This document shows, piece by piece, positions 1 through 64,000 of a stretch of DNA of 64,000 nucleotides. Origin of the DNA: a phage; the sequence record PZ171032.1, one strand, 5' to 3'. How positions within the stretch are numbered: the first letter of the stretch is position 1; each line of letters begins with the position of its first letter. The notes beneath the pieces are model-generated. The model did no database searches, was not told where the DNA came from, and saw only the letters and a list, made by a program, of their open reading frames with translations. The translations under genes and the position numbers were made by a program.

Positions 1-450
1 GATACCCTGATCCAAGAACAATAGATATGTGCTTTCAACACCATTGTGTACACTGATCACATCGAAAGTGTCCACCATGCTGAACGGGGCCTTTGAACCA
101 ACACCTTTATTACCCACCAGAGCGTTGCTGTTGCGCTTGGTTGACTCTCCGAGGTTCATGAAAGTGTTGCGGACCATCTCTTCTGACATGCCTAATCCAA
201 CGTCCTGCACAAAGAAGTATGGTTCAAGGTCTGTAGGAGAGTGAATGATGATCGGTACATCGCCCCGTCCAGACTCAACATGAGAGTCCACAGCATTGAA
301 GATTGGTTCACGGCAGCTTGCCAGCACCTTATCTTCGTAAATCCCTTTAATGATTAGCCCAAAAGTCTCTTTGTTCAGAGAAATTGAGCCCCTGGTGACC
401 TCCATATTTCCAGTTAGCACTGCTTTAGTTTCATTACTGTTTACAATCAT
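1..450 (-). CDS. hypothetical protein, partial (C-terminus lies beyond window start)
   Basis: Hand translation: ATG at 450-448 with AAGGAG RBS, ATGA overlap with stop of upstream gene; frame open for all 150 codons to position 1. Absent from ORF track because no stop in window. Confidence 0.5.
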   Translation of the reverse strand, partial: MIVNSNETKAVLTGNMEVTRGSISLNKETFGLIIKGIYEDKVLASCREPIFNAVDSHVESGRGDVPIIIHSPTDLEPYFFVQDVGLGMSEEMVRNTFMNLGESTKRNSNALVGNKGVGSKAPFSMVDTFDVISVHNGVESTYLLFLDQGI

Positions 451-947
451 TTATTGCGCTCCTTGTAGTAGATATGACTCCCGAATTGAGCTGTCCTCTG
501 CATCTTTTTTGCCCATTTCGGTCGTACTTTGGTCGTATGGTAGTGTGTTGCTCCACCTGTTATATCCATAGCCATGTATGCAACATGGTTGTTATTATAG
601 ACCTTTAGAAGCATCTTTGCAAGACTTTTAGCGTGATCCCATGAATCTTTTTCTGTCACCTTAAAAGTTTTGCCGTAGTTTGTCCACGAAAACTGATTAG
701 GTTGGTAGACAATCTTTCTTATAGTGTCCGGGTATTTGGGATGAGATTTCCTGTTTAGGGTGGCAAACCCAGATGCCAGCATACCCATCGTGCCATCCCC
801 TCTAGCTTCCCTGTAGATATTGCATGCTAGAATGTTTTCCTTAGTATCTGATGGCTTGCAAGTATGGTATACTTTTTGTTTTGGTGCTGCAACAACAGGC
901 AGCGATAAAAATGCGCTCAAAATAATAGCAAAGATCTTAATTTTCAC
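447..947 (-). CDS. SleB/CwlJ-like cell wall hydrolase with N-terminal signal peptide (endolysin candidate)
   Basis: 166 aa; hydrophobic N-terminus MKIKIFAIILSAFLSLPVVAAP; motifs YREARGD, TLNR, VYQPNQFS resemble the SleB (Hydrolase_2) family; GTG start with GGAG RBS. Confidence 0.65.
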   Translation of the reverse strand: MKIKIFAIILSAFLSLPVVAAPKQKVYHTCKPSDTKENILACNIYREARGDGTMGMLASGFATLNRKSHPKYPDTIRKIVYQPNQFSWTNYGKTFKVTEKDSWDHAKSLAKMLLKVYNNNHVAYMAMDITGGATHYHTTKVRPKWAKKMQRTAQFGSHIYYKERNK

Positions 948-960
948 AATGACTCCAAAT

Positions 961-983
961 AGAAAATCCCCGCCGAAGCGGGG
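961..983 (-). terminator. rho-independent terminator (hairpin CCCCGC-CGAA-GCGGGG followed by U-run on minus strand)
   Basis: Perfect 6-bp GC stem with CGAA tetraloop just downstream of stop of gene 997..1377; AUUUUCU on transcribed strand. Confidence 0.55.
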
Positions 984-996
984 GAGGTCTTAGAAA

Positions 997-1377
997 TTAA
1001 TCGTAGTGTGCCAAAATCTCTCCATCGTTGCAAGTTCCCTCTACAAAGTTATGAAGATTCATGCACTCATCTTGATAGAAGAATTTACCGCTTTTCAGCC
1101 GTAGGCCAAACAACTCCGCATCTCCACGATGGCAAGCCTCTACAAGTTCATAGATTTCATACGGCAACTCTCCGTCGTCATGGAAGAATCCAGCCTTATC
1201 GTTGACATAAATGAAGAAATAATCACTGCTATCGCAAGCGTCCAATATTTTAAACCAGATTTCATCTACATCTTTTTCTCGGATATCGATCACGCAAGTG
1301 GAGCTGCATTCGTACTCCTTCTCCGGCTCCTCGGTCAATACCACCAGGTAGTTTCCCCGCTTACCTACTTTAGCCAT
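997..1377 (-). CDS. hypothetical protein
   Basis: 126-aa ORF in codirectional operon; acidic; no recognised motif. Confidence 0.5.
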   Translation of the reverse strand: MAKVGKRGNYLVVLTEEPEKEYECSSTCVIDIREKDVDEIWFKILDACDSSDYFFIYVNDKAGFFHDDGELPYEIYELVEACHRGDAELFGLRLKSGKFFYQDECMNLHNFVEGTCNDGEILAHYD

Positions 1378-1386
1378 ACAACCCCC

Positions 1387-2571
1387 TTAAGCTTTAGCCA
1401 AAATGGCGCTAAACTCTTCACCAAACTCTTTTACAATCTTCATCAGGTTTGGGTATGCTTTGATCAACTGAGCAACAATCTTGTCACGCCCTTTACCGAT
1501 AAGCAAGGCATTTCCTAAGGCGTTAGGTTTCATCATCGCCATAAAGACTGAGAATACAAAATCTCGGTTCTCGTCCTTGAAATTTTCCCAAAGGAAATCG
1601 AGGAAGTTTGCCACACAGCTAACAAGATCTTCGTCGGAGATACTTGCATTTTCCATCATATTGCGAATAGCGATACAACCTTCAGATCCAAGAATCCACA
1701 AAATGTCTGGCTGCTTAGGACCTACGTATTCTTTGCAGCCACCTGCCATAATCCGACCGATTTCCGGTAAATTACGTTTCTTGGTGTGGTAAGTCCAGAT
1801 CTCTACCGCTGCAGTGTGACCAATAGCACCTTGTAGAAGAACACGGGCCATAGCGTCAGAAATAATACCGCTGTCAAAATCGTGCAAGATGTCAGATGCA
1901 GCAACCCAAGATCGCGGTGTGGCAAAAGATGGACAATTAATCTCAGCCATAGCCTCATAATTATCAATAGCTGAGGGAACTCTTTTCAAATATCCAATTA
2001 CAGAGGAATGCACCCCATTAAGGAATGCGTAGTCCTCAATAAACACCTCTGCATTGCTTGTAACCTCTACAATGATAAAACGGTTAGCCAGAGGGGCTTC
2101 GAGCGCCGAAAGAACCGCACCATCTGTAGAACGGTTACCCGCAGCCACAAAAACAGAACCCTTAGGGAATGCATAGGTGCCGCACTTGTGGTCAAGCATA
2201 ATTTGCATTGCAACCTTTTGCAGGTAGTTATCTGCATGAGTGAGCTCATCCAGAAAGATAATTCCGCTCCAGTCAGGATCCGCAGGCCAAAATTCTGGAA
2301 TTGCAAACACTGTACGTGTAGTTCCATCCGCTTCTACAGGGATAGGTAGCCCAGATAAGTCGGCAGGATCTTTATCTGACAGTCGCACGTCAACAAGGTT
2401 GTCATCTCGCTCACCGAACATATTATCAGCGATCTGCTTCATCACCTGGCTTTTACCCACACCCATTGGTCCCAAAATTAGGACAGATCGGCTATGACGT
2501 TGGGCAAACTGAATAATAGCTGGCAACTCACGGACAGTGATTTGACCACTTTCGAATACGTTTCTTGACAT
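1387..2571 (-). CDS. MoxR-like AAA+ ATPase
   Basis: 394 aa; Walker A LILGPMGVGKSQ, Walker B-like IIFLDELTHA, size and layout typical of AAA_5/MoxR (CobS-like) ATPases. Confidence 0.7.
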   Translation of the reverse strand: MSRNVFESGQITVRELPAIIQFAQRHSRSVLILGPMGVGKSQVMKQIADNMFGERDDNLVDVRLSDKDPADLSGLPIPVEADGTTRTVFAIPEFWPADPDWSGIIFLDELTHADNYLQKVAMQIMLDHKCGTYAFPKGSVFVAAGNRSTDGAVLSALEAPLANRFIIVEVTSNAEVFIEDYAFLNGVHSSVIGYLKRVPSAIDNYEAMAEINCPSFATPRSWVAASDILHDFDSGIISDAMARVLLQGAIGHTAAVEIWTYHTKKRNLPEIGRIMAGGCKEYVGPKQPDILWILGSEGCIAIRNMMENASISDEDLVSCVANFLDFLWENFKDENRDFVFSVFMAMMKPNALGNALLIGKGRDKIVAQLIKAYPNLMKIVKEFGEEFSAILAKA

Positions 2572-2840
2572 TAGTAAAAGTCCTCTACTTGTGTGTAAGT
2601 GTTTTCAAAGTTTTCCAAAACAGATATCACATCGAATCTGTCAATATCATACGTGACTCTCCAGTTGTACGCAACCCTTTCTGCTGTTGCCTCTTCTGGC
2701 GCTAGTCGTCTGCTGGCATAAAAGAGTGTTGGAGTACACTTTCTTGCTTGCCCTCTAACTTTCCCATAATAATATCTGTGAATATCTTTGTCAAAATTTA
2801 ACTCTTTTTCTGCACGAAGTTCATATTGCTGGTATAACAT
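2571..2840 (-). CDS. hypothetical protein
   Basis: 89-aa ORF, start overlaps stop of downstream ATPase gene (translational coupling). Confidence 0.45.
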   Translation of the reverse strand: MLYQQYELRAEKELNFDKDIHRYYYGKVRGQARKCTPTLFYASRRLAPEEATAERVAYNWRVTYDIDRFDVISVLENFENTYTQVEDFY

Positions 2841-2884
2841 CTCTACTACTCCTTAAGCAGCATCCTTGCCGCCATTCCTGCCCA

Positions 2885-3265
2885 CTAAAATGCAGTCCGA
2901 ATCCAGACAAGGTTCTTATCTGCCCAATCATAGAGGCAAGTCATTGCACTATTGAATTGCTCACACGGAGGATAATCTTCTTCCATCTGGCGCATAGCAG
3001 AGCCTTGTGGGTAAAGCTCCCGTGCTGCAAACCACGCGTCGTAGTCATCAACGGTGTCGAAGTAGTATACAACATCCTCTAACTCAGGATCGAACTTTGA
3101 ACTATCAGGATCCAGTTGTTCAGGGAACTTGGAGCGTAACTTGCCAGCTACAATACTTGCCAACTCGCTAACATGCTTATTGTCCCACTCCACTAGCTTC
3201 CCGTCTTCAGTGATGCGTCCTAACCACTGATCATGAAGGTCAACTGTTGTCTTCCACTGGGCCAT
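2885..3265 (-). CDS. hypothetical protein
   Basis: 126-aa ORF in same operon; acidic. Confidence 0.5.
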   Translation of the reverse strand: MAQWKTTVDLHDQWLGRITEDGKLVEWDNKHVSELASIVAGKLRSKFPEQLDPDSSKFDPELEDVVYYFDTVDDYDAWFAARELYPQGSAMRQMEEDYPPCEQFNSAMTCLYDWADKNLVWIRTAF

Positions 3266-3267
3266 TA

Positions 3268-3525
3268 TCAGTCCACCTCTTCTTCTCGTTGTAGTTCAAG
3301 ATACCCGTAGGTCTGGACATCTTCAAGGGTGTGGAACTCCCCATCTGCCGCTAATGCACGAACAACTTGGCACAAAACCTTATGAGGAACTTCATCCAGA
3401 CCAAGATTCAGTGCAGGGAACACCTTATCTAAGTCAACAAAATAAATGAACTGTAGCTCACCAGCTTCAAAAGGTGTATCTTCAATAAACATCTTCTCGG
3501 CATTAGTCAAGATCTGCACTTTCAT
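3268..3525 (-). CDS. hypothetical protein
   Basis: 85-aa ORF, tightly packed with neighbours. Confidence 0.45.
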   Translation of the reverse strand: MKVQILTNAEKMFIEDTPFEAGELQFIYFVDLDKVFPALNLGLDEVPHKVLCQVVRALAADGEFHTLEDVQTYGYLELQREEEVD

Positions 3526-3881
3526 TATTCTACCTCCTCTTCTTTTTCTTCGGCATTAGTTTCATGGCTACCCCACTCCGGAGTTTCCACCTCGATAGTA
3601 AACTCACGCACTACACGGTAATTGCCCATGAAGCGCTCTACTTCGTCAAGGCTTATGGAGAGGCCATTGGCAACCAGGTCTGCAGCACCCTCTTCTACCA
3701 GGTAGTCCAGATTGGCTTCCAGAGCCTCAGGTTCAAACCCTGTCAATGCAATCAGATAACCTTCCCCTTCATCAGGGAGGACAATACAGCCCAATTGATT
3801 TTCTTTAAAAAGGCAGTGACCATCATTATTGATTGGGTGTTCATTGCAGTAAATAGCTGCACGATAAGTAACTTTAGACAT
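3525..3881 (-). CDS. hypothetical acidic protein (start refined to MSKVTYRAA)
   Basis: ORF track 3525..3902; the internal ATG at 3881 is preceded by AAGGAGACC RBS, and the 29-bp initiation segment is repeated in gene 5212..6189. Confidence 0.5.
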   Translation of the reverse strand: MSKVTYRAAIYCNEHPINNDGHCLFKENQLGCIVLPDEGEGYLIALTGFEPEALEANLDYLVEEGAADLVANGLSISLDEVERFMGNYRVVREFTIEVETPEWGSHETNAEEKEEEVE

Positions 3882-3894
3882 CGGTAAGGTCTCC

Positions 3895-4173
3895 TTAGGC
3901 AATTGTCATTTTACATTCTTGAAATTTTAACACAAGACGGTGATTGTGTCTAGTGTCTAAAAAGATTTTTTCAACCATCAGGCACACGGTATAACCGTCC
4001 ATCTTGTTGACAACAAAATCTCCAGGATGAGGGAGGATGTCTCCCGGATTGGGGAAACATAGTCCACTCAGAAAGGCATCGTCAGTGGTGGACTTAATAG
4101 ATTTCCACACACTGTCTGCCTGAACATGTTCACCGACGTAATATACATTACCACATGCCTTCATCATAGTCAA
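3895..4173 (-). CDS. hypothetical protein
   Basis: 92-aa ORF. Confidence 0.45.
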   Translation of the reverse strand: MTMMKACGNVYYVGEHVQADSVWKSIKSTTDDAFLSGLCFPNPGDILPHPGDFVVNKMDGYTVCLMVEKIFLDTRHNHRLVLKFQECKMTIA

Positions 4174-5069
4174 ACCCTCGCATAAATTAAACTTGTATCA
4201 GTATACTTCTTTAATGGGTAAATATCCTGTCCATAGATGCAATCATTAAACACCTCATCTACCCAAAGGCTACACTTATATCCCATCATTTCTAAAACAC
4301 CCATCTCTTCTTCGGTAAACTTATCACCGCTCTTGCAAGATGTCAATACCTCATTCTGAACTCTTGCTACCTCGAAGCGGTTATTGGCAATATCGCTATT
4401 GGCGATCAAATACTCACCTAGAGGGTGTGCGGCATTAAAGATGCACAGTGGACGGCTGACGTAATAGTCTCCGGGTGTATAAAAATTGTTGAGGTCTTTC
4501 ACTAGAACATTCTTATCAGTCACTTCATTTATAACATCATGCATATCGCACATCTTTATATGTTTGAGGATTCCATCCCCCATCACAAAATAAAAACTTG
4601 CTGAGACACTTTCGGCATAGATCTTACTAGATCCGTTGTAGTTGTATTTTACTCGGATGCTAACGGGGGTTTTTCCTGTCGCGTTAGCCATCATCCAAAG
4701 AAATGGCAGCTCATACTTCTCCTCTGAGGAAACAAAAGGTGAGGTAGCCAGAGATCGAAAACCTCCAGAGAAGTTGAAAGTTACAGAACCGCTCCGGCGG
4801 TATGATACCGCGTATTCTACTTTTATATCGACATACCCATTGGAATAGGTGTGTCCTTCATTATCTAAATATGTCCACTTATCAGACCCAGATACCAATC
4901 TACGCTCAATAACCTTCATCACTATAGGAATTAATGGGTTGGTACAAACCGCTTTTGAAGTAGCTTTATCATCTAAAGCCTCGTAAATTGCAGAAAGGAT
5001 GTCCCCAGCTGAAAGATTGGTTGTTATGTCCTGTTTCCACCGCGTACTAAAACTGTTAAGATTTGCCAT
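4170..5069 (-). CDS. hypothetical protein (first gene of leftward early operon)
   Basis: 299-aa ORF; AGGAG RBS; lies immediately downstream of leftward promoter. Confidence 0.55.
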   Translation of the reverse strand: MANLNSFSTRWKQDITTNLSAGDILSAIYEALDDKATSKAVCTNPLIPIVMKVIERRLVSGSDKWTYLDNEGHTYSNGYVDIKVEYAVSYRRSGSVTFNFSGGFRSLATSPFVSSEEKYELPFLWMMANATGKTPVSIRVKYNYNGSSKIYAESVSASFYFVMGDGILKHIKMCDMHDVINEVTDKNVLVKDLNNFYTPGDYYVSRPLCIFNAAHPLGEYLIANSDIANNRFEVARVQNEVLTSCKSGDKFTEEEMGVLEMMGYKCSLWVDEVFNDCIYGQDIYPLKKYTDTSLIYARV

Positions 5070-5109
5070 AAGTAAGTGCTCCTATGTTAGTTTTCTTTCG
5101 AATGGGTGC

Positions 5110-5138
5110 ACTATATTGTGGAGTTAGAGTAAAGTCAA
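5110..5138 (-). promoter_or_regulatory. sigma70-like promoter, leftward (TTGACT-17 bp-TATAGT)
   Basis: On minus strand: -35 TTGACT (plus 5133-5138), 17-bp spacer, -10 TATAGT (plus 5110-5115); upstream of gene 4170..5069. Confidence 0.55.
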
Positions 5139-5151
5139 CACGTTTTTGATG

Positions 5152-5180
5152 TTGACATCTGTTGAGACAATTGATACGAT
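5152..5180 (+). promoter_or_regulatory. sigma70-like promoter, rightward (TTGACA-17 bp-TACGAT)
   Basis: Consensus -35 TTGACA at 5152-5157, 17-bp spacer, -10 TACGAT at 5175-5180. Lies inside the 5' extension of ORF 5146..6189, so the gene more likely starts at 5212. Confidence 0.55.
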
Positions 5181-5211
5181 TTCTTCACTTACAGAGCACG
5201 AGAGACGACTC

Positions 5212-6189
5212 ATGAATCTTGAAAAATATTATACACCAGAAGAGTTAGAGCGCTTGCTCAAAAAATATAGACGCAAACAGAATAACGCACGGAAACGAGA
5301 TATAGAGTTCGACCTGTCATGGGAAGAATACCTCCTATTTGGTAAAAAACTTTTAGGAGATGGAGTATGCGACTATACCCTTATACCTTTTGACATGCAC
5401 ACAGATGAAAACGGGCTGGGGAATCCTTTCTACCCATCTCTGGAGCGGATAGATGATGAAGGTCCTTATGCGGTTGATAACTGTTGTGTGGTGGGATTGA
5501 GATGCAACTCTCTAAAGGACTGTCTGGTAGATAAAAAGACTGCAGTCTTGATTAAAGACGAAACTGATCGAAAAATTGTCCAGCAGATGATGCTCCACCT
5601 GAGCGAAGAGCGTATGGAGAAATTGAAAGGTGATTATACTTTTGAAGATTTCATCTTGCAATATGGAACGGAAGAGGATAAACTAGCACTCTTTGACGAA
5701 GAAGAGGAGGAAGATATGCTACCGATGTCTAAAGTTACTTATCGTGCACCCAAGAAGCACATTTCCGACATTGTAAACGAGCCTATCACAGAAGAGATTG
5801 AAGAAATGACGCAACAGGTGCATGAAGAGGAAAAAGAGACTCAGGAGGTCGAAGAGGAGATTACAGAAGAGGTTCCTGCACTACCTGATGATGTTGAGAT
5901 TGCCAAAGCTTACACTTTCTATTGTCAAACGTTCTACGATGTAGGTATGAAAGTTGATCTGTCGTTCAGCCAATTTAAGAGTTCGTATATTCGCAAATGC
6001 TGTGCTTTAACTGGTGAACGTCTTGGAGCTGGACTTAAACCCCTGTTGGTGACCGACTGGAATAAAGGTTTCACTAAAGGAAACTTTATGGTAGTATCTC
6101 CAATTATGGAGAAAGCTATGACAGATCTTATGAAGACCACCCGCATGACAATGACCGAGTTGGCAGGTATTTTCAAACACGTTAAATAA
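5212..6189 (+). CDS. hypothetical protein with two homologous half-domains; possible internal start at 5716
   Basis: ORF track 5146..6189; start moved to ATG 5212 downstream of promoter. N- and C-halves share a DLSW/DLSF..C..T...VTD/ERID..G...N..VV pattern; acidic linker; internal GAGGAGG RBS + ATG at 5716. Confidence 0.5.
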   Translation: MNLEKYYTPEELERLLKKYRRKQNNARKRDIEFDLSWEEYLLFGKKLLGDGVCDYTLIPFDMHTDENGLGNPFYPSLERIDDEGPYAVDNCCVVGLRCNSLKDCLVDKKTAVLIKDETDRKIVQQMMLHLSEERMEKLKGDYTFEDFILQYGTEEDKLALFDEEEEEDMLPMSKVTYRAPKKHISDIVNEPITEEIEEMTQQVHEEEKETQEVEEEITEEVPALPDDVEIAKAYTFYCQTFYDVGMKVDLSFSQFKSSYIRKCCALTGERLGAGLKPLLVTDWNKGFTKGNFMVVSPIMEKAMTDLMKTTRMTMTELAGIFKHVK

Positions 6190-6201
6190 TGACAGGGGCC
6201 A

Positions 6202-7683
6202 ATGGCCCCTTCTGGAGTTTTAATGGATAGCAGAAGTTCAGAAATCATTGCCTCGCAGAAAGATGATGCCCTGAGAATGTTGCAGGCTGCACGTATGTAT
6301 CTCCTTGAAAAGCTGCCGTTTTATGGCACACTACTGTCAGGGTTGCAGTTCGTAGAAAACCACACATGGTGCTCCACCATGGCAACCGACCATAAACGCA
6401 TCTATTACAGTCCTGAGTTCATTATGGGATTGGCTGATGAGCGCAAGGCTATTCTTAAGGCTTCTCTAACTGACGAGCAGTTTGAGATGGCTGAAGTTTT
6501 CTATTCCCCAAAATCTGTGAAAGAGGTGGCCTTCCTTCTGTCACATGAGGTGGGGCATATTATCTGTGATCATCTAGTCCGTGGTAAAAGCTTTGAGCCG
6601 GAACTGTTCAATATTGCTTGTGATCACGTTATCAACACAGGCCTTGTGGTTGACTTTAGCAAACCTCCTTGTGTTTTCTTCCCGAAGGGGAAAAGCACTA
6701 CGTTCATGAAAGGTAAGCCTTTTGGCTTCTTAGCCAGCTGCTACTGTGACATGAGGTTTCATGGATGGATTGCTGAGAACGTTTATGCAGTTCTTGATAA
6801 GCAAAGAGATCAGAATAACGGTAAAAGTAAGAACGGTAAAGGTGAGAACTCTCAAAGTGATAAGCGACAAACCGATGATCACATGAGTGGGAACGGTGGC
6901 ACCAGTGATAATCTTGGAAAGGCTATGGGGTATGATCAGCCACAACCTGTAATCAGCCAATCTGATAAAGATCAGGCCATGCAGGACTCTGGTGATATGC
7001 TGGAGGCAGCAATGCAAGCTTCCGGAGGTCGTTGCCCTGAGGCGGTGCGTGAGTTTGTCAAGAACAGGGGTAAGCCTGTAATCAACTATATAGACATCAT
7101 TAAGCAACGCATGTTGTCTAAACGAAAGGCTGAACTGACCTACAGAAAACCTGGTCGCCGATCTGGGTCTTTGACCAGCACAATGCGAAAAGTTGGGGCT
7201 ATAAACAAGAACCAGCACGTTATTGTTCCCGGTCGTAATCCGGAAAACACCATAGATATTGTTGTAGCTTTAGACGTTTCTGGCTCGATCTCTCAAAGAA
7301 CTTTAAAGAAAATGTTCAATGAAATCACCGGATTGTGCAATCTGTATAAAGAGTTTAAGGTTACAATGTTCTGTTGGTCAACTGAGGTTGGAGAGGTTAA
7401 AGTATACACTCGCGGTAACATAGATGAGATGATCAACTATGAGGTCCACTCAACATGGGGCACAACAGCTGCTTGCGTGTTCGAGTATCTAGATGCCAAC
7501 ATACCAAATGCAAAAGATGTCATCGTATTGACCGACCTATACTTTGAGCATAACTTTGAACAAAAGGCTGTTGACAACAAGTGGAAAAAGTACGATACTT
7601 TATGGGTTCTCACCGAAGGGTATAATAAAAATTATATCCCTAGCTTTGGGAAAACTGTGGAATTAATCGAGTACGCTAAGTAA
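6202..7683 (+). CDS. VWA-domain protein with N-terminal HExxH metallopeptidase-like domain (DUF2201-like)
   Basis: 493 aa; HEVGHIICDH zinc-peptidase-like motif near N-terminus; C-terminal IDIVVALDVSGSIS (DxSxS MIDAS motif of von Willebrand A domains). Confidence 0.65.
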   Translation: MAPSGVLMDSRSSEIIASQKDDALRMLQAARMYLLEKLPFYGTLLSGLQFVENHTWCSTMATDHKRIYYSPEFIMGLADERKAILKASLTDEQFEMAEVFYSPKSVKEVAFLLSHEVGHIICDHLVRGKSFEPELFNIACDHVINTGLVVDFSKPPCVFFPKGKSTTFMKGKPFGFLASCYCDMRFHGWIAENVYAVLDKQRDQNNGKSKNGKGENSQSDKRQTDDHMSGNGGTSDNLGKAMGYDQPQPVISQSDKDQAMQDSGDMLEAAMQASGGRCPEAVREFVKNRGKPVINYIDIIKQRMLSKRKAELTYRKPGRRSGSLTSTMRKVGAINKNQHVIVPGRNPENTIDIVVALDVSGSISQRTLKKMFNEITGLCNLYKEFKVTMFCWSTEVGEVKVYTRGNIDEMINYEVHSTWGTTAACVFEYLDANIPNAKDVIVLTDLYFEHNFEQKAVDNKWKKYDTLWVLTEGYNKNYIPSFGKTVELIEYAK

Positions 7684-7698
7684 GAGAGGAGGTTATTT

Positions 7699-7962
7699 AT
7701 GGCAACAGAGTTAAAATTTGCATCAAACCGTAAAACTAAGAAGTATCTGTCCTCAGTAGCTCCAGGCACTGTGGTGATGTTTGTTGATGAACTTGGGGAT
7801 GTGAATACAGCACTTGTTGTAAAATCACATCCTGCAAACATATATGTTGGGGTATTTGACCTGTTCAGAAAGGTGTTTGTAGAACTGCCTCACAGTTTGG
7901 TTGTTACAGAAATGGATGCCTGCATAGAAATTCTTGGCGAAGTTATGGTGGAGGAACAATAA
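7699..7962 (+). CDS. small protein, tandem paralog family member 1 of 4
   Basis: 87 aa; strong GAGGAGG RBS; shares K..GTVV...ILGE pattern with next genes. Confidence 0.6.
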   Translation: MATELKFASNRKTKKYLSSVAPGTVVMFVDELGDVNTALVVKSHPANIYVGVFDLFRKVFVELPHSLVVTEMDACIEILGEVMVEEQ

Positions 7963-8225
7963 TGGCTACCAGCATTGTATTCAATTCTAAGGTGAAGAAC
8001 AAAAAGCGTGCAGACAGTTTTCCGTGTGGGACCGTGGTAAGTTGCGACGGAGACGGCATTCAAAACATAGTTATGATTGTCAAAACAGGAGAACATTGTG
8101 TGTGGGGGTTCGATTTAGAAAATAATGAGTTGTACGATCTGCCGCCAAACATGAAAGTTACAGAGCTTGACACCAAAATTACCATCCTTGGAGAGACAAG
8201 CTATTCAAAAGAAGGAGGAGAATAA
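7962..8225 (+). CDS. small protein, tandem paralog family member 2 of 4
   Basis: 87 aa; ATGA start/stop overlap with member 1; GGAGG RBS; conserved CGTVV and ITILGE motifs. Confidence 0.6.
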   Translation: MATSIVFNSKVKNKKRADSFPCGTVVSCDGDGIQNIVMIVKTGEHCVWGFDLENNELYDLPPNMKVTELDTKITILGETSYSKEGGE

Positions 8226-8488
8226 TGACCACAAAAATCACTATCGCAGAACCGAAAGCTAACACTCAGCCTATCGAAAAGTTTAAGTGCGGTGAGGTGG
8301 TAACATTCACACCAGATAATGAAGATGCTAAGATTTTCGCAATGGTCACAGCTGAGTGGATGTGTGACAACACCACACAGGTTCTGCGTTTTGACACCTA
8401 TCTTACCGATGAAATCAGGAACGACAAGATTGTGACTGGTGTGGATACTGAGATTGTTTTCTACAAGAGCTTTTTAGAGGGTTTCTGA
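8225..8488 (+). CDS. small protein, tandem paralog family member 3 of 4
   Basis: 87 aa; ATGA overlap; AAGGAGG RBS; KCGEVVTF motif. Confidence 0.55.
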   Translation: MTTKITIAEPKANTQPIEKFKCGEVVTFTPDNEDAKIFAMVTAEWMCDNTTQVLRFDTYLTDEIRNDKIVTGVDTEIVFYKSFLEGF

Positions 8489-8489
8489 T

Positions 8490-8723
8490 ATGGCAAAAAT
8501 TAGAAAATTATCTAGCAATCAGGTTGTGAAAGACTTCGAATCTGGAGAGATTCTTTATGTTCGTGATGCAGATGACGAAGGTGAAGATCTCGTTATGTTG
8601 GTGGGGCACGCTGAGGACGGATGCATCCAAGCTGTTTTTCTTGAAACAGCTATGGTGCACTGGATAGAGCTGGACCTGAAAGCACGAAAACCTAAAGCAG
8701 AAATCCTGATTTACGAAGATTAA
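8490..8723 (+). CDS. small protein, tandem paralog family member 4 of 4 (divergent)
   Basis: 77 aa; GAGGG RBS; same size class, weaker similarity. Confidence 0.5.
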   Translation: MAKIRKLSSNQVVKDFESGEILYVRDADDEGEDLVMLVGHAEDGCIQAVFLETAMVHWIELDLKARKPKAEILIYED

Positions 8724-8739
8724 CAAAAAGGAGATAGCC

Positions 8740-9189
8740 GTGTTGAGCAAACGTGAATGCGACAGCATTAGCCTGAATTCTTATAAGAAACAATGGTTTG
8801 GGGTGGAAGTTTGCCGACTGCGGCTAGGCTCCTACCTGAACTTCGTTTATTATGAGAGTGACAGTCGTATCGTTTCTTATGAAGTGTTCTACACTAAGAA
8901 CACATTCGAACTGCGCCGTAAAGTAGATGGCGGGAGAACTACCCCCCAGAATAATTGGGAAACTATTCTGCCTCCAGATGTTATAGGAAGTCCCCTGAAT
9001 GTATCTGAAGATGAAAATCTTATGGTTCATGCTATGATGGGACTTGACAGCTTAGAGCTGGCAATCTATGATATGTCCATCGAAGCAGTTAAGCTGGACT
9101 ACATCGAAAACACTTTAGAGGAAGGTATCAAGAAGTTTCTCAGTGAGAAATTAAAAGACCACTTTCATAAGGAGCTATATCTGTTATGA
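8740..9189 (+). CDS. hypothetical protein
   Basis: 149 aa; GTG start preceded by AAGGAG. Confidence 0.5.
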   Translation: MLSKRECDSISLNSYKKQWFGVEVCRLRLGSYLNFVYYESDSRIVSYEVFYTKNTFELRRKVDGGRTTPQNNWETILPPDVIGSPLNVSEDENLMVHAMMGLDSLELAIYDMSIEAVKLDYIENTLEEGIKKFLSEKLKDHFHKELYLL

Positions 9190-9431
9190 AGACCCGTAAA
9201 GAACGTAACAAAATTTTACCTGGAGCTCTCGAACACCTGATGAAGTGCAGATCTATTTGGCACTCTGCCAAGGAAGGGCAGAAGGTGGTTGTGGTTAGTG
9301 ACAATACCAACCCGTTTGGAGATTATACCACCATGATGGCCCCATATGTCCGTGATGGCGTTGTAGAAGTGGTCCCTTACAACGGTTTGCATGAACGGCA
9401 CTTTGAAAGCACTTTGCTAGTGGAGCTATAG
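9186..9431 (+). CDS. hypothetical protein
   Basis: 81 aa; start overlaps upstream stop. Confidence 0.45.
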   Translation: MKTRKERNKILPGALEHLMKCRSIWHSAKEGQKVVVVSDNTNPFGDYTTMMAPYVRDGVVEVVPYNGLHERHFESTLLVEL

Positions 9432-9433
9432 TC

Positions 9434-10000
9434 ATGGCGGTCAATGTGGCTTACAACACAGGAAAGCTTGACAGAGACATTGGGTGTCTTGTCCTTTCAG
9501 ATACAGAAGAGTATTGGGGTTATGGGTTGCTGTCAGACCCACACCCGAGCAACCTTGTATCAACAGTGCTATACCGCTACGACCCTGTGCCAACGGTACA
9601 CGACAAAGACATTCACGACCTTCGGATCAAGTGTCTGGAAGATCTGCTGAACAATGGTTGCAACGATCTGCGGGTAGCCAAGGAGAAGCTTACAAACATT
9701 CACAAAGAGGAAGTGATGAGTACCCTCAGTAAAAGATCAGTGCACAAAAAGATGATGCTGAACTTTGCAATGGGTATCTACATGGATGGGTATAAGGGAG
9801 GGGATCCGATCCTCAAGCTTCGCTGCCCGACACTGTGGGAAAGAGTGGTTGACAGTAAGGACGGTACTGCCCTGCTCGAACTCCACACTGCAGGTTGGAT
9901 TTGGCGGTATGTAGACGGATACCCTCTGTGGGCATGTGGACCTGGGGAATTTGTTGACAGACCTAGCGCGGTGGTGGACTTACTATTGCAGTTTGAATAA
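9434..10000 (+). CDS. hypothetical protein
   Basis: 188-aa ORF; the two overlapping plus ORFs in other frames (9444..9650, 9484..9732) are treated as spurious. Confidence 0.5.
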   Translation: MAVNVAYNTGKLDRDIGCLVLSDTEEYWGYGLLSDPHPSNLVSTVLYRYDPVPTVHDKDIHDLRIKCLEDLLNNGCNDLRVAKEKLTNIHKEEVMSTLSKRSVHKKMMLNFAMGIYMDGYKGGDPILKLRCPTLWERVVDSKDGTALLELHTAGWIWRYVDGYPLWACGPGEFVDRPSAVVDLLLQFE

Positions 10001-10057
10001 AAAGGTGAGTTATAAGGTATTCATACACCTACCAACAATACAACAGGAGAGACTAAG

Positions 10058-10333
10058 ATGACGAAAGAAGAGGCCGACGTATTAGATTTTGCACTAGAGG
10101 CTACGCAGGAGGCTTTGGTGTTAGCTTGGAAAATGAACCAGCGTGCTGCAGAATGCAACCGCCGCATCAATGAGATCTTGGGCATGTCTATGTATGATTT
10201 CACCATGCATGCCGGAGAGATTCCTGAATTAACTGCCGAGATGAATGATCTTGACGATAAAATTAATATCATTCTGAAGACAGCAGAAACAACTCACCAA
10301 ACCGCCCGTAAATTTATCAACGAGAAGGTGTGA
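10058..10333 (+). CDS. hypothetical coiled-coil protein
   Basis: 91 aa; CAGGAGAG RBS. Confidence 0.5.
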   Translation: MTKEEADVLDFALEATQEALVLAWKMNQRAAECNRRINEILGMSMYDFTMHAGEIPELTAEMNDLDDKINIILKTAETTHQTARKFINEKV

Positions 10334-10800
10334 ATATGGACTACAGCTACTGCGGGGAAGAAGTCCCTTTTAATTACAGCAATCTTACCACGAGCAATCC
10401 ATATGAGACTCGCCACGGCACGCACATCATTGCCATCGACTTTGATGGAACGTTTAATGCGAGCCCTTTCATCTTCTCCCGCCTGATCAGGGATCTGAAG
10501 AAGGAGGGGTGGACAGTCTACCTTGTGACTTTCCGATTCATTACTCAAGACAATGTAGACATTGAGTATTGGCGCAAGGAGCTCGATGTTGGTGTGTTCT
10601 ACACAGGTGGTGTTCAGAAGGCAGCCTACCTGGCGCAGTTTGATATCTACCCAGATATCTGGATTGATGATTCTCCGGCATGTATTCCGGCTAAGAATCA
10701 GTTAGAGTTTGCAATGAAGGAGATTGAGTATAAGTCTGAGGCTAAGCGGAACGGATGGCCCTTTATTATTGAAGATTACCCAGATCCTGAACCGGAGTAA
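10330..10800 (+). CDS. HAD-superfamily hydrolase (putative nucleotidase/phosphatase)
   Basis: 156 aa; motif I IIAIDFDGT (hhhhDxDGT), LVTFR (motif II-like), WIDDSP (acidic motif IV-like). Confidence 0.5.
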   Translation: MNMDYSYCGEEVPFNYSNLTTSNPYETRHGTHIIAIDFDGTFNASPFIFSRLIRDLKKEGWTVYLVTFRFITQDNVDIEYWRKELDVGVFYTGGVQKAAYLAQFDIYPDIWIDDSPACIPAKNQLEFAMKEIEYKSEAKRNGWPFIIEDYPDPEPE

Positions 10801-10805
10801 GAGCC

Positions 10806-10976
10806 ATGAGGCGAAGATATCATTACCTGATGTGGAAGTTATATCAAAATGCTGCCAAAGCCTATCATACCATGTTTGGCAATGACGATCACTACATCAT
10901 GTTACATCTCACCGCTATTGAGCATCACAATGAGTGGATTCATGCAATCGTGGCAGGTGATAAAGACTTTAAGTAA
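10806..10976 (+). CDS. small hypothetical protein (56 aa)
   Basis: Hand-found ORF below track threshold; GGAG ~9 nt upstream of ATG; fills intergenic gap. Confidence 0.3.
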   Translation: MRRRYHYLMWKLYQNAAKAYHTMFGNDDHYIMLHLTAIEHHNEWIHAIVAGDKDFK

Positions 10977-11026
10977 AGTATACCTCAAAAACGTATAGTG
11001 CGGCTTTCTAGACGGAGACTGATTAA

Positions 11027-11407
11027 ATGTGCAAGTGTAAATCCTATAATTGGAAAGTGAAAGGTGCCAATCATCCAAATGTTATCGTTGATGTGCCTAA
11101 AAATCTTCGTGACGGCAAAAAACGTGTGTGCCTTGATAAGTGTATGGCTAAGCCTATCATGAGTTTGTGGGCAGCAGGTTTGAAAACGCTAAACTGCTGC
11201 TGTGGTCATAACAAAGATATTCCAAGCATCATTATCCCAGAAGATGCAGATCCTAAAGCTTATGCCAAAATACTGACCCGCTATCCCAGCACCTTCCTGA
11301 TCGGAAAATGGTGTCACGATGAACTCCAATGGTGGATAGCCTATGGTAGTATAGGCACTACTTTTGGCTTCCCAGCTTTGTCAGAGCGCTATGTCAAAGT
11401 GTCATAA
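11027..11407 (+). CDS. hypothetical cysteine-rich protein
   Basis: 126 aa; CKCK, CLDKC, CCCGH cysteine clusters; GGAG RBS. Confidence 0.5.
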   Translation: MCKCKSYNWKVKGANHPNVIVDVPKNLRDGKKRVCLDKCMAKPIMSLWAAGLKTLNCCCGHNKDIPSIIIPEDADPKAYAKILTRYPSTFLIGKWCHDELQWWIAYGSIGTTFGFPALSERYVKVS

Positions 11408-11416
11408 TAGAATTTA

Positions 11417-11434
11417 AGGCCTCAAACGAGGCCT
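11417..11434 (+). terminator. hairpin AGGCCTC-AAAC-GAGGCCT (possible weak terminator)
   Basis: Perfect 7-bp stem right after stop of 11027..11407; only a weak U tract follows. Confidence 0.35.
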
Positions 11435-11511
11435 GTGCCTTCATAAATTTCCCCACCCTGTGCGATTGCCTTCCTGAATAAAATACCCTCTCAGATCTCT
11501 TAAAATTAAGC

Positions 11512-11540
11512 TTGACACCACCACCAGATCTATATATAAT
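11512..11540 (+). promoter_or_regulatory. consensus sigma70 promoter (TTGACA-17 bp-TATAAT)
   Basis: Exact -35 TTGACA at 11512-11517, 17-bp spacer, exact -10 TATAAT at 11535-11540; about 33 nt upstream of ATG 11573. Confidence 0.6.
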
Positions 11541-11572
11541 TCTCACCAACCAACCAAACAGAGGAGATCGTC

Positions 11573-11980
11573 ATGGATAATCTTGCAGATGTAAATGTCG
11601 AAATTGTTAAACTAAAGTTCTTGGGCTTTCGGGACCCTTATTCTTTAACAGCCATACTAATGGATACTCACTTCACACCAGGTAAAGAGTACACTGCCTT
11701 CCGTTATATTTGCGGAGATCACGAATCAGCTTACAGTGTGAATACAAACCTCGGCGAGGGATATTTCATCAGAGATATCACAGATCACTTGTGGGGCATG
11801 TGGGAGTTGGTGGAGGAAGAGAATAAATCCCTTCCTAAAGAGATTTGGGTGCACACCTTCCACACAGGTAAGTTTGGAGGTACGGAACATAAGTCTATCC
11901 ACTATGATGAAGAAAGTGCCATCAAACAACAAGCTGTGCTTGGTGGATCTATAGAAAAATTTGTTAAATGCGAGGACTGA
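11573..11980 (+). CDS. hypothetical protein
   Basis: 135 aa; GAGGAG RBS. Confidence 0.5.
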   Translation: MDNLADVNVEIVKLKFLGFRDPYSLTAILMDTHFTPGKEYTAFRYICGDHESAYSVNTNLGEGYFIRDITDHLWGMWELVEEENKSLPKEIWVHTFHTGKFGGTEHKSIHYDEESAIKQQAVLGGSIEKFVKCED

Positions 11981-11983
11981 GAA

Positions 11984-12184
11984 ATGGCTGATTTTTGTAA
12001 AGATTGCTCTGAAGAGTTGTTTGGCTTTGACTGCAAAGATTTGGAAGGTCTGATCACTGAGGATCAGTGGAAGGAAGGCTATGCAGCACCTGTTATTTGT
12101 GAAGGTTGTGGCTATACCTATGTTGACCATAAAGGTAAGCGCGTCAAGCCGTCTGAAGATGGGGCATGTTGGGAGTATTACTAA
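11984..12184 (+). CDS. small zinc-ribbon-like protein
   Basis: 66 aa; CKDC...CEGCG cysteine pairs. Confidence 0.45.
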   Translation: MADFCKDCSEELFGFDCKDLEGLITEDQWKEGYAAPVICEGCGYTYVDHKGKRVKPSEDGACWEYY

Positions 12185-12190
12185 CTATAA

Positions 12191-12218
12191 AAAGAAAGGG
12201 GCCGTTTGGCCCCTTTTT
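12191..12218. terminator. bidirectional rho-independent terminator between convergent blocks
   Basis: GGGGCC-GTTT-GGCCCC hairpin (12198-12213) flanked by A-run upstream and T-run downstream; sits between plus gene ending 12184 and minus gene ending 12232. Confidence 0.7.
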
Positions 12219-12231
12219 ATTTACCCCCTTG

Positions 12232-15200
12232 TTAACGAGAAAAGGTTGCGTAGGCTTCTAGACGATACTGCTGGTCACCAGGGAACATAACACCTATAGA
12301 GGCTGTCCCTAGAATCCTGCCTTCCTTTCCAGACTCCATTCTGAACCCTACCCATCCTGAACTCCTTGCAGCCTCGATGTTGTCGCTATACCCGAAAGTG
12401 GCAAGATCGTCAACACCAGCCCCAAACAGCAACTGAAGCTGACTTCTCGGAAGCCCTATAATTTCAGGAATATACGCACCAAAGTACACCATCTGCCCTA
12501 CCTTAGGACCGCTGCCGTACTCCATCGGTTTGCTTGTAGAGAAAGTCTTCATACCAGAAGTACCTGCCGGATTAGGGTATGCCCCGTTTGTTGCTGTACC
12601 TATCCACATTCTCCACTGTGGTGCCATCTGTTTGACAGTAAAAGATGTTGAAGACGTTTTGCGCCCTGCATCATCTGTAACTACAAACTTTATGGTGACA
12701 TTCCCAGTAGCTTTAAATGTTACCAGTCCTGTGGTGGCATCCACTGTTGCAATGTTGGTATTACTACTTTCCCAAGTCTTTCTAATCCCGGATACGTTGG
12801 AAGGGGTAATAGAAGGTTCCTGCATCTGCAGTTTACCGCCCACAATCCCTATGCCGTTGCCAGGATTATACAGTGCACCAACCTCGTCTATAATGTTCCC
12901 TGCTTTGAGACTATACTTCCTTGAGAAATTGTAGGTTCCGTTATAAGTGTGTGTCCCTGAGAAGGTGACATCTGCCTTCCCGTAAGAGATGCAAACCAAC
13001 GCATACTTCCTGTCAGGCAACGTTTCTCCAGTCTCTGGGTGAGTTTTACCTACCTGGAACACACTCGGGTCAGTAGAGTCGTGACTATCACTAACGGAGC
13101 TTGGACCGCCCATCAACTGTGACAAACAATTCCTTACCCATGTCCAGTTATTATCGCTGGAGAAGTCCACAGTCAAATCAAACACAACCCACTCATTTGG
13201 CTTCCACACAGGTGTTGTAATGGACTTGCCTACACCACCTCCTTGGAGTGTTGCCGACTGTTCAGTGATCAGGGCCGCATAGGCCAGAGTTCCTAAACTC
13301 AGAGTCTGGCTTGCTGTCCTCACTACCTTAGAATCAGCATCTGTGAAGTTGTTGATGATTTGGAATGTGCCATAAGTGTTTTTACAGGTAATTCTGGCGT
13401 TCAGTGTGTCAATCTTCCTCACATCTGCCATAGCAGTGTTAGACACAGAGAAGTCAGAAGCTTTAGCTGAGTTTGCCGCAACAGCAGGATCAACGTTAAG
13501 AGTTGCGTTGAACTGACAAGCAGGAGTAACCAGTAGCTTGTTATCACCTATTTGCTTCCATGAAACACTTTGAACAGGGAGATTCCATTTAATACCTGAG
13601 AAAACCTTAGCAACCCTTGGCCCCAAAGCTCCAGTCCTGTTGTCTTTACAGCACATAGACATGGTGATCGTTGACGGAGTGGCCTGACCAAATAATTGCT
13701 GTGCTTTTGCAGAGGACATAGTGTAGAAATTGTCCTTAACAAACTCATCAGCAGCTAAAGATCCATCAGCTCTCCACCACTGAACCTGATACCCTGTTTT
13801 GTCCCAACCACCGACCTGCTTCAAGTCCTCCCAGGAGATTTCCAGATCCCCGGTGGTAGGATTGATTGCAGCAGTTCCTGGTGTTCCAGATGACCATATT
13901 GGAATATCGAACCACGCTGGTTTAACCGACTGCACTGCGCTGGGACCTATTGCGGCAGCAAGTTGCTGGCCCATCAATACGCGAGCATCTTTCACCAGAC
14001 CCCACTCAATCATAGACCCAGAGTAACCTTCTTTCTTGTAGGCTGAGGATCCGTTCAAATGGATGAGTCGGCTTGTGCCAAAGTTATGTGCTCCACCACC
14101 GTTGTCGTCTGCAAAATTGGTTATGATTCTGTCCCTGATATTTTTCCATGCCCTGCCTCCAATCTCGTAGTCATGGTCATAACATCTTTGCAGTGTTGTC
14201 CAGCAAATGATCGCCATCCTTCTACCATTGCTGAAGCCAAAGGCCTGATCGTTAAGCTCTCTCCACAAGTAGCAGTTGGTGGTCCACATGGCCCTATGAA
14301 TGTTAAACCAGTTTATAGATTTGGCTGAGTTGTTCCACTGAGTCCCAGGTAATTCAGGCCATACTGCATTAACCAGCATGTCTTCTGTTCCTGCATCAAC
14401 CAGGAACCCTCTCACCTTCTTACCCATGCCTACCCTATCTTTTGCAATCCAACTGCCAAACAATCTCAGTTTTGGACCGTAGACAACATCTTCCGGATGC
14501 TCAAAAGAAATATATTTTAGGTATATTGTAGGGTCACCATAGGTGCCATCACAAACAGCTTTGTGCATGTTCTCACCAAGGTCTAGACGAAGTCCTGTTA
14601 CAACTCTAGACGTGTCGGTGAATTTGTCTGTTAAATCAAACTCATACCACCACCAACCTGCACCCAACAATACTTTCTTACAACGCTGTGCATCTGTATC
14701 AGATATTCTCTTATCGCCTGCAAAAGGTGAGTCAGCAAACTGATAGTGCAGAGCAACCTCAAAAGGATGTGTGGATGTCCCGTTTTCTGCAAGAACTTGT
14801 TTACCTATCAGGTCGCACTTAATGATCATCACAACACGTTTGTATCCGTTTGTTACCGGAATTTGCATGGACATGGATGTCCCATCCATGTTTGATCTCA
14901 GTGCAGTCATGATGATATAAGGGTCAACGGCATTGCCCAAAGTCTCAGGACCGGGGATTATCTTATACTTCTTGACCTGCCCCATGATGTAGTCACTTGC
15001 GTAAGTTGCCTCATTCAAGCAAGATCCTCCACCAGGTAACTCACCAGGTCCCCAGAAAAATGCGCCGTAACAGTTGTAGAACCACTTGTTAGGATCGTAT
15101 TTATTCTTGAAGGTCTGAACCTCGTTGGCCTGTTTTGTCAAGAAAACCTGCGTGTCTGTGAAGATTGCAGGGTTTACTCTCGCCTGTCTTGGAGGGTAAC

Positions 15201-17868
15201 CTGTAGTTTGGTTAAACCACAAATTACAAGAGTAATCCCTCATATAGTCATAATCAGAGTATTTGTTTACATCTTCGTTCCAACACATGTTTAGGTTGGT
15301 ACCGCCCATGCATACAATATATTCTGCGACATACTTATCACTTCTGGTAGGAATACCTATGAACCATCTGTTAACAGGCTCATCCCAAGCTGTGCGCTCA
15401 TCTTTAACGCAGATAGCAATCCAGTCATGTGTTCCTGTTTTCTTGCACACATCTCGCTTCATACCATAGTAGAACTCTTTAGTATTCGGCTCAGGTGCAT
15501 TTATCAGGTAACTCCATGCCTGATTTGCATAAGTTCCATTGGTGCGTGGATCATGATCAAAGGCATACATGATGATCCTTTCCCCACCAAGATGTTCGCC
15601 AAGAGTAACTTTGACATTCACATCGCCGTAACCATTGCGAACAACATCCATATTGTCAATAGAGATGCCTCTGGGAGTGTAGGCAATCTTCAGCGAGTTA
15701 TCCTCACTAGTGCCACCAAGTGTAATCCCTATGTTGTTTGTTGTCCCGTCGGCATATCTTACTGTGGCTTCCCAGCGTATTCCGAAATATCCTGCATCAT
15801 GGCTAACAATTTTCAGTGTACGAGCACCAGAGTTAGGTTTTCCAGGATCAGGCCAAGGATTTGGATGTTCATGGACAGTCAACGATGTCCCGTTTTGCTC
15901 GTTGACCTGCAACATTTTACCGCCTCTGCCGTTAGGGTTGAACTCCCACAAGGCTTGTGTTTTCACAATATTGTCATACGTGGTACGTCTCTGATCGTAG
16001 ATCTCCTGAGTCACATCGTAGGTTACAGACCCGGCATCCATTCTATGGAGTCGTACTATATACGATGTATCGCCTTCTACAGCAGGTTGAGCTGCGTTAA
16101 GCCCGAAGTATACAGTATCGTTGACATGGAACTGTTTGTTTCTACCGACAGTATGCCACTTGCCGTTGGACGGGTACGCTGGGACGATAGTGTTCCAGTT
16201 CAAAGTCCTTGTTGTGTGGGTTCTGCCTGTGCCATGTTTGTCATGATAGGTTATTTTTACAGAGTACAGTCCACGTCTGTTAACATTTCTGTTATATTGG
16301 GTAACAACAACTTCGTTGGCCCCGCCGTGGTTCCAGTTGGTGGAGAATTGGTAATTTGCATCTGTAACAACCGTGCCTGCAGCATTTACCAGTTCAATCT
16401 TGTCAATAATGAACGTAGCCCCCTCTGGCTGAGGCTTCAATTTCATCTTGACCGTGTCACCAATGTAAATATTGCTAACGCTGCTAACACCGTTAACTTC
16501 GAAAATATAATCAACACCCCAACTGTCTACTGGGACATTTTTATACCAATTCTCAGGAACCTCTGTGAACCCCTGGCTATTAAGTCTGCCGCCAAACAGG
16601 TTGTTAGATCCTGCAAAACTTCCCCTTGGGATGCCTGACCACCAAAGTTTACCATTAACAACAGTAAAGGTTCCTAAGAAACCTTCTCTGTGGATGCCTT
16701 GGAAATAAACACTCTCTGTCCAGCTAACTGGCAGGCGTTGCTCAACATATTTAGCTGTAGCAAGAGCTTGATAGTGGATAAAATTAGCCCTAGGGCTATT
16801 GTTTGCAGATTGTGCACCAATATCATTACACAAGTTGCGAGAGAATCCACGATACTGTTTAGTGCCATTATTGAAGAAAATGCCACTTGTGCCATATCCA
16901 CGAGCCATTATCACCTCATGGGTGTAGGTGATATTTAAGGAACGCCATGTGTCATCTCCCCAGACGTCTTGCCCGTAGAATACGTTAACAAGCTGCTGGT
17001 CATTGGGTTTGTGCATCCTCTGTGTGGCAATTATTGCCCCGTTAGGGCCACACATAAACCCTTTCCACTCCTCATCTGCAGGAATGCCCCTCAAATCGTT
17101 ACGAGTAATCTGCACAGGGGGCCAAACAAGGTCGTTTCTACTGTTATTTCTCAGAAAGTCGTATCCAGCAATCCAGAAACCCCTAGGACCACCGAAAATA
17201 ACAGAGTTGTCATGCACCTCACAGTTGATGCTTGGGTTTTTCCAAGGGCCTGTTTCAGGATTTTCCGATGTCTCACCAATCTTTACAGGGGTTGCATGCT
17301 GATTTTTATCTACATGCAAAGATCCGTAGGTGTTGTTACCAGATCCATACAGGTTAAGTATGCCAGTACCTTCTGCCTCTGCAATAACCCAGACAGTGTT
17401 GTTAATACCGCCCATCACCTCAATAAGGCGTTCTGGGTGGGTGTCAAGGTGCAATCCTTTAACAATCTGCTCTGGGAGTGGTGTCCACTCGTTTACGCAA
17501 ACATCATTACCGCCTGCCGCAGTGGATCCGATAAGACCTGCAGTGCAGCCGATGTAGAAAAACTGGTTATCAAAAGTCCGGATCACAAACGCGCGGTCTG
17601 CTCTCCACACATGATCAACATTCCAGGCTGTTTCGCTCGGATAGTTTATAGGGCTACGATCCCCAGTGCGGCACTCTCCGAACTTGTTATAGCCAGTAAT
17701 ATTAAGCTGACCATCATCAAAAAGTATAGCTAAGCTATTTACATAGGATACTGTGTTGCTTGTACCATCACTGTTGTCTATTGGGTATGACAGAACAGCA
17801 AGTTCCTTAATTCCACCCCTCTTATCGAGGAAATGACGACCAAGTTTTAGCAAAGGGATTGGAAGCAT
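12232..17868 (-). CDS. giant virion protein (1878 aa), putative tail fibre/tailspike with C-terminal Ig-like (Big_2-like) domain
   Basis: Uninterrupted 5.6-kb ORF at distal end of tail-fibre cluster; C-terminal segment ATVDATTGLVTFKATGNVTIKFVVTD resembles bacterial Ig-like group 2 domains; function not resolved. Confidence 0.55.
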   Translation of the reverse strand: MLPIPLLKLGRHFLDKRGGIKELAVLSYPIDNSDGTSNTVSYVNSLAILFDDGQLNITGYNKFGECRTGDRSPINYPSETAWNVDHVWRADRAFVIRTFDNQFFYIGCTAGLIGSTAAGGNDVCVNEWTPLPEQIVKGLHLDTHPERLIEVMGGINNTVWVIAEAEGTGILNLYGSGNNTYGSLHVDKNQHATPVKIGETSENPETGPWKNPSINCEVHDNSVIFGGPRGFWIAGYDFLRNNSRNDLVWPPVQITRNDLRGIPADEEWKGFMCGPNGAIIATQRMHKPNDQQLVNVFYGQDVWGDDTWRSLNITYTHEVIMARGYGTSGIFFNNGTKQYRGFSRNLCNDIGAQSANNSPRANFIHYQALATAKYVEQRLPVSWTESVYFQGIHREGFLGTFTVVNGKLWWSGIPRGSFAGSNNLFGGRLNSQGFTEVPENWYKNVPVDSWGVDYIFEVNGVSSVSNIYIGDTVKMKLKPQPEGATFIIDKIELVNAAGTVVTDANYQFSTNWNHGGANEVVVTQYNRNVNRRGLYSVKITYHDKHGTGRTHTTRTLNWNTIVPAYPSNGKWHTVGRNKQFHVNDTVYFGLNAAQPAVEGDTSYIVRLHRMDAGSVTYDVTQEIYDQRRTTYDNIVKTQALWEFNPNGRGGKMLQVNEQNGTSLTVHEHPNPWPDPGKPNSGARTLKIVSHDAGYFGIRWEATVRYADGTTNNIGITLGGTSEDNSLKIAYTPRGISIDNMDVVRNGYGDVNVKVTLGEHLGGERIIMYAFDHDPRTNGTYANQAWSYLINAPEPNTKEFYYGMKRDVCKKTGTHDWIAICVKDERTAWDEPVNRWFIGIPTRSDKYVAEYIVCMGGTNLNMCWNEDVNKYSDYDYMRDYSCNLWFNQTTGYPPRQARVNPAIFTDTQVFLTKQANEVQTFKNKYDPNKWFYNCYGAFFWGPGELPGGGSCLNEATYASDYIMGQVKKYKIIPGPETLGNAVDPYIIMTALRSNMDGTSMSMQIPVTNGYKRVVMIIKCDLIGKQVLAENGTSTHPFEVALHYQFADSPFAGDKRISDTDAQRCKKVLLGAGWWWYEFDLTDKFTDTSRVVTGLRLDLGENMHKAVCDGTYGDPTIYLKYISFEHPEDVVYGPKLRLFGSWIAKDRVGMGKKVRGFLVDAGTEDMLVNAVWPELPGTQWNNSAKSINWFNIHRAMWTTNCYLWRELNDQAFGFSNGRRMAIICWTTLQRCYDHDYEIGGRAWKNIRDRIITNFADDNGGGAHNFGTSRLIHLNGSSAYKKEGYSGSMIEWGLVKDARVLMGQQLAAAIGPSAVQSVKPAWFDIPIWSSGTPGTAAINPTTGDLEISWEDLKQVGGWDKTGYQVQWWRADGSLAADEFVKDNFYTMSSAKAQQLFGQATPSTITMSMCCKDNRTGALGPRVAKVFSGIKWNLPVQSVSWKQIGDNKLLVTPACQFNATLNVDPAVAANSAKASDFSVSNTAMADVRKIDTLNARITCKNTYGTFQIINNFTDADSKVVRTASQTLSLGTLAYAALITEQSATLQGGGVGKSITTPVWKPNEWVVFDLTVDFSSDNNWTWVRNCLSQLMGGPSSVSDSHDSTDPSVFQVGKTHPETGETLPDRKYALVCISYGKADVTFSGTHTYNGTYNFSRKYSLKAGNIIDEVGALYNPGNGIGIVGGKLQMQEPSITPSNVSGIRKTWESSNTNIATVDATTGLVTFKATGNVTIKFVVTDDAGRKTSSTSFTVKQMAPQWRMWIGTATNGAYPNPAGTSGMKTFSTSKPMEYGSGPKVGQMVYFGAYIPEIIGLPRSQLQLLFGAGVDDLATFGYSDNIEAARSSGWVGFRMESGKEGRILGTASIGVMFPGDQQYRLEAYATFSR

Positions 17869-17885
17869 TGTGTTCTCCAGATAAG

Positions 17886-17910
17886 AAAACCGCCCCGTCA
17901 GGAGCGGTTA
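17886..17910 (-). terminator. possible terminator hairpin (AACCGC...GCGGTT + U-rich)
   Basis: Hairpin then UUUUCUUAU on minus strand between genes 17917..19662 and 12232..17868. Confidence 0.35.
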
Positions 17911-17916
17911 GATATA

Positions 17917-19662
17917 TTAACGTTGTGCAATTACTACGTCTACAATATCACCAACACCACAATATGTTAATTGCAGCAGGGTAACACTGTTAGCCTTGTT
18001 GTTAATAACAGGTGTTGCCGACAGGATAGCATACTTATCGTGCAAAGTCACGTTGTGACCTACAGCATCCTGAATGACATAGATAACTGCAGTGAATGGA
18101 TAAGGTTTATCTTCCGCTGATGTCCCAGGCCACTGCCCTATTGTAAAATCCCCTTTAGCGTGGACAACATACATACTGGCCTGCCCGTTAGGTGTCCATG
18201 TCCCACTAGATGCGTCAACCTCCTCTAAGTCAAAGTCTACTTTTCCTGCATGGAAAGAAGGGGCGGTGATAGTTTTACCTGCCTCGATCTCTTGTGAGGT
18301 GGTTATCTTGCCACTAGAGTTGATACCATTACAGACAAAGTTAACATTAGAGAAATCTGGCAACCACCCTGTCACTGTGCCAGAAATCTCAAGGTTATGC
18401 AGGCGTGTTGTTCCTGTGCCGTTGTCATTTAAGCTAACATCACCATTTACCTGCAAGTTTCTGGTAACGTTGCAGTTTTCAGAGTTTGCAGTTGTTGCAG
18501 TTAAAGTGGTTGTTGTCAGCTCGGTAATTATGCCTTTGTTGGCTGTAAGACCTTCCCCTTCAAAAGTTGCACGCTCATTGACTCTCAGGGTATTCAGAGC
18601 TATGTTTTGGATAGAGGCTGTACCTCGAATAACTACAGACCCGCCAACCTCTAAATCGCCATTTACCAATGCATCGCCCGTGCTTTCAATGTAGCTAGGG
18701 TAGATCATGGTGCCATCGACAGAGTAGGTTATCCCTGTAACGGTGCCTGTCACCTCAAGGTTCTTAACCCTAGCGGTCCCATCGACCTGCAATGTCGGTT
18801 CGGTTGCTGCCTTCATGGCATTGCCACGAATGTACACGTAGTCAAAAAAGTTATTACCCAGACCATCAAAATGCACATCGTTATTATTAGCCACTGGTTT
18901 CCCAGAAGTTATAGTGTCAGCTATAATCCTGTGGGTGGACACTTCATGAGGTTGCAGCTCTGTGCTTCTCCAGTCTGCATGCTTAGGATCGCTCCACGCA
19001 AAAGTAAGTGTAGAAGTATTTGCCGTGAGGATCAGGTTCCTGAAGCGTGCATTGGAATCTGCTCCATTAACAGGCCCATGTAAGGTAAGTGTGCCCCCAA
19101 CTATGGTGTTGGCAAGTTCTGTAAGACCTTTTACCACCAAAGACCCTACAGTAACTTTCATCCCCTCCATGGCTTTAAATATACTATCTACATAGTCAAC
19201 AACAAACTCTGTGTTTGCTATAGACTCAGACTTATCGTCCATTGGAGGAGTAGGTACTCGCGGGTCACCTTCGAACCTTGGGCTGTTAAGTTTTGCGTAG
19301 TATTTTGCCATTACTGCAGAGTCGGTGTATAATCTCCAGTTTGGAGATTGTGAAGGATCTGCTGGCATTCTAACCGGGTTAGATTTTGATGCTGCGGGAG
19401 CGTACCACCACTGAGGGCCTGTGTCCCCTTTAAACTCATACAACTGGTTAAAAACTGTTGTGGATGCACCATACGCCCAAGGGATTGGTGGCGTTTTAAA
19501 ATAAAGGGTGTCAAGCATGGCTTTTCGTACCGTAGGGATAGTGGTCCCATCCTCTACGACAACTTCATCCACAGCGTTACCGTTGACAATCAAGTGCAAA
19601 CGTTCAGAATCAACAATTACTTGATCTACCGCCTGCTCGAAGCTTGTCATGTCTTGCGCCAT
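17917..19662 (-). CDS. tail fibre / tailspike-like protein
   Basis: 581 aa; Gly/Thr/Asn-rich beta-structure-like repeats; position in fibre cluster. Confidence 0.5.
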   Translation of the reverse strand: MAQDMTSFEQAVDQVIVDSERLHLIVNGNAVDEVVVEDGTTIPTVRKAMLDTLYFKTPPIPWAYGASTTVFNQLYEFKGDTGPQWWYAPAASKSNPVRMPADPSQSPNWRLYTDSAVMAKYYAKLNSPRFEGDPRVPTPPMDDKSESIANTEFVVDYVDSIFKAMEGMKVTVGSLVVKGLTELANTIVGGTLTLHGPVNGADSNARFRNLILTANTSTLTFAWSDPKHADWRSTELQPHEVSTHRIIADTITSGKPVANNNDVHFDGLGNNFFDYVYIRGNAMKAATEPTLQVDGTARVKNLEVTGTVTGITYSVDGTMIYPSYIESTGDALVNGDLEVGGSVVIRGTASIQNIALNTLRVNERATFEGEGLTANKGIITELTTTTLTATTANSENCNVTRNLQVNGDVSLNDNGTGTTRLHNLEISGTVTGWLPDFSNVNFVCNGINSSGKITTSQEIEAGKTITAPSFHAGKVDFDLEEVDASSGTWTPNGQASMYVVHAKGDFTIGQWPGTSAEDKPYPFTAVIYVIQDAVGHNVTLHDKYAILSATPVINNKANSVTLLQLTYCGVGDIVDVVIAQR

Positions 19663-19671
19663 GATTTCTCC

Positions 19672-19938
19672 TTAAGCTTTTTGCTCTTCGTTTTTAACGT
19701 GGTCAGGGTGCTGGCAACCCCACCGGAGCGAGATGAATTTGCTAATAAGCTGGGGGCAGGCTACTGAAGGTGCATATATCCACGCATACCATTCAGGAAG
19801 CGTATCATTATACCCCATATGAATAAACACCCCAGTCATCACCGCCATGCCTATGTTCGACCATAGCTTAGATTGGGATACTTTCGTAGGGTCATCAGAT
19901 GCCGCAACCAGTCCCCATAAAAACTGAGTTAGTTTCAT
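19672..19938 (-). CDS. small putative membrane protein (holin-like topology)
   Basis: 88 aa; hydrophobic segments NIGMAVMTGVFIHMG and WYAWIYAPSVA; charged C-terminus. Confidence 0.4.
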   Translation of the reverse strand: MKLTQFLWGLVAASDDPTKVSQSKLWSNIGMAVMTGVFIHMGYNDTLPEWYAWIYAPSVACPQLISKFISLRWGCQHPDHVKNEEQKA

Positions 19939-19949
19939 TTACCCTCTTT

Positions 19950-20996
19950 TTAAGCATAAGATATAGTGATCCATTGACCGTTTACAAGTTTTTGGATAGC
20001 ACCTGTCCAGTAATCACCTTGATAAGGGTGTTTATAAGCGTAGTTACCAGAGCACATCACATGTCCAGGGTAGACTCTTGACTCTCTGTAGGTGGTTTTG
20101 AAACGGTTCGCTATCCTTACATCGTCAACCCCTCTACTGGGCATAGGGACAGTAAGGTTACCACTACCGTCTGCGCTGTTACCGTTTACCCTGCGGACCA
20201 CGTTTCTTCCACCAACGGTTGCATATTGGCCTCTAACGGTTTCATCGTTACAATCAACTCTTCCACCTATTTGAGCGCTTCCGCAGGATTGTTGTCCGTT
20301 AACAGTGGCTCTTGGTATCGTGACCGCATTGGCATTTGCAGAGGAACTTTTTGCATCGTTGCATTCAAGATTTCCTTGGATAGCCAGTCTTGCACGGTTG
20401 GCAGTTATAGCATTGAGCTTCATAGCCGAAAACACAGTCTGCCCACCAGAAGGTTGAAATCTCCAACGGAACCCGTCTATTTGGTGAGAAGGATCATCAA
20501 GGTCTGTGCCGTCAGCACCACCGATGTTGTCCATAATCCAGAAGTCCATCGTCGTCTTGTCTGGAGTTATGGTGGTATATATTGCCGCATTGTCTGTTGA
20601 CGCAGATGCAAACTCGATTCTTTGAAGGCCTAAAGTTTGAGTCTGAGTCATTATGTCTCCAGACTTGTCAACATACAGATCGTCCATTTCTTCAGGCGAG
20701 TATACATTGAGAACTTGACGTGCAGCAGCTTTGTCTGGAACGTCTGCTAGATTATTAGTGACCCTTAAGAATCTATTATCCCATCCTGGGACAACATCTT
20801 CTGTTAAATGCTTTAACCACGCAGAAAGCATGTGAAGTTCAAAGTTAACAACTTCACATGCCACTCTTTGTGTCATATCCCAACCTTTCAATCTCTCTTC
20901 TTTTTTTGGTTGAGACTTATTCAACTCTCCCGTATTTTCAAGCACAACATCCTGATTGGCCCAAATATCAAGAGGGATAACTGGTTTAGTCATCAC
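19950..20996 (-). CDS. tail fibre protein (Stf-like), paralog 2
   Basis: 348 aa; N-terminus PLDIWANQDVVLENT and C-terminus LVNGQWITISYA near-identical to those of gene 22008..23048; centre diverged. Confidence 0.6.
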   Translation of the reverse strand: MMTKPVIPLDIWANQDVVLENTGELNKSQPKKEERLKGWDMTQRVACEVVNFELHMLSAWLKHLTEDVVPGWDNRFLRVTNNLADVPDKAAARQVLNVYSPEEMDDLYVDKSGDIMTQTQTLGLQRIEFASASTDNAAIYTTITPDKTTMDFWIMDNIGGADGTDLDDPSHQIDGFRWRFQPSGGQTVFSAMKLNAITANRARLAIQGNLECNDAKSSSANANAVTIPRATVNGQQSCGSAQIGGRVDCNDETVRGQYATVGGRNVVRRVNGNSADGSGNLTVPMPSRGVDDVRIANRFKTTYRESRVYPGHVMCSGNYAYKHPYQGDYWTGAIQKLVNGQWITISYA

Positions 20997-21052
20997 GTTC
21001 TCCTGAGAAAATTCCTTAGGACTATTTTAACACTTTAGGGAACAAAATGCAA

Positions 21053-21072
21053 GAACGGAGTCCTTTCCGTTC
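21053..21072 (-). terminator. terminator-like hairpin (GAACGGA-loop-TCCGTTC + U-rich)
   Basis: 7-bp stem directly downstream of stop of 21083..21397. Confidence 0.4.
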
Positions 21073-21082
21073 TGACCTTTGT

Positions 21083-21397
21083 TTACCTTTTACTATGCTC
21101 TACGAGCATGTGCAAAATCTTTTGTACATCGGCTCTGATGCCGGAGACATCTGTCCTGACATCCTGCTTAAGGTCGTTAATATCGGCCTCTAGCTTGCTT
21201 AACCGGGTCTCTATAACGGAATCAAGTTTATCTTTTGTAACCATACTGTTTTTCACTAAGATGAGGTCTTTCTCCAGCTCATCCAACCTCTTGGAAATGC
21301 CTTTCCATTTGGTGTGCCACTGGTTGAAAGCCCATACACAGATCGGGACAACGGTACCCATGCAGATACCGTACAATGCCGCCAAATCCAACTCCAC
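21083..21397 (-). CDS. membrane-anchored coiled-coil protein
   Basis: 104 aa; N-terminal hydrophobic helix ALYGICMGTVVPICVWAF then heptad-like charged region. Confidence 0.45.
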   Translation of the reverse strand: MELDLAALYGICMGTVVPICVWAFNQWHTKWKGISKRLDELEKDLILVKNSMVTKDKLDSVIETRLSKLEADINDLKQDVRTDVSGIRADVQKILHMLVEHSKR

Positions 21398-21408
21398 AAC
21401 ACCTCCTC

Positions 21409-21993
21409 TTAGAGGGTAGGTCGCTCCGGGAAGAAAATGTCAGGGGCTTTAGATGTATCTATTTCAAGAAGTTTTACCCTGTACATTTTCAAATCTCTGA
21501 TGTTACGTTTCTGGTCATCAGTAAGATCATATTCAAGGTCAATCATGTCTTGATAGGCACCAATTCTAGCAGTAGCCCAAGCAAGTTCTGTCTCTATGAC
21601 ACCCTCTGCCTGTTGAACAAAGAATTCATTATCTGTGACAAATTCATCACCAACTAAACGCAAAGCGTCGTGGTGAAGCATAATGTTTTCTGGTACCTCT
21701 TCTTTTTTGGCGATAACCACACGAAGACCTGGAGCAGGCCATAAGGCATCAGGTTCTTCTGTAGATGTCTTAAGAATTCCCTTCTCGTCAACAAGTAGGA
21801 AGATACAACCCGGATTTTCTTGTCGCAATGTTCGTGACTGCACATACCAATCGCCATCATCATTACGTAAAAAATACCCAGTGTATGCGGTGTAATCCTC
21901 AACCTCTTGAGGGGTCAGCTCCTTGGTTTCCTTGTTGGCGTGGTATTCGCCAGATCCCGGTTGGTAAAGTTTAAACTCTTTAAGTATTTTCAT
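21409..21993 (-). CDS. tail fibre assembly protein (Tfa-like chaperone)
   Basis: 194 aa; C-terminal motif ELAWATARIGAYQDMIDLEYDLTDDQKRNIRDLKMYRVKLLEIDTSKAPDIFFPERP resembles the conserved Tfa/gpG C-terminus; directly downstream of a fibre gene. Confidence 0.65.
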   Translation of the reverse strand: MKILKEFKLYQPGSGEYHANKETKELTPQEVEDYTAYTGYFLRNDDGDWYVQSRTLRQENPGCIFLLVDEKGILKTSTEEPDALWPAPGLRVVIAKKEEVPENIMLHHDALRLVGDEFVTDNEFFVQQAEGVIETELAWATARIGAYQDMIDLEYDLTDDQKRNIRDLKMYRVKLLEIDTSKAPDIFFPERPTL

Positions 21994-22007
21994 GCTAGTC
22001 CTCCGAT

Positions 22008-23048
22008 CTATGCATAATTAACAGTGATCCATTGACCATTTACAAGTTTTTGTAAAGGTCCTGCCCAGTAAGTTGAACCACGCATCTCTTTTTTGTCACC
22101 GAAATGCCAGCCTGTGACAACGTAGCCGTTGCGGATTGGAGATTCAGAAACGCCGTCCACAAGTCTTGCACCGATTCTGATGTCTTGCACACCCGTCTGC
22201 GGGATAGTGATCGTTACATCACCGTTACCGTTAGCCGTCACTCCGTTCACAGAGCGAACCACATTTCTGTTACCTACAACACAGTGCTGGCTTCTTACAA
22301 CCATACTGTCACAACTTGCACCACCATTAACATATACTGACCCAGCCGTCAACTGACTAGCCACATTACAGTTGGTGAATGTTGCGGTATTGCTGATAGT
22401 AAGGTTATTGCACCTCATGTTATCGACAACTTCAACATTGCCTACCACTTTCAACAGCGCACGGTTAGCCGTGATCGCGTTAAGGTACATCAAAGTGAAC
22501 TCTGGATTAATATCCGGCTGAGTTGGCTGGAATCTCCAACGAAACGCATCTATTGTAGATGTGCCACCATCATCAAACGACCCAAAATTATCACTTAACC
22601 CAAAGTCGAGAGTTGTCTTATCTGGGCCAATAGTTGTCTCTATCCAAGCCTTATCTGTCTCGGCAGCTTTAAAGTTGATACGTTGCAAACCCAATGGGCC
22701 TGTCATTGTATCACCTGTAACTTTTACATACCTAGCGTCTGCCTCTTCCTTAGTAATAATCCCAAGGTTTCTACGGGCAACAGGAATGTTCAAAAGATCA
22801 CTCAAGTTATTATCACGTACCAGATAACGGCCTTCTTGAGCGGGGATCTGCTCGTCAGCAATGTATTTTGCCCAAGTCCCGAGCATATTGAAAATATAGT
22901 TAAGCTCTTCGCATGAGGGCTTTTGACCAAGATCCCAACCTTTTCTCCACAAATCATCAATCGGGCGTAGCCTGTTCTGTCTGTGGGTGTTAGGCAGAAC
23001 CTGATCCTCCTCTGCCCAAATCTCTAATGGAAAACTAGGTTTTGACAT
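22008..23048 (-). CDS. tail fibre protein (Stf-like), paralog 1
   Basis: 346 aa; conserved termini shared with 19950..20996; followed by Tfa-like gene. Confidence 0.6.
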   Translation of the reverse strand: MSKPSFPLEIWAEEDQVLPNTHRQNRLRPIDDLWRKGWDLGQKPSCEELNYIFNMLGTWAKYIADEQIPAQEGRYLVRDNNLSDLLNIPVARRNLGIITKEEADARYVKVTGDTMTGPLGLQRINFKAAETDKAWIETTIGPDKTTLDFGLSDNFGSFDDGGTSTIDAFRWRFQPTQPDINPEFTLMYLNAITANRALLKVVGNVEVVDNMRCNNLTISNTATFTNCNVASQLTAGSVYVNGGASCDSMVVRSQHCVVGNRNVVRSVNGVTANGNGDVTITIPQTGVQDIRIGARLVDGVSESPIRNGYVVTGWHFGDKKEMRGSTYWAGPLQKLVNGQWITVNYA

Positions 23049-23060
23049 TTTATCTCCTGA

Positions 23061-25133
23061 TTATGAGAAGTCTGGCGGGACAACATCTTCTACATACCCT
23101 TTCAGAGCAACCTGCCCCATATGAAGCACGGTAGAATCTCTAGCGGTAACAGTGATGCTGTCAGACATTACTTGCGGGTATGCCCACACATACTGTTTTA
23201 CCTCAGGGTATCTATACTCTATAGTTGCCATGTTTCCGCAAATACATCTCCATAAAAATTCTTGGTAATTCCTAGTTGGGTCGTAGCCATATACCGGAGC
23301 AAGCTCTTTACTAGGAACGAACCCTGCAAGGTATTGTATTTCAGACGGTTGCCAACCTAACTTAACGATAGGTATGTTTACAGACTCTTTTGCCTTTTCA
23401 ATACCTCCCTGCATCACCCAATCGTAGCACTCAGTGCAGAAGAAATCAAGAGCACCTGCTTCCTTTTTATATTGGTCAGCAAGGTTCAGCTTTTGCGTAA
23501 GCTCGGTTTCCATAATGGTTGGGAAAAACAGCAAAGCTGTCATCTGAGCTGATGCAGCGTGTGCTTTTATTGCCTTTGAAATAGCCGCAATACGAGCGCC
23601 AAGCTTACCACGACAAAATGCTACATACTTGTCGTAAACACCGCCAGTTTTAGGATCGTCAATAGTCCCAATATCTAATGCATACTCGCCTGTCTCATCA
23701 TAAAACGCCTGTTTTGTAGGGTAATCATAAATACAAGGTCTACGAGTATCGGTATTGTACCACCACCACGGTTCACCAACCTGCATAATCACTGGCAGGT
23801 TGTTTCTCATAGCGGCTGATGCAAAATTCTTAAATACTGCAGTAAGGAAATTCATACCCTCTTCAATGGTTGGAGACAGGAGGTAGCTACAAGGTGTATA
23901 CCCTGTTTTAGCGTAGTTATCGTTCCAGTCTCTTTGGGTCCATTCCAACGGGCAGGCGTCGCTGAAAAGCTCAAAACTTACAGATTGCATAACGTCGAAG
24001 TTATGTCGTTTGGCATTGTACATAAAATCATCATGCCATTTATAAGCTGCAGCGTTTAGCGCTCCTGTTCTGTTTATAGACCATTGGGTTCCTGACCATG
24101 TGTAGTCATAATAATGACTCATACCAACATAATGGTTTATGGTTCCGGTATAGCCCAGACGCTTGATATTGTTCAACACCCTTAAAGGAGACACGTTCCA
24201 CATATCGTCATATGCGGTGCAGATCCCAACATCGTGCTCTTTAACCTGAATATTGTTAAGTTGCATCATTTTCCAGCCTGTGTCTGGCTGGAGCAGATCT
24301 AGGCGCAACTCACACTCTACATTTTCCGTTCTCGGGTCTGTGCTATTACTTACCCAGTCTTTAGGCATGAGCGGTATTAAAATCCTTCTCACCTGCCGAG
24401 GATCAACACCCATCATGTTGTTGTTCTGGTCCATCCCGACGCAGTCCTCAAAATCAATATGAATTTCTGCAACATTCTTATCCTCTGAGATGCTGACAGC
24501 ATATTGAGCTAAAGGAACATAGATGATTGTGCCATCAACAAGGTCTACAGTCATAATCATCTTTTCAGGAGTGGAGAAGTTGCTGGCGTTGGTTATTGAC
24601 ATTCTGAACCAAAGCTTGGTGTTTCTCATCTCATAGTGATCATCAAACCCAATACCGAAATGGTCATACTTGTCAACTGTTTCCCAAATGCACCCAGCCA
24701 TACCCCCATATGTTCTTGACACTAAACGGTTAATACAACAGTTGTTATCTGCAACAATACAGGTACTTTCAGTCTGCTGAGTAGTTGTAACCCAATACCT
24801 TGGGTGAAACATTCTCTCCTCAACAGTATCCCAAGATATCCTGTCAAGATTCTCATCTGAAACTATTGTACATTTCGCCCTTTGTGTTCCAATCATCACC
24901 CCTTGAGATTTTGATGAAAACTCCATAAAGAAGCTTCTTGGCAACCTGTTGGGTAATTTGTCAACAATTTCCACAGGGATCTCAATACTGGTTGCCCCAA
25001 TTGGGATAGTTACATCGCCCTCAACATGATTATAATCCCTACCAGGAACGGCAGTATCCTGAACTGTTCGGTAATGAAACTGTGCAGCCATTGTAGAGTA
25101 ATCACGGTAAGGTTTAAAAACAGCTGTTGCCAT
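23061..25133 (-). CDS. tail-associated protein with N-terminal Calx-beta-like motif (possible enzymatic fibre)
   Basis: 690 aa; N-terminal VPGRDYNHVEGDVTIPIGATSIEIPVEIVDK resembles Calx-beta; Trp/Tyr-rich remainder suggests carbohydrate-active fold (speculative). Confidence 0.4.
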   Translation of the reverse strand: MATAVFKPYRDYSTMAAQFHYRTVQDTAVPGRDYNHVEGDVTIPIGATSIEIPVEIVDKLPNRLPRSFFMEFSSKSQGVMIGTQRAKCTIVSDENLDRISWDTVEERMFHPRYWVTTTQQTESTCIVADNNCCINRLVSRTYGGMAGCIWETVDKYDHFGIGFDDHYEMRNTKLWFRMSITNASNFSTPEKMIMTVDLVDGTIIYVPLAQYAVSISEDKNVAEIHIDFEDCVGMDQNNNMMGVDPRQVRRILIPLMPKDWVSNSTDPRTENVECELRLDLLQPDTGWKMMQLNNIQVKEHDVGICTAYDDMWNVSPLRVLNNIKRLGYTGTINHYVGMSHYYDYTWSGTQWSINRTGALNAAAYKWHDDFMYNAKRHNFDVMQSVSFELFSDACPLEWTQRDWNDNYAKTGYTPCSYLLSPTIEEGMNFLTAVFKNFASAAMRNNLPVIMQVGEPWWWYNTDTRRPCIYDYPTKQAFYDETGEYALDIGTIDDPKTGGVYDKYVAFCRGKLGARIAAISKAIKAHAASAQMTALLFFPTIMETELTQKLNLADQYKKEAGALDFFCTECYDWVMQGGIEKAKESVNIPIVKLGWQPSEIQYLAGFVPSKELAPVYGYDPTRNYQEFLWRCICGNMATIEYRYPEVKQYVWAYPQVMSDSITVTARDSTVLHMGQVALKGYVEDVVPPDFS

Positions 25134-25819
25134 TAACCCTCCTGTCTAGTTGCGTTTACTGTAATACTTTCACAATAAATGGTTGTGGTGTCCCAATCAG
25201 GTCTTACGTCAGGAACATATAGCAAAGTAGCCAGCCCACCAACTCCGAATTGGTTTTCTTCCCACACTGATCCGAAGCCAAGAGCTGTGGAGTCCCCTTC
25301 AAAACCAAAAGCTTGCCCTTGCGATTCTGTAAGACGCAAATGACAAGGCAATGGTAGCATATCTAAGATCTGGTCGATAGACTGCAGTATGTCAAAGCAG
25401 GTTTTTCTAATGTTTATGTCAAACCTGAAGTTGTCTCCTTTCCACGTATCGAAATTGTCTCTTCCGAACAATTGTCGCAAGGTAGAGATGACATCTTCGC
25501 GAGTCCCGCCCCTTGATGCTGCGGCCTGCTGAATAATTAGTGTGGCACGAAAATCAGCATCTGAAAGTCCATTTCTAAGAATACCAAGTTGATTACCAAC
25601 TTCGTCAAGGTATCTTCCGCTGGCATTGTTAAGCAATCTTCCTTCAGCCAAACCTACCAGCATCTTATCAACATCCTCCAACCTTTTAAGGTACACGGTT
25701 AAGAATGTGACTAAATTAACCTTCTCAGCCAGAAAATCTCCAGGCAGGTAGTCAAGACCTCCCTGAACAAAATCTGGCAGAGTGTGGATGTGGTTAACAT
25801 CCGACTTAATCTCTGCCAT
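25133..25819 (-). CDS. tail/baseplate structural protein (putative)
   Basis: 228 aa; coupled (start/stop overlap) to flanking structural genes. Confidence 0.4.
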   Translation of the reverse strand: MAEIKSDVNHIHTLPDFVQGGLDYLPGDFLAEKVNLVTFLTVYLKRLEDVDKMLVGLAEGRLLNNASGRYLDEVGNQLGILRNGLSDADFRATLIIQQAAASRGGTREDVISTLRQLFGRDNFDTWKGDNFRFDINIRKTCFDILQSIDQILDMLPLPCHLRLTESQGQAFGFEGDSTALGFGSVWEENQFGVGGLATLLYVPDVRPDWDTTTIYCESITVNATRQEG

Positions 25820-25830
25820 ATCTCGCCGCC

Positions 25831-27321
25831 TTAAATAGTTTGTTGGAAAGTTATATTACTTTCGTCGAGGTCAAACACCTCGGTCATGTTCGCAACAATA
25901 TCGTTTGTAGTGTAAGCTTCATCAGAAGCTCCTACTGGTTTAACTTGAATTACCAGTCTATTAAATCTGCCTATTGACACAGCAGCAGATGCAGCACCGA
26001 CCAATTGGATATTATACAACGTATCTGCAACATCCAGTCCGTTAACAACCTGCAAAAGAGCCTCTACAATGGCATCTTTTTCGGTTGTGGAAAGCGCAGC
26101 ACCGGAGTAGGTAATTCTTACATCCAGTCGGTAGGTATTTGCCTTGGAATAATAAATTCTTTCAGTTTGACCGTCAGATGTAGTGACATCGTAGAAAATA
26201 TTACCATAAGTCCTGTTCGTACAGGCGATAGTTTGGTAAAGCGCTTGGCAAATGTCCTCCGTTGCACCACCAAACACAACCACTTGGAACTTGTAAGGAG
26301 GTATACCTTTAGCATCAGTTTTATCGGTGTTGTTGGAGAACACTCTCACTTTCTCAACACCTTTCACCTCGCTTACAGCGCTAAGGATTGCAGGACGAGT
26401 GGCCTTAGATGTTAACTGTTTTGTGCTGGAAGCTCTTAAGCGATACTCGGAGTCTTTCTCAACATCCCTGCCCTCATTGAATCTTTCTCGGTTGGTAAGT
26501 TTGATAAATCCACTGGGCGTAGGCGACATTGTTGTTACGGTTTCTGCCTCTCTTGACAGCTCACCAGCCTCGTTGGCGATAACATCCAGGGTGATAGTTC
26601 TTTCCCCTACAATCGGGGATACTCTGAAATCTACTCTACTATTAAGTCCAACTTGATCAAGATTCGAATTGTACCCTATCCACAACGTCCCTGTCAACAT
26701 ATCGATCTGAATCAAATCGTCGTTCAACAGGGTTGTATTATCGACAATGAATTGCTTAATCTCTCCGTAAAAGCTTGGCAAATCAGAAGAGTCCAGAGAC
26801 TTATCTGTTAAAACCAGGCTTTTTGTTTTGATACTTCCATCTGTCTGGTTGGTAATTTGGAAGTTGTATTTCCCAATCCTTAGGTCTGGAGCATTTATTC
26901 TGTGAGCAATAAGATTCCCTGCTACTTGCACATCGTTGCTAAGAACAAAGTTGCCACTGTCCAGCGTATAAGTTTTGGAATCATAAATCATATTGTACGG
27001 CACAGTTGTGTTGATTGTCAACTGGCAGGTACCTGATGATTTAGAACGGCCTCTTCGGTAAATACCCTGTCTTCCAAGAAGCTCATCTAGGTAAATACCT
27101 TCTGCCCCATACAGCGTCTGTGATGCGTATACAGATGCTGCCATAAGAATAAGTTGATACTCTCTCTCGTTGAAGATAGTGGTCAGCTTATCTGCAACGG
27201 AGTTACTCTGTACGTTGAAGTTTTCGCCAAAAGCACGGATCAGGCTTTGCTTAGTTTCAACGATTAGGTCATTTAGGGTTGGTATAACGAAACCAGCCTC
27301 TGTCAATCCATACTTAGCCAC
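25831..27321 (-). CDS. tail/baseplate structural protein (possible baseplate wedge J/gp6-like)
   Basis: 496 aa; position after central fibre gene; assignment by context only. Confidence 0.35.
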   Translation of the reverse strand: MAKYGLTEAGFVIPTLNDLIVETKQSLIRAFGENFNVQSNSVADKLTTIFNEREYQLILMAASVYASQTLYGAEGIYLDELLGRQGIYRRGRSKSSGTCQLTINTTVPYNMIYDSKTYTLDSGNFVLSNDVQVAGNLIAHRINAPDLRIGKYNFQITNQTDGSIKTKSLVLTDKSLDSSDLPSFYGEIKQFIVDNTTLLNDDLIQIDMLTGTLWIGYNSNLDQVGLNSRVDFRVSPIVGERTITLDVIANEAGELSREAETVTTMSPTPSGFIKLTNRERFNEGRDVEKDSEYRLRASSTKQLTSKATRPAILSAVSEVKGVEKVRVFSNNTDKTDAKGIPPYKFQVVVFGGATEDICQALYQTIACTNRTYGNIFYDVTTSDGQTERIYYSKANTYRLDVRITYSGAALSTTEKDAIVEALLQVVNGLDVADTLYNIQLVGAASAAVSIGRFNRLVIQVKPVGASDEAYTTNDIVANMTEVFDLDESNITFQQTI

Positions 27322-27390
27322 GTCACTCCTCCGGTATGAAAATCTCTACAAGGTATTTTACCAAATTTTGTAACAATAGTCAATCTGAGC

Positions 27391-27417
27391 ATAAAAATAA
27401 ACCCCGCCGAAGCGGGG
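27391..27417 (-). terminator. rho-independent terminator (CCCCGC-CGAA-GCGGGG + U-run)
   Basis: Same hairpin sequence as at 968-983; UUUAUUUUUAU follows on minus strand directly downstream of the J-like gene stop. Confidence 0.6.
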
Positions 27418-27426
27418 CTTTAAAGG

Positions 27427-30400
27427 TTAGTCGTGAGACTCGTTCCAAGGTCCCTGGAAGCTTGAGTTAGAACGGCTTACTACAACAGTAGGACAGGATA
27501 TTGCGACCCCTGTTACAGAAGACGTTGACCATGGTGTGTAGATTTCAACAACAATATCTATGGTTTGTTCACCAAGACCTGTTATCCCTACCGCACACAT
27601 GCCGTTGTTGTCGTTTCCGTACTTCTTACCTGCAAGGATTTGATGTCCGGCTATCCAAACGTTGAGCTGGGAGCTGGCAAGAGTACCATTCAGTTTAAAG
27701 AAGAATGTTACGTTCTTACCCTGACCTGAAACGTTATCTACGTATCTCCACCTCCAACGGCAAACCCTTTGCTGGGAGTTATATACTGGAGCACAATCCC
27801 CATAAGTCCTGTGTGCAACAATTGCACCTTCGAACTGGTTAGCGCGGATAACAGAAGCTTCTACACGACCACGGAAGGTACCTCCGGTTGCGTCTATGGT
27901 GCCTCTAAAGCTACCATTATTGGCATAAACATCCCCACGGAAGGTACCACTAGTGGCGTTAACTGCCCCTGTGAAGTTACCAGAACTGGCGTTGATGTTG
28001 CCTTTCACCCACACATCCATAAATTGGGCGTGCCCGTTCTTGTTAATATACCAACCGTATTTATGGTACCCGTTGCCATCGTAGTTGTTTGACGAAATTT
28101 CTTGTGCGATCTTGGCAGAGGAGATCGTGCCATTCTCTATAAAAGCGTCTTTCAAGAATGCTTGGTTGTTCTTGATTGCGAAAGCAAGGGTTGCTGTTCC
28201 ATTGCCTGGGTTGTATACCGCAAAATTGTTTGCACTAACCATGAAGTAGGATTGAACTTGGCCCCCAGACCCTTCCATCCCCAACTGGATACCTGCAACA
28301 TATTTATTCCCTGCGGAGTCTACCTGTATTTTTGTGCCCCACTGAGCATTTACTTTACCCTCTAAGTCGGTTACAGCCTTAGATGTTGTAGCTACTGCAG
28401 CCCTGATCTCGGACACATCCCCAACACCATCAATGATCTCCTGCTTAGCAACGGCAAGTTCTTGACGAATAGCTGACGCTGTGCCGTTAATCAGATCAAC
28501 AGTGGCGTTATTAGTTTCAGAAATATTCGCAGACAAGTCTTTCTTCGTCTGAGTCAGCTTATTGTCCAACCCAGTAATATTATTGGTGTTGGTTGTAATC
28601 TGCCCTTTAGCAGTGGTTAACTGCTCAGTCAAAGCTGCCGTTTTCTGATTCAACAGGTCAGTTGTGGCCTTGTTGGTGGTAGAAATCAACGTATTAAGAT
28701 CAGACTTGGCGGTGTTTATCTTACCATCAAGCGTGGTGTAGTTTTTGGACACTGTGGCGTTGGTCTGGCTAATCTTCTGGTCAAGAGTCTCAGAAGTTCT
28801 GTTCAGCAAGTCCACAGTGGCCTGGTTAGTGCTCAGAATGCTCGCATCCAACTCAGATCTTTGAGTATTCAACTTGCCCTCTAGGCTCTTATCACCAGCC
28901 AGATAGCCTTTTTCAACATCTCCGATCTGCTCAGTCAACTCGCCCTGTGCAGCAACCAGTTTTTCATCCAACGCCTCTGTTTTCTTATTAAGAAGATCAG
29001 TGGTGGATTTGTTGGTTGACTCAATCAAGGATGATAGTTTAGCACTCTCATTCTGCAGGTTGTTGGTCAACTCACCTTTCGTTGCTGTCAGCTTGCTGTC
29101 TAAAGCCTCGGTTTTCCGATTAAGGAGATCTGTAGTCGTTTTATTGGTTGATACAATCAGAGAGTTCAGCTCAGAGCTTTCCTGTGCTAAAGCATCTTCC
29201 AATTCACCCCTTGTTGAAACAATCTTCTCGTCCAAAGCTTCAGTTTTCTGATTTAACAGATCGGTTGTAGCTTTGTTAGTGGTCTGGATTAGAGAAGTCA
29301 ACTTGCCACTTTCTTTAGAAAGATCATTTGCAAACTTATTCTGAGTGGCTACCAGTTTCTGGTCTAGAGTGGTAAGCGTTCCATTAACGTCCTGGAAGTT
29401 GTCGTGGGTTTCTTGGATGAATATTCCAACCCTATCCCCCAACTGAGCATACAGCTTGTCTACTCTAGAGAACTCACCTTCCATGTGGTCAAAAGCCTCG
29501 TCAACTCTACCATCCATGTACCTGTTAAGTTCTGTGACACGATTTTCAACCTCTTCAATAGAGGAATCCAAAGTGCTCATCAACTCTTTATAAGTTTCTG
29601 TCTTTTTGAATTCAGCATCTATCTGAGGCATCAAATCCTCGATAGAGGTGTAGCAGCGTGCAGCGCATTCTACAAACTGAGAGCTACCAAAAGCGTTTGT
29701 GGTTCTAATATACCAATAATAAACCTTATCGTTCTGCAGGCCTTCAGATGTCCAAGTTGAACCAACACCCATACGGGTGGCGTTTGAAGTAACGGTTGCA
29801 TCACTGGTGTCGGGCAACCTTGTCATACCAGATGTCCAAAAGTCATACTGGGTGCTTACACTTGCTAAATCCCTGCTGTGTGGAATCAAGGTGATAGCAA
29901 AGTATCCCTGCTTAACCTCTACAGAAACAGGAGCTTCAGGTGCCTGAATGTTAAACTCGCAGTACGCTTCTGGAGATACACCACCTTTATAAGATGTTGC
30001 AACCACGGTTGCTGTGTATGATCCTTTGGTCAAGCCTTCTACTCGGACAAACTGCTCAACTGTCTGTGCTGTCCAAACAATCTCTCCGTTCTTTCTTACC
30101 TGTACAATATTTTGAGCGTAAGTTCCAACGTTGTCCCAAGCCAAAACACCGTGAGTTACTTCTCCGGCTTGGAGAACGGAATATCTGAAGTTTTGCGGTT
30201 GAGCTACACCAGATGGAGATATCGGAATATCTACATTGCCAGAATCCGGAAGTTGCCCTGTGGCATCATTCCACTCTTTAGCATCTTGACGAAGTTTTAC
30301 CTTGACACCACCCTTTTTGGTAAACTCCCATTCAAGAACCCTCATTTCTTGGCCCACTATACCAATACTTGGAAGGTTCATTGTAACGTAACGACCAGGT

Positions 30401-31572
30401 TTAAATTTAAAACCTCGCATATTGCAGGTGACTTCAATAATCCTGCCAGCTCTAGCGCGTCTTAAGAAGATTGCAGAAACACGCTGAGCTTGATAAGGAC
30501 TGGTAACAAAGCGATAGTCTATATCGATTATCTTTCTTTCTCCATCCTTCTCTATCCACTCTGGGACAAACACTGATGGAAAATCTGTTTCAGAATACCC
30601 TTTGGTCGGACTAGTGAATCTGCCAGTTATTGTGTTGGATCTTTTGTCAAATGAGGCTTCCGGATAGATCTTGACCTCACCACAGACACAATCCTCACTC
30701 AGCGTCATTGTTGCCGGGCCATAGTATGCACCAACCAGCAAACCATACTTACCAGCTACATAGCTGAGATCTGCGCCACAAGCTTTCAGCATTTCTGCCA
30801 TAATGCTTGCCGGAGCCTCGTCCATGTCAAACTCGCCATTAATGGTGTATCGGCGCTCACTGGTTCCGTCTGCGTTTTTTACCGCCTCGTCGCATATGTT
30901 AGCAGCCTCCTTGAAGGACTCCCAGTTGATGGTTTCGTCAGGACATTTAAGGTACGTTCTTAAATAGTCTAGAATCACCAAGGACGCGTTATTGGTATAC
31001 ACCTCTTTACTGATGCGAGGATCATAGCATTTTTTACCAACCTTGACGAGTGTAACGTTTGGCAACCCAAAAGGAAACTTGTTAGGGTCGAACTTGAAGC
31101 TGGCACGTAGCCAACTGATCCCTCTACCTATCATGTCTGGTGACCACGATGGGCAGTGTGTCCCCATGAAAGGATCAGCCGTTTTTCTGTCGTTATGTAA
31201 CTCCCACGATACCAAATCTCCATACGAGGAAATAGGATTACCATCGACAAGTATATCTTCTATACCTTCCAGAGGGTGATTGGCAAGAACAATAGCACAA
31301 TGGAGGGTTTTGTCTCTATCCTGCTCCAAAAACGCAAGCAATCCAGATGTGCGTGTCTTTCCATACACTACAGAGCAAGGTGCAGCAGAAGATCTGAGAA
31401 GCTTTTGTCTATCTTGCTGACTTCTGTAAGATTTGTTGCCCTCAAAAATCTTATCCAGAGTTCTGGTGGTAACAGTGTTCAGGCTGTCAGCCAGAGCTGC
31501 CTTGGATGCGTTCCAGTCATAACTTGAAGATCTTGCAGAAGCAACGATGTTATCAATCATTGCAATTGGCAT
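27427..31572 (-). CDS. lambda J-like host specificity / central tail fibre protein with coiled-coil repeat insertion
   Basis: 1381 aa; segments GYFAITLIPH, YYWYIRTTNAFGSSQFVE and WGTKIQVDSAGNKYVAGIQLGMEG match recalled lambda J motifs ([52 protein letters not shown]); about 330 aa of ~41-aa tandem repeats inserted. Confidence 0.75.
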   Translation of the reverse strand: MPIAMIDNIVASARSSSYDWNASKAALADSLNTVTTRTLDKIFEGNKSYRSQQDRQKLLRSSAAPCSVVYGKTRTSGLLAFLEQDRDKTLHCAIVLANHPLEGIEDILVDGNPISSYGDLVSWELHNDRKTADPFMGTHCPSWSPDMIGRGISWLRASFKFDPNKFPFGLPNVTLVKVGKKCYDPRISKEVYTNNASLVILDYLRTYLKCPDETINWESFKEAANICDEAVKNADGTSERRYTINGEFDMDEAPASIMAEMLKACGADLSYVAGKYGLLVGAYYGPATMTLSEDCVCGEVKIYPEASFDKRSNTITGRFTSPTKGYSETDFPSVFVPEWIEKDGERKIIDIDYRFVTSPYQAQRVSAIFLRRARAGRIIEVTCNMRGFKFKPGRYVTMNLPSIGIVGQEMRVLEWEFTKKGGVKVKLRQDAKEWNDATGQLPDSGNVDIPISPSGVAQPQNFRYSVLQAGEVTHGVLAWDNVGTYAQNIVQVRKNGEIVWTAQTVEQFVRVEGLTKGSYTATVVATSYKGGVSPEAYCEFNIQAPEAPVSVEVKQGYFAITLIPHSRDLASVSTQYDFWTSGMTRLPDTSDATVTSNATRMGVGSTWTSEGLQNDKVYYWYIRTTNAFGSSQFVECAARCYTSIEDLMPQIDAEFKKTETYKELMSTLDSSIEEVENRVTELNRYMDGRVDEAFDHMEGEFSRVDKLYAQLGDRVGIFIQETHDNFQDVNGTLTTLDQKLVATQNKFANDLSKESGKLTSLIQTTNKATTDLLNQKTEALDEKIVSTRGELEDALAQESSELNSLIVSTNKTTTDLLNRKTEALDSKLTATKGELTNNLQNESAKLSSLIESTNKSTTDLLNKKTEALDEKLVAAQGELTEQIGDVEKGYLAGDKSLEGKLNTQRSELDASILSTNQATVDLLNRTSETLDQKISQTNATVSKNYTTLDGKINTAKSDLNTLISTTNKATTDLLNQKTAALTEQLTTAKGQITTNTNNITGLDNKLTQTKKDLSANISETNNATVDLINGTASAIRQELAVAKQEIIDGVGDVSEIRAAVATTSKAVTDLEGKVNAQWGTKIQVDSAGNKYVAGIQLGMEGSGGQVQSYFMVSANNFAVYNPGNGTATLAFAIKNNQAFLKDAFIENGTISSAKIAQEISSNNYDGNGYHKYGWYINKNGHAQFMDVWVKGNINASSGNFTGAVNATSGTFRGDVYANNGSFRGTIDATGGTFRGRVEASVIRANQFEGAIVAHRTYGDCAPVYNSQQRVCRWRWRYVDNVSGQGKNVTFFFKLNGTLASSQLNVWIAGHQILAGKKYGNDNNGMCAVGITGLGEQTIDIVVEIYTPWSTSSVTGVAISCPTVVVSRSNSSFQGPWNESHD
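28450..29480 (-). repeat. in-frame tandem ~123-nt (41-aa) coiled-coil repeats inside J-like gene (7-8 units, approximate bounds)
   Basis: Protein repeats of the form LxSLIxSTNKxTTDLLNxKTEALDxKLxxAxGEL between about aa 700 and 1040. Confidence 0.6.
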
Positions 31573-32009
31573 TAATACCTCCAGACATCAACAACGATAG
31601 AATCTTTCATATCGAACATAAAGACCCCTTTATCACCTTTCGCCCAAATCTGGTTGTTCCAGAACACACCAGCGGTGAGCCCGTTCAGACCCTCGAAGAT
31701 AACAATATCGCCACGCTGAACCTGTTTAGGAGTATCTAGTCGAGTCATAAAGAGATCAAAAATAGTAGGCAGGTGTGTGGTTTTGAAACGGAGCATGCAC
31801 CATCTTTTGCTTTCCAACTCTGTTTTATACGTTCCTTCGAAGTTAGAAAGAAAATCTGTTCCGTATTGGGCATCAACACACTTAGCTGCAAAGGTGCAGC
31901 AATCGTGGAATCCCCATTCAAAAGGTATGGTGGCCTCTTCGTCAAACACTTTCCACAATCTTTCTTGCCAATCCACTAAACGAGGGTGTGTGCTCATTAA
32001 ACCTCCCAA
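31572..32009 (-). CDS. tail tip assembly protein, possible NlpC/P60-like (lambda K C-terminal-like)
   Basis: 145 aa; GFHDCCTF candidate catalytic Cys motif; immediately upstream of and coupled to J-like gene. Confidence 0.4.
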   Translation of the reverse strand: MGGLMSTHPRLVDWQERLWKVFDEEATIPFEWGFHDCCTFAAKCVDAQYGTDFLSNFEGTYKTELESKRWCMLRFKTTHLPTIFDLFMTRLDTPKQVQRGDIVIFEGLNGLTAGVFWNNQIWAKGDKGVFMFDMKDSIVVDVWRY

Positions 32010-32563
32010 ATGATCGGGCGGCTCGCCACCTGATCCACATATTTAAAAAATCTGTCATTATCGTTTCTTGAGCTGTGGCTTTCCTCCGTGTACCGATAAG
32101 GAAAACCTCTTAACCAGCTGTTGAAGATGGAAGAGATGGATATGGACAAAGCACTATTCTCACCTGTCTGAATAGCCATATCTGTTATAAGTCCGTCAAA
32201 CAAGCCATTAGTTGTAACAGGTAGACCATTCTCCATAGCGGTAATGTACAACGTGGCACGACAACCAGAATACTCCGTCTTCAGCAGATCACCCACATAC
32301 TTAGGATCAAACCCGTTTAATGTTGCTACCACAGATCCGAAGTTGGTGGCATCTTTCTCAGACACAGCAGTTAATGTTGCTGATCCCCCTATCCCTATAA
32401 AATGTTGCCCCTCAATTACTACAACACCAGTGCCTGAGCACACTCTGACAGTTCCTGTCGGTAGCTCCAGCTTTGCAGCAATTAAGATCTCAACACCATC
32501 AAGCTCCAGCTTTTCAAGAAATAAATTATCTAATGGCGCTCTGATCATCTTAGAAATCCTCAA
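31997..32563 (-). CDS. minor tail protein (tail tip complex, putative)
   Basis: 188 aa; overlaps neighbours by a few codons, consistent with coupled tail-tip operon. Confidence 0.4.
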   Translation of the reverse strand: MRISKMIRAPLDNLFLEKLELDGVEILIAAKLELPTGTVRVCSGTGVVVIEGQHFIGIGGSATLTAVSEKDATNFGSVVATLNGFDPKYVGDLLKTEYSGCRATLYITAMENGLPVTTNGLFDGLITDMAIQTGENSALSISISSIFNSWLRGFPYRYTEESHSSRNDNDRFFKYVDQVASRPIIWEV

Positions 32564-33140
32564 AGAAGTTGATAACTATATTATCACCTTTTTGCATAGC
32601 ATCGACTTTTTGCTTAATTTTATAAATATCTCTGATATGAAACCTACCCTTCGGGGATTGAGTTATTATCTTCATAGTGTCCCCTGCGGCAATAGGTTTT
32701 CTAAGTCTTGGAGATATGCTTATAACAGCAGACCCAACACCATCGCTACGCACTGGAGCTGTTACCACTTTCAATTCATCATTGACAGATATTTTATCCC
32801 CAGCTCTGGCTATGTCTCTGTTTGGCTCCCACCCAACCGTCTTCAAAAAATCGTCGTTACCAGTAGGCCCAAGGGCGATTGGCTCATTAGCTGTTACCGA
32901 GTGACCGTAAGTTTTAATAAGAAAGATGTTCCCATCTTTATACACCTGATCAACAAAGCTCTTAAGCTCTAGCAACTGTGACTCGCTGATATTGGAAACC
33001 GTCAAAGTGCCTTTCCAGTTGGGTGTGGCATAGGTTACTTTTTGCGTTTTACCTGTAAACGGACTTTTAAACGTAACAATATCTGCCAGCAGCTCCAATC
33101 TAATATCTGGAAGGTATCTAGGCCTTTCCCATAAAAACAT
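32550..33140 (-). CDS. minor tail protein (lambda L-like position, putative)
   Basis: 196 aa; third gene upstream of J-like gene. Confidence 0.4.
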   Translation of the reverse strand: MFLWERPRYLPDIRLELLADIVTFKSPFTGKTQKVTYATPNWKGTLTVSNISESQLLELKSFVDQVYKDGNIFLIKTYGHSVTANEPIALGPTGNDDFLKTVGWEPNRDIARAGDKISVNDELKVVTAPVRSDGVGSAVISISPRLRKPIAAGDTMKIITQSPKGRFHIRDIYKIKQKVDAMQKGDNIVINFFEDF

Positions 33141-33212
33141 TGTGCCTCCAGGTTAAACAATCATGATAATTATTTTACCAGATTTTGAGTTAATACGCAA
33201 TACAAACAAAAA

Positions 33213-33232
33213 GCCCCCGCCGAAGCGAGGGC
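33213..33232 (-). terminator. terminator hairpin (GCCCCCGC-CGAA-GCGAGGGC, one mismatch) + U-run
   Basis: Third copy of the CGAA-loop GC hairpin, directly downstream of 1270-aa fibre gene stop. Confidence 0.5.
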
Positions 33233-33239
33233 AAAACAG

Positions 33240-36200
33240 TTACTTCAGTTTCTCTTGCAACCCAGCAACAACCTCTGTCAATTTTTTAACCTGCTCCTCA
33301 AGGGCAGTTATTTTATCGTCCTGTTCCCTGCAAACCTGGACAAGCAAGCCTGTTACAGCTGCGTAATCCACGCTGTAGAATCTTTCCTCTGTTATTAAAG
33401 GAGTTCCATCCTGATCAGGGTTTGGGATTTCCTTGCTTTGCACGAAAGAGCTAACTGCTTCCGGCAGCGCTTCAAGCACTTCTTGTGCTATAACACCTGC
33501 ATAAGGCATACCATTCTCTTTTAAAGTGTAGGTATAGCCCTTCATCTTCCTGATAGCTTCTAACGCGTTAGGAATAACCTCTATGTTATCCTTCAGGTCG
33601 CGGTCAGAGTTTTGGTTCACAGATACACAGTTCACTGCACCGTTTACAGAAAGGTATCTTGATTTATCTGGCAAGGTACCACAATGCCATACCCAATTTG
33701 ATTGAGAATCGTCAAGAACCTTAAACTCCAACACGTTTGGACGATTTCCTGTACTGCCGTTGCCCCAATAGTGCATATGAGCGCTATTCGCAGGCATGTT
33801 GCCACCGTTATTAGTAACATGGCTTCCAGAAATATATACCTTTAACTCTGAGGTCGGTATTTCCCCTTCGGGAGTTGTTCCTCCATATCTGAAGCTAACA
33901 CCATTGCCACCTGTTTGGGTCCACGGGCCCCAAGTGAAGGTTTGTCTCACCATATTACCATAACGTATAAATCTATCGCCGTGATAGGTAATATACTCTT
34001 GAACACACCCATTACCGTTATTGGCGTTATTCTGCAACACAATAAGTGTTCCAGCTTCATTTACCGGATAATGACGATCATATGTTGCATCATTATTTGC
34101 CGATTGATGGTAAATGCCTTCCCACAACCCATTATAGGTGTCAAGGTCTGAGGTACCGAGACCCTGACCCCTGTGCTGCATAGCTTTATTCCAGGGGTGG
34201 TGATTACCGCCTTCTATAGACCTGGTGTATAAGTTACTTTGTCTGCCAGCAATCTGGAAAGCGTAGTTTCCCGAGAATCCTACAGATAAACCTCCTACAA
34301 CCATGGTGTCTTGTGGACCGTTAACATTACCAGCCATTATTTTTGACGGGTTATTAGGCCCGAACTGGTTGTTCCAGTCTCCACCAGTATGACATACAAA
34401 ACCACCTGGGGCTGAAAAAGTACCATCCTTATTGAAGTTGTAGAATCTATGAGCTGTGCCCACAACATCTCGAACAATAACTTGACCAGCCTCTGGAGTA
34501 GACCTGAACTCTGCTTGACCTTTAAGGCCAGCACCATTACCGCATTTAGAGGTAAACGTGCCGTTAGTTAGATCCTCTGTTCCATCTGATGCACACTGGA
34601 ATCCTGCGTTAGAGAATAGCGCCTTTCTAGGACCACTGTAGCACAAATAGTCAAAACCGTCAGCCCATAGCTCTACTTTAGGCATGTTCATTTTGCTCAT
34701 TATCGCATAGCGTTCAGCAGTGCCTATATAGTGCCACTGTGTGCCGCCGCCAGTGTAGAACCCTGAAGTCCCTTTGAAGTCAACAATAGGTCTAGTGTTG
34801 GTATTGTTATCTCCAAGAACAGCCAGATTTAAATCTGCTGACTGGAGAGGTGCAACGAACTTAACACCGTCCTGATTGTTTGTTACAGAGCCGACTTGAT
34901 AATCTTGCTCTCTGGTAAACACTTCGACAACATTTCTACTTGCGTATATGCTGACAGGGAAAGCACGAGCCTCTGCATAGAAAGCAACATACTCTTGTTT
35001 ACCCCTTGTTGGAGCAACCATCCCAAGAAGTGCTTTTTCATTTTGATAGAAATTCACTACCCCGTAGAAAGAGTCCCCTCTATCTGTCCAACCACCAGTT
35101 CTATAGTGACACTGTAAGGTGGCGCAGTTCATAGGGTCACCGCCGGATGACGATCTGGTGACTAGGGTAATATCAGTGCCAGTTGCTGGAGCATAATACG
35201 GATCTGTTCTAACGATGATTGGGTAGTATTTCCCATCTTCCATCCCTGCAGTTCTTGGCAGTGTTAAGAAATCTTTGACACCCGCAGCTATAGGAACTTT
35301 GAACAGATTCTGAGCATCTGCCAGGGTTGTAGCCCCTGTACCACCTGCTGCATGAGGTAAAGGTTCCCACTTAGCCTTCCGGTTGTTATAAACACCCCAC
35401 TCCAGACTTCCGTTACCGGATTCGTCCATCCCACCATCCCAGATAACCATCTTGGCGGCTTTCTTGGACCCCCAGAAGCCTCTTTCTGCTCCTGAACTAC
35501 GGATCCACTCTCCAAGTCCCCAGTTTGTCAGCTGACCAGTAAGATCCCCAACCTGCATGTATTTAGGGCAGTCTAATACACCGTCTTCGCGGAAACCTAG
35601 ATATCTATGAGTTTCAGATCCTTTTGCACCTTTGTGCAGGTGGATTGTCAACCAAGCTTTATTGTCGTTTCTTACCTCAGAGTAGATCCTATATCCATGC
35701 TCAAGGACACCGTCAGCGCTATATTTGTCCCCGTTAACAATACCGGATGCTGACTTAACATCAGCAGAACTTTGAGACAGGTAAAGGTGCCCGAAGGTAG
35801 GGGAGTTTCTAGACCCGAGACCGATGTGCGATCTAAAGGTATCATCGTTACGAGGTCTGACCATCGGCTGCCATGAAGTCCACTGGTTTGTGTTGGCCTG
35901 ATAGGTTCTCAAATACCAAACATCTACGTTAGAGAATGGATAGTATTCCTGACGACAGCCTGTACCGCCGTTAGCATTGTTCTGCCAAACAATCAAGTGA
36001 CCAGCACCAGAACCTGCAGGGTAACCATTTGCCTCGGTTGCATAAGCAGTCATCGGCTGATAGTATACACCATCCTGATTACCAGTCAAGTTATTGATAT
36101 TGAAATTTGGCTCAAGGGCTGCACGTTGCTTATAGAAAGCCCCTAAGTTAATGCGTGCACCTGCGGCATCTCTGGCCCCAGTACCGCCTTGCTCTATAGC

Positions 36201-37052
36201 AAGAGGTTGCCACGAAGCTGTTTGTTGGTTCCACATGCCCCAACGGCCTGTTGCATCAAGCTGCAAGTACCCTGCTGTGTTTAAATCATCTCCAGCACGG
36301 ATAACTGTTCTTGTTGGGTTGTTTGCCTCTAGGCGTTTAAATTCATCACGAAGTGCTATTCTTTTTGTTGTTGCTACACCGTTGGTTACTGCAATGGTAT
36401 ACATGGCTCCGGTGGTAGCGCCACGGAAAATACCATCAACAGTTGTAGTATCACGACGAGATACCACACCATTCAGAAATTTTTCACCAGCTGCTACAGA
36501 AGGGTAGTTGGTAGTTCTTCCCTCTTCAATAACTGCAGGACCAACAAAGTTATCAAGGTGAATAACATCACCTACAGTGTGCACTGTACCAAAATCTACA
36601 CGCTGTGCAAGTGCTTTAGCATCGTTAGCTGTCTGAACAGTAACATCCATTACATCCTGGACAGACTGCCCTTCGGCTGTCATAATCATAGATGCACCAA
36701 TGGTAGATTCCAGCTCCTCCCTTAGGGACGGGTCAGTATATACCATCCATGCAGCGTCAGTAATCCCACCATCTGAGTACGGTGAAGACAATGCAGGAAC
36801 AGTGTGTGGAAATTCGCCTTTCCAACGCAGGTAGAGGTCTTCCTCTTCGAAGTAGGCAAAATCCATTGGGCCGTTTAACTTACCACCTTCCTTAAAGGAG
36901 ATTACATGAGAAACAGTCCCATCAACATGGACAACATCGCCAATTTTTACACGACGGGTCAGGTCTGGTTGTTGAACAACCAGGTAATCATCCTCTGTCA
37001 CTGCGGTAGTGGCAGGAAGAGATTCAATTCTGACAACTTTAATATCAGCCAT
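33240..37052 (-). CDS. long tail fibre protein (1270 aa)
   Basis: N-terminal ~100 aa homologous to N-terminus of gene 39687..40355 (DDYLVVQQPDLTRRVKIGDVV vs DDFLVVNQTDGTRKAKIDDVV); Gly/Asn/Thr/Tyr-rich; C-terminal coiled-coil KITALEEQVKKLTEVVAGLQEKLK. Confidence 0.6.
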   Translation of the reverse strand: MADIKVVRIESLPATTAVTEDDYLVVQQPDLTRRVKIGDVVHVDGTVSHVISFKEGGKLNGPMDFAYFEEEDLYLRWKGEFPHTVPALSSPYSDGGITDAAWMVYTDPSLREELESTIGASMIMTAEGQSVQDVMDVTVQTANDAKALAQRVDFGTVHTVGDVIHLDNFVGPAVIEEGRTTNYPSVAAGEKFLNGVVSRRDTTTVDGIFRGATTGAMYTIAVTNGVATTKRIALRDEFKRLEANNPTRTVIRAGDDLNTAGYLQLDATGRWGMWNQQTASWQPLAIEQGGTGARDAAGARINLGAFYKQRAALEPNFNINNLTGNQDGVYYQPMTAYATEANGYPAGSGAGHLIVWQNNANGGTGCRQEYYPFSNVDVWYLRTYQANTNQWTSWQPMVRPRNDDTFRSHIGLGSRNSPTFGHLYLSQSSADVKSASGIVNGDKYSADGVLEHGYRIYSEVRNDNKAWLTIHLHKGAKGSETHRYLGFREDGVLDCPKYMQVGDLTGQLTNWGLGEWIRSSGAERGFWGSKKAAKMVIWDGGMDESGNGSLEWGVYNNRKAKWEPLPHAAGGTGATTLADAQNLFKVPIAAGVKDFLTLPRTAGMEDGKYYPIIVRTDPYYAPATGTDITLVTRSSSGGDPMNCATLQCHYRTGGWTDRGDSFYGVVNFYQNEKALLGMVAPTRGKQEYVAFYAEARAFPVSIYASRNVVEVFTREQDYQVGSVTNNQDGVKFVAPLQSADLNLAVLGDNNTNTRPIVDFKGTSGFYTGGGTQWHYIGTAERYAIMSKMNMPKVELWADGFDYLCYSGPRKALFSNAGFQCASDGTEDLTNGTFTSKCGNGAGLKGQAEFRSTPEAGQVIVRDVVGTAHRFYNFNKDGTFSAPGGFVCHTGGDWNNQFGPNNPSKIMAGNVNGPQDTMVVGGLSVGFSGNYAFQIAGRQSNLYTRSIEGGNHHPWNKAMQHRGQGLGTSDLDTYNGLWEGIYHQSANNDATYDRHYPVNEAGTLIVLQNNANNGNGCVQEYITYHGDRFIRYGNMVRQTFTWGPWTQTGGNGVSFRYGGTTPEGEIPTSELKVYISGSHVTNNGGNMPANSAHMHYWGNGSTGNRPNVLEFKVLDDSQSNWVWHCGTLPDKSRYLSVNGAVNCVSVNQNSDRDLKDNIEVIPNALEAIRKMKGYTYTLKENGMPYAGVIAQEVLEALPEAVSSFVQSKEIPNPDQDGTPLITEERFYSVDYAAVTGLLVQVCREQDDKITALEEQVKKLTEVVAGLQEKLK

Positions 37053-37087
37053 TCTTTCTCCTGAAAGGGGGCAAACAGCCCCCTATG

Positions 37088-39685
37088 TTAAAGGTACAAT
37101 CCACGGTATTGAGCATAGAGGCCCAGACCGCGAAGGATTTCGCCAGAGTGATAGCCTACCGGATCAGAAACTGCCCAGCAGCCGTTTAAAACATTATCCC
37201 CATTAATGAAGTGGTGCTTTTGCAGTAGCTTCACACAGGCTTCTACAACAATGTCTATTTGAGGTATTGTCTCTGAATACCCGCACAGACCTAGCCAGCA
37301 GCAACCTGCAAGCCATTCACCTACCACCCACATCCTGTCTCCTCTGTCTTGATAAGAATATCCCCCAGAGGTGTTAAAGTCTGTAGGCAGATTTCCTGAA
37401 TGAGATGACTGGAATCTGTTGAGGAACCATGCCCATTTCTGGCAGAACAGGAATAGTCTTTCATCAACAGGTTCTTTATGTTTCTTGAGCTCATATATTG
37501 TGCGGCACGCAGCAACAAAAGATCTTGACTGGAGCTTAGAGTTATCTACCATCTCCCACCAACCAGCCAACCCTTCATTACCTCTTTGCCATACATAACG
37601 TGAGGCAACTGGACCCTCTGTCTTAAATGTATTGTTATACCAGACTTGAGCGTCATACAGAAAGCCTATTGTATTTGACAATCTATGGCGATCTATGTTT
37701 TCTGCACCCATGCAGTAGACTGCTGGGTATTGCATGCCAGGATAGGGCCAATTTGGCCTTTCCTCTAAAAGATAGTTTTCCTTATCTATTACCTTTCCGG
37801 CAGGGAACACACCTGGTGTGTGCCTGTATGCACCTTGCTTGTAGTTTCTGACATAGCAATCGCCAACCTTAGCGGTTGATTCTGTCTTGCTTGCCATCCA
37901 CACGCTAAACCAGATTAGATAAGCATCTCTATCTGCAATATAGAATTGCGGCAGCGTGTTGACGCAATACAGATCAAACAAGCCATTACCTATCTGCCTG
38001 TCGCTTAGGCTGAAATCTACAGAGGTGAGCCCCTTAGGATTAGCAAAGAAAGGTTTAATCTCTTCTTCGGTGTGATGAGGTTGTGTCGGATCTAGTTTGA
38101 AATCTCCTAGAGTAAGAGTTTCTGTTATCCATTGTCCATTAGTGGCATATAGATCAGCATACCATAACCACCTGTCTTTGTCAAGAAATTTGACCCTTAC
38201 CATCTCATCATCTGATCGATAAGTTACTGAGTTTAAAGAAATCTCTCTCCCAAAATTGAAAGTTACTTTACCTCTTGCTATATTACAACGGGTGAAGTTG
38301 TCAGAGTGGTTGTAAATGTCTGTATCATACTGCATACTAACACTAGCGCCACCGCTTACGGCAATGTTTTCCTCTTTAGGTAAGAGATACGGATTACCGT
38401 CTTTACCAACTACCTCTACGAAATCAGTAACCTTGGCAACTATTTCTGTTACCTCTGCCCCTCCAAAAGGAACCCCTATCCTGTACTGTTTTTTGTTATT
38501 GTTGCCATCATTAAGGATGAAATGTGGCTGGAACAGAACCCCTTCTCCTCCGAAATTCATAACAATTTCAGCATCTCTGCCTATTTTGTATGTAGTCCCT
38601 TTTTGAATTATTTCGCAAGGCTGGCGTGCGTTCATTCTAAAATTGATATACCCGTCACTGTCCCTGCTCATGACAGGAACTGTTCCTGCAACAAGACAAG
38701 CACCATCTGTAAACGGTGCCTTAACCAACGTGGTCTTTCTAAACAGTTTGTCGTAGGCGTTTATGTCACTGAAATTAAGCAACTTGTTGTAAGACTGTTT
38801 AAACGCGGTGTAATACTTTTCCTCACCTGTCAAGGTGTAGAGTTGATAACAAGCGTCACACCACATTTCTTCCCCGTCCAACTCTGGGGCCTGATTATCT
38901 GCAACCACGTTTATAGGATTTACAATTACAGGGGATCCTGCAGGTATCACCGATCCACCCTGCTCTTGAGGTAATCTCACACAATAGGTTACCTTGTGGC
39001 TGCCTGTAACACCCTTATCTTGTAATTGGATTGTGCCGAACTCTACAGACGTATGACCACTATCGGCTATGCTACCGTTAGCCCAATAGCGGTTACCATC
39101 CCATGCTATATACCACTCAACCCACCAACTTAATCCGGATGTTGTCCAATCCGGGTTAGCATCTGTGCCGCCGTAAACATCAGAGTCTACAGTGTTTCTT
39201 CCTAACACACCGTTATACGCTTGGAATGCCTTGTCCAGGTATTCCCCCCATGTCGGAGATCCAGCTGGGATTTTTCCTCTACCATTGGTAAAAGACACCA
39301 CCACATCTTTAAACCCACCATGTGATGGAACCCCATCTGTGGATAGAGGGTAGTGGGACAATCTTTGCATTTTACTTTCTACTGCATATGCACCCAGAAG
39401 ATGGCTATTGTAAGCTTCCCAAGCATCTTTTGCCCTATCCAAGTAGAAATCGCTTTTCGATGCCCTGTATGCTTCAATGTACCCCAGAATCAACACAGCT
39501 TGGGACTCATGCATTGCCCAATCATTATTTATCTTATTACCTGACCACCCTGCAGCTATAAGACCATCAGGGTTTACTAGCTTATTTTGTGTAGGGGTGT
39601 TGGTAATACCTGTGTTGTTATCGAGGCACTTCCTGTGCCCCTCAATCATCTGAAATACGTTATCAATGTTGTGTTGAATACGCAT
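37088..39685 (-). CDS. tail-associated protein, possible glycoside hydrolase/depolymerase-like
   Basis: 865 aa; Trp/Tyr/Asp-rich; segment ILGYIEAYRASKSDFYLDRAKDAWEAY reminiscent of alpha/alpha-toroid glycosidases (weak, from memory). Confidence 0.35.
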   Translation of the reverse strand: MRIQHNIDNVFQMIEGHRKCLDNNTGITNTPTQNKLVNPDGLIAAGWSGNKINNDWAMHESQAVLILGYIEAYRASKSDFYLDRAKDAWEAYNSHLLGAYAVESKMQRLSHYPLSTDGVPSHGGFKDVVVSFTNGRGKIPAGSPTWGEYLDKAFQAYNGVLGRNTVDSDVYGGTDANPDWTTSGLSWWVEWYIAWDGNRYWANGSIADSGHTSVEFGTIQLQDKGVTGSHKVTYCVRLPQEQGGSVIPAGSPVIVNPINVVADNQAPELDGEEMWCDACYQLYTLTGEEKYYTAFKQSYNKLLNFSDINAYDKLFRKTTLVKAPFTDGACLVAGTVPVMSRDSDGYINFRMNARQPCEIIQKGTTYKIGRDAEIVMNFGGEGVLFQPHFILNDGNNNKKQYRIGVPFGGAEVTEIVAKVTDFVEVVGKDGNPYLLPKEENIAVSGGASVSMQYDTDIYNHSDNFTRCNIARGKVTFNFGREISLNSVTYRSDDEMVRVKFLDKDRWLWYADLYATNGQWITETLTLGDFKLDPTQPHHTEEEIKPFFANPKGLTSVDFSLSDRQIGNGLFDLYCVNTLPQFYIADRDAYLIWFSVWMASKTESTAKVGDCYVRNYKQGAYRHTPGVFPAGKVIDKENYLLEERPNWPYPGMQYPAVYCMGAENIDRHRLSNTIGFLYDAQVWYNNTFKTEGPVASRYVWQRGNEGLAGWWEMVDNSKLQSRSFVAACRTIYELKKHKEPVDERLFLFCQKWAWFLNRFQSSHSGNLPTDFNTSGGYSYQDRGDRMWVVGEWLAGCCWLGLCGYSETIPQIDIVVEACVKLLQKHHFINGDNVLNGCWAVSDPVGYHSGEILRGLGLYAQYRGLYL

Positions 39686-39686
39686 C

Positions 39687-40355
39687 TTAGATAGCTCCTG
39701 CGATAATCAGTGCCCCGTACCAAGTTAACCCGTTGTCGTAGGTTTCCAACTTGAAAATATCTGTTGCACCAGCTGTAAATGTTAGGATAGGATCTCTTCC
39801 GTAGGACCATTTAACATTACCAGGCCAATAGACTTTGTTGCCGCCAGAGGTCTGAGTAATGCATACGGTTATAGTTCTCGCCACTCCTTCAAGACCTTCT
39901 GTTTGATTTTCAAAAGAGATTGTGGTATTTGAAGTTAGTCGAACCTTAAAGGTATCCGCAACTTCAAGATCCATATCAAGCTGACCACCGATAGATCCGT
40001 AATCAACTATTCTGCCAGAAGAAGTTGCAGCAAGCTCACCAAAAACAGACCAGGCATTTGCAGACACACCCCCAGCACCCTCTACAGTGGAGTCTGGGAG
40101 GATTATTTTAGGATAATCCCCGTTCCACGTGTAGTAGCGCTTAGTTTCTGGGTCATAAGCAAAGTCCTTCTTGCTCTTAAGATAACCACCCTCTGTGAAA
40201 TAGACTATCTTAGTAATGCTAAGATCGTTGACAACATCGTCAATCTTAGCCTTTCTTGTCCCATCAGTCTGGTTGACAACCAAGAAGTCATCACTCAGGA
40301 CTGTTTCTGCATCTTCAAGATCTGGAATTGGTATTGTAGGATAAGCTACAGCCAT
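39687..40355 (-). CDS. tail fibre N-terminal anchor module protein (222 aa)
   Basis: Shares N-terminal module with 1270-aa fibre; coupled to downstream 865-aa gene. Confidence 0.45.
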   Translation of the reverse strand: MAVAYPTIPIPDLEDAETVLSDDFLVVNQTDGTRKAKIDDVVNDLSITKIVYFTEGGYLKSKKDFAYDPETKRYYTWNGDYPKIILPDSTVEGAGGVSANAWSVFGELAATSSGRIVDYGSIGGQLDMDLEVADTFKVRLTSNTTISFENQTEGLEGVARTITVCITQTSGGNKVYWPGNVKWSYGRDPILTFTAGATDIFKLETYDNGLTWYGALIIAGAI

Positions 40356-40364
40356 GATTTCTCC

Positions 40365-41081
40365 TTAGTTAACATCAATAGCACGACCAGACTGGTTGGC
40401 AATAGCCTCATCATTGGAGGTAGCAATAACACCAGAGTATTCGCGCTCATCTGGAGCAAGCGTCCAGGTATTGCGGTTAATGGTTTGTTCTGCCTCAGTC
40501 ATCAGCAGATCTTTATCCTGAGTCAACAGAGAGCCTACAGGGATCGGGTTTTCCATCTCAGGACCAGCATACTGGTTCCACCATGTGGCATCTCCGGTTC
40601 TAGGTAATCTGAAGTTGATCAGGTAGTACAGTTTATTAGCCCACTTAATCCAACCCTCATCATCACAGAGAGAGGTTGTCCCAGAATCAGGTTGTGGGTA
40701 GGTGAACTGATCAAGACCTACGAAAGCCAGCCTTACAATCTCGTTCTCTTTGGTAACAACCTCGAAGAACGCTTGGTATGTTCTCGATCTTCGGTCCATG
40801 GTAGACTGGAAGTTTATGATGTTTAGCACATCCGGCTCTTGTCTTGCCACTTCCATGATCTTGTTATCAAGAACAGTCTTCATGACCTTCTTGCTGAGAA
40901 AGTCCATATAAGGGAAGCCAAACAGCTCGTCAAAGTACCAGCTCCCCTTCCACGTATTAAACCTCATCCACAAGCGCTGGCGCAGACTTACCTGGTTTGA
41001 ATCTATCAACTCAAGACCTTTGTCTATCGCCAAATCGCCTGTCTGCGGGTCCATCAATATATCACTATAAAGCGTAGCCAT
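40365..41081 (-). CDS. baseplate protein, possibly gp25/W-like wedge
   Basis: 238 aa; N-terminal DILMDPQTGDLAIDKGLELIDSNQVSLRQRLWMRFNT...FGFPY resembles gp25/GPW-family pattern (moderate). Confidence 0.4.
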   Translation of the reverse strand: MATLYSDILMDPQTGDLAIDKGLELIDSNQVSLRQRLWMRFNTWKGSWYFDELFGFPYMDFLSKKVMKTVLDNKIMEVARQEPDVLNIINFQSTMDRRSRTYQAFFEVVTKENEIVRLAFVGLDQFTYPQPDSGTTSLCDDEGWIKWANKLYYLINFRLPRTGDATWWNQYAGPEMENPIPVGSLLTQDKDLLMTEAEQTINRNTWTLAPDEREYSGVIATSNDEAIANQSGRAIDVN

Positions 41082-41093
41082 GAAAGCCCTCTA

Positions 41094-41771
41094 TTAGTGC
41101 GGTCCACTTGTCTCGCCATCAGGGCAAGAGTGGGTATGACCTTTATATTCTGCATAGAATGAATCCAAATCCACACCTGCAGCAGTTATAATTCTACCAG
41201 ATGGGTCTATTGTAGCACCATTCATTCTGATATTCCCATCCACAGCAGCTCGCAAATTGGCAGCCCCGTTAGTGAAAGAAAACTCCCCGCTGCTGTCGCA
41301 CCGTAATGTCCCACCAGGTGTTTGAAGCTCAAAATCGCCAGAAGGTGTCAGTTTAAAATAAACTCTATCATTCCATAACTCTACGTTATCAGGATCGATC
41401 TGTAAGGCGTTTGAGTCTGAATGAACAGAGGTGATTGCCCACCCTGGAAACAGGCCGTGAGTTTGTTGATCGTCATTATTGTTTTCATTCCTCTCTGAAA
41501 ACTGCAATCCTACAACATCTCCAGCCTTAATAGGAAGTGTTAACCTTGCCTTTCCGCTGTTTGCAGACATCACCTGAATTGGAACGTCATAGATAAGAGG
41601 GTATCTCTCCACATCTCCGTCATCAAACGTGGTTTCAGCTATTGGCTGCACGGCTGCAGAAGGTATACTGTAGTCAACACTGACAACTCTGGCCCTGATA
41701 CTTGTGTGGTAATCCCTCATTATTTTTTCTATGAAGGATCTTACAGCAGCATCTTTCCTATTTATTGCCAT
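41094..41771 (-). CDS. baseplate central spike, gpV/Mu gp45-like (OB-fold with C-terminal HxH tip motif)
   Basis: 225 aa; C-terminus YKGHTHSCPDGETSGPH resembles the metal-binding apex of phage and T6SS spikes. Confidence 0.5.
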   Translation of the reverse strand: MAINRKDAAVRSFIEKIMRDYHTSIRARVVSVDYSIPSAAVQPIAETTFDDGDVERYPLIYDVPIQVMSANSGKARLTLPIKAGDVVGLQFSERNENNNDDQQTHGLFPGWAITSVHSDSNALQIDPDNVELWNDRVYFKLTPSGDFELQTPGGTLRCDSSGEFSFTNGAANLRAAVDGNIRMNGATIDPSGRIITAAGVDLDSFYAEYKGHTHSCPDGETSGPH

Positions 41772-42775
41772 TATACCTCCTCAGTTTTGTCAACAACTCC
41801 ACCCACTGTTTCCCCAAGGCCAAGCTCTGTAGTGTAATCACCTCCTTCTATGGTGCCCTTATGATGCACCGTGATCACCTTATAGAATCCTGTATATTGC
41901 TTGCTTTTAAGATAAATAGTGGACTCTGGGAGGATAGCTCCGTTAAGGCATGTGGTTACAGTAAGGCCAACATCCTCTCTCGGGTTTTTCTTTTTCTTTT
42001 TAGATGTCGAACCACCTTTGGCAGCAGCTTTAGCTTTTCGTTTTTTAGCAGGTTCTGGGTTTTTAGGGGTAGGCGATCCGTGCATCCCAGACTCTGCACT
42101 TATTTCAAACACAGAGTCTTTGAACCTTTTTCCAACCTTGGTCCAATACAAAGCTCCATCCTGAACGCTAAACGTGGAGTTGGTCAGCCTTGCAAACCTG
42201 CGTAGGTTCTCTGCAGTGTTTCCAGAGAAAGCCATAGAGTATTGCAAAGTCTGGTTTCCAAAACCAACAACCCTACCTTTTGGCAAGTTCATATCCTTCA
42301 GCAGGTCATTAAGCACAGAATTCAGAGGTGTTCCTTTCTGATAAGATCTTGTGCTTTGGCACTTAATGATGTTCTCAGTACCATCCCCAAAGATGAACTT
42401 AGTTTTTCTGGTCGGACCTTCCCACCTGTCTTCAACAAACTCTACAGTTCCGGAGAATATCAACTGGTTCTCATCATCATAGCCAGCCTCAAACATGACT
42501 GCAAGGGCATCAGCCTGATGCATATCCAGATAGTTAACTGTATCGTCAGACAGGTTGTAAACTGTCACATAACCTTTGTTTGGCTCTTTGGTATTGTCCT
42601 TTTGTATGTCAAACTCTATATTGGCAGCACCAGTGTCTGAGCTAACTTCATAAACTCCGGAATCACTATCCCCTTTCTTTTCAACAGATTTTGGGATATT
42701 GGTTTTTGATTTACCGCCATGTTCTACCGGACGACCAAACAATAATCGCCATGTTCTACGTCTGTACTCTGCCAT
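41771..42775 (-). CDS. baseplate hub-like protein with Lys-rich low-complexity insert
   Basis: 334 aa; located between TMP-proximal genes and spike; KKRKAKAAAKGGSTSKKKKKNPRE insert encoded by A/T homopolymer tracts. Confidence 0.4.
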   Translation of the reverse strand: MAEYRRRTWRLLFGRPVEHGGKSKTNIPKSVEKKGDSDSGVYEVSSDTGAANIEFDIQKDNTKEPNKGYVTVYNLSDDTVNYLDMHQADALAVMFEAGYDDENQLIFSGTVEFVEDRWEGPTRKTKFIFGDGTENIIKCQSTRSYQKGTPLNSVLNDLLKDMNLPKGRVVGFGNQTLQYSMAFSGNTAENLRRFARLTNSTFSVQDGALYWTKVGKRFKDSVFEISAESGMHGSPTPKNPEPAKKRKAKAAAKGGSTSKKKKKNPREDVGLTVTTCLNGAILPESTIYLKSKQYTGFYKVITVHHKGTIEGGDYTTELGLGETVGGVVDKTEEV

Positions 42776-43155
42776 TATTCTAACCCTTGCTGTTCCTTGT
42801 AAAGATCAACCGGAGTGCCGTATACAAGTTGTAGCTCAGATCTCGCCCCAAGGTTATATCTTCCAACCCTACCCCAATATTGATCGTCTTTAAACGACAG
42901 CACCATCAGTCTACCTTTCGGTAAATCATCTCTGTAATGCAGTCCGTCTAAAATATCTTGACAAGCTGTTACTTTTCTGGTTACTAAAGGGCTGTCACCT
43001 ACTGGACCAAGAGATAACCACCAGGACTCATCCCTCTCATTCCATTGCATACGCATTTCATACGTTTCGTTGTCTAAAACAACACGCATGGTTTGATCAG
43101 GAAAGCCGTCAATGTCCCACACAAAGGTGATTATGCACCAATCTTTAAGCTCCAT
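42775..43155 (-). CDS. tail/baseplate protein (hypothetical)
   Basis: 126 aa; coupled to flanking genes. Confidence 0.4.
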   Translation of the reverse strand: MELKDWCIITFVWDIDGFPDQTMRVVLDNETYEMRMQWNERDESWWLSLGPVGDSPLVTRKVTACQDILDGLHYRDDLPKGRLMVLSFKDDQYWGRVGRYNLGARSELQLVYGTPVDLYKEQQGLE

Positions 43156-43167
43156 TATACGCTCCCC

Positions 43168-44079
43168 TTATTTCCCGTTAACTCTGTTGTAGTTTCCCTG
43201 CTCAGATGGGACTATGGTAGAGGGTCTTCCATATTCCTGATAATACCAATCAGCAGCTGATTGGGTAACACCGTTTTCATCTGTCCACATCATGGATTTA
43301 TATGGCTGCCACTCCTCTGCAGCATTTGTGGATGCAGTGTCTGCAAATGCCCCTGTGTCCCTCTTGTTACCTACGTTACTACCATTCTTACAGTCGTTGA
43401 CAGCACCTTTTTGTTGGGTCTTGCCTACTTTCTTGGGATTGCTGTATACAGTTGCATTAACAACCTTGTTCAAGTAGAATGTGCGGAACTCTGTAAGTTC
43501 TACATCAAAAACCATTGCAGCACCTTCGCCAACAGACTTGCTGGCAGAAAGACTGGTTATGATATAGTTCTCAAGAAGTCTCTCCTCGGTAACCAAAGAA
43601 ACCAACTGTCGCTTATTAATGATCTCAGTCAAAGCCTCCAGTGCAGCACTTGGTCGCATAGATGCTGCGGGGTTTTTAGAGTCAGTATTCCTATCGATGT
43701 AGTTTTGCTCATAGATTATATGTGGAGATGTATTTACCCTACCAGTAAAAGAAAATACACCATCTTTAATTACAGCGTGGTCTGACAGGGTAGATTTATC
43801 TTCCACCGCAAACCCAGTCTTATCAACAGAATGTTTGAAAGAGTAATTCTCAACCTGATCGAAGATAATGGCAAGATCGTTAGTAAAGTTTTTACCCTTC
43901 ATCTCTATGTTGCGACCGCCATAGTTAAGACCGCTGACAAACATGGTGTACTTTACATCGCTTTCGGTTTGCTGCTCTGCCTTTTCAGCCTTTGGAGATT
44001 TAACCTCTCGAGGCTTGTACAGGTCTTTTTCATCAACTATATTACTTTGCATAACCTCTCCAGGACACTCCGATACCAT
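43168..44079 (-). CDS. distal tail / baseplate-associated protein (hypothetical)
   Basis: 303 aa; first gene after tape measure. Confidence 0.4.
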   Translation of the reverse strand: MVSECPGEVMQSNIVDEKDLYKPREVKSPKAEKAEQQTESDVKYTMFVSGLNYGGRNIEMKGKNFTNDLAIIFDQVENYSFKHSVDKTGFAVEDKSTLSDHAVIKDGVFSFTGRVNTSPHIIYEQNYIDRNTDSKNPAASMRPSAALEALTEIINKRQLVSLVTEERLLENYIITSLSASKSVGEGAAMVFDVELTEFRTFYLNKVVNATVYSNPKKVGKTQQKGAVNDCKNGSNVGNKRDTGAFADTASTNAAEEWQPYKSMMWTDENGVTQSAADWYYQEYGRPSTIVPSEQGNYNRVNGK

Positions 44080-44129
44080 CTAAATATTGTATCATAAAAT
44101 AGCCGTTTTTACAACACTGATAGAATAAA

Positions 44130-44145
44130 GGGGGCCAGAGCCCCC
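44130..44145 (-). terminator. hairpin GGGGGC-CAGA-GCCCCC + U-rich (terminator/attenuator after tape measure gene)
   Basis: Perfect 6-bp GC stem immediately downstream of TMP stop; UUUAUUCUA follows on minus strand. Confidence 0.45.
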
Positions 44146-44156
44146 TGCACAGTTTA

Positions 44157-46493
44157 TTACCAAAGGTCGGTAGACATGAAGTTGATATCTTTATTGTTCT
44201 CCCACTCCAGTTTTGCATCAAATATTTTGTTAAACTCACCCTCATCTATTGAAATCGTGATTTTCCCATCACTGATTTCTAAAGGTAACATTTCCATAGT
44301 TCTTAATTGAGAAGCAAAACCAGGGCCACCTGGTAACGGAAGAGTCCCGCCCGGCAAGGTGTCCAAAGGATTAACAAACCCGTTACCTCCTGATATGATA
44401 TCTTTGCGAATCATATCGCTGATAGTATCCAGCTGCTGATTTCTTTCACTCAACGGGTTGTAACGGTCATTAAACAATTCCCCGGCGCTTAGTATTGTAC
44501 CGATAATGCCTAACTTACCGAGCAGACCAACTTTGCCACCAGGTGTCTTGAGGCCACCTCCCCCCTTTCCTGCCGGAGCGCCACCACCAGATCCTTCTGT
44601 AGTAGCGGCACCCGCTGCTCCAGCTGCACCCCTTAGAGAGTTAAGGAATTTAAAGGTTTTTACAAGCATGGATGCCATGACAAAACCTTTTGTAAGGGCG
44701 TTCACTACCAGCATGATGGCAGCAGCAAACCCTGCCCATTTAGCATAGCTAAAGGTGTCATGAAGCTCTTCAGAATATTCCTTCGTCTTGGCTGTTATGA
44801 ATCCCCATTTAATCCCCCATTCAAGGAAAAACATGCGGATCTTGACTATAGTGTTGTTTAGTTCACCAACTACCCAGTTAAGGCCTCTCACAAATCCACT
44901 AACAAAATCACCAGAGGCATCCCACACAAATTGCAGAGTCTCGCCAGTGCGGATTAGTGTATAATAGAACTCTGTCAGTTCGTCAGACCAACGGGTGAAC
45001 AGTTTCTGACGAGTCAGTTCGATGAAGGTTTTCAGTCTGTTTTCTGCCAGCACGTTAGACTTCTGCATTCTTTCATAGCCAGCTGCAGATGCCTCGTTCA
45101 TGTACTTAGCCACATACTTCATGATCTTGGCTGTTTTAACCTCACCTTTCTTCATCATGTCCATGAACTGATCCATGGATAGTTCAGAAAGACCAAAAGC
45201 CTCTTTAGTGGCCTTGATAAAAGGTTCGTATGCACCCGGCAATGCTTCAGCAAGTTGTTGCTTCAGTTCTTCGGACATTACTTGTCCTTTCCCAAGCATC
45301 TGTTGGATTGCCATAATACCGCGCTGGTATTTTACCTCATCAGCACCATAAGCAGCAGCATACTGGGAGTATGCAGAAAACAGCTCATGCACTTCCTGAT
45401 TTGTCATCTGGTTTTTGGCGTTTACCGACATCTGGGCGTAACCTTGAAGACCAGATTTGAGATCAAAACCAAGACGCATAGCCTCTTGCTGGACAAACGC
45501 AACCTCACTGTTGGCTTTGTTTGGATCTCCAGTAACAGCAGTAAGAGCAGCACTTGCGCCCTCCATCATGTGACCGGATCTGTTAACCGCAGCAAATCCA
45601 GAAAAAGCTGTATACGCAGCTGTTGCATTAATAACAGATCTACGTAAGTCTCTCATGGCATCGCCTAGTGTAAGCGTTTGGCTGGTGGCACTTTTAAATC
45701 CAGACTGCAGCGCTGACAGGTGGGCGTTAAAGGTTGACTTTTTCATTTCCCCGCGAGCAAACCTGGACTCTAACTCTGAGTATCCTGGCAAGCTTCCACG
45801 GAATCCTGCCCCATACTTGGCAGAGAGTCTTATCGCAGAGTTGTAGAGGTGGGTTCTTCTTGCCTCACGATCCGACATAAGCCTATTATCCATACCAGCT
45901 TTACTGTCTCTTCTTAGCTGTCTATGATAACGATTCATAGCGGCTGTCTGGGCTTTCACAAGATTAGGATCTGAAGCCACCCCACCCATGTTCGGGTTGC
46001 CTGGAATATATCTGAAAGACTTGGCGTTAGCAAGAACTCTTGCCTTAGGTGCCTTATAACCCCCATAGGATACTGGTGCAGATTTGGCAGCTTTTTTAGC
46101 CTCTTTAGCTTGCTGCTGGTAGAACTTACGCATCCTAGCCATCTCTGGGTTTTTGGCGGTAAGATTGCCTACAGCTTGCCTACGTCTTGCATTCTCCCTA
46201 CGCTCTATTGCAGCCTTTACTGCAGCCTCTTTCTTGGCCTGAGCAACGCTCTCCCTGTGCAGTTTAGCATTTGCCTGAGATTGCTGTCTGGCAACCCTCT
46301 GCATTGTCTGCTGGGTTTTAACAGCTACCGCCTGCCATCTACTCATGGGGTTGGCTGAGTTAAAATCCTCGCCCAGTTTCCTGAACTCCCTCCCAATACT
46401 GCGAATTTTCTCTACAGCTTTTTTGTAGGAGGAGTTCTCTATCTCAAAGCCAATCTTGTTGACTGTTGTGGCAACTATTTTGTTTGTAGCCAT
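44157..46493 (-). CDS. tail tape measure protein
   Basis: 778 aa; Ala/Gln/Lys-rich helical N-terminal region, Gly-rich hydrophobic C-terminal region (GAAGAAGAATTEGSGGGAPAGKGGGG); lies downstream of chaperone pair with frameshift site. Confidence 0.8.
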   Translation of the reverse strand: MATNKIVATTVNKIGFEIENSSYKKAVEKIRSIGREFRKLGEDFNSANPMSRWQAVAVKTQQTMQRVARQQSQANAKLHRESVAQAKKEAAVKAAIERRENARRRQAVGNLTAKNPEMARMRKFYQQQAKEAKKAAKSAPVSYGGYKAPKARVLANAKSFRYIPGNPNMGGVASDPNLVKAQTAAMNRYHRQLRRDSKAGMDNRLMSDREARRTHLYNSAIRLSAKYGAGFRGSLPGYSELESRFARGEMKKSTFNAHLSALQSGFKSATSQTLTLGDAMRDLRRSVINATAAYTAFSGFAAVNRSGHMMEGASAALTAVTGDPNKANSEVAFVQQEAMRLGFDLKSGLQGYAQMSVNAKNQMTNQEVHELFSAYSQYAAAYGADEVKYQRGIMAIQQMLGKGQVMSEELKQQLAEALPGAYEPFIKATKEAFGLSELSMDQFMDMMKKGEVKTAKIMKYVAKYMNEASAAGYERMQKSNVLAENRLKTFIELTRQKLFTRWSDELTEFYYTLIRTGETLQFVWDASGDFVSGFVRGLNWVVGELNNTIVKIRMFFLEWGIKWGFITAKTKEYSEELHDTFSYAKWAGFAAAIMLVVNALTKGFVMASMLVKTFKFLNSLRGAAGAAGAATTEGSGGGAPAGKGGGGLKTPGGKVGLLGKLGIIGTILSAGELFNDRYNPLSERNQQLDTISDMIRKDIISGGNGFVNPLDTLPGGTLPLPGGPGFASQLRTMEMLPLEISDGKITISIDEGEFNKIFDAKLEWENNKDINFMSTDLW

Positions 46494-46547
46494 GGTTTCC
46501 TCATAATAAAAAGGGCCAGATCCCAGAAAAGGAATCCGGCCCTTAGA

Positions 46548-46913
46548 TTATCCTCTCCTGCGCTTAGCTTTCGCAGCAGCTGCGGCAGCCTTCTGCTCCC
46601 GCTCCATTTCCCTGTTTTGGACGGTATCTAGGAATTCTTCGATATCAAGATACTCACAGAGCTTCAGGAAATACGCCATATCTGCAAGATTTAGCGATTC
46701 AAAATTTTCCCCTTTGAAATTCTTGAGCACCCTGCACCAAAGAAAGTCGAACCAGTTGAGTGAACTATTCTTAGCTGCCCACTCACTGGCCCTCACAACA
46801 ACCTTGCTTATTCCTGCTCTTCCGGAGTCTGATCCAGGTTGTTCACCTGCTGAATCATACCCATCTGCTGTAACATCTCCAGAAGGCTTCCTAAACCGTC
46901 TTGTGTGAAAAAA
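46548..46913 (-). CDS. tail assembly chaperone, -1 frameshift extension (GT-like C-terminal part)
   Basis: The -1 frame relative to 46808..47281 is open from slippery site 46907-46913 through ORF 46548..46796; classic G/GT arrangement upstream of TMP. Confidence 0.55.
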   Translation of the reverse strand, partial: FFHTRRFRKPSGDVTADGYDSAGEQPGSDSGRAGISKVVVRASEWAAKNSSLNWFDFLWCRVLKNFKGENFESLNLADMAYFLKLCEYLDIEEFLDTVQNREMEREQKAAAAAAKAKRRRG

Positions 46914-47281
46914 CAGCCGTAGTTAACCTCCAGAACCTTACCTGCCAGCTTAATCATCTCCAGCAGATGCCCTGCAAACACAACATCAGGGTTAAGCTTA
47001 TCCACACCATCTACGGTAATATCTTCGAACAAGATTTTAAATAACTCTTCAATAGAGCTATCATCGAGTTCTTGGAACAGGTAAGCCAGAGCAGTAGGAA
47101 GGACCTCTGCCATATTCTGACCACCAGAGATAATAGATCCACCGATAGCACCTAGCGGGACAGCCACAATCTTACCGATTTTAGGCATGTTTTTCATTGC
47201 TTTCATCGGTCCCCAGTGGGTGATCACGAAGTTGTGCCCTGCTAAATCAATCTCTGTTGTAGGTCTAAAGTTTATAGCCAT
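46808..47281 (-). CDS. tail assembly chaperone (G-like)
   Basis: 157 aa, acidic C-terminus (TPEEQE); slippery heptamer T_TTT_TTC inside its 3' part. Confidence 0.6.
   Translation of the reverse strand: MAINFRPTTEIDLAGHNFVITHWGPMKAMKNMPKIGKIVAVPLGAIGGSIISGGQNMAEVLPTALAYLFQELDDSSIEELFKILFEDITVDGVDKLNPDVVFAGHLLEMIKLAGKVLEVNYGCFFTQDGLGSLLEMLQQMGMIQQVNNLDQTPEEQE
46907..46913 (-). promoter_or_regulatory. programmed -1 ribosomal frameshift slippery heptamer T_TTT_TTC
   Basis: Minus-strand codons TGT TTT TTC (Cys-Phe-Phe of GCFFTQDG) form X_XXY_YYZ; -1 frame downstream has no stop until 46548. Confidence 0.55.
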
Positions 47282-47443
47282 TTTATAGCATCCTTATTAG
47301 TCATGTTGTGCACCATATTTGTGTATTTTACCATGATTATGGTGCATTGTCAATTTAACCTTTCAAGCAATTCAAGAACGTGTGTCAAAACCATAAAAGC
47401 AAAAAGCCCCACCCGAAGGTGAGGCTTATGCTAAAGTGTGCCC

Positions 47444-47917
47444 TTAGATAATACCTGCAAGACCTGCGAGGCCAGTAAGAGCACCAGTGATGTTATCACG
47501 GTTGAGCCATGCATCCAGAATACCGATATCCCAGTCCAGTTGGCCTACTTCGGTTCCGTAAGTCAGGTCAGGCTGTTTCTGGATCCAACCGATTGTGGAA
47601 ATACCAGGACCCTGGCTACCTTCCAGCAGAACCGGGAAGAATACCAGACCAGTAATCGATGCCTGTTTCTGCCAGTCAGAAAGGTAAGCGTTCCATACAG
47701 AAGTGTTCTGCAAAGACACGGTCATAACACCAGATTGGTTACGGGACAGAGCTGCAGACATTTCACCATCCACACCAACGTGAGGATAAATGTTGTCTTC
47801 GTTTCTTGAAACAACAATCTTGGTGTCAGCAGCGAAGCCAGTGACACGCTGCTGCATCAGATACAGTTTGACCTTTTTAGGGTCATACGCATAAGGAGTT
47901 AAAATTTGAGTTTCCAT
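47444..47917 (-). CDS. tail tube protein (putative)
   Basis: 157 aa; immediately upstream of chaperone pair and downstream of 458-aa gene. Confidence 0.45.
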   Translation of the reverse strand: METQILTPYAYDPKKVKLYLMQQRVTGFAADTKIVVSRNEDNIYPHVGVDGEMSAALSRNQSGVMTVSLQNTSVWNAYLSDWQKQASITGLVFFPVLLEGSQGPGISTIGWIQKQPDLTYGTEVGQLDWDIGILDAWLNRDNITGALTGLAGLAGII

Positions 47918-47927
47918 CTAGGCTTCC

Positions 47928-49304
47928 TTATTCAGTCATTGCAACAGCATTGGTGGATTTAGAACCAACTTTGTCCAGAAGGACGTTGATCCGGATACGA
48001 ACGAAGTGCAGGGCGTTGTTATACACCAGTTCTACTTTCACACCTTCCAGAACACGAGCAGCCAACTGATTGGTTGGGATTTCTGCACGTTTAGGAACTG
48101 TGATGATCGGGTCGTAGAATACATTATTGTCTTCGTCGAAACCCGTCAGGATCGCACCATTCTTAATGCCAGTGTTGATTGGGTTGTTCATCAAGACAGA
48201 TTTGATAACCGGAAGATCATCATCAGACATCTTCATGCTTAAACCCATATTGGAGCGACGATGCATGTACCCAAACATGGATTCTTCAGATCTGAACTTG
48301 ATCCAGTGTGCAAAACGAATAGCGTCTGCATACTGACCTGAAGCACACTTGCCTTCCCAGAAAGCACCAACACCATTAATCATTCTGTAGAAGTTAACGT
48401 GGTTTTCCCAAATCGCCATACGCTGAGTTAAAGTCAGAGATGGGGCAATCACACCCGGCATCTGTTTTAAGTGCAAGCTGTCACCGTAAGACGGATCGTT
48501 GGATGCCATAGCGCCTACGATACCACCCTCTGGAAAATCTTTATCAGCACGAGGATCGTACATGCCAACACTGTCATACTGTGCAGCCATTAGCTTGGTG
48601 GCGATGTTATTATCTTTACCAGTCACATCTTCTGCAGTAGAGTAGACATGCAGCTTGTAGTTAGCCTGAGCCCACTTAGCACATGCTTCAATGTCGGTGT
48701 GGTCTTCATGGCACAGGAAGTACCAATTGTCACGCTCAGCATTGATCTTATCAACTACTGTCGAAGGTTTTTCAGCATTGGCGATATTTTTGATTGTATA
48801 GTTACCGGTATGATAACCAACAGTGCAGTCACCAGTGATGGTGAGAACACCTTCATCAGCCTCTACAGTGATATCGTTCAAGCTATCATCTGCTTCAATT
48901 TTAGTCTTCATTGACTCTGCAATCTGAGTTGCACCTGTTCCACCAGAGATAGGCACTATCAAAGAAGTATTGTAGCTACCTTTTGCAATAGTCATTACGA
49001 CATCGGTATCAGCTGCGGCAGCAATACCTTTAAAATCTACAGTGGTCTTTTCTTTGGCCTGTCTGCCGATCATAACATATTGTGGAGGGAATACACCACC
49101 AAAAGCTTTTGCTGCAAACTCATACGCTGCAGAGCCTTGTGCGAAACCATCTTCCACCATCTGGTCCAGCTCAGCATATACGCGAGCTCGCTCAGTAAAG
49201 TTATTGTGGATAGCGATGAACAGGGGAGTTTCGAAACCTACAGTGTCAATAGGCTGGGTTCCGAGGTTAACTGTAACATCTACCACTTTATCTAAATATG
49301 GCAT
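47928..49304 (-). CDS. tail sheath protein (putative; alternatively large major tail protein)
   Basis: 458 aa; order sheath-tube-chaperone-TMP, baseplate spike/hub-like genes downstream, strong AAGAGGAAACA RBS; no motif-level proof. Confidence 0.4.
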   Translation of the reverse strand: MPYLDKVVDVTVNLGTQPIDTVGFETPLFIAIHNNFTERARVYAELDQMVEDGFAQGSAAYEFAAKAFGGVFPPQYVMIGRQAKEKTTVDFKGIAAAADTDVVMTIAKGSYNTSLIVPISGGTGATQIAESMKTKIEADDSLNDITVEADEGVLTITGDCTVGYHTGNYTIKNIANAEKPSTVVDKINAERDNWYFLCHEDHTDIEACAKWAQANYKLHVYSTAEDVTGKDNNIATKLMAAQYDSVGMYDPRADKDFPEGGIVGAMASNDPSYGDSLHLKQMPGVIAPSLTLTQRMAIWENHVNFYRMINGVGAFWEGKCASGQYADAIRFAHWIKFRSEESMFGYMHRRSNMGLSMKMSDDDLPVIKSVLMNNPINTGIKNGAILTGFDEDNNVFYDPIITVPKRAEIPTNQLAARVLEGVKVELVYNNALHFVRIRINVLLDKVGSKSTNAVAMTE

Positions 49305-49344
49305 TTGTTTCCTCTTAATATCTGTGCACGGATATCAAACACGC

Positions 49345-49373
49345 AGTGTAATCATTACACTACACAATTATAA
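49345..49373 (-). promoter_or_regulatory. possible late promoter region: -10 TATAAT plus 8-bp perfect palindrome AGTGTAAT-c-ATTACACT in 5' leader
   Basis: Minus strand reads cgTTATAATtgtgtAGTGTAATgATTACACTgcg between neck gene stop and 458-aa gene start; no clear -35. Confidence 0.35.
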
Positions 49374-49376
49374 CGA

Positions 49377-49928
49377 TTACTGACCGCTGTCTGTAACCGC
49401 TTGACCAGCATCGGGTGAAGGGAAATGTGTGGTTACTTCAGCCTTGATTCCCTGGAGATCTTCAAAAGCCCCAATGTCTGTCTCAACAAACCTTACGTTA
49501 AATGTCAGCATTACTGTGGCTCTATTTTCATACGTCTGCTTATTCAACGGCACCCTTTGAGGTGAGATTGTTGAATTGTTGGAGTAGGCAAAGCACGACC
49601 CCAGAGGGAAATACTTGTCATAAAACATTGGAAGATTTATTGCTTGCAATACTCTACTCAGTGCAGCATATGCCCTGCCACGATAAGCTGTTAACAGATA
49701 AGTAACAGTGTAACTGTGGGTGACGTAAGCATTACCCTCCGCATCTTGAAACTCATTGTCTTCCCAAGTGGTGGGGTTGATCGCCAAAGTTTGTAAAAGT
49801 ACAAACTCACCTTCCGGCTTCGGTATAGTAGAACTTTCTGCCAGAACCACAGTTCTTCCTGTAGCAACCTTGACGAGTTTAGCAATAGTGGTTTCAAGAT
49901 CAGAAAAAACTTTTTCGAAAGCTTCCAT
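49377..49928 (-). CDS. neck / tail completion protein (putative)
   Basis: 183 aa; between head module and tail sheath/tube genes. Confidence 0.4.
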   Translation of the reverse strand: MEAFEKVFSDLETTIAKLVKVATGRTVVLAESSTIPKPEGEFVLLQTLAINPTTWEDNEFQDAEGNAYVTHSYTVTYLLTAYRGRAYAALSRVLQAINLPMFYDKYFPLGSCFAYSNNSTISPQRVPLNKQTYENRATVMLTFNVRFVETDIGAFEDLQGIKAEVTTHFPSPDAGQAVTDSGQ

Positions 49929-50353
49929 TAGTTTTCTCCTTCAGGCTCTTCTACCACAAAAAATCTATATCTCCCCCCGCCAGACGTGACATATGCATCA
50001 CACTTTAAAACGGTAAACCATTTCAAGTCACCACGGATGTCAGGCAGTTGAATTTGATCAGCCATTGCATACGTTCCTTCATCTGGACTATACAACTTGG
50101 TTGATGAGTAAACTGTAAAAGCCTCATACTGTCTGTCACCTTCAGGGTTTATTTGAGAGGAGTAATCTTTAGCTGCCCTTCCTGTCAACGGCTGCACAAC
50201 ACACTCTAAGACATCAAACTCTTCATACTCAAGTTCTAACCCCTCGTTGACAAAAGGCCCACCAGTTGTTTTGTTATACACTCTGTGGCGACCTTTGAAT
50301 GTTTTACGAGGTATTAGCCTGTTCTTTCCTATCAGCCTATAACCTGCTGCCAC
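49928..50353 (-). CDS. head-tail joining protein (putative)
   Basis: 141 aa; coupled to downstream gene. Confidence 0.4.
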   Translation of the reverse strand: MAAGYRLIGKNRLIPRKTFKGRHRVYNKTTGGPFVNEGLELEYEEFDVLECVVQPLTGRAAKDYSSQINPEGDRQYEAFTVYSSTKLYSPDEGTYAMADQIQLPDIRGDLKWFTVLKCDAYVTSGGGRYRFFVVEEPEGEN

Positions 50354-50362
50354 TCAACCCCC

Positions 50363-50827
50363 TTATTTTTGCTGTCCGATTTTAAAGGTTGCAGATTCAA
50401 GCAGCACATCGTAATGCCGCATAGCTTCGTTGAAGCCCTTCTCTTGTGCCCACTGCTCACTAACCGTAGGATTACTAAACTGCCCAGCCTCAATAACAAA
50501 CTGGATAGCTTTGGCCCCTGTATCCCCCATCTGCCTGAGAATGGCCTCTGCACTTGACCCTCTAGCCATAGCTCTCAACAATTTTTCTGTTAAGGTCTGC
50601 AGTTGAGTGCTGTGAAATGCAAAGGCTGTCTCCATAAAATTGCGAACAGGCAGCCCGTTCCAACCGAAGTTGTGAATAGCTGCCAATGTCGCCATATTTA
50701 AGCCCGAAGGGTGAGGTTCGTCATAAAAGCCGTAGGTTATTGTTTTGCTCTCAAGTTTCACAAGTTCTTTGTAAAAGCGATCTAAACGCTTTAGGTTGAA
50801 CCTTGTTTGACATTTAACCTTTAGCAT
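50363..50827 (-). CDS. head-tail connector/adaptor protein (putative)
   Basis: 154 aa; position. Confidence 0.4.
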   Translation of the reverse strand: MLKVKCQTRFNLKRLDRFYKELVKLESKTITYGFYDEPHPSGLNMATLAAIHNFGWNGLPVRNFMETAFAFHSTQLQTLTEKLLRAMARGSSAEAILRQMGDTGAKAIQFVIEAGQFSNPTVSEQWAQEKGFNEAMRHYDVLLESATFKIGQQK

Positions 50828-50881
50828 TATTATTCCTCACTAATGTATTTTACCACAAAGATGAATCAAAAGCAACAATTT

Positions 50882-51502
50882 TTAAAAGCTGCGTTTGCGT
50901 CTCGGGTGGCGAGGAGGTTGGTTATTTAGACCACTGATAGGTGTAATCCCCTGGACATCGAACGGTCCGTTGCTGTTTTCATTAAATTTAACCCGAATTC
51001 CTTCATCTACACGAACACCACCAATGATAATCATTCTGCTGTAAGCATCTAGCTCAGAGTCTACATAGTCTGGGTGTGCCAGCAGCCAATCAAGGAAATC
51101 TTTCCATTGGGCGTAGGAAGATCCACCACGAATCTCTATGGTCTCATCCCCTATTTTTTCCAGACGGGAAGTTATACTTGCATTACCGCTGGACACTTCC
51201 TGCATCATCAGCCACCGCACAAGCTGCACAAGCACATTGTACTTAAGCAGAGGTAGCTTATCAGGATCTGCCGGATAATTTAGTTTCAGCTTCTCCATGT
51301 CAAGGAATGTTTTAATTACCTCGTCAGAGAGGGTTTCCTCATCAACATTGCCAAGCAACAACCTAATAATATTAATAAGAGGTTGGTCTGGATCAGGTTC
51401 CGGAGGTACAGGATCTTCTTTTGGTGGTTCTTCTGGGGTATCAACTACACCATCATGGTTAGGCGGGGACGGGATAATCTCTTCATCTTCATACCATGCC
51501 AT
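50882..51502 (-). CDS. head completion protein (hypothetical), start refined
   Basis: ORF track 50882..51559; internal Met (MAWYEDEE) chosen; Pro/Glu-rich linker. Confidence 0.4.
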   Translation of the reverse strand: MAWYEDEEIIPSPPNHDGVVDTPEEPPKEDPVPPEPDPDQPLINIIRLLLGNVDEETLSDEVIKTFLDMEKLKLNYPADPDKLPLLKYNVLVQLVRWLMMQEVSSGNASITSRLEKIGDETIEIRGGSSYAQWKDFLDWLLAHPDYVDSELDAYSRMIIIGGVRVDEGIRVKFNENSNGPFDVQGITPISGLNNQPPRHPRRKRSF

Positions 51503-51561
51503 TTGAAAATACCTCGTAAAAATAAAGCCCCATTCCTGATTTGGAAGGGGCCTTAACAAAA

Positions 51562-52407
51562 TTATGCCAGTGCAGCCTCAAAATCTTTCATCATATTTTG
51601 GAAAGTTTTTGCCTTACTTAAGGTAACACCGTACTCTTTGGCGAAGGTTTGGAGTGCATCTTTTGAACCACTTTTGTCATCTTCGTTGTTAAGAGCTGCT
51701 GCCTGCTGTAGTATGGCATCAACATCACTACGAGAAGATCTTGATTCTTGTGCCTGTTCAGGATCCTGCTCAGTGCCTTCCTCAGGTACAGTCGGGCCTT
51801 GGGATTCTTCACCACCACCAGGTTCAGTAGGACCTACAGGCGGCTCCGGCTCTGGTTCAGGCGGTGGAGCTATCGTAGAGACCAGTCCAAGATTTACAAC
51901 CTGAGAACGTTTCTTAGGCCACTCAATGGTGAAAGTTTGGGTATCTTCTTCATAAACAATGTTGCATTCCTCATCGTTTATGGTCACTTTTTTAGGCATC
52001 CCTACAGGGTCCCATAGATGGCCCTCTGCCACGGAAACTTGGAAAGCCGCATCTACCTCTTTAAACACTGACGGGGTGAGTGTGATATTGACATCCCCGC
52101 TTTGCAGTGTTAAAGTGCTTTCATCAAGGTTCTCTGTGAAGAACAGAAGAATAACACCCATACGGATAGTTGAAATACCAGTATCAATTGGCAGGCCTGT
52201 GTGTTTTGCAATCTTCTCGAAGAAGTCTACAATCGTTCTACATGGATAGTGAACACTGCCGATAACGAATTCTGTTGGTGGCAGCAGGGCTGATAAACCA
52301 ACATTGATTTCTGGGTTATATTGTGCTAAAAATTGATAAAAACTTAACTGATTGTTGAAAACTCTTAATAGAGGATCATACTCAACTGGATATACGGCTC
52401 TCTTCAC
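51562..52407 (-). CDS. virion structural protein with Pro/Glu-rich linker (hypothetical)
   Basis: 281 aa; PPPEPEPEPPVGPTEPGGGEESQG linker; directly after capsid terminator. Confidence 0.45.
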   Translation of the reverse strand: MKRAVYPVEYDPLLRVFNNQLSFYQFLAQYNPEINVGLSALLPPTEFVIGSVHYPCRTIVDFFEKIAKHTGLPIDTGISTIRMGVILLFFTENLDESTLTLQSGDVNITLTPSVFKEVDAAFQVSVAEGHLWDPVGMPKKVTINDEECNIVYEEDTQTFTIEWPKKRSQVVNLGLVSTIAPPPEPEPEPPVGPTEPGGGEESQGPTVPEEGTEQDPEQAQESRSSRSDVDAILQQAAALNNEDDKSGSKDALQTFAKEYGVTLSKAKTFQNMMKDFEAALA

Positions 52408-52427
52408 GGGACACTCCTGTTAAACCC

Positions 52428-52465
52428 TAATAAATAAAAAGGGGAGGGGAGAACCCCCTCCCCAT
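52428..52465 (-). terminator. strong rho-independent terminator after major capsid gene
   Basis: Perfect 9-bp stem GGGGAGGGG/CCCCTCCCC with 5-nt loop, followed on minus strand by UUUUUAUUUAUU; A-run on other side. Confidence 0.7.
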
Positions 52466-52487
52466 ATGGGATGAATCACCTTAGTGA

Positions 52488-53498
52488 TTAGCCACCGTTT
52501 TTCAGAGTTACTTTAACAACCAGCTCTGGGCGGGTGTTAACTGCCAGCATAGAAGTTTCAGATTCAATCTTCTCTTCACGCAGGTATGCAGAGTGTTTGT
52601 ACCACATGTACAGTTCCTGTGCTGGAGTGTTTGCTTCGTTAACATCGTCTGCCGGAGCAAAGTGCAGCTGGAACATCTGATCAATACCCATCGGCAGGAT
52701 GCGAGCCTCTTTCTTAGGAATATTGCCAGAGATATCTTCGATAAAGGTGATACCTTTATGCTCAAACACACGGTATACGCTGTCTTGACCGCCAGCACCC
52801 AGACGGCGACGCAGAGGTTCCTGAGCAGAGCCGTAATAGGTGTATGCCAGTTCTACCAGAGGATGATGGGTAATAGCACTGAAGAACTCTGGTGAGCACA
52901 GGGCTACAATACGATAGCCAGCTGCGTTATCGCCAGCTTGCAGCGCGATGTGCAGACGAGCTTCTTCCAGAACCTCCATCGGATCCTGATCTGCTTTTGC
53001 AGGGTCAATCTCAACAGACTTCTGAGAAACACCCCACAGAGTGTAGTAGTCATACTGACAGGTTGTGTCGCCAGGTGCATAGGATTTACCCAGAATAGCC
53101 TGGAACAGCGCCTTCTCACGCAGTGCTTCATGAGAAACACGGATACGGCGAACAACGCGGGTTACTACATCCTGAACAGTTTTCGGAGCATCAGGGGTGA
53201 AGTAACGACGGAAGTTCTGAACATCTGCTGCGGTGATGCCTTTGTCCAGAGGGAAGAACGGGATGTTCAGGTTTTTAACCTGAGCACGTTCACTACCAAC
53301 GTAGTTACGCTCACCGCCACGACGGCGTGCCGGAATGTCGGTTACAACTTCATCAACACGCTCAATCTGGGCAATTGTTGAGGTGCCGAGACGGGTTTCG
53401 AACAGATCCATACCAGTAATCAGGCGGAATTGACGCGGAACAAGGTCCAGAGTAGCACCTAAATCAACAATGCCAAATTCATCTTTACGAGTAATCAT
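52488..53498 (-). CDS. major capsid protein (lambda gpE-like family)
   Basis: 336 aa (lambda E is 341); follows D-like decoration gene; strong terminator downstream; sequence resemblance to E family is recalled, not computed. Confidence 0.65.
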   Translation of the reverse strand: MITRKDEFGIVDLGATLDLVPRQFRLITGMDLFETRLGTSTIAQIERVDEVVTDIPARRRGGERNYVGSERAQVKNLNIPFFPLDKGITAADVQNFRRYFTPDAPKTVQDVVTRVVRRIRVSHEALREKALFQAILGKSYAPGDTTCQYDYYTLWGVSQKSVEIDPAKADQDPMEVLEEARLHIALQAGDNAAGYRIVALCSPEFFSAITHHPLVELAYTYYGSAQEPLRRRLGAGGQDSVYRVFEHKGITFIEDISGNIPKKEARILPMGIDQMFQLHFAPADDVNEANTPAQELYMWYKHSAYLREEKIESETSMLAVNTRPELVVKVTLKNGG

Positions 53499-53546
53499 TT
53501 ATTTCTCCAAAGTAAAACTTAAATATTTTCCCGAACAATTTAGGGC

Positions 53547-53936
53547 TTACTCTTCACCAAGAGTCTGGACGTGAACTTTGTTACCCAGAGCTTCCAGCTT
53601 TTCAAGAACAGCCTGCTTAGCTGCTTCACCGTTAGACCCCAGCAGCTTATCTTTTGCAAAGGTAACACCGTGAACTGCAACAACCAGTTTATATTTCTGA
53701 CCTGTTTGCAGAGGCTCAGCGAGATGAACTTTTCCTGCATCTTTTACCAGAGCTCGGTCTACGAGAACGCCATAAACGTCTGAGCCATCATCGTTAGCGA
53801 TAGTGCCAGTTTTTGTTACAACAGTACCAGCATGATGGTGCTCTGTCAGTGTAATTTCCATCTCTTTAAAATTGTAGCCAGCATCGCTAGAATCAACTTT
53901 GCCGAGCACGATATCAGAATATTGAGCGGTAATCAT
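53547..53936 (-). CDS. head decoration protein (lambda gpD-like)
   Basis: 129 aa, small beta-rich protein immediately upstream of capsid gene. Confidence 0.6.
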   Translation of the reverse strand: MITAQYSDIVLGKVDSSDAGYNFKEMEITLTEHHHAGTVVTKTGTIANDDGSDVYGVLVDRALVKDAGKVHLAEPLQTGQKYKLVVAVHGVTFAKDKLLGSNGEAAKQAVLEKLEALGNKVHVQTLGEE

Positions 53937-53956
53937 TTATTTCCCCCGTTAATGTC

Positions 53957-54934
53957 TTATTTGTTAGATTCTGCACGTGCACGAGCAAGTGCTTTTGCAA
54001 CGTTTTCAGCAAGAATTTCTTCTGCGGATTTTGCAATATCATCCACAACAGGTTCGCCATCATTACCATGTTCAGTGGTGGCAAACTCTTCTTTGGTTTT
54101 ATGCACCTCTGCTTCCAGCTCTTCAATTTTTGCTTGAGCTTTCTCCAGCATAGCTACGATAGGTTCGTTAGCTTTTTCCAGCATGAAGTCAACCAGGGTT
54201 GCATGATCTTCTTCACCAACAAAGCTTAAAGCTTGAGCCTTAGTCAGCATTTTAGCTTTTTCAACTTCAACCTGGGCCTTGATGATTTCTTCAGCTTTAC
54301 TCTGGGTTGCTTTCAGCTCTTCTACTTGCTTCAGCAGATCCAGATACTCTTTAGTTTTGGTTACGTCCACCGGATTCTCCTCGGTATTTGCGGATTTTGC
54401 AACATCATCCACCTCGGTAGTTTTATCCACCTCAGCAGGTTCCTGTACCGCCTTGATCAGGTTCCCTTCTTTATCGAAGAGATCAGCGGTTACTTGTTCA
54501 AAAATCTGTTGTGTTTTTAACAGGCTGTACTGATCTACCACACTAAGCTGCTTGCCTTCTTTTGCAGCCTTATGAATGGTCACGTTATCACAACGCTCTT
54601 CCAGCCATGCAATACAAGACTCTGCGTCAGCTTGCGCCCATTCCCAATCAGGATGCTCTTTAGCCCAAGCCTCCTCTTCAATCTCAAAACCAAGCATGTG
54701 TGCAAGTGCTTTAGCATCATCATACCACATATCGAAGAAACGACGCAGGTATTCTTCAAAACTAAGCTCCACAGTAACTTGGCGAAGTGCCTTAACAATA
54801 TCGTCTGTTAACTGCTCAGGCTTAAGATCACTCTTCATCAAAAGAGATACAGGTCTGTTGTTAGCGCTATAGCCTTGCGCCTTATGGCACAGGGCAATCC
54901 CCTTCTCTTTAATAGTAATCGTTTTTTCAGACAT
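53957..54934 (-). CDS. scaffolding protein (putative)
   Basis: 325 aa; long acidic Glu/Lys/Ala-rich C-terminal coiled-coil; between portal-proximal gene and decoration/capsid. Confidence 0.5.
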   Translation of the reverse strand: MSEKTITIKEKGIALCHKAQGYSANNRPVSLLMKSDLKPEQLTDDIVKALRQVTVELSFEEYLRRFFDMWYDDAKALAHMLGFEIEEEAWAKEHPDWEWAQADAESCIAWLEERCDNVTIHKAAKEGKQLSVVDQYSLLKTQQIFEQVTADLFDKEGNLIKAVQEPAEVDKTTEVDDVAKSANTEENPVDVTKTKEYLDLLKQVEELKATQSKAEEIIKAQVEVEKAKMLTKAQALSFVGEEDHATLVDFMLEKANEPIVAMLEKAQAKIEELEAEVHKTKEEFATTEHGNDGEPVVDDIAKSAEEILAENVAKALARARAESNK

Positions 54935-55365
54935 TATTCATTGCCCTCTTCTACAACACTGATCCCGAAGTTTACGTTGGTAATTTCACCAGTTTCTTCA
55001 TCAACATTACCTGTTGCCTGAATGCTTAGGCCACCAACAATGCCAGCCTTCTTAGCTTCCCATAATTCAGGATTATTGTATTTAACTTTAGCAACCCAAG
55101 AGCCAGCCTTGATGACCTGCTCAGTGCCAATTACTACAACATCAAACTCTTCTTGAATCCACGTCTTTTCAATAGTGAAAGCATCTGTAGAGGTCAAGTG
55201 AAAAAGGTTTTCAGAAACTAGGCCTGCGGCGTATGCTGCGTCCCAGTTATCTTTAGCCTTTTTGATGGTGTCTTTACTCATCCACTCACCGTGAGCATCT
55301 TTAGTGTCAGGCTCGTAGATGATTTCGTAGGAAATCATTTCTTCCTGTGGCATCTTATTCCCCAT
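54934..55365 (-). CDS. head morphogenesis protein (possible prohead protease), start refined
   Basis: ORF track 54934..55509 would overlap portal by 88 nt; internal Met at about 55365 chosen. Confidence 0.35.
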   Translation of the reverse strand: MGNKMPQEEMISYEIIYEPDTKDAHGEWMSKDTIKKAKDNWDAAYAAGLVSENLFHLTSTDAFTIEKTWIQEEFDVVVIGTEQVIKAGSWVAKVKYNNPELWEAKKAGIVGGLSIQATGNVDEETGEITNVNFGISVVEEGNE

Positions 55366-55420
55366 GTGGATTATTTTATCACGCCAAAGGAGGTTTTGCA
55401 ACCCCCTGTGTTGATAATTT

Positions 55421-56977
55421 TTAATTTTCCATGTTGGATATGGAATTATCTCTGGTTGATGACATCTTAGAAGTGCCGTTGCCAGTGGATCCTGCAGCCA
55501 TTCCATCACCAGCCCTACTGATGTCCTGGCCCAAGAGCTTCATCAGCTCTTCCTGATCCATGTCCTCGTCAAATCTTTCATCAAACCCGCCTACTTCAAG
55601 AATCTTATTAATTACTGCAGGAGTTTTTGGCAAGTAACCTACAGCACCGATCCTCTGGACAAACTTGGAGAAGCTCTCCATATCCACTTCTTCAATCAGA
55701 CCAGGTTTCAGTTTAGGCATATCATCATCTTCAAGGATGATACCATTCAATGCCAGAAGCTGCGGAATAAGATCTTTATTGAAGGCCTCAGTGATAATAT
55801 CTATATCACGCTGAACAAAATGACCATGGATAGACTGTTTTGACTCAGACAGAGAGAAGGACCCAACGTTATCGTTACCGAGGTTAATAAAGCCAGCACC
55901 GAAACGGTCAAGAATCGCCTTCTTACGGGCATCAATCAAATCTTTAGTGGAATACTGCTTACCCATACCGTCAACCCCCTTCAGGGTCATGGAGTAAAGC
56001 TCTTTACCAGACTTATCTCTATCAGACGGAAGTATAAAGAAACTTTGCTCACCACTATGGGCGTTTGCTGCGTCAAGCATAAGGTCTGCAACCATTCTCC
56101 CTTCCATTGAATTCGGGTCAATGCTGGCCTTGTTCAAAATATTGGAAGGAATTTTCAGCTCAAGCACACCACCAAGGTCTTTGGAACAGCCAACAACCTC
56201 AAGGTTTTCAATCAGAACTTTCTCACGGAAAGATCTGTAGCAACCTATCATCGGTGACACACCTGCAGGGTTAGATTCTGTTCCTGACAGGGTCATGAGC
56301 ATAAGCTTTTTAGCAGGGATGAAAATTTCAGGCTCATTAAAGCCTTTTGAAGGCATTGCAGCAAGAGGTCCAGCCCAGCGTGCATTCTGAGTGTTTAGAA
56401 ATGCATTAGGTGATTGATAAATACCTGTCAGTGTTCTACTATTCTTGTCAAAGACAAACGGCTCTGATCTGGACAAACTGGCCTGAGGTCGGAATGCAAT
56501 TTTATCAATAAGAAGCATCCCGGCATATTTACCTTCTTTCTCTCTGCGGTATACTTTCTCAAACAGTGAAAAACCATACTCGTTAAAGGTAGCTGCACTT
56601 CTTGCAATATCTCGAAGAGTTTGTTGGTTTGCCAAATTACGCAAAGAATACTCTATAAGCTCGGCAGCTTTCTTAGAGTCTTCACTTTTAACATTATAAA
56701 GGATCTTAAAATCATTAAATGCTTTCGTGATGAAAACATATTTTGTATCTAAGGCAGTAGCAACTGTGGAATCACATTTCATAGTCTCCACTGTAGCAAT
56801 CAGCTGAGGCCAACGCAATTCCTCAACCATCATAGATTGCGATTCTGCCATAATTTGGGAAAGTGCGCCAGAACCGATCTCACTCATACGAACATTATGA
56901 GTTGGTGCGCCTGCGTTCCCAGATTTATTCACAGTTTTGGCTGTGGCGTTGTGTTTCCTGCGGTTCTTTTTGGACAC
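55421..56977 (-). CDS. portal protein
   Basis: 518 aa; immediately downstream of terminase large subunit; basic N-terminus, acidic C-terminus. Confidence 0.7.
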   Translation of the reverse strand: MSKKNRRKHNATAKTVNKSGNAGAPTHNVRMSEIGSGALSQIMAESQSMMVEELRWPQLIATVETMKCDSTVATALDTKYVFITKAFNDFKILYNVKSEDSKKAAELIEYSLRNLANQQTLRDIARSAATFNEYGFSLFEKVYRREKEGKYAGMLLIDKIAFRPQASLSRSEPFVFDKNSRTLTGIYQSPNAFLNTQNARWAGPLAAMPSKGFNEPEIFIPAKKLMLMTLSGTESNPAGVSPMIGCYRSFREKVLIENLEVVGCSKDLGGVLELKIPSNILNKASIDPNSMEGRMVADLMLDAANAHSGEQSFFILPSDRDKSGKELYSMTLKGVDGMGKQYSTKDLIDARKKAILDRFGAGFINLGNDNVGSFSLSESKQSIHGHFVQRDIDIITEAFNKDLIPQLLALNGIILEDDDMPKLKPGLIEEVDMESFSKFVQRIGAVGYLPKTPAVINKILEVGGFDERFDEDMDQEELMKLLGQDISRAGDGMAAGSTGNGTSKMSSTRDNSISNMEN

Positions 56978-57077
56978 AAGCTTTACCCCTCAAAACAGTA
57001 TAACAAAATAGCCCTCGTCAGAGGGCTAGTATCTCCAATTACTTTATTGTACCACATCTAATTAAGATTGGCAACAC

Positions 57078-58166
57078 TTAGATAAAACGCTTGAACATAG
57101 AAGGTGATGAGATTGATGGAATCACACAAGGAAGTGCTACCTCCTCTTTCTCCAGGAAATTAATCGCAGAAGCTACACAGTCGGCCCAGTCGTCTTTTCT
57201 GTTAAATGTTGATCTTTCCCCGTTGAATTTTTCAAGTTCAGTCAGAAATGCTTCCAGAGTATCAGGATGGAAACTGGATTTTACAATCCTCACCATCCCT
57301 TGTTGGGCAAGATTGGCAAAAGGTGAGAACCTTGTCAGTTTAGATTTGTTGGAAGGCATTGGGTCTTCTTCAACCCTAAACCCTTCGGCGAGCAAGGATC
57401 TGGAGGAGGTTAAGAACTCACTCTTACCTGCCTGACCGGGGTCCACAGAGAATACGATTATACAATCATCACCATCAAACTGCGCCTGTTTCCTGATGAT
57501 CACATCTCGTTCACCAGCCTTTTTACAGAACTTACCTTCCAGACCTGTGGAATACCTCCCGTCATCCACGTTCTCAGGACAATAATCACCGGACAGGTAA
57601 TAAAAGCCGTCGCTATCTTTACTTACCTTAACACTGGCGGTAAAGTCAGGAAATTTATTACCGGAAGTTCTCTCGGTTCCTGCCTTATCCCATGCCCTAC
57701 AAGATACTGATCCAAGGGGTACTCTATCGGCATCACGAAGGAAAGATCTTTGAAAATAGTTTGCACCCTCAGGCTTTGCAAACCAGTTACCATGGAGAAG
57801 CTGAGCTTTTTCCAGCTCTGGTAGACCTTCGAGGAAAGCAAGGTATTCTGGGTTGTCTCTCAAACAGACAGGATTATCGAATATTGTTGCGCCTATGAAC
57901 GAGAATGACAACGGTCTTGGCTTGATCTCTACGCCAAGTCCGTTAACCGTGGTGTATTTCTCTATCAACTCTTCTTTAGAATCTCCCCAGATAAATTCAC
58001 CGTCGCGTCGGATAAAATATCTTTTCTTACCGCATTTCTCCGGGTCTGGATACCCTTCATCGTCCAACCACCATCTAACCAGTTTGGCAAGCATGTGCTC
58101 TGAATCGGGGTTACAGCTGATAACCATTCTTGATGGATACTTTGACTGAGATCGCAGACGAGACAT
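57078..58166 (-). CDS. terL: terminase large subunit, exon 2 (C-terminal nuclease domain)
   Basis: Begins RMVISCNP (coupling-motif-like) and has Asp-rich RNase H-like nuclease region; frame open upstream of first Met back to about 58195, so the true exon boundary precedes the annotated Met. Confidence 0.7.
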   Translation of the reverse strand: MSRLRSQSKYPSRMVISCNPDSEHMLAKLVRWWLDDEGYPDPEKCGKKRYFIRRDGEFIWGDSKEELIEKYTTVNGLGVEIKPRPLSFSFIGATIFDNPVCLRDNPEYLAFLEGLPELEKAQLLHGNWFAKPEGANYFQRSFLRDADRVPLGSVSCRAWDKAGTERTSGNKFPDFTASVKVSKDSDGFYYLSGDYCPENVDDGRYSTGLEGKFCKKAGERDVIIRKQAQFDGDDCIIVFSVDPGQAGKSEFLTSSRSLLAEGFRVEEDPMPSNKSKLTRFSPFANLAQQGMVRIVKSSFHPDTLEAFLTELEKFNGERSTFNRKDDWADCVASAINFLEKEEVALPCVIPSISSPSMFKRFI

Positions 58167-58169
58167 CAG

Positions 58170-59084
58170 GTAGTCTATCTGCTCCCATTCGAACTGTGTC
58201 GTTTATGTTCGGGCAAGGTCGCTAGTCTTGCCCCGCCATTTTCAGGCAGCTGCATGTCTCCATGCAGACCAGACTATATCTTATGAATGTGCAAATACTC
58301 TGCCGCTCTAAGAATAGTTTCCTCATCCTCTTGGAAGAAACCTAAAGCTCTGTTGCATTTATCACAAAGCAACCCTCTTACAGCACCAGTTTTATGGTCA
58401 TGATCAACACAAAAGAAATCTCTGTACCCTTGCGTCCTATACTCATCAAGAGATATTCTACAAATGGCACACTTATGATCTTGATCTGAGAGTAGACGAT
58501 AGTATTCATCTTTTGTTATGTGAAATTTCTTCTCAATCTGATAAAACTTTTCACACATCTTACACCTGTTCGTAACCAGATATACTTTACCATAGTCACG
58601 TTTTGTGTAAAAACTATCAGCGAGCATACTTTCATGACAAGATTTGCATTCAAAAAGTTCACCTTTCTTCAGCAAGTCTTGAATAAATAATGCTGCGTCA
58701 TCTCTCTTAACCATATTTTTGTTTCTACGAGATCCACCCTTCCTGTAGTACATATAGCATTCCTTGCATGTACCTGAGTATCCATCCTTGCTCTTAGATG
58801 ATAAAAAGAAATCATCAATAGGTAGAACTCTTTGGCAATCCATACATTTTTTAGTATTACACATTCACCCTCCCGTTTCGAATCGCTTGATTCTACGTCT
58901 TTCGACTAGTCGTTGAACGTTCATCCTCTCGGATGCTTCGCTGCGGATTATCTAAATTAACACACTGTTACCATACCTTCGATCTCTCTTCGAAGCCTCT
59001 GTCATGTTACCATGACAGGTTGGTGGTGTCAATAATAAAGATTTCCCCGCAATTAGGGAGGTTTTACGAGAGCTACAAATTAAC
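58170..59084 (-). mobile_element. group I intron interrupting terminase large subunit gene (approximate bounds)
   Basis: In-frame stop right after Walker B (FDEG*) at 59080; about 0.9 kb gap with free-standing HNH ORF; candidate P7 strands GACUAGUC (plus 58904-58911) and UAGUCUGG (plus 58269-58276) in transcript orientation; P9-like hairpin GCATG-GAGA-CATGC. Confidence 0.6.
58274..58864 (-). CDS. intron-encoded HNH (endonuclease VII-like) homing endonuclease
   Basis: 196 aa; C-terminal CAICRISLDEY...CVDHDHKTGAVRGLLCDKCNRALG closely parallels recalled T4 endonuclease VII core (CLICQ...DHDH...VRGLLCNLCNAAEG); N-terminal CxxC zinc-finger pairs; GGGAGGG RBS. Confidence 0.7.
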   Translation of the reverse strand: MCNTKKCMDCQRVLPIDDFFLSSKSKDGYSGTCKECYMYYRKGGSRRNKNMVKRDDAALFIQDLLKKGELFECKSCHESMLADSFYTKRDYGKVYLVTNRCKMCEKFYQIEKKFHITKDEYYRLLSDQDHKCAICRISLDEYRTQGYRDFFCVDHDHKTGAVRGLLCDKCNRALGFFQEDEETILRAAEYLHIHKI

Positions 59085-59508
59085 CCTCATCGAAGCAAAC
59101 CATGGTGTACTCAAGCCCCTGATGGTTAAGCTTATCTTGTACATACTCCATGTGGCAGTATTTTACAACAGCTCCCTTTTTGCTTCTATCCCACTTACCA
59201 GTGTTCGGATCAAACCGTGGAAAAATGAACTTATGATCCTTCTCTCTGAACTTTGGCTTAATGTTTTCAGGCAGATCACTATAAATAGCTACTGCTTTAG
59301 GCCATAGTCCACCCTCACCTTCCAACTGTGGGGTTGTTCTTCGGAACATAACCACAGAGCTGTGGGGGTCATCAATAATTTTAAGTGGCATCAACTGCAA
59401 GAGGAACGACTTGCCAGACCCTGCGGCACCGCCGATTACCAAAATATCTGCATCGTTTTCTAGGATCATCTTCTGCTTTTCAGAACACGGTCCGTAAATC
59501 TTAGACAT
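59080..59508 (-). CDS. terL: terminase large subunit, exon 1 (N-terminal ATPase domain)
   Basis: Walker A VIGGAAGSGKS, Walker B YTMVCFDEG; ends at stop inside intron. Confidence 0.7.
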   Translation of the reverse strand: MSKIYGPCSEKQKMILENDADILVIGGAAGSGKSFLLQLMPLKIIDDPHSSVVMFRRTTPQLEGEGGLWPKAVAIYSDLPENIKPKFREKDHKFIFPRFDPNTGKWDRSKKGAVVKYCHMEYVQDKLNHQGLEYTMVCFDEG

Positions 59509-59795
59509 TAACCTCTCTCCTTTGGAAACAGTGTTCTAATATAGTCTTGCAAAATGATCAATTTAGCTCTATCATTGCTACAAGACAGATTATTATCCCT
59601 CATAATGCCAGAATTCACTGCATCTGGCGCACCTTTCTTCAAAGGCATAGCTTTAGCAGGTGGTTTCATGGCACCTTCCGGGGGTTTAACAATCAACCTT
59701 CCTACATCCGGAGGGTCAATCTTGTATTCTCTCTCAACGCTGGTTGCACACCCACATAATAACAAGCACACAATAAACAGTGTAGCAACTCTCAT
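59508..59795 (-). CDS. o-spanin (Rz1-like outer-membrane lipoprotein)
   Basis: 95 aa; signal plus lipobox-like LLLCGC; Pro-rich mature region. Confidence 0.6.
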   Translation of the reverse strand: MRVATLFIVCLLLCGCATSVEREYKIDPPDVGRLIVKPPEGAMKPPAKAMPLKKGAPDAVNSGIMRDNNLSCSNDRAKLIILQDYIRTLFPKERG

Positions 59796-60190
59796 CTACC
59801 CTCCTGATTAATACTCTCATTATAAATATCTATAAGCTGATCAGGGAGTGTTGACTTCTTACCCTCAGGTGACTGGAGGTAAATAATCTGCTTTTCTTTA
59901 CCTGCCTTCTCAGCCATATTTAATTTATCCTGTAGATCAGAAAGGGATTTTTCAAGGTTTTTAACCTCCTCTGCGTGGCCCATTTTAATTTTGTCGGCCT
60001 GCTTTTGTTGCTGATCAAGGATCCGTTCCCACTTTAACTCTGTTGCTGACACACCTTCTTGGTAGGCATCATTAAGCTTAGAGTTAAACCAATACACGGC
60101 CCCAAGATAAGCTGTACCTATCGCAGCTGCAAAAACTAAACCTTTTATGATCCCTCTATACCTGCTCAGCCATGTTAAAACTGAAATCAT
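59792..60190 (-). CDS. i-spanin (Rz-like)
   Basis: 132 aa; N-terminal TM helix LVFAAAIGTAYLGAVYWF then charged coiled-coil; stop overlaps o-spanin start. Confidence 0.6.
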   Translation of the reverse strand: MISVLTWLSRYRGIIKGLVFAAAIGTAYLGAVYWFNSKLNDAYQEGVSATELKWERILDQQQKQADKIKMGHAEEVKNLEKSLSDLQDKLNMAEKAGKEKQIIYLQSPEGKKSTLPDQLIDIYNESINQEGR

Positions 60191-60206
60191 TTTAAGGCTC
60201 CAGAAA

Positions 60207-60239
60207 CGAAAAAACCCCGCAGCTATACAGCTAACGGGG
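60207..60239 (-). terminator. terminator-like hairpin (CCCCG...CGGGG then UUUUUU)
   Basis: Between gene 60296..60565 and spanin genes; large loop. Confidence 0.4.
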
Positions 60240-60295
60240 CGGGTTAAAATTGAGTAACCTAAATAGATCGAAACTAACTAAAAGGAGACTAATAC

Positions 60296-60565
60296 TTATC
60301 GAGGCACTCGGTGGATGATTCTAACAGTAACTGCATTTTCATTCATCAAGTATGCATCTACATCTCTGTAAATATAAAACTTCTGCTCACTATCAACAAC
60401 ACAAGCTACCGCCCCTTCAGAGTTGTCTTCAAAAAAGACCACCACTGCATCGCAGCTGAGTTCATGATATGACTCTCGAAGATTTACAGCCAGAGGATTG
60501 AAATCGTCACGAAAATCTACGGTATGGGTTGGATTTACACGCTCTACAATTTTAAGTGTATACAT
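60296..60565 (-). CDS. hypothetical protein (start refined to avoid tRNA overlap)
   Basis: ORF track 60296..60655 overlaps tRNA-Pro; internal Met MYTLKIV with AAGGAACC RBS. Confidence 0.45.
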   Translation of the reverse strand: MYTLKIVERVNPTHTVDFRDDFNPLAVNLRESYHELSCDAVVVFFEDNSEGAVACVVDSEQKFYIYRDVDAYLMNENAVTVRIIHRVPR

Positions 60566-60611
60566 TTTAAAGGTTCCTTTTGTTTGTATATGTTTAAAGT
60601 ATAACTGAAAG

Positions 60612-60688
60612 TGGTCTCCACGGAGTGATTCGAACACTCGACCTCCTGATCCCAAATCAGGCGCTCTACCAAGCTGAGCTACGCGGAG
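60612..60688 (-). tRNA. tRNA-Pro (anticodon UGG)
   Basis: Hand fold: acceptor CTCCGCG/CGTGGAG, D-arm TAGCTCAGCTTGGTAGAGC, anticodon stem CCTGA/TCAGG with loop UUUGGGA, T-arm GAGTG-TTCGAAT-CACTC, encoded CCA. Confidence 0.75.
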
Positions 60689-60699
60689 TATTTATTATT

Positions 60700-60774
60700 T
60701 GGTGGCCCTGGGTGGAATTGAACCACCGTCTGGCGATTATGAGTCGCTTGCTTGAACCTTCCAGCTACAGGGCC
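60700..60774 (-). tRNA. tRNA-Met (anticodon CAU; could be Ile-lysidine type)
   Basis: Acceptor GGCCCTG/CAGGGCC, anticodon loop CUCAUAA, T-arm GGTGG-TTCAATT-CCACC, encoded CCA. Confidence 0.65.
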
Positions 60775-60775
60775 A

Positions 60776-60851
60776 TGGTGCTGATGGCAGGACTTGAACC
60801 TGCAACCTATTGATTACAAATCAATTGCACTACCAATTGTGCTACATCAGC
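60776..60851 (-). tRNA. tRNA-Thr (anticodon UGU)
   Basis: Acceptor GCTGATG/CATCAGC, D-arm GCAC-AATTGGTA-GTGC, anticodon stem ATTGA/TCAAT with loop UUUGUAA, T-arm GCAGG-TTCAAGT-CCTGC, CCA encoded; 1-nt spacer to tRNA-Met. Confidence 0.75.
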
Positions 60852-60858
60852 AAAAAGG

Positions 60859-60955
60859 TGCTAGGTGATGGAATCGAACCACCTATGTATTCAACGACTA
60901 CCTCGTCTATTTTCAGGATTAAAAATCCTCGCCCTTGCCAAAGGGCTTACCTAGC
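60859..60955 (-). tRNA. atypical tRNA-like element (about 97 nt; anticodon loop UUUUUAA, so Lys-UUU if functional; possible pseudo-tRNA)
   Basis: Good acceptor (GCTAGGT/ACCTAGC) and T-arm (GGTGG-TTCGATT-CCATC) but about 30-nt variable region with internal hairpin and no encoded CCA. Confidence 0.35.
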
Positions 60956-61053
60956 TCAGTATGTTGACCATGTTGCTAGTCGGCGATGACGACTGTAACA
61001 TTTGATAATCCGGTTCTGCTTCCGGCTTTCGCTTAATTACAAGGTCAACAATA

Positions 61054-61144
61054 TGGCTGAGGGTAATGGAATCGAACCATCATCAAGTCATCCTCAACGG
61101 GACGGTTTTCAAGACCGCTTGAGCACCATTGCTCCCTACCCTCA
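61054..61144 (-). tRNA. tRNA-Ser (anticodon UGA), long variable arm
   Basis: Acceptor TGAGGGT/ACCCTCA, anticodon stem GCGGT/ACCGT with loop CUUGAAA, long variable arm, T-arm GATGG-TTCGATT-CCATT, encoded CCA. Confidence 0.6.
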
Positions 61145-61260
61145 TTTATAAACAATACTGATAATGACACTGATTTTCGAGCAGTTAGTGACTAGTATAA
61201 ACGACGATAAATATCAATGCCATTATCTGTATGATTTATGCATTTAAAAAAATATAAATT

Positions 61261-61348
61261 TGGTGGTGAGTGATGGAGTCGAACCACCCGAATCGCAATT
61301 ATAACAGATTTACAGTCTGCCCCGCTACCCCTACGGAATTAACTCACC
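61261..61348 (-). tRNA. tRNA-Tyr (anticodon GUA), long variable arm, irregular D-region
   Basis: Anticodon arm CAGACUGUAAAUCUG matches recalled E. coli tRNA-Tyr; acceptor GGTGAGT/ACTCACC, T-arm GGTGG-TTCGACT-CCATC, CCA encoded; D-arm pairing non-canonical. Confidence 0.55.
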
Positions 61349-61478
61349 TAAATACTAATATTTAAATTCTTTTTAAAATAGCTAGTGTTCTCACCACTAA
61401 CTATGAGGTATCGGTAAAGTGGTTACCGCCACTTGCCGAAGATTTACTCTGCTAAAGTAAGCTACATTAAAAAGAACT

Positions 61479-61553
61479 TGGCACCCCGTACTGGACTCGA
61501 ACCAGTGTCAACGGCTTAGAAGGCCGCTGCTTTATCCACTAAGCTAACAGGGC
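61479..61553 (-). tRNA. tRNA-Arg (anticodon UCU)
   Basis: Acceptor GCCCTGT/ACGGGGT (two G-U pairs), D-arm GCTT-AGTGGATA-AAGC, anticodon stem GCGGC/GCCGT with loop CUUCUAA, T-arm ACTGG-TTCGAGT-CCAGT, CCA encoded. Confidence 0.7.
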
Positions 61554-61649
61554 ACTGGGTGGCTTTCTTTTACACCTTAGCCGCCAGAAAAGGTGGGAGA
61601 CCATGTTTACAATATTACACTGTTAAGCAAAGTTTGTCAAGAAAATATT

Positions 61650-61990
61650 TTAGCTATTGCTAACAGGCTGTATTTCTGTAGTAAATGGCATAAAAGGTGC
61701 TGGTTTTTCAGCCTCTTCCACTACCACCTCTTCCTCTTCACCAAACATCTCATCATATTCTTCCTGCATTCGGTCTGCCTTATCAAGAACATACTCTGCA
61801 ATGCTTTGACGAATATTTTGTTTGGTTTTCGGGTCCAACATCAGCTCTCTTAAAACTTTGTGAGCTTCTGGAACCATCGCTATAAAAGATTCCTTCATAT
61901 CAAGGATGTTCTTCTCTAACTGAATGGCGTTGGACTCCTCTTTCAGAGGTCTGCCTCTACGGCGACGCTTTTTAGTTGTATCCGCCATGT
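61650..61990 (-). CDS. small basic DNA-binding-like protein (possible terminase small subunit; speculative)
   Basis: ORF track 61650..62108; start set at MADTTKKRRRRGRPLK with GGAGG RBS; basic N-terminus, acidic C-terminus; lies upstream (in transcription order) of tRNAs, spanins and terL. Confidence 0.4.
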
Positions 61991-62334
61991 TTCCTCCATT
62001 ATCACGTGATAGGTGGATTTTATCATAGCAAATACTGATTGTCAAGTTCGCCGCAGGGTGGTATTCCCTGCGACTTGTCCAGCGTCCTGGACCAGCAAGA
62101 CCCAACAAGTGGGTTACCAGAGGCCTATTACCAGCGCTTCGGCTCGACCTTGTTACAGGTTGGCTGGGGTCACATCGTCATGTGCTGGCTGCCCCTACCA
62201 TTTTAAGTGTGGTGCACTATCAAGCCCTCTAAGGGGAACTCAGTCTTCTCCGAACCCTGTTTCAAAGCATCCAGAGATAAAGCCATCAAATTCATCTTTA
62301 AATTGGATATTCATCATGATACACGAAAACAACC

Positions 62335-62577
62335 TCATTGTAAAGCACAAATAAATAAAACATACTTAATTTGTTTGTTATCAGGCTCAGGGTAGAAGTA
62401 GAAGATCTTGCTATCACCGATCTGAACACCACCATCCCAACAGCATAGCCCATAACCTGTATTCATACAAGCTAAGTCGTTGGCAAAATCTATTGCATCA
62501 TCCAGTGCACGAAATTCACCTTCATCTTCTAAATAATCCTCATTCATGGAACGAAAAACGAGCTTAACCTTAAACAT
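62335..62577 (-). CDS. hypothetical protein
   Basis: 80-aa ORF on block strand. Confidence 0.4.
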   Translation of the reverse strand: MFKVKLVFRSMNEDYLEDEGEFRALDDAIDFANDLACMNTGYGLCCWDGGVQIGDSKIFYFYPEPDNKQIKYVLFICALQ

Positions 62578-62653
62578 AGCATTACCTGTAGACCTCGTAA
62601 GTTAAAATTGCATCACATCATATTGCAGATCTTATCAGGTAACACTATTTTTG

Positions 62654-62863
62654 TCAACAGATTCCGGCCTTATCCTTCCTGTCTGCGTATTCTTTAATCG
62701 CAACCTCATCTGCATTAGTGACCAGGTCTTCAAAGTAACTCTCAAGCTCCTCGTCAATGTCAGGAGACCAGCTCTTTTTCCTGTCAGTGTGAATTGCAGA
62801 CTTGTTGAACTTATTACAGTTCTTTGCTACCGGGTTGTTCATTAAGCGCTCCTCAGCGTTCAT
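62654..62863 (-). CDS. hypothetical protein
   Basis: 69-aa ORF; start overlaps stop of upstream gene. Confidence 0.4.
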   Translation of the reverse strand: MNAEERLMNNPVAKNCNKFNKSAIHTDRKKSWSPDIDEELESYFEDLVTNADEVAIKEYADRKDKAGIC

Positions 62864-63431
62864 AGTAAATTTTATTTAACATTACCTCATCTTTTGCAGA
62901 AAGAATACCGAGATATGCATCACCGAATCTACCTGCAACAACCTCTGCATGATACATCACTTCGTTAATATCGTCAAGAGTGATAACTGGATGACCGTAT
63001 CTCTCTGAGTATTGTCTCAGAGTGCGATGTAGAGAGTCATCATCATAGGCAGACTTTTTAATATCACAAACACGACGAATAGCCTTGATGTCGAAAAACC
63101 CTGTACGATACCAACCAAGAAAAAGGTTTCGTGCAGTGTCAACATCTACATCAATACCATCAAGAACCTTATCTACAAGATAGCTGTCATCCTTTGGACC
63201 TGCTTCCTTAGTGCGAATGTAGTTGCCATCTTTTCCAGGTGACAGCTCCTTCTCATCACCAACCTGCATGCCATCATTTGGCGGTGTTAACCACTTATCC
63301 GGATGCTTACGATCACGAGCGTTAGAATGATTACGCTGGAAACCTGGCTTCCACTTGAAAGTTTTCTCCATCTGTTCTTCATTCTGATAACGTTTTGCAA
63401 TCTTTTCACGGTCATCTTTGCGTGGACTCAT
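62853..63431 (-). CDS. hypothetical protein (first gene of the leftward block)
   Basis: 192 aa; GAGGAGG RBS; preceded by ~490 bp of non-coding sequence containing GC-rich structured segment and repeats. Confidence 0.5.
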   Translation of the reverse strand: MSPRKDDREKIAKRYQNEEQMEKTFKWKPGFQRNHSNARDRKHPDKWLTPPNDGMQVGDEKELSPGKDGNYIRTKEAGPKDDSYLVDKVLDGIDVDVDTARNLFLGWYRTGFFDIKAIRRVCDIKKSAYDDDSLHRTLRQYSERYGHPVITLDDINEVMYHAEVVAGRFGDAYLGILSAKDEVMLNKIYYER

Positions 63432-63918
63432 AGCTGCCTCCTCTTCAAGTTATAGAAAAACTTACTGTATCGCTTTGTAACGAGCTTTTCTATCAAACTG
63501 GTGCGATTGCCTTACTTGGTATAGTTTATATGGCTGTGGAGCGATTTAGGGGCCTCATTGTCCGTTTCCACACATAAACTTTATCCAAACTCGCGCGGGA
63601 GGCTCTCAACCGACTCCTTACGGCGCTGGCAAGCTTTCGTCGGTGGTCCACATTAGTGCTCGGCCTTTGGCCTGCGCTATCGCTTCGCTCCCACACATGT
63701 TAACAGACCTGCATGTGTGCACTATGGAGGCCCGGCATCTCGCCCCTCGTAGGCGAGTGCCAATGAAGGGCCGACACTACCTATAGTAAGTAATAAATTT
63801 AAAACATGGTACTTAGGATCTAGTATATTCTACATAAGTTAAGTATATGTACTTTAGTACCATAAGTACTAGATCTTTTATTTTTTTATTATTTAGTTAT
63901 TTTAGTTATATTCTTTAT

Positions 63919-64000
63919 GTGTCCGTATCACGGACAGTAGTGTCCGTATCACGGACAGTAGTGTCCGTATCACGGACAGTAGTGTCCGTATCACGGACAG
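63919..64000. repeat. tandem direct repeats of a 21-bp unit GTGTCCGTATCACGGACAGTA (3.9 copies, truncated by window end)
   Basis: Exact copies at 63919-63939, 63940-63960, 63961-63981 and a partial fourth; each unit has inverted repeat GTCCGT-atc-ACGGAC. Confidence 0.9.

What the first reader, a model, noticed from the sequence alone, without database searches (positions are those of the whole stretch)
60612..61553. Compact tRNA cluster including one atypical 97-nt tRNA-like element and a tRNA-Tyr with irregular D-region
Six plausible tRNAs (Pro-UGG, Met-CAU, Thr-UGU, Ser-UGA, Tyr-GUA, Arg-UCU) sit on the block strand, with only 1 nt between tRNA-Met and tRNA-Thr. The element at 60859-60955 has canonical acceptor and T arms but a ~30-nt variable region and no encoded CCA; it may be a degenerate or unconventional tRNA, or a tRNA-like regulatory RNA. 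The inter-tRNA spacers (60956-61053, 61349-61478) also contain hairpins that could be additional small RNAs.
Basis: seen in the sequence. Interest (0 to 1): 0.4.

Follow-up and report, generated by a model that had tools for sequence, protein, structure and literature searches.

The report
Phage tRNA operon with tRNA-like RNA
This is the known tRNA gene cluster of an rV5-like E. coli phage, but its odd seventh "tRNA" belongs to a conserved, undescribed family of tRNA-shaped RNAs that probably does not read codons, and a 130-base spacer beside it is a second conserved structured RNA shared by unrelated phages.

Summary
On the minus strand, 60612-61553 holds six real tRNAs (Arg-UCU, Tyr-GUA, Ser-UGA, Thr-UGU, a CAU tRNA, Pro-UGG) plus a 97-nt tRNA-like element (TLE, 60859-60955). 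The window is a Vequintavirus (99.3% identical to phage ECML-10), and the rV5 paper already lists the six tRNAs.

The TLE is not degenerate. It has homologues in at least four Vequintavirinae genera and in metagenomic phage contigs. In 27 distinct sequences, all 540 base-pair cells of the acceptor, D, hairpin-II and T helices pair. Ten of 20 pairs show compensatory changes, including the D-loop/T-loop elbow pair. Its anticodon-like hairpin has only 4 conserved base pairs and a loop that differs in sequence and length between genera. Two invariant single-stranded linkers flank a variable hairpin. I read it as a tRNA-processed, L-shaped mimic rather than a standard decoder; its function is unknown.

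The Tyr-Arg spacer (61349-61478) is a second conserved structured RNA. It occurs in about 180 phage records from three families and was exchanged together with tRNA-Tyr. The CAU tRNA is probably Ile2 (AUA), not Met. The Ser and Tyr tRNAs are both irregular.

Overall this is a known cluster containing new variants of a known kind, of moderate interest.

The parts
61611..61640 (-). Sigma-70-like promoter for the tRNA operon (TTGACA, 17 nt, TAATAT)
   Evidence: Consensus scan, 10 of 12 matches. The equivalent position is annotated 'Sigma70-type promoter' in phage ECML-10. Activity is inferred, not shown.
61479..61553 (-). tRNA-Arg (UCU), reads AGA
   Evidence: ARAGORN and Rfam 67.8 bits. AGA makes up 37% of Arg codons in the window's ORFs.
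61349..61478 (-). PTE: a conserved structured RNA that exactly fills the gap between tRNA-Arg and tRNA-Tyr. It has a long terminal stem closing three hairpins.
   Evidence: MFE z = -3.4. Homologues at 71-100% identity occur in 182 phage records: Phapecoctavirus, Justusliebigvirus, T5-like phages, Certrevirus PBES02 and some Vequintavirus. The consensus structure has 31 pairs, 97.6% of cells pair, and 6 pairs show changes on both sides; 0 of 500 shuffles reach this, and slid controls give 33-55%. No Rfam match at E<=10.
61261..61348 (-). tRNA-Tyr (GUA), Phapecoctavirus-type allele with one extra base between position 9 and the D stem; CCA is encoded
   Evidence: Rfam 39 bits; missed by ARAGORN. 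Aligned with eight other Tyr tRNAs. The PTE+Tyr block is 98.7% identical to ESCO5/AV125.
61145..61260 (-). Ser-Tyr spacer containing a long imperfect hairpin
   Evidence: MFE z = -4.35. Found only in Vequintavirus at 94% identity or more, so covariation cannot be tested. A weak promoter-like match lies at 61223-61194.
61054..61144 (-). tRNA-Ser (UGA) with irregular architecture: a possible 8-bp acceptor with a 4-bp T stem, a D arm of 5 bp plus a tetraloop, and G73-CCA
   Evidence: Found by ARAGORN only. The best Rfam hit is the tRNA-Sec model at 37.9 bits, below its gathering score of 47. Fold. A near-identical Ser in phage D6 carries compensatory 1:72 and 5:68 changes.
60956..61053 (-). Ser-trailing spacer. 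Its core (about 60971-61038) has two small hairpins and is shared with lambdoid and P1-like phages.
   Evidence: 87% identity to lambda 44867-44935 (between orf-64 and S), and also to HK630 and D6. One compensatory pair: GUCG..CGAC versus GGCG..CGCC. The core is present in 426 of 5426 E. coli genomes. MFE z = -2.6.
60856..60955 (-). TLE, the conserved tRNA-like RNA. Acceptor 60955-60949 pairs with 60866-60860. D arm 60946-60931. Hairpin II 60929-60915. Linker GAAAAUAG 60914-60907. Variable hairpin III 60906-60894. Linker UGAAUACAUA 60893-60884. T arm 60883-60867. Discriminator A at 60859, then CC 60858-60857.
   Evidence: ARAGORN 'tRNA-???'; Rfam tRNA 35.5 bits. MFE equals centroid, z = -3.66. 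Covariation. Family model R1 scores it 106 bits.
60776..60851 (-). tRNA-Thr (UGU), reads ACA
   Evidence: ARAGORN; Rfam 79.5 bits. Homologous to T4 tRNA-Thr.
60700..60774 (-). CAU-anticodon tRNA, annotated Met but most likely tRNA-Ile2 (AUA); it lies 1 nt after Thr
   Evidence: ARAGORN; Rfam 60 bits. It has the same Thr-1 nt-CAU arrangement and the same GGCCCUG acceptor as T4 tRNA-Thr/tRNA-Ile. BASEL records annotate it as tRNA-Ile reading ATA. AUA makes up 22% of Ile codons in the window.
60612..60688 (-). tRNA-Pro (UGG), reads CCA
   Evidence: ARAGORN; Rfam 66.4 bits.

Best explanation
Region 60612-61640 (minus strand) is the tRNA operon of an rV5-like phage. One sigma-70-type promoter probably drives a polycistronic precursor, which host RNase P, 3' exonucleases and the CCA-adding enzyme cut into six decoding tRNAs for codons the phage overuses (AGA, AUA, ACA, CCA, UCA, UAC). 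The same processing would release at least two non-decoding stable RNAs. The 97-nt element (TLE) is a gene for a tRNA-shaped RNA. It keeps the parts of a tRNA that the processing and end-recognising machinery sees: a 7-bp acceptor stem, discriminator plus CC(A), a 5-bp T arm with a canonical T loop, the D-loop/T-loop elbow pair, and a long-stem, tetraloop D arm like that of tRNA-Sec. The decoding end is replaced by a short 4-bp hairpin with a lineage-specific loop, and by a 30-40 nt insert made of two invariant single-stranded linkers (GAAAA..., ...AAUACAUA) around a variable hairpin. Shown here: conservation, covariation, restriction to phages, one copy per genome, and dispensability in culture. 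Inferred: that it is expressed, processed and stable; that it is not a normal decoder; and that it works as a tRNA mimic, with the conserved linkers binding a protein or RNA partner while the acceptor/T half supplies processing, stability and possibly recognition by tRNA-binding enzymes. The 130-nt element upstream of tRNA-Tyr (PTE) would be released by the same cuts, as a separate RNA closed by its own terminal stem.
For: Identity of the cluster:
- The window is 99.3% identical to Escherichia phage ECML-10 and matches many other Vequintavirus genomes.
- The rV5 paper lists the same six tRNAs.

TLE structure:
- In 14 and then 27 distinct homologues, 266/266 and 540/540 pair cells are standard pairs.
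- 8 of 19 and then 10 of 20 pairs have changes on both sides; slid controls give 33-48%.
- The elbow pair (columns 18 and 91) is G-C in 20 sequences and U-A in 7.
- Each homologue folds to the same architecture on its own.

TLE as a family:
- Model R1 scores members at 95-118 bits, with one copy per locus.
- The best ordinary tRNAs score 27 bits or less.

Arguments against decoding:
- Only 4 base pairs of hairpin II are conserved.
- Its loops are UUUUUAA, UUUAUAA, CCAUCCAG, CCAGCCAG, CCCUCCAG, CCUUCCAG, CAUCAAA or UAUCAAA, so length, position 33 and the 'anticodon' all vary.
- Position 8 is an invariant A, not U.
- Generic predictors reject the homologues in other genera.

Processing context:
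- In other genera the TLE starts 2 nt after the CCA of the preceding tRNA and encodes U-CCA itself.
- In the window it is followed by CCUUUUU and then G1 of Thr.

Distribution:
- Only 3 chance hits in 185,579 species genomes.
- No hit to the TLE part in 5426 E. coli genomes.

PTE.
Against: - There is no expression, end-mapping or aminoacylation data for any member, so everything about function is inferred.
- The Vequintavirus copy, unlike the others, has a canonical-looking 7-nt loop (U33, UUU, A37) and A73. Together these are the E. coli LysRS identity elements as I recall them, and several GenBank records call it tRNA-Lys. A decoding role in this genus is therefore not excluded.
- Natural isolates V18 and ECTP4/JES2013 have lost the 5' part of the element together with Ser and Tyr, so it is not needed for growth on laboratory hosts.
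- The relatedness of the sequences inflates the shuffle statistics. The slid controls and the number of pairs changed on both sides are the sturdier evidence.
- No target for the conserved linkers was found in the 64-kb window.
Confidence: 0.6

Rival explanations
1. The element is a working, if odd, tRNA-Lys(UUU) in Vequintavirus. LysRS charges it and it reads AAA. It may be kept because its altered anticodon stem and huge variable region make it resistant to host tRNA-Lys-directed nucleases such as PrrC, RloC or PARIS AriB.
For: - Rfam aligns the loop as U32 U33 U34 U35 U36 A37 A38, and the element passes the tRNA gathering score.
- The discriminator is A73 only in the genus that has UUU.
- Several submitters' pipelines call it tRNA-Lys.
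- Phage tRNA-Lys variants are known to rescue infection from PARIS and PrrC (PMC12409363; PMC11555353).
Against: - The anticodon stem has 4 base pairs, not 5.
- Position 8 is A, and the variable region is 30 nt with single-stranded flanks.
- The closest sister genus (Av-05) has UAU with U73 or C73 on an otherwise 93%-identical body, which does not fit a conserved Lys identity.
- In the remaining genera the loop has 8 nt (or 6), or lacks U33.
- AAA is a common, well-served host codon (57.6% of phage Lys codons), so codon supply gives no reason to carry this tRNA.
Confidence: 0.15
2. It is a decaying tRNA pseudogene (for example a former class II tRNA) with no function of its own.
For: - It is dispensable in V18 and ECTP4/JES2013.
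- ARAGORN cannot assign an anticodon, and some records label it 'tRNA-Pseudo' or 'OTHER'.
- The next-best hits of the family model are class II tRNAs.
Against: - A pseudogene would accumulate helix-breaking changes. Here 540 of 540 pair cells stay paired across genera that are only 72-78% identical, with 10 compensated pairs including a tertiary pair.
- Two single-stranded linkers are invariant or nearly so.
- There is exactly one copy in every genome examined.
Confidence: 0.04
3. It is a cis-acting processing or punctuation element. Its tRNA shape recruits RNase P and 3' trimming enzymes to separate neighbouring RNAs, or it acts as a partial terminator, and the excised RNA itself is waste.
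For: - It always lies inside a polycistronic tRNA array, 2-7 nt from a neighbouring tRNA.
- The T arm and acceptor stem followed by UUUUU score as terminator-like in the window.
Against: - Punctuation needs only an acceptor/T minihelix. It does not explain the invariant linkers, the conserved base of hairpin II, the covarying D stem and elbow pair, or the encoded CCA.
- The U-run is absent in other genera, which have UCCAAA instead.
- The flanking tRNAs carry their own RNase P sites.
Confidence: 0.1
4. It is an allo-tRNA or tRNA-Sec-like recoding tRNA (a nonsense or missense suppressor) charged through its long extra arm and discriminator.
For: - The D arm can form 6 bp plus a tetraloop, as in tRNA-Sec and allo-tRNAs.
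- It has a long extra arm, and most members have U73.
- The Henunavirus-type members have the loop CAUCAAA (anticodon UCA) and are annotated 'tRNA-TERM'.
- They reach 36-39 bits on Rfam tRNA-Sec.
- Allo-tRNAs have very diverse anticodons, including UAU (PMC5389517).
Against: - The acceptor and T stems are 7 and 5 bp, not 8/5, 8/4 or 9/3.
- The anticodon stem is shorter than normal, not longer.
- Position 33 is A or C in most members.
- The tRNA-Sec scores are below the gathering score of 47 and no better than those of ordinary Ser and Tyr tRNAs.
- The extra hairpin is held 7-10 nt away from both neighbouring helices, unlike the variable arm that SerRS reads.
Confidence: 0.08

Closest known systems
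Allo-tRNAs and other tRNA-Sec-like irregular tRNAs (Mukai et al. 2017, PMC5389517)
   Same: Both have a long-stem, tetraloop D arm, a long extra arm, mostly U73 or G73, highly variable 'anticodons' and an uncertain role ('suppressors and/or regulatory ncRNAs'). Some allo-tRNAs occur in phage tRNA clusters.
   Different: The TLE has a canonical 7/5 acceptor/T branch rather than 8/4 or 9/3. Its anticodon stem has 4 bp rather than being lengthened. Its loops are not always 7 nt. Its extra hairpin is flanked by invariant single-stranded linkers. The neighbouring tRNA-Ser(UGA), not the TLE, is the gene that looks like an (8/4) tRNA-Ser.
Phage T4 small stable RNAs C and D (species 1 and 2 RNAs)
   Same: They are non-tRNA stable RNAs encoded inside a phage tRNA cluster and transcribed with it, and their roles are still unknown (T4 annotation; PMC3014915). 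The window's Thr-CAU pair is homologous to T4 Thr-Ile.
   Different: There is no detectable homology: model R1 finds nothing at T4 rnaC/rnaD. They also differ in size (139 and 119 nt).
Bacillus cereus tRNA-Other (a pseudo-tRNA with a regulatory role)
   Same: It is a tRNA-like RNA that is not used in translation yet has a cellular effect. It is cited as charged by LysRS class I/II (PMC3399842 abstract; PMC5389517).
   Different: It is chromosomal and found in Firmicutes. No sequence relation was tested, and it has ordinary tRNA length.
Phage-encoded tRNAs that counter tRNA-targeting immunity (T5 tRNA-Lys/Thr/Asn versus PARIS; T5-like tRNA-Tyr versus retron-Eco7; tRNA-Lys versus PrrC)
   Same: The genomic setting (phage tRNA cluster) and the host (E. 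coli) are the same. The window carries Thr-UGU, Tyr-GUA and a UUU-loop element, which are the very specificities attacked by AriB and PtuAB (PMC12409363; PMC11555353).
   Different: Those are bona fide decoders that differ from the host tRNAs by a few substitutions. The TLE departs from tRNA architecture, and no defence phenotype has been tested for it.

Membership tests
Canonical elongator tRNA (decoder) | 7-bp acceptor stem, 5-bp T stem, 7-nt T loop (UUCRANY) and the G19:C56 elbow pair | tested here: met
   All pairs are kept in 27 distinct homologues. The elbow pair covaries, G-C in 20 and U-A in 7.
Canonical elongator tRNA (decoder) | 5-bp anticodon stem with a 7-nt loop, U33 and purine 37, conserved within the family | tested here: not met
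   Only 4 base pairs are conserved. The loops have 7 or 8 nt (or 3-6 if the stem is extended). Position 33 is U, A or C, and the 'anticodon' is UUU, UAU, UCC, GCC or UCA.
Canonical elongator tRNA (decoder) | Core tertiary nucleotides U8 and A14, and a variable region of 4-5 nt (class I) or up to about 21 nt (class II) starting directly after position 44/45 | tested here: not met
   A8 and U14 are invariant. The variable region is 30-41 nt, with a 7-8 nt linker on the 5' side and a 9-10 nt linker on the 3' side, both single-stranded. The canonical values are from established tRNA knowledge.
Canonical elongator tRNA (decoder) | Recognition by generic tRNA predictors | tested here: inconclusive
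   The window copy gets Rfam tRNA 35.5 bits (gathering score 29) and ARAGORN 'tRNA-???(atcc)'. Homologues in Av-05, Seunavirus, Mydovirus and Henunavirus are found neither by ARAGORN nor by Rfam at gathering score. tRNAscan-SE could not be run.
Canonical elongator tRNA (decoder) | Aminoacylation and use on the ribosome | not testable with these tools
   This needs charging assays and tRNA sequencing or ribosome profiling of infected cells.
Bacterial tRNA-Sec | 8/5 acceptor/T branch, 6-bp anticodon stem, UCA anticodon, G73, and a score above the Rfam RF01852 gathering score | tested here: not met
   The branch is 7/5 and the stem has 4 bp. UCA occurs in one clade only, and the discriminator is U73 or A73. 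RF01852 scores are 27.5-39 bits against a gathering score of 47. Only the 6-bp, tetraloop D arm is compatible.
Allo-tRNA (Mukai 2017) | 12-bp acceptor branch split 8/4 or 9/3 | tested here: not met
   The split is 7/5 in all members. A8 cannot pair with position 65, which is C in the window.
Allo-tRNA (Mukai 2017) | tRNA-Sec-like D arm (long stem, tetraloop), long V-arm, G73 or U73, diverse anticodons | tested here: inconclusive
   The D arm can form 6 bp plus 4 nt, but the extra U-A pairs never vary, so they are not proven. U73 is present in all genera except Vequintavirus (A73) and some Avunavirus-type copies (C73).
T4 RNA C / RNA D | Sequence or structure homology to T4 rnaC or rnaD | tested here: not met
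   Model R1 gives no hit on T4 70908-71171; it hits only the T4 Thr and Leu tRNAs, at about 25 bits.
tmRNA | tRNA-like domain plus a tag reading frame, detectable by ARAGORN or Rfam | tested here: not met
   ARAGORN finds no tmRNA. The only Rfam hit is a spurious 17-bit permuted-tmRNA match over the Pro/CAU tRNAs.
tRNA-Ile2 (for the CAU tRNA at 60700-60774) | CAU anticodon with C4:G69 and C5:G68 (TilS determinants), and no initiator features (C1xA72, three G-C pairs in the anticodon stem) | tested here: met
   The sequence GGCCCUG...CAGGGCC gives C4:G69 and C5:G68, 1:72 is G-C, and the anticodon stem is GCGAC/GUCGC-like. It is homologous to T4 tRNA-Ile. The TilS rule is recalled from the literature, not tested. 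Lysidine modification cannot be tested here.

The most novel reading that the evidence does not exclude
The TLE is a dedicated RNA tRNA-mimic used in the phage-host conflict over tRNAs. In one version it is a decoy that soaks up or blocks a host effector that recognises tRNAs (an anticodon-arm nuclease such as AriB, PrrC or RloC, or an enzyme acting on the CCA end). In another it is charged (Lys-type in Vequintavirus, Gly-type U73/C35C36 in Seunavirus and Mydovirus) for a non-ribosomal purpose. The PTE would then be a mobile RNA module that travels with tRNA-Tyr between unrelated phage families as part of a counter-defence cassette.
Probability: 0.15. Interest if true: 0.8.

Novelty: new variant of a known kind. 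Interest (0 to 1): 0.5.

Why it matters
Phage tRNA genes are now understood as counter-measures to tRNA-cleaving immune systems as well as codon supplements. Vequintavirinae (rV5-like phages) are common in phage-therapy and biocontrol collections.

A tRNA-shaped RNA that keeps the acceptor, T arm and elbow under clear purifying selection but has lost the decoding end would be a concrete candidate for an RNA-based tRNA mimic or decoy. At the least it is a new stable phage ncRNA family. Public records currently annotate it inconsistently as tRNA-Lys, tRNA-OTHER, tRNA-TERM, pseudo, or not at all.

The PTE shows that non-tRNA RNA modules move horizontally together with specific tRNAs (here tRNA-Tyr, the target of retron-Eco7). 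That makes the role of such 'spacers' testable by experiment.

There are practical consequences too. The 'Met' tRNA should be annotated Ile2. tRNA counts for these phages differ between pipelines because three of the seven genes are irregular.

Tried and rejected
- **Antisense target for the invariant linker.** I searched the window for the complement CCTATGTATTC. Only the element itself matched exactly, and the two 1-mismatch hits are within chance. No target is proposed.
- **Homology to T4 RNA C/D.** Rejected using model R1.
- **Bacterial or archaeal origin.** The genome-contig scan gave three hits, all chance matches with no tRNA-like fold. E. coli genomes lack the TLE.
- **tRNA-Sec.** Scores are below gathering and no better than those of the Ser and Tyr tRNAs.
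- **PTE as a promoter.** I considered this because Azam et al. describe a strong promoter for T5-like tRNA-Tyr. The consensus scan finds no promoter inside the PTE in the window or in HildyBeyeler. In HildyBeyeler an extended -10 (TGGTATAAT) lies just upstream of the PTE, so the PTE is transcribed leader RNA.
- **Flanking ORFs.** PHROG searches give only 'unknown function' families and Rz-like spanins downstream, with no tRNA-related enzyme.
- **IMG/VR pattern scans.** They added few sequences. The metagenome scan was more useful.
- **Literature searches.** None found a paper describing either element.
Full report
**1. Observation**

ARAGORN finds six genes on the minus strand between 60612 and 61553: Pro-UGG, a CAU tRNA, Thr-UGU, an unassignable 'tRNA-???' at 60857-60955, Ser-UGA and Arg-UCU. 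Rfam's tRNA model adds Tyr-GUA at 61264-61348 (39 bits). It scores the odd element 60859-60955 at 35.5 bits, just over the gathering score of 29. Ser matches only the tRNA-Sec model, and below threshold.

**2. What the region is**

The window comes from an rV5-like E. coli myovirus. It is 99.3% identical to phage ECML-10, and over 100 Vequintavirus records cover most of the cluster. The rV5 genome paper reports exactly these six tRNAs and relates them to codon usage, but does not mention the seventh element (PMC3606486).

In the window's own ORFs the matching codons are heavily used: AGA 37% of Arg, ACA 34.5% of Thr, CCA 27.7% of Pro, UCA 16.8% of Ser and AUA 22% of Ile. A sigma-70-like promoter lies at 61640-61611 and is annotated as such in ECML-10. 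The flanking ORFs are of unknown function, and spanin genes follow downstream. The cluster as such is already known.

**3. The 97-nt element (TLE) is a conserved RNA gene, not a wreck**

Public records label it tRNA-Lys, tRNA-OTHER, tRNA-Pseudo, tRNA-TERM, tRNA-???(atcc), or nothing.

BLAST, pattern scans of IMG/VR and metagenomes, and a purpose-built covariance model recovered homologues from:
- Avunavirus (Av-05);
- Seunavirus (PVP-SE1, 4MG, KE22, EspYZU15);
- Mydovirus (KB57, Mydo);
- Erwinia phages Hena1 and pEp_SNUABM_01;
- uncultured contigs.

Every homologue folds on its own into the same architecture:
- 7-bp acceptor stem;
- D arm (4 bp with an 8-nt loop, or 6 bp with a tetraloop);
- short hairpin II;
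- linker GAAAA(U/C)A;
- variable hairpin III;
- linker (G/A)AAUACAUA;
- 5-bp T arm with a UUCGAUU-type loop;
- discriminator and CCA.

On 27 distinct sequences, 540 of 540 cells in 20 tested pairs are standard pairs, and ten pairs show changes on both sides. Sliding the 3' partners by 1-3 columns drops pairing to 33-47% (the smaller set is). The D-loop/T-loop elbow pair (the G19:C56 analogue) switches from G-C to U-A in seven sequences, which supports an L-shaped tRNA fold.

Family members score 95-118 bits on model R1, with one copy per genome. The best ordinary tRNAs score 27 bits or less.

The element is absent from one-per-species bacterial and archaeal genomes (three chance hits) and from 5426 complete E. 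coli genomes.

**4. Why I do not think it is a normal decoder**

- Only four base pairs of hairpin II are conserved.
- Its loop is UUUUUAA in Vequintavirus and UUUAUAA in Avunavirus. It is CCAUCCAG, CCAGCCAG, CCCUCCAG or CCUUCCAG in Seunavirus, Mydovirus and their relatives, and CAUCAAA or UAUCAAA in the Erwinia-phage clade.
- Loop length, position 33 and the nominal anticodon therefore all change, while the rest of the molecule is held constant.
- A8 and U14 replace the near-universal U8 and A14.
- The insert between hairpin II and the T arm is 30-41 nt, with invariant single-stranded flanks, unlike any class II variable arm.
- Generic predictors reject the copies in other genera.
- Genera whose TLE has a UCC-like loop also carry a normal tRNA-Gly(UCC).

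In other genera the TLE begins 2 nt after the CCA of the preceding tRNA and encodes U-CCA. This fits maturation by RNase P and 3' trimming like its neighbours.

The conserved parts are the ones read by processing and end-recognising enzymes. The linkers look like a sequence-specific binding platform.

I therefore commit to this reading: a tRNA-processed, L-shaped tRNA mimic whose function lies in the acceptor/elbow half plus the linkers (confidence 0.6). Whether it is a decoy, a charged non-ribosomal adaptor or something else is open.

**5. Caveats and rivals**

The Vequintavirus copy is the one variant with a canonical-looking loop (U33, UUU, A37), and it is also the only one with A73. These are the LysRS determinants as I recall them, so a Lys-decoding role, perhaps resistant to nucleases, cannot be excluded (0.15). 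Against it: the sister genus has UAU with U73 or C73 on a 93%-identical body, and the stem has 4 bp.

The pseudogene reading is contradicted by the covariation (0.04). A pure cis-processing role does not explain the linkers, the D arm or the elbow (0.1). tRNA-Sec and allo-tRNA membership fail on the 7/5 branch, the short stem and sub-threshold scores (0.08).

The element is dispensable in culture. V18 and ECTP4/JES2013 carry Tyr/TLE chimeras made by deletions between the nearly identical T arms (GGTGGTTCGAYTCCATCAC) or between the variable regions. These deletions remove Ser and the 5' part of the TLE.

**6. The spacers**

*61349-61478 (PTE).* Most rV5-like phages have Arg-4 nt-Tyr here. The window and a sub-lineage instead have a 130-nt element that exactly fills the Arg-Tyr gap.

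- It recurs at 71-100% identity in about 180 records: Phapecoctavirus, Justusliebigvirus, T5-like Tequintavirus, Certrevirus PBES02 and some Vequintavirinae. It is always wedged against the 5' end of a tRNA, usually Tyr and sometimes Lys-Tyr.
- Its consensus fold is a terminal stem closing three hairpins. It has 31 pairs, 97.6% of cells pair, and six pairs are changed on both sides. None of 500 shuffles reach this, and slid controls give 33-55%.
- PTE+Tyr together are 98.7% identical to Phapecoctavirus ESCO5/AV125. This points to a recent cassette exchange that replaced the rV5-type Tyr.
- In T5-like HildyBeyeler an extended -10 (TGGTATAAT) lies just upstream. There the PTE is the transcript's 5' leader, not a promoter.
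- Hairpins 1-2 of the PTE also occur at 97% identity on 165 E. coli plasmids, with no tRNA nearby.

*60956-61053.* Its core is 87% identical to lambda 44867-44935 (between orf-64 and S) and to the sequence trailing tRNA-Ser in P1-like phage D6. One hairpin pair is compensated.

*61145-61260.* It folds very stably (z = -4.35) but is confined to Vequintavirus, so covariation cannot be tested.

**7. The ordinary tRNAs are not all ordinary**

- **CAU tRNA.** It shares the Thr-1 nt-CAU dimer and the GGCCCUG acceptor (C4:G69, C5:G68) with T4 tRNA-Ile, and it lacks initiator features. It is most likely Ile2 reading AUA.
- **Ser-UGA.** It can form an 8-bp acceptor with a 4-bp T stem and a 5-bp, tetraloop D arm, ending in G73-CCA. 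Its D6 homologue has compensatory 1:72 and 5:68 changes. This matches the '(8/4) tRNA-Ser in bacteriophages' of Mukai et al., though 7/5 is not excluded.
- **Tyr.** It has one extra base before the D stem relative to eight relatives, yet shows compensatory differences from the rV5-type allele, so its structure is maintained.

**8. Comparison with known systems, and novelty**

The nearest concepts are:
- allo-tRNA and tRNA-Sec-like irregular tRNAs;
- B. cereus tRNA-Other;
- the phage tRNAs that defeat PARIS, PrrC and retron-Eco7.

The TLE fails the defining tests of each named family but works like the general class of tRNA-shaped non-decoding RNAs in a phage tRNA operon. No paper in the searchable library describes the TLE or the PTE, and Rfam has no family for either.

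Verdict: the cluster is already known; the TLE and the PTE are new variants of a known kind. Interest is 0.5. The structural evidence is robust and the topic is timely, but no function has been shown.

Noticed in passing
window 61349-61478 (-); L033 701-830, L034 701-818, L035 701-818: The Arg-Tyr 'spacer' is a conserved structured RNA (PTE). It occurs in about 180 phage records from Vequintavirinae, Stephanstirmvirinae and T5-like Demerecviridae, always abutting the 5' end of a tRNA (usually Tyr). No record annotates it and Rfam has no family for it.
   Followed up: yes
window 61255-61485 (-): The PTE plus tRNA-Tyr block is 98.7% identical to Phapecoctavirus phages (ESCO5, AV125), although the genomes belong to different subfamilies. 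This looks like a recent cassette exchange that replaced the rV5-type Tyr, which lies 4 nt after Arg in most rV5-like phages.
   Followed up: yes
window 60971-61038 (-); lambda NC_001416 44867-44935; D6 L075 901-966: The core of the spacer after tRNA-Ser is 87% identical to noncoding DNA between orf-64/tR' and the holin gene S of phage lambda, and to the sequence after tRNA-Ser in P1-like phage D6. It is also present in 426 of 5426 E. coli genomes. It forms two small hairpins, one with a compensatory change. Its function is unknown.
   Followed up: partly
window 61054-61144 (-): tRNA-Ser(UGA) is irregular. It may have an 8-bp acceptor with a 4-bp T stem and a tetraloop D arm (allo-tRNA-like). 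Only ARAGORN finds it, and its best Rfam match is tRNA-Sec below threshold. The D6 record notes that tRNAscan-SE could not call the homologous gene.
   Followed up: partly
window 60700-60774 (-): The 'tRNA-Met' (CAU) is homologous to T4 tRNA-Ile and carries C4:G69 and C5:G68. It is probably tRNA-Ile2 reading AUA, which makes up 22% of the phage's Ile codons. Most GenBank records, and the rV5 paper, call it Met.
   Followed up: partly
L011 1151-1250 (V18); L012 1130-1240 (O157 typing phage 4 / JES2013 type): Two independent natural deletions fuse the 5' part of tRNA-Tyr to the 3' end of the tRNA-like element, through their near-identical T arms or their variable regions. Ser is removed and a chimera with a mismatched acceptor stem is left.
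   Followed up: yes
L032 759-1100 (phage 241Ecol014PP): An HNH endonuclease gene sits where tRNA-Pro lies in the window. Together with the deletions and the cassette swap, this marks the tRNA cluster as a recombination hot spot.
   Followed up: no
L005 1306-1496, L006 1306-1495, L008 1239-1429, L017 8503-8693; L009/L010 1487-1565: In Seunavirus the roughly 190-nt spacer after the tRNA-like element is strongly conserved (alignment A4) and may hold another RNA. In the Mydovirus phages KB57 and Mydo, Rfam reports a tRNA-like hit (34.9 bits) that ARAGORN does not find.
   Followed up: no
window 61145-61260 (-): The Ser-Tyr spacer forms a long imperfect hairpin (MFE z = -4.35) and contains a weak promoter-like match at 61223-61194. 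One record annotates a repeat_region there. It is found only in Vequintavirus.
   Followed up: partly
L076 1001-1062 (E. coli plasmid NZ_CP027327.1) and 164 other plasmids of about 90-127 kb: Hairpins 1-2 of the PTE (62 nt) occur at 97% identity on many E. coli plasmids. They overlap a hypothetical CDS on the opposite strand, and no tRNA gene is found by ARAGORN in the 2-kb locus.
   Followed up: partly
GenBank records MG0656xx: About 18 records named 'Campylobacter phage' with host C. jejuni are 98-100% identical to E. coli rV5-like or Phapecoctavirus phages across this region. The host labels look doubtful.
   Followed up: no

What the first reader, a model, noticed from the sequence alone, without database searches (positions are those of the whole stretch)
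61991..62334. Second GC-rich structured non-coding region, upstream of a basic DNA-binding-like gene near the packaging module
About 340 nt without a credible ORF, containing hairpins such as GCAGGG-tggtatt-CCCTGC and GTCCAG-cgtc-CTGGAC and a UUCG-containing stem. It sits immediately upstream of a small basic protein that may be a terminase small subunit, so it may be a packaging recognition site or a regulatory leader RNA.
Basis: partly seen in the sequence, partly recalled or inferred. Interest (0 to 1): 0.5.

Follow-up and report, generated by a model that had tools for sequence, protein, structure and literature searches.

The report
Widespread unannotated structured phage RNA
The GC-rich gap in this rV5-like phage holds a folded RNA of about 200 nt whose core, kept by compensatory base-pair changes, also occurs unannotated in roughly a thousand virulent phage genomes including T4, often beside tRNA genes; what it does is unknown.

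Summary
The window is an rV5-like Vequintavirus, and every gene around the finding lies on the minus strand. The GC-rich block and the named hairpins are real. The interval is not wholly non-coding. Its upstream 99 nt (62240-62338) is a 32-codon ORF coupled to ORF75, with 7 synonymous and 1 non-synonymous change in codons 1-31.

From 62239 to about 62050 (minus strand) lies a structured RNA. Across 19 sequences in two clades, 98% of pair cells form pairs and 16 of 34 pairs change on both sides. The sister clade has a consensus sigma-70 promoter placed exactly at the 5' end of the element.

The central core is a two-part hairpin, the invariant AACCUGUAAYAAGGUC, a 2-3 bp helix and GGUAAU(G/A)G. 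This core recurs in about 1,000 phage records: T4-like phages (T4 itself, next to denV and vs.8), an N4-like phage and a jumbo contig. It often sits in or beside tRNA clusters.

No Rfam 15 family matches, and no GenBank record I inspected annotates it. It is not a pac site, a terminator or a decayed tRNA on any test available, and ORF74 shows no similarity to small terminase subunits.

My best reading is a discrete, probably trans-acting, stable RNA expressed with the tRNA region. Its function is inferred, not shown.

The parts
62240..62338 (-). Small ORF (32 aa, MRLFSCIMMNIQFKDEFDGFISGCFETGFGED). Its ATG overlaps the ORF75 stop codon. It lies inside the finding's coordinates but is not part of the RNA. 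Its TGA ends 1 nt before the RNA core.
   Evidence: 7 synonymous to 1 non-synonymous change in codons 1-31; the last codon is hypervariable. Annotated in inoa, ECP32 and RudolfGeigy. Truncated to MKDEFDGF* in the sister clade.
62316..62344 (-). Promoter-like site TTTACA-17-TATCAT inside the ORF75/small-ORF overlap. It is a possible start for transcripts that cover the RNA in rV5-like phages. Transcription from P75 (62657-62629) is the alternative.
   Evidence: 10 of 12 matches. Conserved in clade A. Function not shown.
62075..62239 (-). Structured RNA conserved in both Vequintavirus-like clades (model R1, 164 positions).
   Evidence: one hit per genome, 206 bits in the window and 91-101 bits in clade B. 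98.1% of cells are paired, against 26-45% when the 3' partners are slid. 16 of 34 pairs change on both sides.
62222..62225 (-). P_L 5' strand, GCUU. It pairs with AAGC at 62136-62139, which lies in the loop of P5. The topology is a pseudoknot and is specific to the rV5 type.
   Evidence: pair types are G.U x10, G-C x8 and U-A x1 (a double change in JEP1). There are 2 violations at one pair. Tentative.
62197..62213 (-). P2 hairpin, ACCA-CACUUAAAA-UGGU. It sits within the invariant block UAGAGGGCUUGAUAGUGCACCACACU.
   Evidence: the pairs never vary, so the helix is neither supported nor contradicted. Specific to the rV5 type.
62166..62195 (-). P3, a two-part hairpin. The outer helix is GGGG/CCCC, the 5' internal loop is CAGCCAG, and the inner helix is CACAU-GACG-AUGUG.
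   Evidence: clade B has GGAAC/GUUCC and CUACG-GACG-CGUAG; the same architecture occurs with 10 different outer-helix sequences in 11 rows representing about 10 lineages.
62146..62161 (-). Invariant 16-nt block AACCUGUAACAAGGUC. It contains the P4 hairpin ACCU-GUAACA-AGGU.
   Evidence: AACCUGUA..AAGGUC is present in every lineage, and only the two loop bases vary.
62134..62143 (-). P5 mini-helix, GC/GC, closing the loop CGAAGC.
   Evidence: the inner pair is C-G, G-C (L015, L066) or U-A (L061, L065, L068). L027 is an exception (G.A).
62124..62132 (-). Second invariant block, GGUAAUAGG. The family consensus is GGUAAU(G/A)G.
62117..62120 (-). Proposed 3' strand of the pseudoknot, CUGG. It would pair with CCAG (62185-62188) in the P3 internal loop.
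   Evidence: CCAG:CUGG in clade A against GAGG:CCUC in clade B. 7 of 9 lineages have at least 4 Watson-Crick pairs at the same place (binomial P about 1e-3, on segments I delimited by hand). A cruder automatic test was not significant. Tentative.
62100..62114 (-). H5 hairpin, ACCCA-CUUGU-UGGGU.
   Evidence: L015 has U-A in place of A-U. The hairpin is cleanly deleted in phiWec189 and partly in L033.
62077..62092 (-). H6 hairpin, GUCCAG-GACG-CUGGAC. It has the same GACG loop as the inner helix of P3.
   Evidence: GCUCAG/CUGAGC in L015, GUCUAG/CUAGGC in FV3, UGCUGG/CCAGCA in clade B.
62050..62074 (-). H7 hairpin, GUCGCAGGG-AAUACCA-CCCUGCGGC. It is found in clade A only and has no U-tract after it.
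   Evidence: the stem is invariant, the loop varies, and the hairpin is absent from clade B. Role unknown.
62017..62045 (-). Promoter P74, TTGACA-17-TAAAAT with a TG extension, for ORF74. It marks the 3' limit of the element.
   Evidence: annotated in rV5; 11 of 12 matches; conserved in six Vequintavirinae genera.
61650..61988 (-). ORF74, 112 aa, with a basic N-terminus containing RGRP. It is a neighbour, not shown to be functionally linked to the RNA.

Best explanation
The core of the finding (about 62050-62239, minus strand) is a gene, or a co-transcribed module, for a discrete structured non-coding RNA. It is the rV5-lineage member of a previously uncurated RNA family of virulent enterobacterial phages.

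The family core has five parts: a two-part hairpin (P3), a 2-4 nt linker, the invariant AACCUGUAAYAAGGUC (hairpin P4), a 2-3 bp helix (P5), and the invariant GGUAAU(G/A)G. A pseudoknot between the P3 internal loop and the segment 3-7 nt downstream is probable. The rV5 lineage adds a 5' module (P1/P2 and P_L) and 3' hairpins (H5, H6, H7).

What is shown: the RNA-type covariation, the family membership, a promoter at the 5' end in the sister clade, and the recurrent position in or beside tRNA gene clusters on the same strand.

What is inferred: host RNA polymerase transcribes it early. In clade A this would start from P75 or from the TTTACA-17-TATCAT site. In clade B it would start from the element's own TTGACA-17-TATACT promoter. 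No terminator follows, so I infer that nucleases cut the RNA out of longer transcripts, as happens for the neighbouring tRNAs. I infer that it then acts in trans. It would do so by presenting its invariant loops and junctions, including the two GACG loops in the rV5 type, to a conserved partner. That partner could be a host or phage protein, or tRNA.

The confidence of 0.5 covers the whole statement. I put about 0.9 on 'structured RNA of this family' and about 0.35 on 'trans-acting stable RNA processed with tRNAs'.
For: Structure.
- 98.1% of 629 cells are paired, against 26-45% in slid controls. 16 of 34 pairs change on both sides, and 0 of 500 shuffles reach the observed values.
- The independent events are the clade A to clade B switch in P3 and H6, L015 (H5, H6, P5), FV3 (H6) and JEP1 (P_L).
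- Family-wide table: 118 of 118 pairs form, with 10 different P3 outer-helix sequences.

Strand and expression.
- All neighbouring genes and tRNAs are on the minus strand.
- G.U pairs make pairing 98.1% on the minus strand against 93.8% on the plus strand.
- Clade B replaces exactly 40 nt with TTGACA-17-TATACT, ending 7 nt before the conserved 5' end.
- L066 has TATAAT just upstream of its copy.

Family.
- A 23-base pattern finds 14 new IMG/VR contigs.
- R1 scores them 17-40 bits (E from 1e-2 to 4e-9).
- blastn finds about 990 phage records, including T4.
- There is one copy per genome.

Link to tRNAs.
- The window has 6-7 tRNA genes downstream of ORF74.
- In L061 the element starts less than 10 nt after tRNA-Glu.
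- In L062 and L069 tRNAs follow within about 220 nt.
- In KpCHEMY26 it lies 1.1 kb downstream of 7 tRNAs.
- In other Vequintavirinae genera the syntenic slot holds tRNA-Leu, tRNA-Arg and tRNA-Cys.

Discrete domain. The L062 type is closed by an 8-bp helix, GUUGUGAC/GUCACAAC.

Not coding. Indels of 1, 3-4 and 14 nt occur between strains.
Against: - No transcript data were available, so the ends, the abundance and even the existence of a discrete RNA are inferred.
- No terminator follows the element, and a promoter does. It could therefore simply be the 3' UTR of the ORF75 operon or a leader on read-through transcripts.
- In T4-like phages it always sits directly 5' of vs.8, whatever the upstream gene is. 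That looks like a cis element. There it is also about 6 kb from the tRNA cluster.
- The alignment used for the pair counts was fitted to the structure, and the sequences fall into few clades.
- P1, P2 and P4 never vary.
- P_L and the pseudoknot rest on few events. An unbiased automatic pseudoknot test was not significant.
- No partner is known.
Confidence: 0.5

Rival explanations
1. Cis-acting leader or riboswitch-like sensor. The conserved pseudoknotted core would bind a metabolite or factor. It would control translation, stability or read-through of whatever lies downstream: ORF74 and the tRNAs here, vs.8 in T4-like phages.
For: - Invariant junction nucleotides with covarying helices and a probable pseudoknot are typical of aptamers.
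- In all T4-like contigs the element is immediately 5' of vs.8, whatever the upstream gene is.
- It has the same orientation as the downstream genes everywhere.
- No terminator separates it from them.
Against: - The strong promoter P74 lies between the element and ORF74 and is conserved even in genera that lack the element.
- No terminator, anti-terminator or RBS-sequestering helix was found.
- The downstream genes are unrelated: ORF74, vs.8 (a protein with a Walker A motif), tRNAs and unknown ORFs.
- In L061 the element follows a tRNA directly.
- The AUG inside GGUAAUGG is AUA in this window, and the short frames that follow are not conserved.
Confidence: 0.25
2. New self-cleaving or self-processing ribozyme that frees itself, or the neighbouring tRNAs, from polycistronic transcripts.
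For: - About 24 invariant nucleotides sit in a compact pseudoknotted fold.
- The element occurs in phage tRNA operons that lack terminators.
- Many small ribozyme classes live in phage genomes (my own knowledge).
Against: - No match to any ribozyme model in Rfam 15, even at E <= 10.
- No conserved candidate cleavage site was identified.
- This is speculation from the pattern of conservation.
Confidence: 0.07
3. DNA-level site: a pac or terminase recognition site, a single-strand initiation signal or an origin element.
For: - The terminase large subunit gene is about 2.5 kb away.
- Iteron-like repeats and a putative replication initiator lie about 2 kb upstream.
- Hairpins could in principle form in single-stranded DNA.
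Against: - ORF74 shows no small-terminase signal.
- A duplex protein-binding site does not need compensatory changes.
- G.U-type pairs favour one strand.
- A sigma-70 promoter sits exactly at the 5' end in clade B.
- The same core lies at unrelated genome positions in T4-like, N4-like and jumbo phages, next to tRNAs rather than packaging genes.
Confidence: 0.05
4. Decayed remnant of the tRNA genes (Leu, Arg, Cys) that occupy this slot in other Vequintavirinae. On this view it has no function of its own.
For: - Synteny: related genera have tRNA-Leu, tRNA-Arg and tRNA-Cys followed by the same promoter and the ORF74 homologue.
- The length is similar, about 235 nt.
Against: - No tRNA signal from ARAGORN or from the Rfam tRNA model at E <= 10.
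- No alignable similarity to those tRNAs.
- The element is under strong purifying and compensatory selection and belongs to a family found in unrelated phages.
Confidence: 0.03

Closest known systems
Phage T4 stable RNAs, species 1 and 2 (rnaC, rnaD)
   Same: They are small structured RNAs of unknown function. They are encoded with phage tRNA genes on the same strand, lack their own terminator, and are matured from tRNA-cluster transcripts. The processing is from my own knowledge of the T4 literature.
   Different: There is no sequence or structure relationship. Model R1 hits T4 only at the denV/vs.8 junction, not at rnaC or rnaD. T4 therefore carries this family in addition to them, about 6 kb away.
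ROOL, GOLLD and drum RNAs (ornate RNAs often next to tRNAs in phages and prophages)
   Same: They are phage-borne structured RNAs of unknown function that often neighbour tRNA genes and are supported mainly by covariation (my own knowledge).
   Different: Those RNAs are much larger (ROOL and GOLLD are 500-800 nt) and occur mostly in Gram-positive or environmental phages. All have Rfam models, and none matched here or in T4.
Riboswitch aptamers with pseudoknots (a general class)
   Same: Short invariant junction sequences, covarying helices, and a loop-to-tail pseudoknot in a core of about 70-100 nt.
   Different: There is no expression platform, no consistent regulated gene family and no known ligand. 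A promoter separates the element from the next ORF in this window.
Phage pac sites with small terminase genes
   Same: The only shared feature is that both are non-coding sequence near a small basic protein gene, not far from the terminase large subunit gene.
   Different: The neighbouring protein is not a recognisable small terminase subunit. The conservation pattern is that of RNA pairing, and the element is not linked to packaging genes in other phages.

Membership tests
Any curated RNA family (Rfam 15, 4227 models) | Covariance-model score at the gathering threshold, or at least a hit with E <= 10 | tested here: not met
   Window at gathering threshold: tRNAs only. 61550-64000 at E <= 10: nothing in the element. 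T4 copy at E <= 10: only a chance miRNA hit. Nine other loci carrying the element: tRNAs only.
tRNA or tRNA pseudogene | Cloverleaf detected by ARAGORN or the Rfam tRNA model, or homology to the tRNAs in the syntenic slot | tested here: not met
   (no hit). (no similarity to tRNA-Leu, tRNA-Arg or tRNA-Cys of KB57, PVP-SE1, 4MG, Hena1, Av-05, CR8).
T4 rnaC/rnaD-type stable RNAs | Sequence or structure homology to rnaC or rnaD | tested here: not met
   R1 searched over T4 58000-76000 hits only 64849-64964, not rnaC or rnaD at 70908-71171.
T4 rnaC/rnaD-type stable RNAs | Encoded in or beside a phage tRNA cluster on the same strand, without its own terminator | tested here: met
   Window. L061, L062, L069. 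KpCHEMY26. Not met in T4-like phages, where the element is about 6 kb from the cluster.
T4 rnaC/rnaD-type stable RNAs | Accumulates as a discrete processed RNA | not testable with these tools
   No transcript data were available.
Riboswitch or cis-regulatory leader | Conserved aptamer-like core (invariant junctions, covarying helices) | tested here: met
Riboswitch or cis-regulatory leader | Expression platform (terminator/anti-terminator or RBS sequestration) directly before the regulated ORF | tested here: not met
   No terminator-like site on the minus strand at 61400-64000. Promoter P74 lies between the element and ORF74.
Riboswitch or cis-regulatory leader | The same or a functionally related gene downstream across members | tested here: not met
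   The downstream gene is ORF74 here, vs.8 in T4-likes, tRNAs in L062 and L069, and unknown ORFs elsewhere. There is no vs.8 homologue in the window.
pac site with small terminase | The adjacent gene is a small terminase subunit | tested here: not met
   PHROG 3330 (unknown function), no Pfam family, and best PDB sequence hits at E = 0.46-0.71.
pac site with small terminase | Packaging-initiation termini map to the site | not testable with these tools
   This needs virion DNA reads.
Intrinsic terminator | GC-rich hairpin followed by a U-tract | tested here: not met
   no such site on the minus strand. H7 is followed by GAACUUGACAAUC.
Proposed new family (AACCUGUAAYAAGGUC / GGUAAUGG motif RNA) | Invariant 16-nt block, then GGUAAU(G/A)G 10-17 nt downstream | tested here: met
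   Window 62146-62161 and 62124-62132.
Proposed new family (AACCUGUAAYAAGGUC / GGUAAUGG motif RNA) | Two-part hairpin P3 ending 2-4 nt before the 16-nt block, and a covarying P5 between the two blocks | tested here: met
   The helices were delimited by hand for the distant lineages.
Proposed new family (AACCUGUAAYAAGGUC / GGUAAUGG motif RNA) | Pseudoknot between the P3 internal loop and the tail 3-7 nt after GGUAAUGG | tested here: inconclusive
   7 of 9 lineages have at least 4 Watson-Crick pairs, P about 1e-3 on hand-delimited segments. The automatic test gave P = 0.77. The T4 type has only 3 bp.

The most novel reading that the evidence does not exclude
This is one member of an undescribed class of compact, pseudoknotted RNA. 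The class is conserved, with about 24 invariant nucleotides, across at least three or four unrelated groups of virulent enterobacterial phages: T4-like, rV5-like, N4-like and a jumbo phage. The RNA would have a specific biochemical activity. It might bind tRNA or a translation or RNA-processing factor, sense a metabolite, or catalyse self-processing. Any of these would be a new functional RNA class, hidden in phage T4 under a mis-annotated start of vs.8.
Probability: 0.2. Interest if true: 0.85.

Novelty: new variant of a known kind. Interest (0 to 1): 0.7.

Why it matters
Phage T4 is among the best-studied genomes. Even so, this element is unannotated there and in every other phage record I inspected, and it is absent from Rfam 15. 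It combines near-absolute conservation of two sequence blocks with fully compensated helices across phage groups that share no other nucleotide similarity. That pattern normally marks RNAs with a defined molecular partner. Its recurrent place in tRNA clusters links it to the current question of why virulent phages carry tRNA modules, where translation supply and evasion of tRNA-targeting defences are the main ideas. If it is functional, deletion of about 100 nt in T4 gives a tractable way to test a new phage RNA function. It would also correct gene models, namely the vs.8 start in T4 and the spurious ORFs called over this region in rV5-like phages.

Tried and rejected
1. Known RNA families. 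Rfam at gathering threshold and at E <= 10 on the window, on T4 and on 14 other loci returned nothing except tRNAs.

2. Folding energy. The z-scores are unremarkable, so thermodynamics alone does not support the finding.

3. Decayed tRNAs. No signal and no homology.

4. Paralogy with the other GC-rich block (63480-63790). Smith-Waterman alignment is not significant (41 of 300 shuffles reach the score), the shared 9-mer ATAGTGCAC is not conserved in that block, and R1 does not hit it.

5. The 15-nt match between that block and a KB57 tRNA spacer. It is weak (15 of 300 shuffles) and I did not pursue it.

6. Host origin. No match in 5,426 E. coli genomes.

7. Bacterial genomes. The pattern TAGAGGGCTTGANAGTGC gave 24 scattered hits, none confirmed by the model.

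8. The 5' 'h1 hairpin' (62250-62283). I first read it as RNA structure and now read it as coding sequence of the 32-aa ORF, because its substitutions are synonymous.

9. A link between ORF74 and the RNA. ORF74 has a basic N-terminal motif that could in principle bind RNA. However, its homologues occur without the element, and the motif looks like an AT-hook.

10. Mimicry of the 16S rRNA decoding-centre segments. GUAACAAGGU matches 16S positions 1497-1506, and CGCGGUAAU matches the 530 loop. Shared words of that length occur in 9-80% of shuffles, so the resemblance is not significant.

11. A coding role for the AUG in GGUAAUGG. It is AUA in this window, and the downstream frames are not conserved.

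12. Literature. Full-text searches for the sequence and for rV5 or T4 non-coding RNAs at this locus found nothing relevant.

Full report
**Identity of the window and layout**

Megablast of 61600-64000 gives 97-99% identity to about 120 rV5-like phages of the genus Vequintavirus. All genes around the finding are on the minus strand. Reading the minus strand, the order is:
- iteron-like repeats (window end)
- a first GC-rich block (63480-63790)
- ORF77
- ORF76
- promoter P75
- ORF75 (62577-62335)
- the finding
- promoter P74 (62045-62017, TTGACA-17-TAAAAT)
- ORF74 (61988-61650)
- six or seven tRNA genes (61553-60612)

**Checking the observation**

GC rises to 0.60 at 62050-62199, against about 0.39 in the flanks. 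Minimum-free-energy folding is not exceptional: z = -1.59 on the minus strand and -0.73 on the plus strand. The case for structure therefore has to come from comparison between genomes.

The claim of 'no credible ORF' fails for the upstream 99 nt. 62338-62240 (minus) encodes a 32-aa peptide whose ATG overlaps the ORF75 stop. Fourteen clade-A sequences show 7 synonymous and 1 non-synonymous distinct change in codons 1-31. Only the last codon is variable. I had first read a hairpin there and now regard it as coding sequence.

**Comparative evidence within the rV5 lineage**

The 344-nt interval is present in all 119 Vequintavirus records that match it, at 92-99.7% identity. Most of the variation is packed into 62100-62150.

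A more distant clade was recovered from IMG/VR and metagenomes. I call it clade B. Its ORF75 is 66% identical and its ORF74 is 71% identical to the window's. It keeps the element, with these differences:
- GGGG/CCCC becomes GGAAC/GUUCC.
- CACAU-GACG-AUGUG becomes CUACG-GACG-CGUAG.
- GUCCAG/CUGGAC becomes UGCUGG/CCAGCA.

Within clade A there are further compensatory events:
- L015 changes two pairs of H6, the closing pair of H5 and a pair of P5.
- FV3 changes a pair of H6.
- JEP1 changes G-C to U-A in P_L.
- phiWec189 deletes hairpin H5 cleanly.

A covariance model built from clade A (R1) finds exactly one hit per genome in both clades. On the resulting 19-sequence alignment:
- 98.1% of cells pair, against 26-45% when the 3' partners are slid.
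- 16 of 34 pairs change on both sides.
- No shuffle out of 500 reaches the observed values.

Two caveats apply. The alignment is fitted to the model, and the sequences form few clades. P1, P2 and P4 never vary.

**Strand and expression signals**

G.U pairs make pairing 98.1% on the minus strand and 93.8% on the plus strand.

In clade B, exactly 40 nt are replaced by a consensus promoter, TTGACA-17-TATACT. This is the stretch that encodes the C-terminus of the small ORF in clade A. The promoter's -10 element ends 7 nt before the conserved GUUCCCC. In clade A the candidate starts are P75 or a TTTACA-17-TATCAT site at 62344-62316.

No terminator-like site follows the element. P74 abuts its 3' end.

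**Not a decayed tRNA, and not tied to ORF74**

In Mydovirus, Seunavirus, Henunavirus, Avunavirus and Certrevirus the ORF74 homologue is preceded by tRNA genes and the same promoter. In most of these genera the tRNAs are Leu, Arg and Cys. These loci give no R1 hit and show no sequence similarity to the element.

ORF74 has no Pfam family, matches only a PHROG of unknown function, and has no significant PDB sequence match. Its conserved N-terminus, KRRRGRGRPLKEES, resembles an AT-hook. That reading rests on my own knowledge.

**The element belongs to a much wider family**

I scanned IMG/VR with the pattern AACCTGTANNAAGGTC-N(10-16)-GGTAATGG. It returned 14 contigs outside the rV5 lineage. R1 scores them 17-40 bits.

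blastn with a T2-like copy finds 994 phage records. These include Tequatrovirus (T4 itself), other T4-like genera on Escherichia, Klebsiella, Yersinia, Citrobacter and Enterobacter, and all Vequintavirus. A second variant occurs in the N4-like Klebsiella phage KpCHEMY26.

In T4 the element starts right after the denV stop codon and runs to about 64,800 (minus strand). It overlaps the annotated N-terminus of vs.8. In other T4-like phages that reading frame is closed, and vs.8 starts at MRTFLTGPYLS. The T4 start is therefore probably mis-annotated.

The element is distinct from rnaC and rnaD. No Rfam model matches the T4 copy or any other copy. The annotated records I inspected list nothing, or only hypothetical proteins, under it.

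**Family-level anatomy**

I compared eleven rows representing about ten lineages, marking the helices by hand. They share:
- a P3 outer helix of 4-6 bp, with 10 different sequences
- a 5' internal loop of 7-10 nt
- usually an inner hairpin
- a 2-4 nt linker
- the invariant AACCUGUA..AAGGUC
- P5, whose inner pair is C-G, G-C or U-A
- GGUAAU(G/A)G

All 118 listed pairs form.

A pairing between the internal loop and the segment 3-7 nt after GGUAAUGG reaches at least 4 Watson-Crick pairs in 7 of 9 lineages. The binomial P is about 1e-3, on segments I delimited by hand. A cruder automatic test was not significant. I call the pseudoknot probable, not shown.

The rV5 lineage adds a 5' module with the invariant UAGAGGGCUUGAUAGUGCACCACACU and the P_L pairing. 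It also adds 3' hairpins H5, H6 and H7. Clade B repeats the motif CCCNUAGAGGGCUUGANAGUGC in its 3' part.

**Genomic context across the family**

The element is on the same strand as its neighbours everywhere.
- L061, a 360-kb contig: it starts less than 10 nt after tRNA-Glu.
- L062 and L069: four and two tRNAs follow within about 220 nt.
- KpCHEMY26: it lies 1.1 kb downstream of seven tRNAs, in a 1-kb unannotated gap.
- The rV5 lineage: it sits in the tRNA region.
- T4-likes: it is about 6 kb from the tRNA cluster but always directly 5' of vs.8. The vs.8 product is about 180 aa, has a Walker A motif and has no Pfam family.
- L064, L065, L066 and L068: no tRNA lies in the DNA I hold.

It is absent from 5,426 E. 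coli genomes. It is therefore not found in E. coli chromosomes or their prophages.

**Interpretation**

The shown facts are an RNA-type conservation pattern, one copy per genome, promoters at the 5' end in some lineages, no terminator, and a frequent tRNA neighbourhood. They fit best a discrete structured RNA made with the tRNA region and released by processing. I infer that it acts in trans through its invariant loops and junctions.

A cis-regulatory leader is the main rival. The T4 arrangement favours it. The intervening promoter here, the lack of an expression platform and the unrelated downstream genes weigh against it.

A pac site, a terminator, a tRNA relic and a protein-coding reading are each contradicted by tests above. 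A resemblance to conserved 16S rRNA segments turned out to be within chance.

**Novelty**

No curated family matches. No paper in the searchable library contains the sequence or describes an RNA at this locus. A catalogue paper of candidate viral structured RNAs may include it, but I could not check that.

I file it as a new family within a known kind, namely phage structured RNAs of unknown function associated with tRNA modules. There is a minority chance that it is a new functional RNA class.

Noticed in passing
window 63480-63790 (minus strand): This is the other GC-rich (about 58-60%) block, upstream of ORF77. rV5 annotates a 56-aa ORF78 in it, which looks spurious. Most Vequintavirus genomes carry an 18-nt insertion there (ACAATAACAGAAGTGCAT) that this window and V5 lack. 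It has no Rfam hit, no R1 hit and no significant similarity to the element studied here.
   Followed up: partly
window 63925-64000 (runs off the window end): Tandem 21-nt repeats, GTGTCCGTATCACGGACAGTA. Each contains the inverted repeat GTCCGT-atc-ACGGAC. They lie next to the gene annotated in rV5 as a replication initiation protein or transcriptional regulator, and they look like iterons or operators.
   Followed up: no
window 61349-61478: An insertion of about 130 nt lies between tRNA-Tyr (61264-61348) and tRNA-Arg (61479-61553). In V5, inoa and most relatives the two tRNAs are 5 nt apart. The inserted sequence contains a hairpin (AAGUGG...CCACUU).
   Followed up: no
window 60857-60955 (minus strand): A tRNA-like gene of 97-99 nt. 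ARAGORN reports a 4-base 'anticodon' (atcc) and cannot name it. The Rfam tRNA score is only 35.5 bits. Records call it tRNA-OTHER or tRNA-Lys.
   Followed up: no
L074 6793-6913 (T4 NC_000866 64792-64912): The annotated start of T4 vs.8 lies inside the RNA element. In T2-like and other T4-like phages that frame is closed, and vs.8 begins at MRTFLTGPYLS, about 40 codons downstream. The product carries a Walker A motif (GGRQSGKS) and has no Pfam family.
   Followed up: partly
window 62240-62338 (minus strand): A 32-aa ORF translationally coupled to ORF75 (ATGA overlap). It is under purifying selection except at its last codon (D, G, S or V). In the sister clade it is cut to 8 codons (MKDEFDGF) by the promoter replacement, yet the 22 nt AAAGATGAATTTGATGGCTTT stay identical between the clades.
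   Followed up: partly
GenBank MG0656xx records: Eighteen records named 'Campylobacter phage', with host given as Campylobacter jejuni, are 93-99% identical to E. coli rV5-like phages over this region. The host labels look doubtful.
   Followed up: no
L003 2701-2821 (Klebsiella phage KB57) and L004 1677-2652 (PVP-SE1): Unannotated spacers of 120 nt and about 975 nt lie inside the tRNA clusters of related genera. The KB57 spacer shares a 15-nt exact match (TGTGTGGGAGCGAA region) with the window's other GC-rich block. They may hold further uncharacterised RNAs.
   Followed up: no
L030 1576-1875 (clade B metagenome contig): A 60% GC island without a convincing ORF lies about 2.7 kb upstream of ORF75 in the sister clade. 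It is possibly another structured RNA and is not similar to either GC-rich block of the window by blastn.
   Followed up: no

Follow-up and report, generated by a model that had tools for sequence, protein, structure and literature searches.

We propose that the right end of the window, i.e., the whole 64,000-nucleotide stretch of phage DNA analyzed here (PZ171032.1), carries the iterons and the unwinding element of a dispensable replication origin in the style of lambda and of plasmids. We give this reading a probability of about 0.55. The genome is that of a Vequintavirus, an rV5-like coliphage. The proposal builds on the anatomy of the locus, its conservation pattern, its homologies, and the joint fitness effect of gene and array, all of which are observed; from these, we infer that the DNA is unwound and replication initiated at the array. 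Among the functions that the original prediction had listed for the repeats, an origin is the best supported, with an operator as a live rival.

Phages of the rV5 type are in wide use against E. coli, both in therapy and in biocontrol, and no origin has been defined for them. In the rV5 genome paper, the origin was sought by skew analysis only, and the repeats were not mentioned (PMC3606486). ORF79, four iterons, and an unwinding element now provide a concrete candidate and a locus which phage engineers may keep or exploit.

Sequence and extent of the palindromic array

Tandem Repeats Finder reported positions 63919–64000 as a repeat with a period of 21, 3.9 copies, 100% matches, and the unit GTGTCCGTATCACGGACAGTA. 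Direct reading gave the same result, so that the predicted exact 21-bp tandem repeats of at least 3.9 units are borne out. The inverted repeat GTCCGT-ATC-ACGGAC noticed earlier is present, although its core is slightly larger: each unit holds the 17-bp palindrome TGTCCGT-ATC-ACGGACA with 7-bp arms. By motif search, four exact copies with 21-bp spacing are located at 63920–63936, 63941–63957, 63962–63978, and 63983–63999. We propose these sites, to which no strand is assigned, as iterons for the winged-helix protein ORF79. They are phased in an iteron-like manner, with a spacing of two turns that places all of them on the same helix face. Outside the four sites, no further match to the palindrome with up to two mismatches was found in the 64-kb window, and across the whole rV5-type genome, no further site with up to one mismatch was found; the sites thus form a single cluster.

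The array was thought to run off the window. It does reach the edge, but in all inspected relatives, 2–4 sites are followed by about 75 bp and then by the gene. Hence, the array probably essentially ends at the window edge, with nothing more beyond. None of the 119 database relatives (best 96% identity over the stretch) has four units that are all identical and separated by identical GTAG spacers; their arrays have diverged centers and a spacing of 22/21/21. An exact search of metagenome contigs gave no match to the homogenized array. The homogenized units could be real, arising by repeat recombination, or could stem from consensus calling or assembly; that the array itself exists is not in doubt.

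Conservation among Vequintavirus relatives

Comparison with related phages, proposed earlier as a check, recovered the same array in about 119 Vequintavirus relatives with 2–4 copies each. One viable relative carries just two sites. The core shared with the relatives is TGTCCG-N5-CGGACA. Across lineages with a synonymous divergence of about 0.5, the arms TGTCCG/CGGACA were variable at 1 of 48 positions and the spacers at 0 of 13, while 5 of 20 positions varied in the 5-bp centers and 24 of 75 in the flank toward the gene (arms versus flank, Fisher p = 2e-5). Conserved half-sites combined with varying centers and flank would be the pattern expected of a dimer which reads two half-sites. The earlier reading of the repeats as an iteron-like array of dimeric protein-binding sites is thus likely correct, given the half-site conservation, the adjoining winged-helix gene, repeats co-varying with it, and the half-sites in O-like genes.

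ORF79, the neighboring winged-helix protein

The homologue of rV5 ORF79, a winged-helix protein of 116 amino acids, is encoded on the minus strand just past the window end. About 75 bp separate its stop codon from the array downstream, which is out of frame with the gene. ORF79 is under purifying selection (dN/dS 0.10–0.26) and matches the PHROG “replication initiation protein” families 12838, 8102, 428, and 270. The solved structure closest to it is 4RO3 (profile E 2.6e-12), which is also the top Foldseek match. The AF2 model reached a pLDDT of 80 with an 8-sequence alignment; the single-sequence prediction reached 43. The next Foldseek matches are the N-terminal domains of the staphylococcal RepA_N proteins 4pql, 4pt7, and 5kbj over about 114 residues (108–115 columns with 4ro3). 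According to the model, ORF79 has the fold of a RepA_N/DnaD-like winged-helix N-terminal domain. Against the N-terminal domains of array-bearing O-like ORFs, hhalign of the ORF79 family gave a probability of 97% and an E of 5e-11.

In Pfam, DUF6945 and HTH_36 matched just below the cut-offs, and the RepA_N (PF06970) and Phage_rep_O models gave no match to ORF79 at E ≤ 0.1. Weaker matches are to CodY, MarR, GntR, and LexA-type domains, and many database records label ORF79 as “putative transcriptional regulator”; winged-helix domains are common to initiators and regulators. A word-indexed homologue search returned Vequintavirus copies only, and an exhaustive search added just a handful. The fold fills the 116 residues, so that a recruiting C-terminal domain is absent, and no adjacent helicase loader was seen beside ORF79. 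The distant homologues P0010 and P0011 do have C-terminal tails.

The upstream early genes encode a kinase-like ATPase, a phosphoesterase, and ORF79; then follow genes leading to the tRNAs, the lysis genes, and the terminase. The terminase gene is about 4 kb away and is transcribed in the same direction as the array and ORF79.

The AT-rich stretch and its G+C-rich neighbor

An AT-rich segment with GTAC motifs, AGTACT, and AGATCT had been described upstream of the array, and composition and shuffle counts confirm that it is real. Positions 63786–63918 have 20% G+C. At scales of 40–130 bp, duplex stability in the window reaches its minimum in this stretch, as it does in rV5 60–138 kb. Its part touching the array (63874–63918, assigned to the minus strand) is our proposed DNA-unwinding element. 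It is strand-asymmetric and A-rich on the ORF79-encoding strand, with 9% G+C and 32 T among 45 positions, of which 4 are variable among the relatives. At 63872–63884 on the plus strand, the 13-mer GATCTTTTATTTT exactly matches GATCTnTTnTTTT, which we take to be the E. coli oriC 13-mer consensus, and includes a GATC (Dam) site. This match is the sole one in the window, where 0.04 are expected, and is a post-hoc observation.

The remainder of the AT-rich segment (63786–63873, no strand assigned) possibly holds sites for a second factor. It contains four GTAC, two GATC, TAAGTA repeats, and short inverted repeats. The GTAC motifs at 63809, 63849, 63857, and 63866 (0.2 expected from shuffles) form the densest cluster in the window; AGTACT at 63865 is the sole copy in 64 kb, and AGATCT is located at 63871. 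In the alignment of relatives, 17 of 96 positions are variable, which indicates just moderate constraint. A promoter scan found no sigma-70 consensus promoter in this segment. The polarity of the locus, from winged-helix gene to iterons to a purine- or A-rich tract, is the same as in arrays inside O-like genes.

Adjoining the AT-rich segment is a conserved non-coding element with 57% G+C (63540–63785, minus strand), a neighbor of the proposed origin. Even divergent lineages show high conservation of this element, with an 18-bp indel; it corresponds to the annotated ORF78 in rV5 and to bas54_0215, classed as “Intermediate” in transposon data. As a candidate known RNA, the element gave no Rfam match at gathering or permissive thresholds. 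Single-sequence fold z-scores were weak (−1.05 for the minus strand and −2.66 for the plus strand), and the consensus alignment fold contained no compensatory changes. A likeness of TTACTATAGG (minus strand, 63780s) to a T7-type promoter was set aside. This motif varies among relatives, and no single-subunit RNA polymerase is known from rV5-like phages.

Transposon data and genome position

Transposon sequencing (HIDEN-SEQ) is available for Bas54/MaxBurger, a phage 97.7% identical at the locus (10.1101/2025.11.20.689424). In MaxBurger, the AT-rich intergenic DNA (132723–132870) contains 31 TA sites. Mean insertions were 13.6 in the ORF79 homologue and 18.1 in the ORF over the iterons, compared with 128–192 in flanking non-essential genes (10.1101/2025.11.20.689424). 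The ORF79 homologue and the iteron ORF are thus both depleted about 10-fold, and both are classed as “Intermediate” and non-essential; insertions were tolerated at 17 of 20 TA sites in bas54_0212 and at 4 of 7 in bas54_0213 (10.1101/2025.11.20.689424). As the genes downstream of the array are not depleted, polarity does not explain the effect.

Since gene and array are non-essential in Bas54, the array cannot be the sole replication start. Elsewhere in the genome, an essential, insertion-free non-coding region of about 2–2.6 kb was reported (rV5 104013–106618; 10.1101/2025.11.20.689424). This region is repeat-rich and could be the main origin. The array is located 1.5 kb from the global minimum of the cumulative GC skew, a measure confounded here by transcription direction, and lies at the divergence of two major transcription units (PMC3606486).

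Proposed mechanism

We propose that the four phased palindromes are sites for dimers of ORF79, which is encoded immediately upstream on the minus strand and corresponds to the N-terminal, DNA-binding domain of initiators of the RepA_N and lambda-O-like type. That ORF79 binds the array is what we infer from the co-variation of protein and repeats across genera, the half-site conservation, and the equal depletion of gene and array in transposon sequencing. ORF79 is expressed early from its own sigma-70 promoter and would coat the four sites on one face of the helix and distort the DNA. The distortion would help to open the adjoining 45–130 bp of A/T-rich DNA, the most easily melted of the genome, where the phage helicase, primase, and polymerase would then enter. 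As ORF79 lacks a recruiting C-terminal domain, loading presumably relies on other phage factors; a candidate is the phage SF1B (PIF1/RecD-like) helicase, in analogy to what has been described for Vibrio PLE RepA. The locus raises phage fitness and yet is dispensable, presumably because of other initiation routes.

Occurrence of the half-sites in other elements

In a DNA-only scan with a pattern of 21 specified bases (tandem TGTCCG-N5-CGGACA), arrays of 2–7 sites, 20–25 bp apart, turned up at 112 bacterial loci and on 21 unrelated viral contigs; no rV5-like contig was among those returned from IMG/VR. For 5 of the 8 viral families, as well as for loci of Actinoplanes, Cellulosimicrobium, and Parachlamydiaceae, an ORF whose N-terminus has a winged-helix domain encloses the array, much as gene O encloses ori-lambda (PMC7466680). 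Array-spanning ORFs match the PHROGs “replication initiation O-like,” “DnaD-like loader,” and “replisome organizer,” and no other named functional category was found among their PHROG matches. In one viral family, the array is located 1.5 kb upstream of the large terminase gene. The identical site variants TGTCCGCGTGGCGGACA and TGTCCGTATTGCGGACA occur in a viral contig with 70% G+C, which suggests that very different elements may share this specificity. In Burkholderiales, palindrome pairs 20 bp apart lie on the stop codon of sigma-54 activator genes; the palindrome hence also serves a transcription-type context.

Distant ORF79 homologues are encoded by Seunavirus 4MG and Mydovirus Ro1 (BLASTP E 6e-6; PHROG 8102 E 6e-37). 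Both phages have their own, different tandem repeats beside the homologue, followed by an A-rich tract with GATCT motifs, and these repeats sit in a divergent promoter region in a rearranged context. At the corresponding place of phi92, a comparable small winged-helix protein or repeats are absent.

A broader proposal, which we consider doubtful, is that the half-site pair TGTCCG-N5-CGGACA represents an ancient “iteron code” shared by winged-helix initiators in phages of Proteobacteria, Actinomycetota, and Chlamydiota, and that Vequintaviruses have a minimal, 13-kDa single-domain initiator which opens an origin outside its gene for an SF1B helicase and the replisome. If so, origin specificity would be far more conserved than the proteins, and origins would be predictable from DNA alone. 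The DNA-only scan itself indicates that the palindromic half-sites are a mark of origins located within O-like initiator genes in distant phage lineages, which could aid the annotation of phage origins in metagenomes.

Alternative explanations

The main competitor of the origin is an operator or roadblock array, a possibility which we rank below the origin and regard as rather unlikely, though live; it had also been named in the original prediction. Here, ORF79 would be a transcription factor controlling a promoter in the AT-rich stretch or the read-through of early genes into downstream genes. Its fold is common among regulators, as the weaker CodY, MarR, GntR, and LexA-type matches illustrate, and read-through control is plausible because no terminator lies between ORF79 and the downstream genes. 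The divergent promoter region holding the repeats in 4MG and Ro1, the palindromes beside sigma-54 activator genes in Burkholderiales, and the moderate, non-lethal fitness cost in Bas54 would suit a regulator as well. However, the scan, which covered consensus promoters, found no sigma-70-like promoter at or next to the sites, and none is annotated there in rV5. The sites are also downstream of the ORF79 stop codon rather than at its promoter, and the genome has just one cluster of them. The closest characterized relatives of ORF79 are initiators, array-spanning ORFs elsewhere match replication-initiation families only, and the most meltable DNA of the genome, which adjoins the sites, has no obvious role in an operator. 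Much less probable is an inherited remnant or decoy, i.e., a truncated O-like or RepA_N cassette which no longer fires and is retained for some other use, such as to bind or titrate the initiator of a competitor phage or satellite with the same iterons. This would account for an ORF79 lacking the C-terminal half that every array-bearing O-like protein has, for iterons outside the gene, for the site variants identical to those of the 70% G+C contig, and for a module non-essential in Bas54. Strong purifying selection on gene and half-sites and a fitness cost measurable in a prophage-poor K-12 host argue instead for a role in the phage's own cycle. Nor does the downstream DNA resemble O-like C-terminal domains: blastx and blastn of the non-coding DNA, as a decayed C-terminal half, against array-bearing ORFs and loci gave chance-level matches only.

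Each unit can also form a hairpin with a 7-bp stem and a 3-nt loop, and the array lies directly downstream of the gene on the transcribed strand. Four hairpins in the ORF79 3′ UTR might thus act as terminators or RNA stabilizers, but we consider this very improbable. No hairpin is followed by a T/U run, and the terminator scan was empty (L001 5000–8000). Variation at the loop-closing positions is uncompensated, and one arm change among the relatives, CGGGCA, breaks the pair on the transcribed strand. In unrelated phages, the arms are conserved inside coding regions in either orientation, which favors sequence-specific recognition over generic hairpins, and disrupting ORF79 gives the same fitness defect as disrupting the array. 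A packaging (pac) or partition site, with ORF79 as a small-terminase-like or centromere-binding protein, is the least probable of all. In its favor are the small DNA-binding protein adjoining the repeats, the transcription direction shared with the terminase about 4 kb away, and the viral family with an array 1.5 kb upstream of its large terminase gene. The insertions tolerated in gene and array in Bas54 (10.1101/2025.11.20.689424), however, would not be expected of a packaging site or of the protein recognizing it. Furthermore, the protein matches initiators and not terminases or ParB/ParG types, rV5 is lytic with a circularly permuted genome (PMC3606486), and no partition ATPase is nearby. 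The suggestion of a partition or packaging site therefore found no support.

Comparison with known systems

Vibrio cholerae PLE: In experiments, PLE RepA bound semi-palindromic iterons located in non-coding DNA and drove replication (Barth et al., NAR 2019; PMC7145576). 4RO3 is its DNA-binding domain; PLE RepA was placed in the RepA_N family by structure and not by sequence (PMC7145576). PLE RepA is the closest solved relative of ORF79 by profile and by fold, and in both systems, semi-palindromic direct-repeat iterons lie in non-coding DNA outside the initiator gene. PLE RepA itself lacks helicase and primase activity and relies on a phage replisome, which we count as a further likeness to ORF79. 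In contrast, PLE RepA has a C-terminal domain, whereas ORF79 amounts to the N-terminal domain alone. As a satellite, PLE is also a different kind of element from a 137-kb lytic phage, its iteron sequences are unlike those of the array, and it cannot replicate without RepA and its iterons; the module here is dispensable.

Lambda: Ori-lambda lies inside gene O, and its minimum is two iterons plus the AT-rich region (PMC7466680). Like the locus here, it has four (2–6) imperfect palindromic iterons of 17–19 bp at about two helical turns, and the order is also the same, from the region encoding the DNA-binding domain to the iterons and the directly flanking AT-rich unwinding tract. Lambda can do with two iterons, the number found in one of the relatives here. 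Read-through transcription of the origin is common to both. The origin of lambda, however, is in the middle of gene O, whereas ORF79 stops 75 bp before the iterons. The C-terminal domain of lambda O recruits P-DnaB, and ORF79 has no such domain. O and ori are essential in lambda, and ORF79 has no Pfam Phage_rep_O match.

RepA_N plasmids of Gram-positive bacteria: The initiators of pSK41 and pTZ2162 (4pql, 4pt7, 5kbj) share the DNA-binding fold with ORF79 over about 114 residues, and their dimers bind semi-palindromic direct-repeat iterons. They differ in that the iterons are inside repA and that a host- or genus-specific C-terminal domain is present; ORF79 has no Pfam RepA_N match.

T4 and T7: T4 oriF and oriG and the T7 primary origin are located beside an unwinding element, downstream of an early or middle promoter. 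Loss of these origins delays growth but does not abolish it, as other initiation modes take over. They resemble the locus in this setting and dispensability and differ from it in being primed by transcripts, without a dedicated iteron-binding protein.

Overall, the locus appears to be a recognizable relative of the textbook iteron origins, in which the initiator has probably been reduced to the DNA-binding part and the iterons are placed outside its gene.

Structure of the array and the adjoining AT-rich stretch

Tandem Repeats Finder places the array at 63919-64000 of the window (period 21, 3.9 copies, 100% identity), which, together with motif counts, bears out the original prediction of 21-bp repeats beside a GTAC- and AT-rich segment. 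The core of the array is the 17-bp palindrome TGTCCGT-ATC-ACGGACA, of which four complete copies lie inside the window. No further near-matches occur in the 64-kb window and none, at one mismatch or fewer, elsewhere in the rV5-type genome. With its final 2 kb, the window hits about 120 phage records (90-99% identity), all of them Vequintavirus (rV5-like myoviruses of E. coli) and some mislabelled "Campylobacter phage." It covers roughly the opening 64 kb of a genome of the rV5 type, with genes almost exclusively on the minus strand. In the paper on the rV5 genome, the repeats go unmentioned and skew alone was used to seek the origin (PMC3606486); some records just flag the array as "repeat_region."

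The array had been thought to run off the window, but in relatives the repeats stop there: about 75 bp follow, and then the stop codon of a minus-strand gene of 116 aa, named ORF79 in rV5. The comparison with relatives showed that the array itself is kept, whereas the homogeneity of its units in the window is matched in none. The majority of relatives carry four sites, spaced 22/21/21 bp and diverged in their centres, while three sites occur in one relative and two in another, and four identical units were found in none of the database relatives (best 96% identity). Evidently, the array expands, contracts, and homogenises through recombination between units. The perfect identity of the four units in the window may be an assembly effect. 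Several short-read assemblies stop exactly at the array, and the rV5-like Logan contigs L146, L150, and L151 end within or just before it. As the repeat breaks short-read assemblies, copy number and homogeneity in any single assembly are to be trusted with care.

The AT-rich stretch (63786-63918) has 20% G+C, falling to 9% in the 45 bp that touch the array (63874-63918). Its 133 bp contain four GTAC sites (0.2 expected), the only AGTACT of the window, and one AGATCT, yet GTAC is under-represented in the window as a whole (111 sites, where about 250 would be expected in 64 kb). By nearest-neighbour free energy, this stretch is the least stable duplex in the window at 40, 60, 100, and 130 bp; at 100 bp, it reaches −101 kcal/mol, compared with a window mean of −134 (sd 5.5) and −115 for the runner-up. 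It is also the least stable when compared with the remainder of the rV5 genome. The sole window match to the oriC 13-mer consensus, noted post hoc, falls in this stretch (0.04 expected). Cumulative GC skew reaches its global minimum 1.5 kb away from the array, at the point where the two large transcription units diverge; GC skew in rV5 tracks transcription direction (PMC3606486).

Between the AT-rich stretch and the next gene lies a G+C-rich non-coding element on the minus strand (63540-63785; 57% G+C, 240-258 nt). It is more conserved than the adjacent coding genes, which holds also for lineages whose dS is about 0.5, and an 18-bp indel present in most relatives is absent from the window. The element has no Rfam match and no compensatory base-pair changes; the rV5 annotation places a 56-aa ORF78 inside it. 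Its Bas54 equivalent is of Tn-seq class "Intermediate" (10.1101/2025.11.20.689424). It could represent a structured element, of RNA or DNA, that has so far escaped description.

At lower coordinates, the tRNA cluster (60.6-61.6 kb) includes a 99-nt tRNA-like gene (60857-60955, minus strand). ARAGORN assigns it a four-base anticodon (atcc), and its Rfam tRNA score is weak (35.5 bits). Its counterpart in phage LL12 is annotated as tRNA-Lys, with an inconsistent isotype. In LL12 and rV5, the large terminase gene (counterpart of window ~58-60 kb; L002 1-1637, L032 1-873) is annotated as interrupted, in two to three joined pieces, and "intron-containing."

ORF79 and its presumed binding sites

ORF79 is annotated as "putative transcriptional regulator" or, in RefSeq, as "replication initiation protein." It matches PHROG families of the latter name, and its Pfam matches, DUF6945 and HTH_36, are both sub-threshold. 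AlphaFold with a small alignment gave a confident winged-helix model (pLDDT 80). Structurally it is closest to 4RO3, followed by the N-terminal domains of RepA_N plasmid initiators from staphylococci, with alignments that span almost the whole protein, whereas ordinary winged-helix regulators align across only about 70 residues. The sequence profile also finds 4RO3 (E 2.6e-12), the DNA-binding domain of RepA from the Vibrio cholerae satellite PLE. Experiments have shown that PLE RepA binds semi-palindromic iterons in a non-coding region and drives the replication of PLE via the replisome of the helper phage (PMC7145576).

ORF79 itself is confined to the genus Vequintavirus, and only a few distant homologues turned up in 1.8 billion representatives. 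Distant homologues in the sister genera Seunavirus (4MG) and Mydovirus (Ro1) were found by BLASTP (E 6e-6), and the 4MG protein matches PHROG 8102 (E 6e-37). Each adjoins its own different tandem repeat (23-24 bp spacing), after which comes an A-rich tract containing GATCT motifs. Differing proteins with differing repeats in one layout look like cognate protein-site pairs. The distant but longer homologues P0010 and P0011 have an acidic tail ending in -APF, and a short O-like protein of one viral family (L018:1392-2075) ends in -LAPF. These tails are reminiscent of the C-terminal tip of SSB (DDDIPF), which recruits replication proteins.

Variability was compared in eleven Vequintavirus sequences, including a lineage with a synonymous divergence of about 0.5. 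Only 1 of 48 positions varies in the half-sites and 0 of 13 in the spacers, compared with 5/20 in the 5-bp centres and 24/75 in the flank leading to the gene (arms versus flank, Fisher p = 2e-5). The T-rich stretch touching the array has 4 variable positions in 45, the GTAC-rich part 17 in 96, and the ORF79 gene 59 in 348, with dN/dS of 0.10-0.26. Judged from these counts, ORF79 and its presumed sites are under purifying selection, and arms kept around variable centres form the pattern expected of a dimer reading two half-sites. We consider it well supported, and very probable, that the repeats are the predicted binding sites of ORF79.

The same half-sites in other genomes

A pattern of two adjacent TGTCCG-N5-CGGACA sites, with 21 bases specified, was sought in public collections. 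IMG/VR yielded 21 contigs (L005-L025), none rV5-like and mostly G+C-rich, in about eight sequence families, each of which has tandem arrays (2-7 sites, 20-25 bp spacing). Without exception, the families have the array within a long ORF, shortly after an N-terminal winged-helix region, and in five of the eight this ORF matches PHROGs named "replication initiation O-like" or "replication initiation protein." GTDB genomes yielded 112 loci, and the array-spanning ORFs with matches belong only to replication-initiation, DnaD-like loader, or replisome-organiser families. Examples checked individually came from Actinoplanes, Cellulosimicrobium, and a Parachlamydiaceae MAG. One half-site pair is thus common to very divergent initiators: arrays of 3-7 sites (L005-L025 and, in GTDB genomes, L047, L064, and L077) sit in lambda-O-like or DnaD-like initiator genes of phages and prophages that are unrelated and whose hosts are Actinomycetota, Chlamydiota, or unknown. 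On the coding strand, the scanned loci run from DNA-binding domain to iterons to a purine- or A-rich tract, and the order in the window is identical. A profile of the ORF79 family matches a profile built from the N-terminal domains of the array-bearing proteins with 97% probability.

In Burkholderiales MAGs (L061, L063, L087, L100, L110, L120), the palindrome comes in pairs, spaced by 20 bp, that lie across the stop codon of PAS/Sigma54_activat/HTH_8 genes, so it serves a transcriptional setting too. These pairs look like enhancer-binding-protein sites, an unrelated use of the same sequence. Kofleriaceae MAG contigs (L043, L067, L071, L086, and others), several per single MAG, each carry 2-5 TGTCCGAATACCGGACA sites at a spacing of exactly 20 bp, spanned by ORFs without a family match; either a dispersed repeat or several mobile elements may account for them.

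Transposon insertions and the competing explanations

The rV5-like phage Bas54 (MaxBurger), 97.7% identical to the window at the array locus, has been analysed by transposon-insertion sequencing in the HIDEN-SEQ preprint of 2025. The ORF79 homologue bas54_0212 was hit at 17 of 20 TA sites (mean count 13.6) and bas54_0213, a small ORF over the iterons, at 4 of 7 (mean count 18.1). Both are classed as Intermediate, compared with mean counts of 128-192 for flanking and downstream Non-essential genes (10.1101/2025.11.20.689424). Gene and sites are depleted to an equal degree, which argues that the two work together; polarity is not the cause, as the downstream genes are unaffected. Neither is essential in Bas54; hence, they cannot be the phage's sole route of replication start. 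Dispensable origins are familiar from T4 and T7. Outside the window, rV5 NC_011041 has 2.6 kb without ORFs between convergently oriented gene blocks (104013-106618; L032 44014-46619), rich in dispersed ACTGTTTAC-type repeats and inverted repeats and without an Rfam match. The equivalent region of about 2 kb in Bas54 received zero insertions (10.1101/2025.11.20.689424) and is therefore essential; it is a competing candidate for a main origin.

Among the functions originally proposed for the repeats, an origin is the best supported: we put the probability that the predicted ORF79 binding serves replication initiation at roughly 0.55. This reading draws support from the nearest characterised relatives that ORF79 has, from identical half-sites embedded in O-like initiator genes, from the putative unwinding element alongside, and from the sites being unique. 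It is weakened by the missing recruiting domain, the dispensability of the module, the other essential non-coding region, and the palindromes near sigma-54 activators. The main rival, an operator or roadblock array, is less probable. RNA hairpins are unlikely, as are the packaging and partition sites that had also been suggested. At an origin, helicase loading might proceed through rV5's own SF1B PIF1/RecD-like helicase, which the phage encodes along with recombination functions (PMC3606486); PLE RepA depends on a helicase of this class (PMC7145576).

Read as an origin, this locus belongs with the known iteron origins, as a variant in which the initiator is cut to its DNA-binding domain. ORF79 consists of this domain alone, and the proposed iterons and unwinding element lie 3' of the gene. 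The scanned loci carry their arrays inside O-like initiator genes, as ori-lambda, with four 19-bp imperfect inverted repeats and an AT-rich tract, lies in the middle of gene O (PMC7466680).
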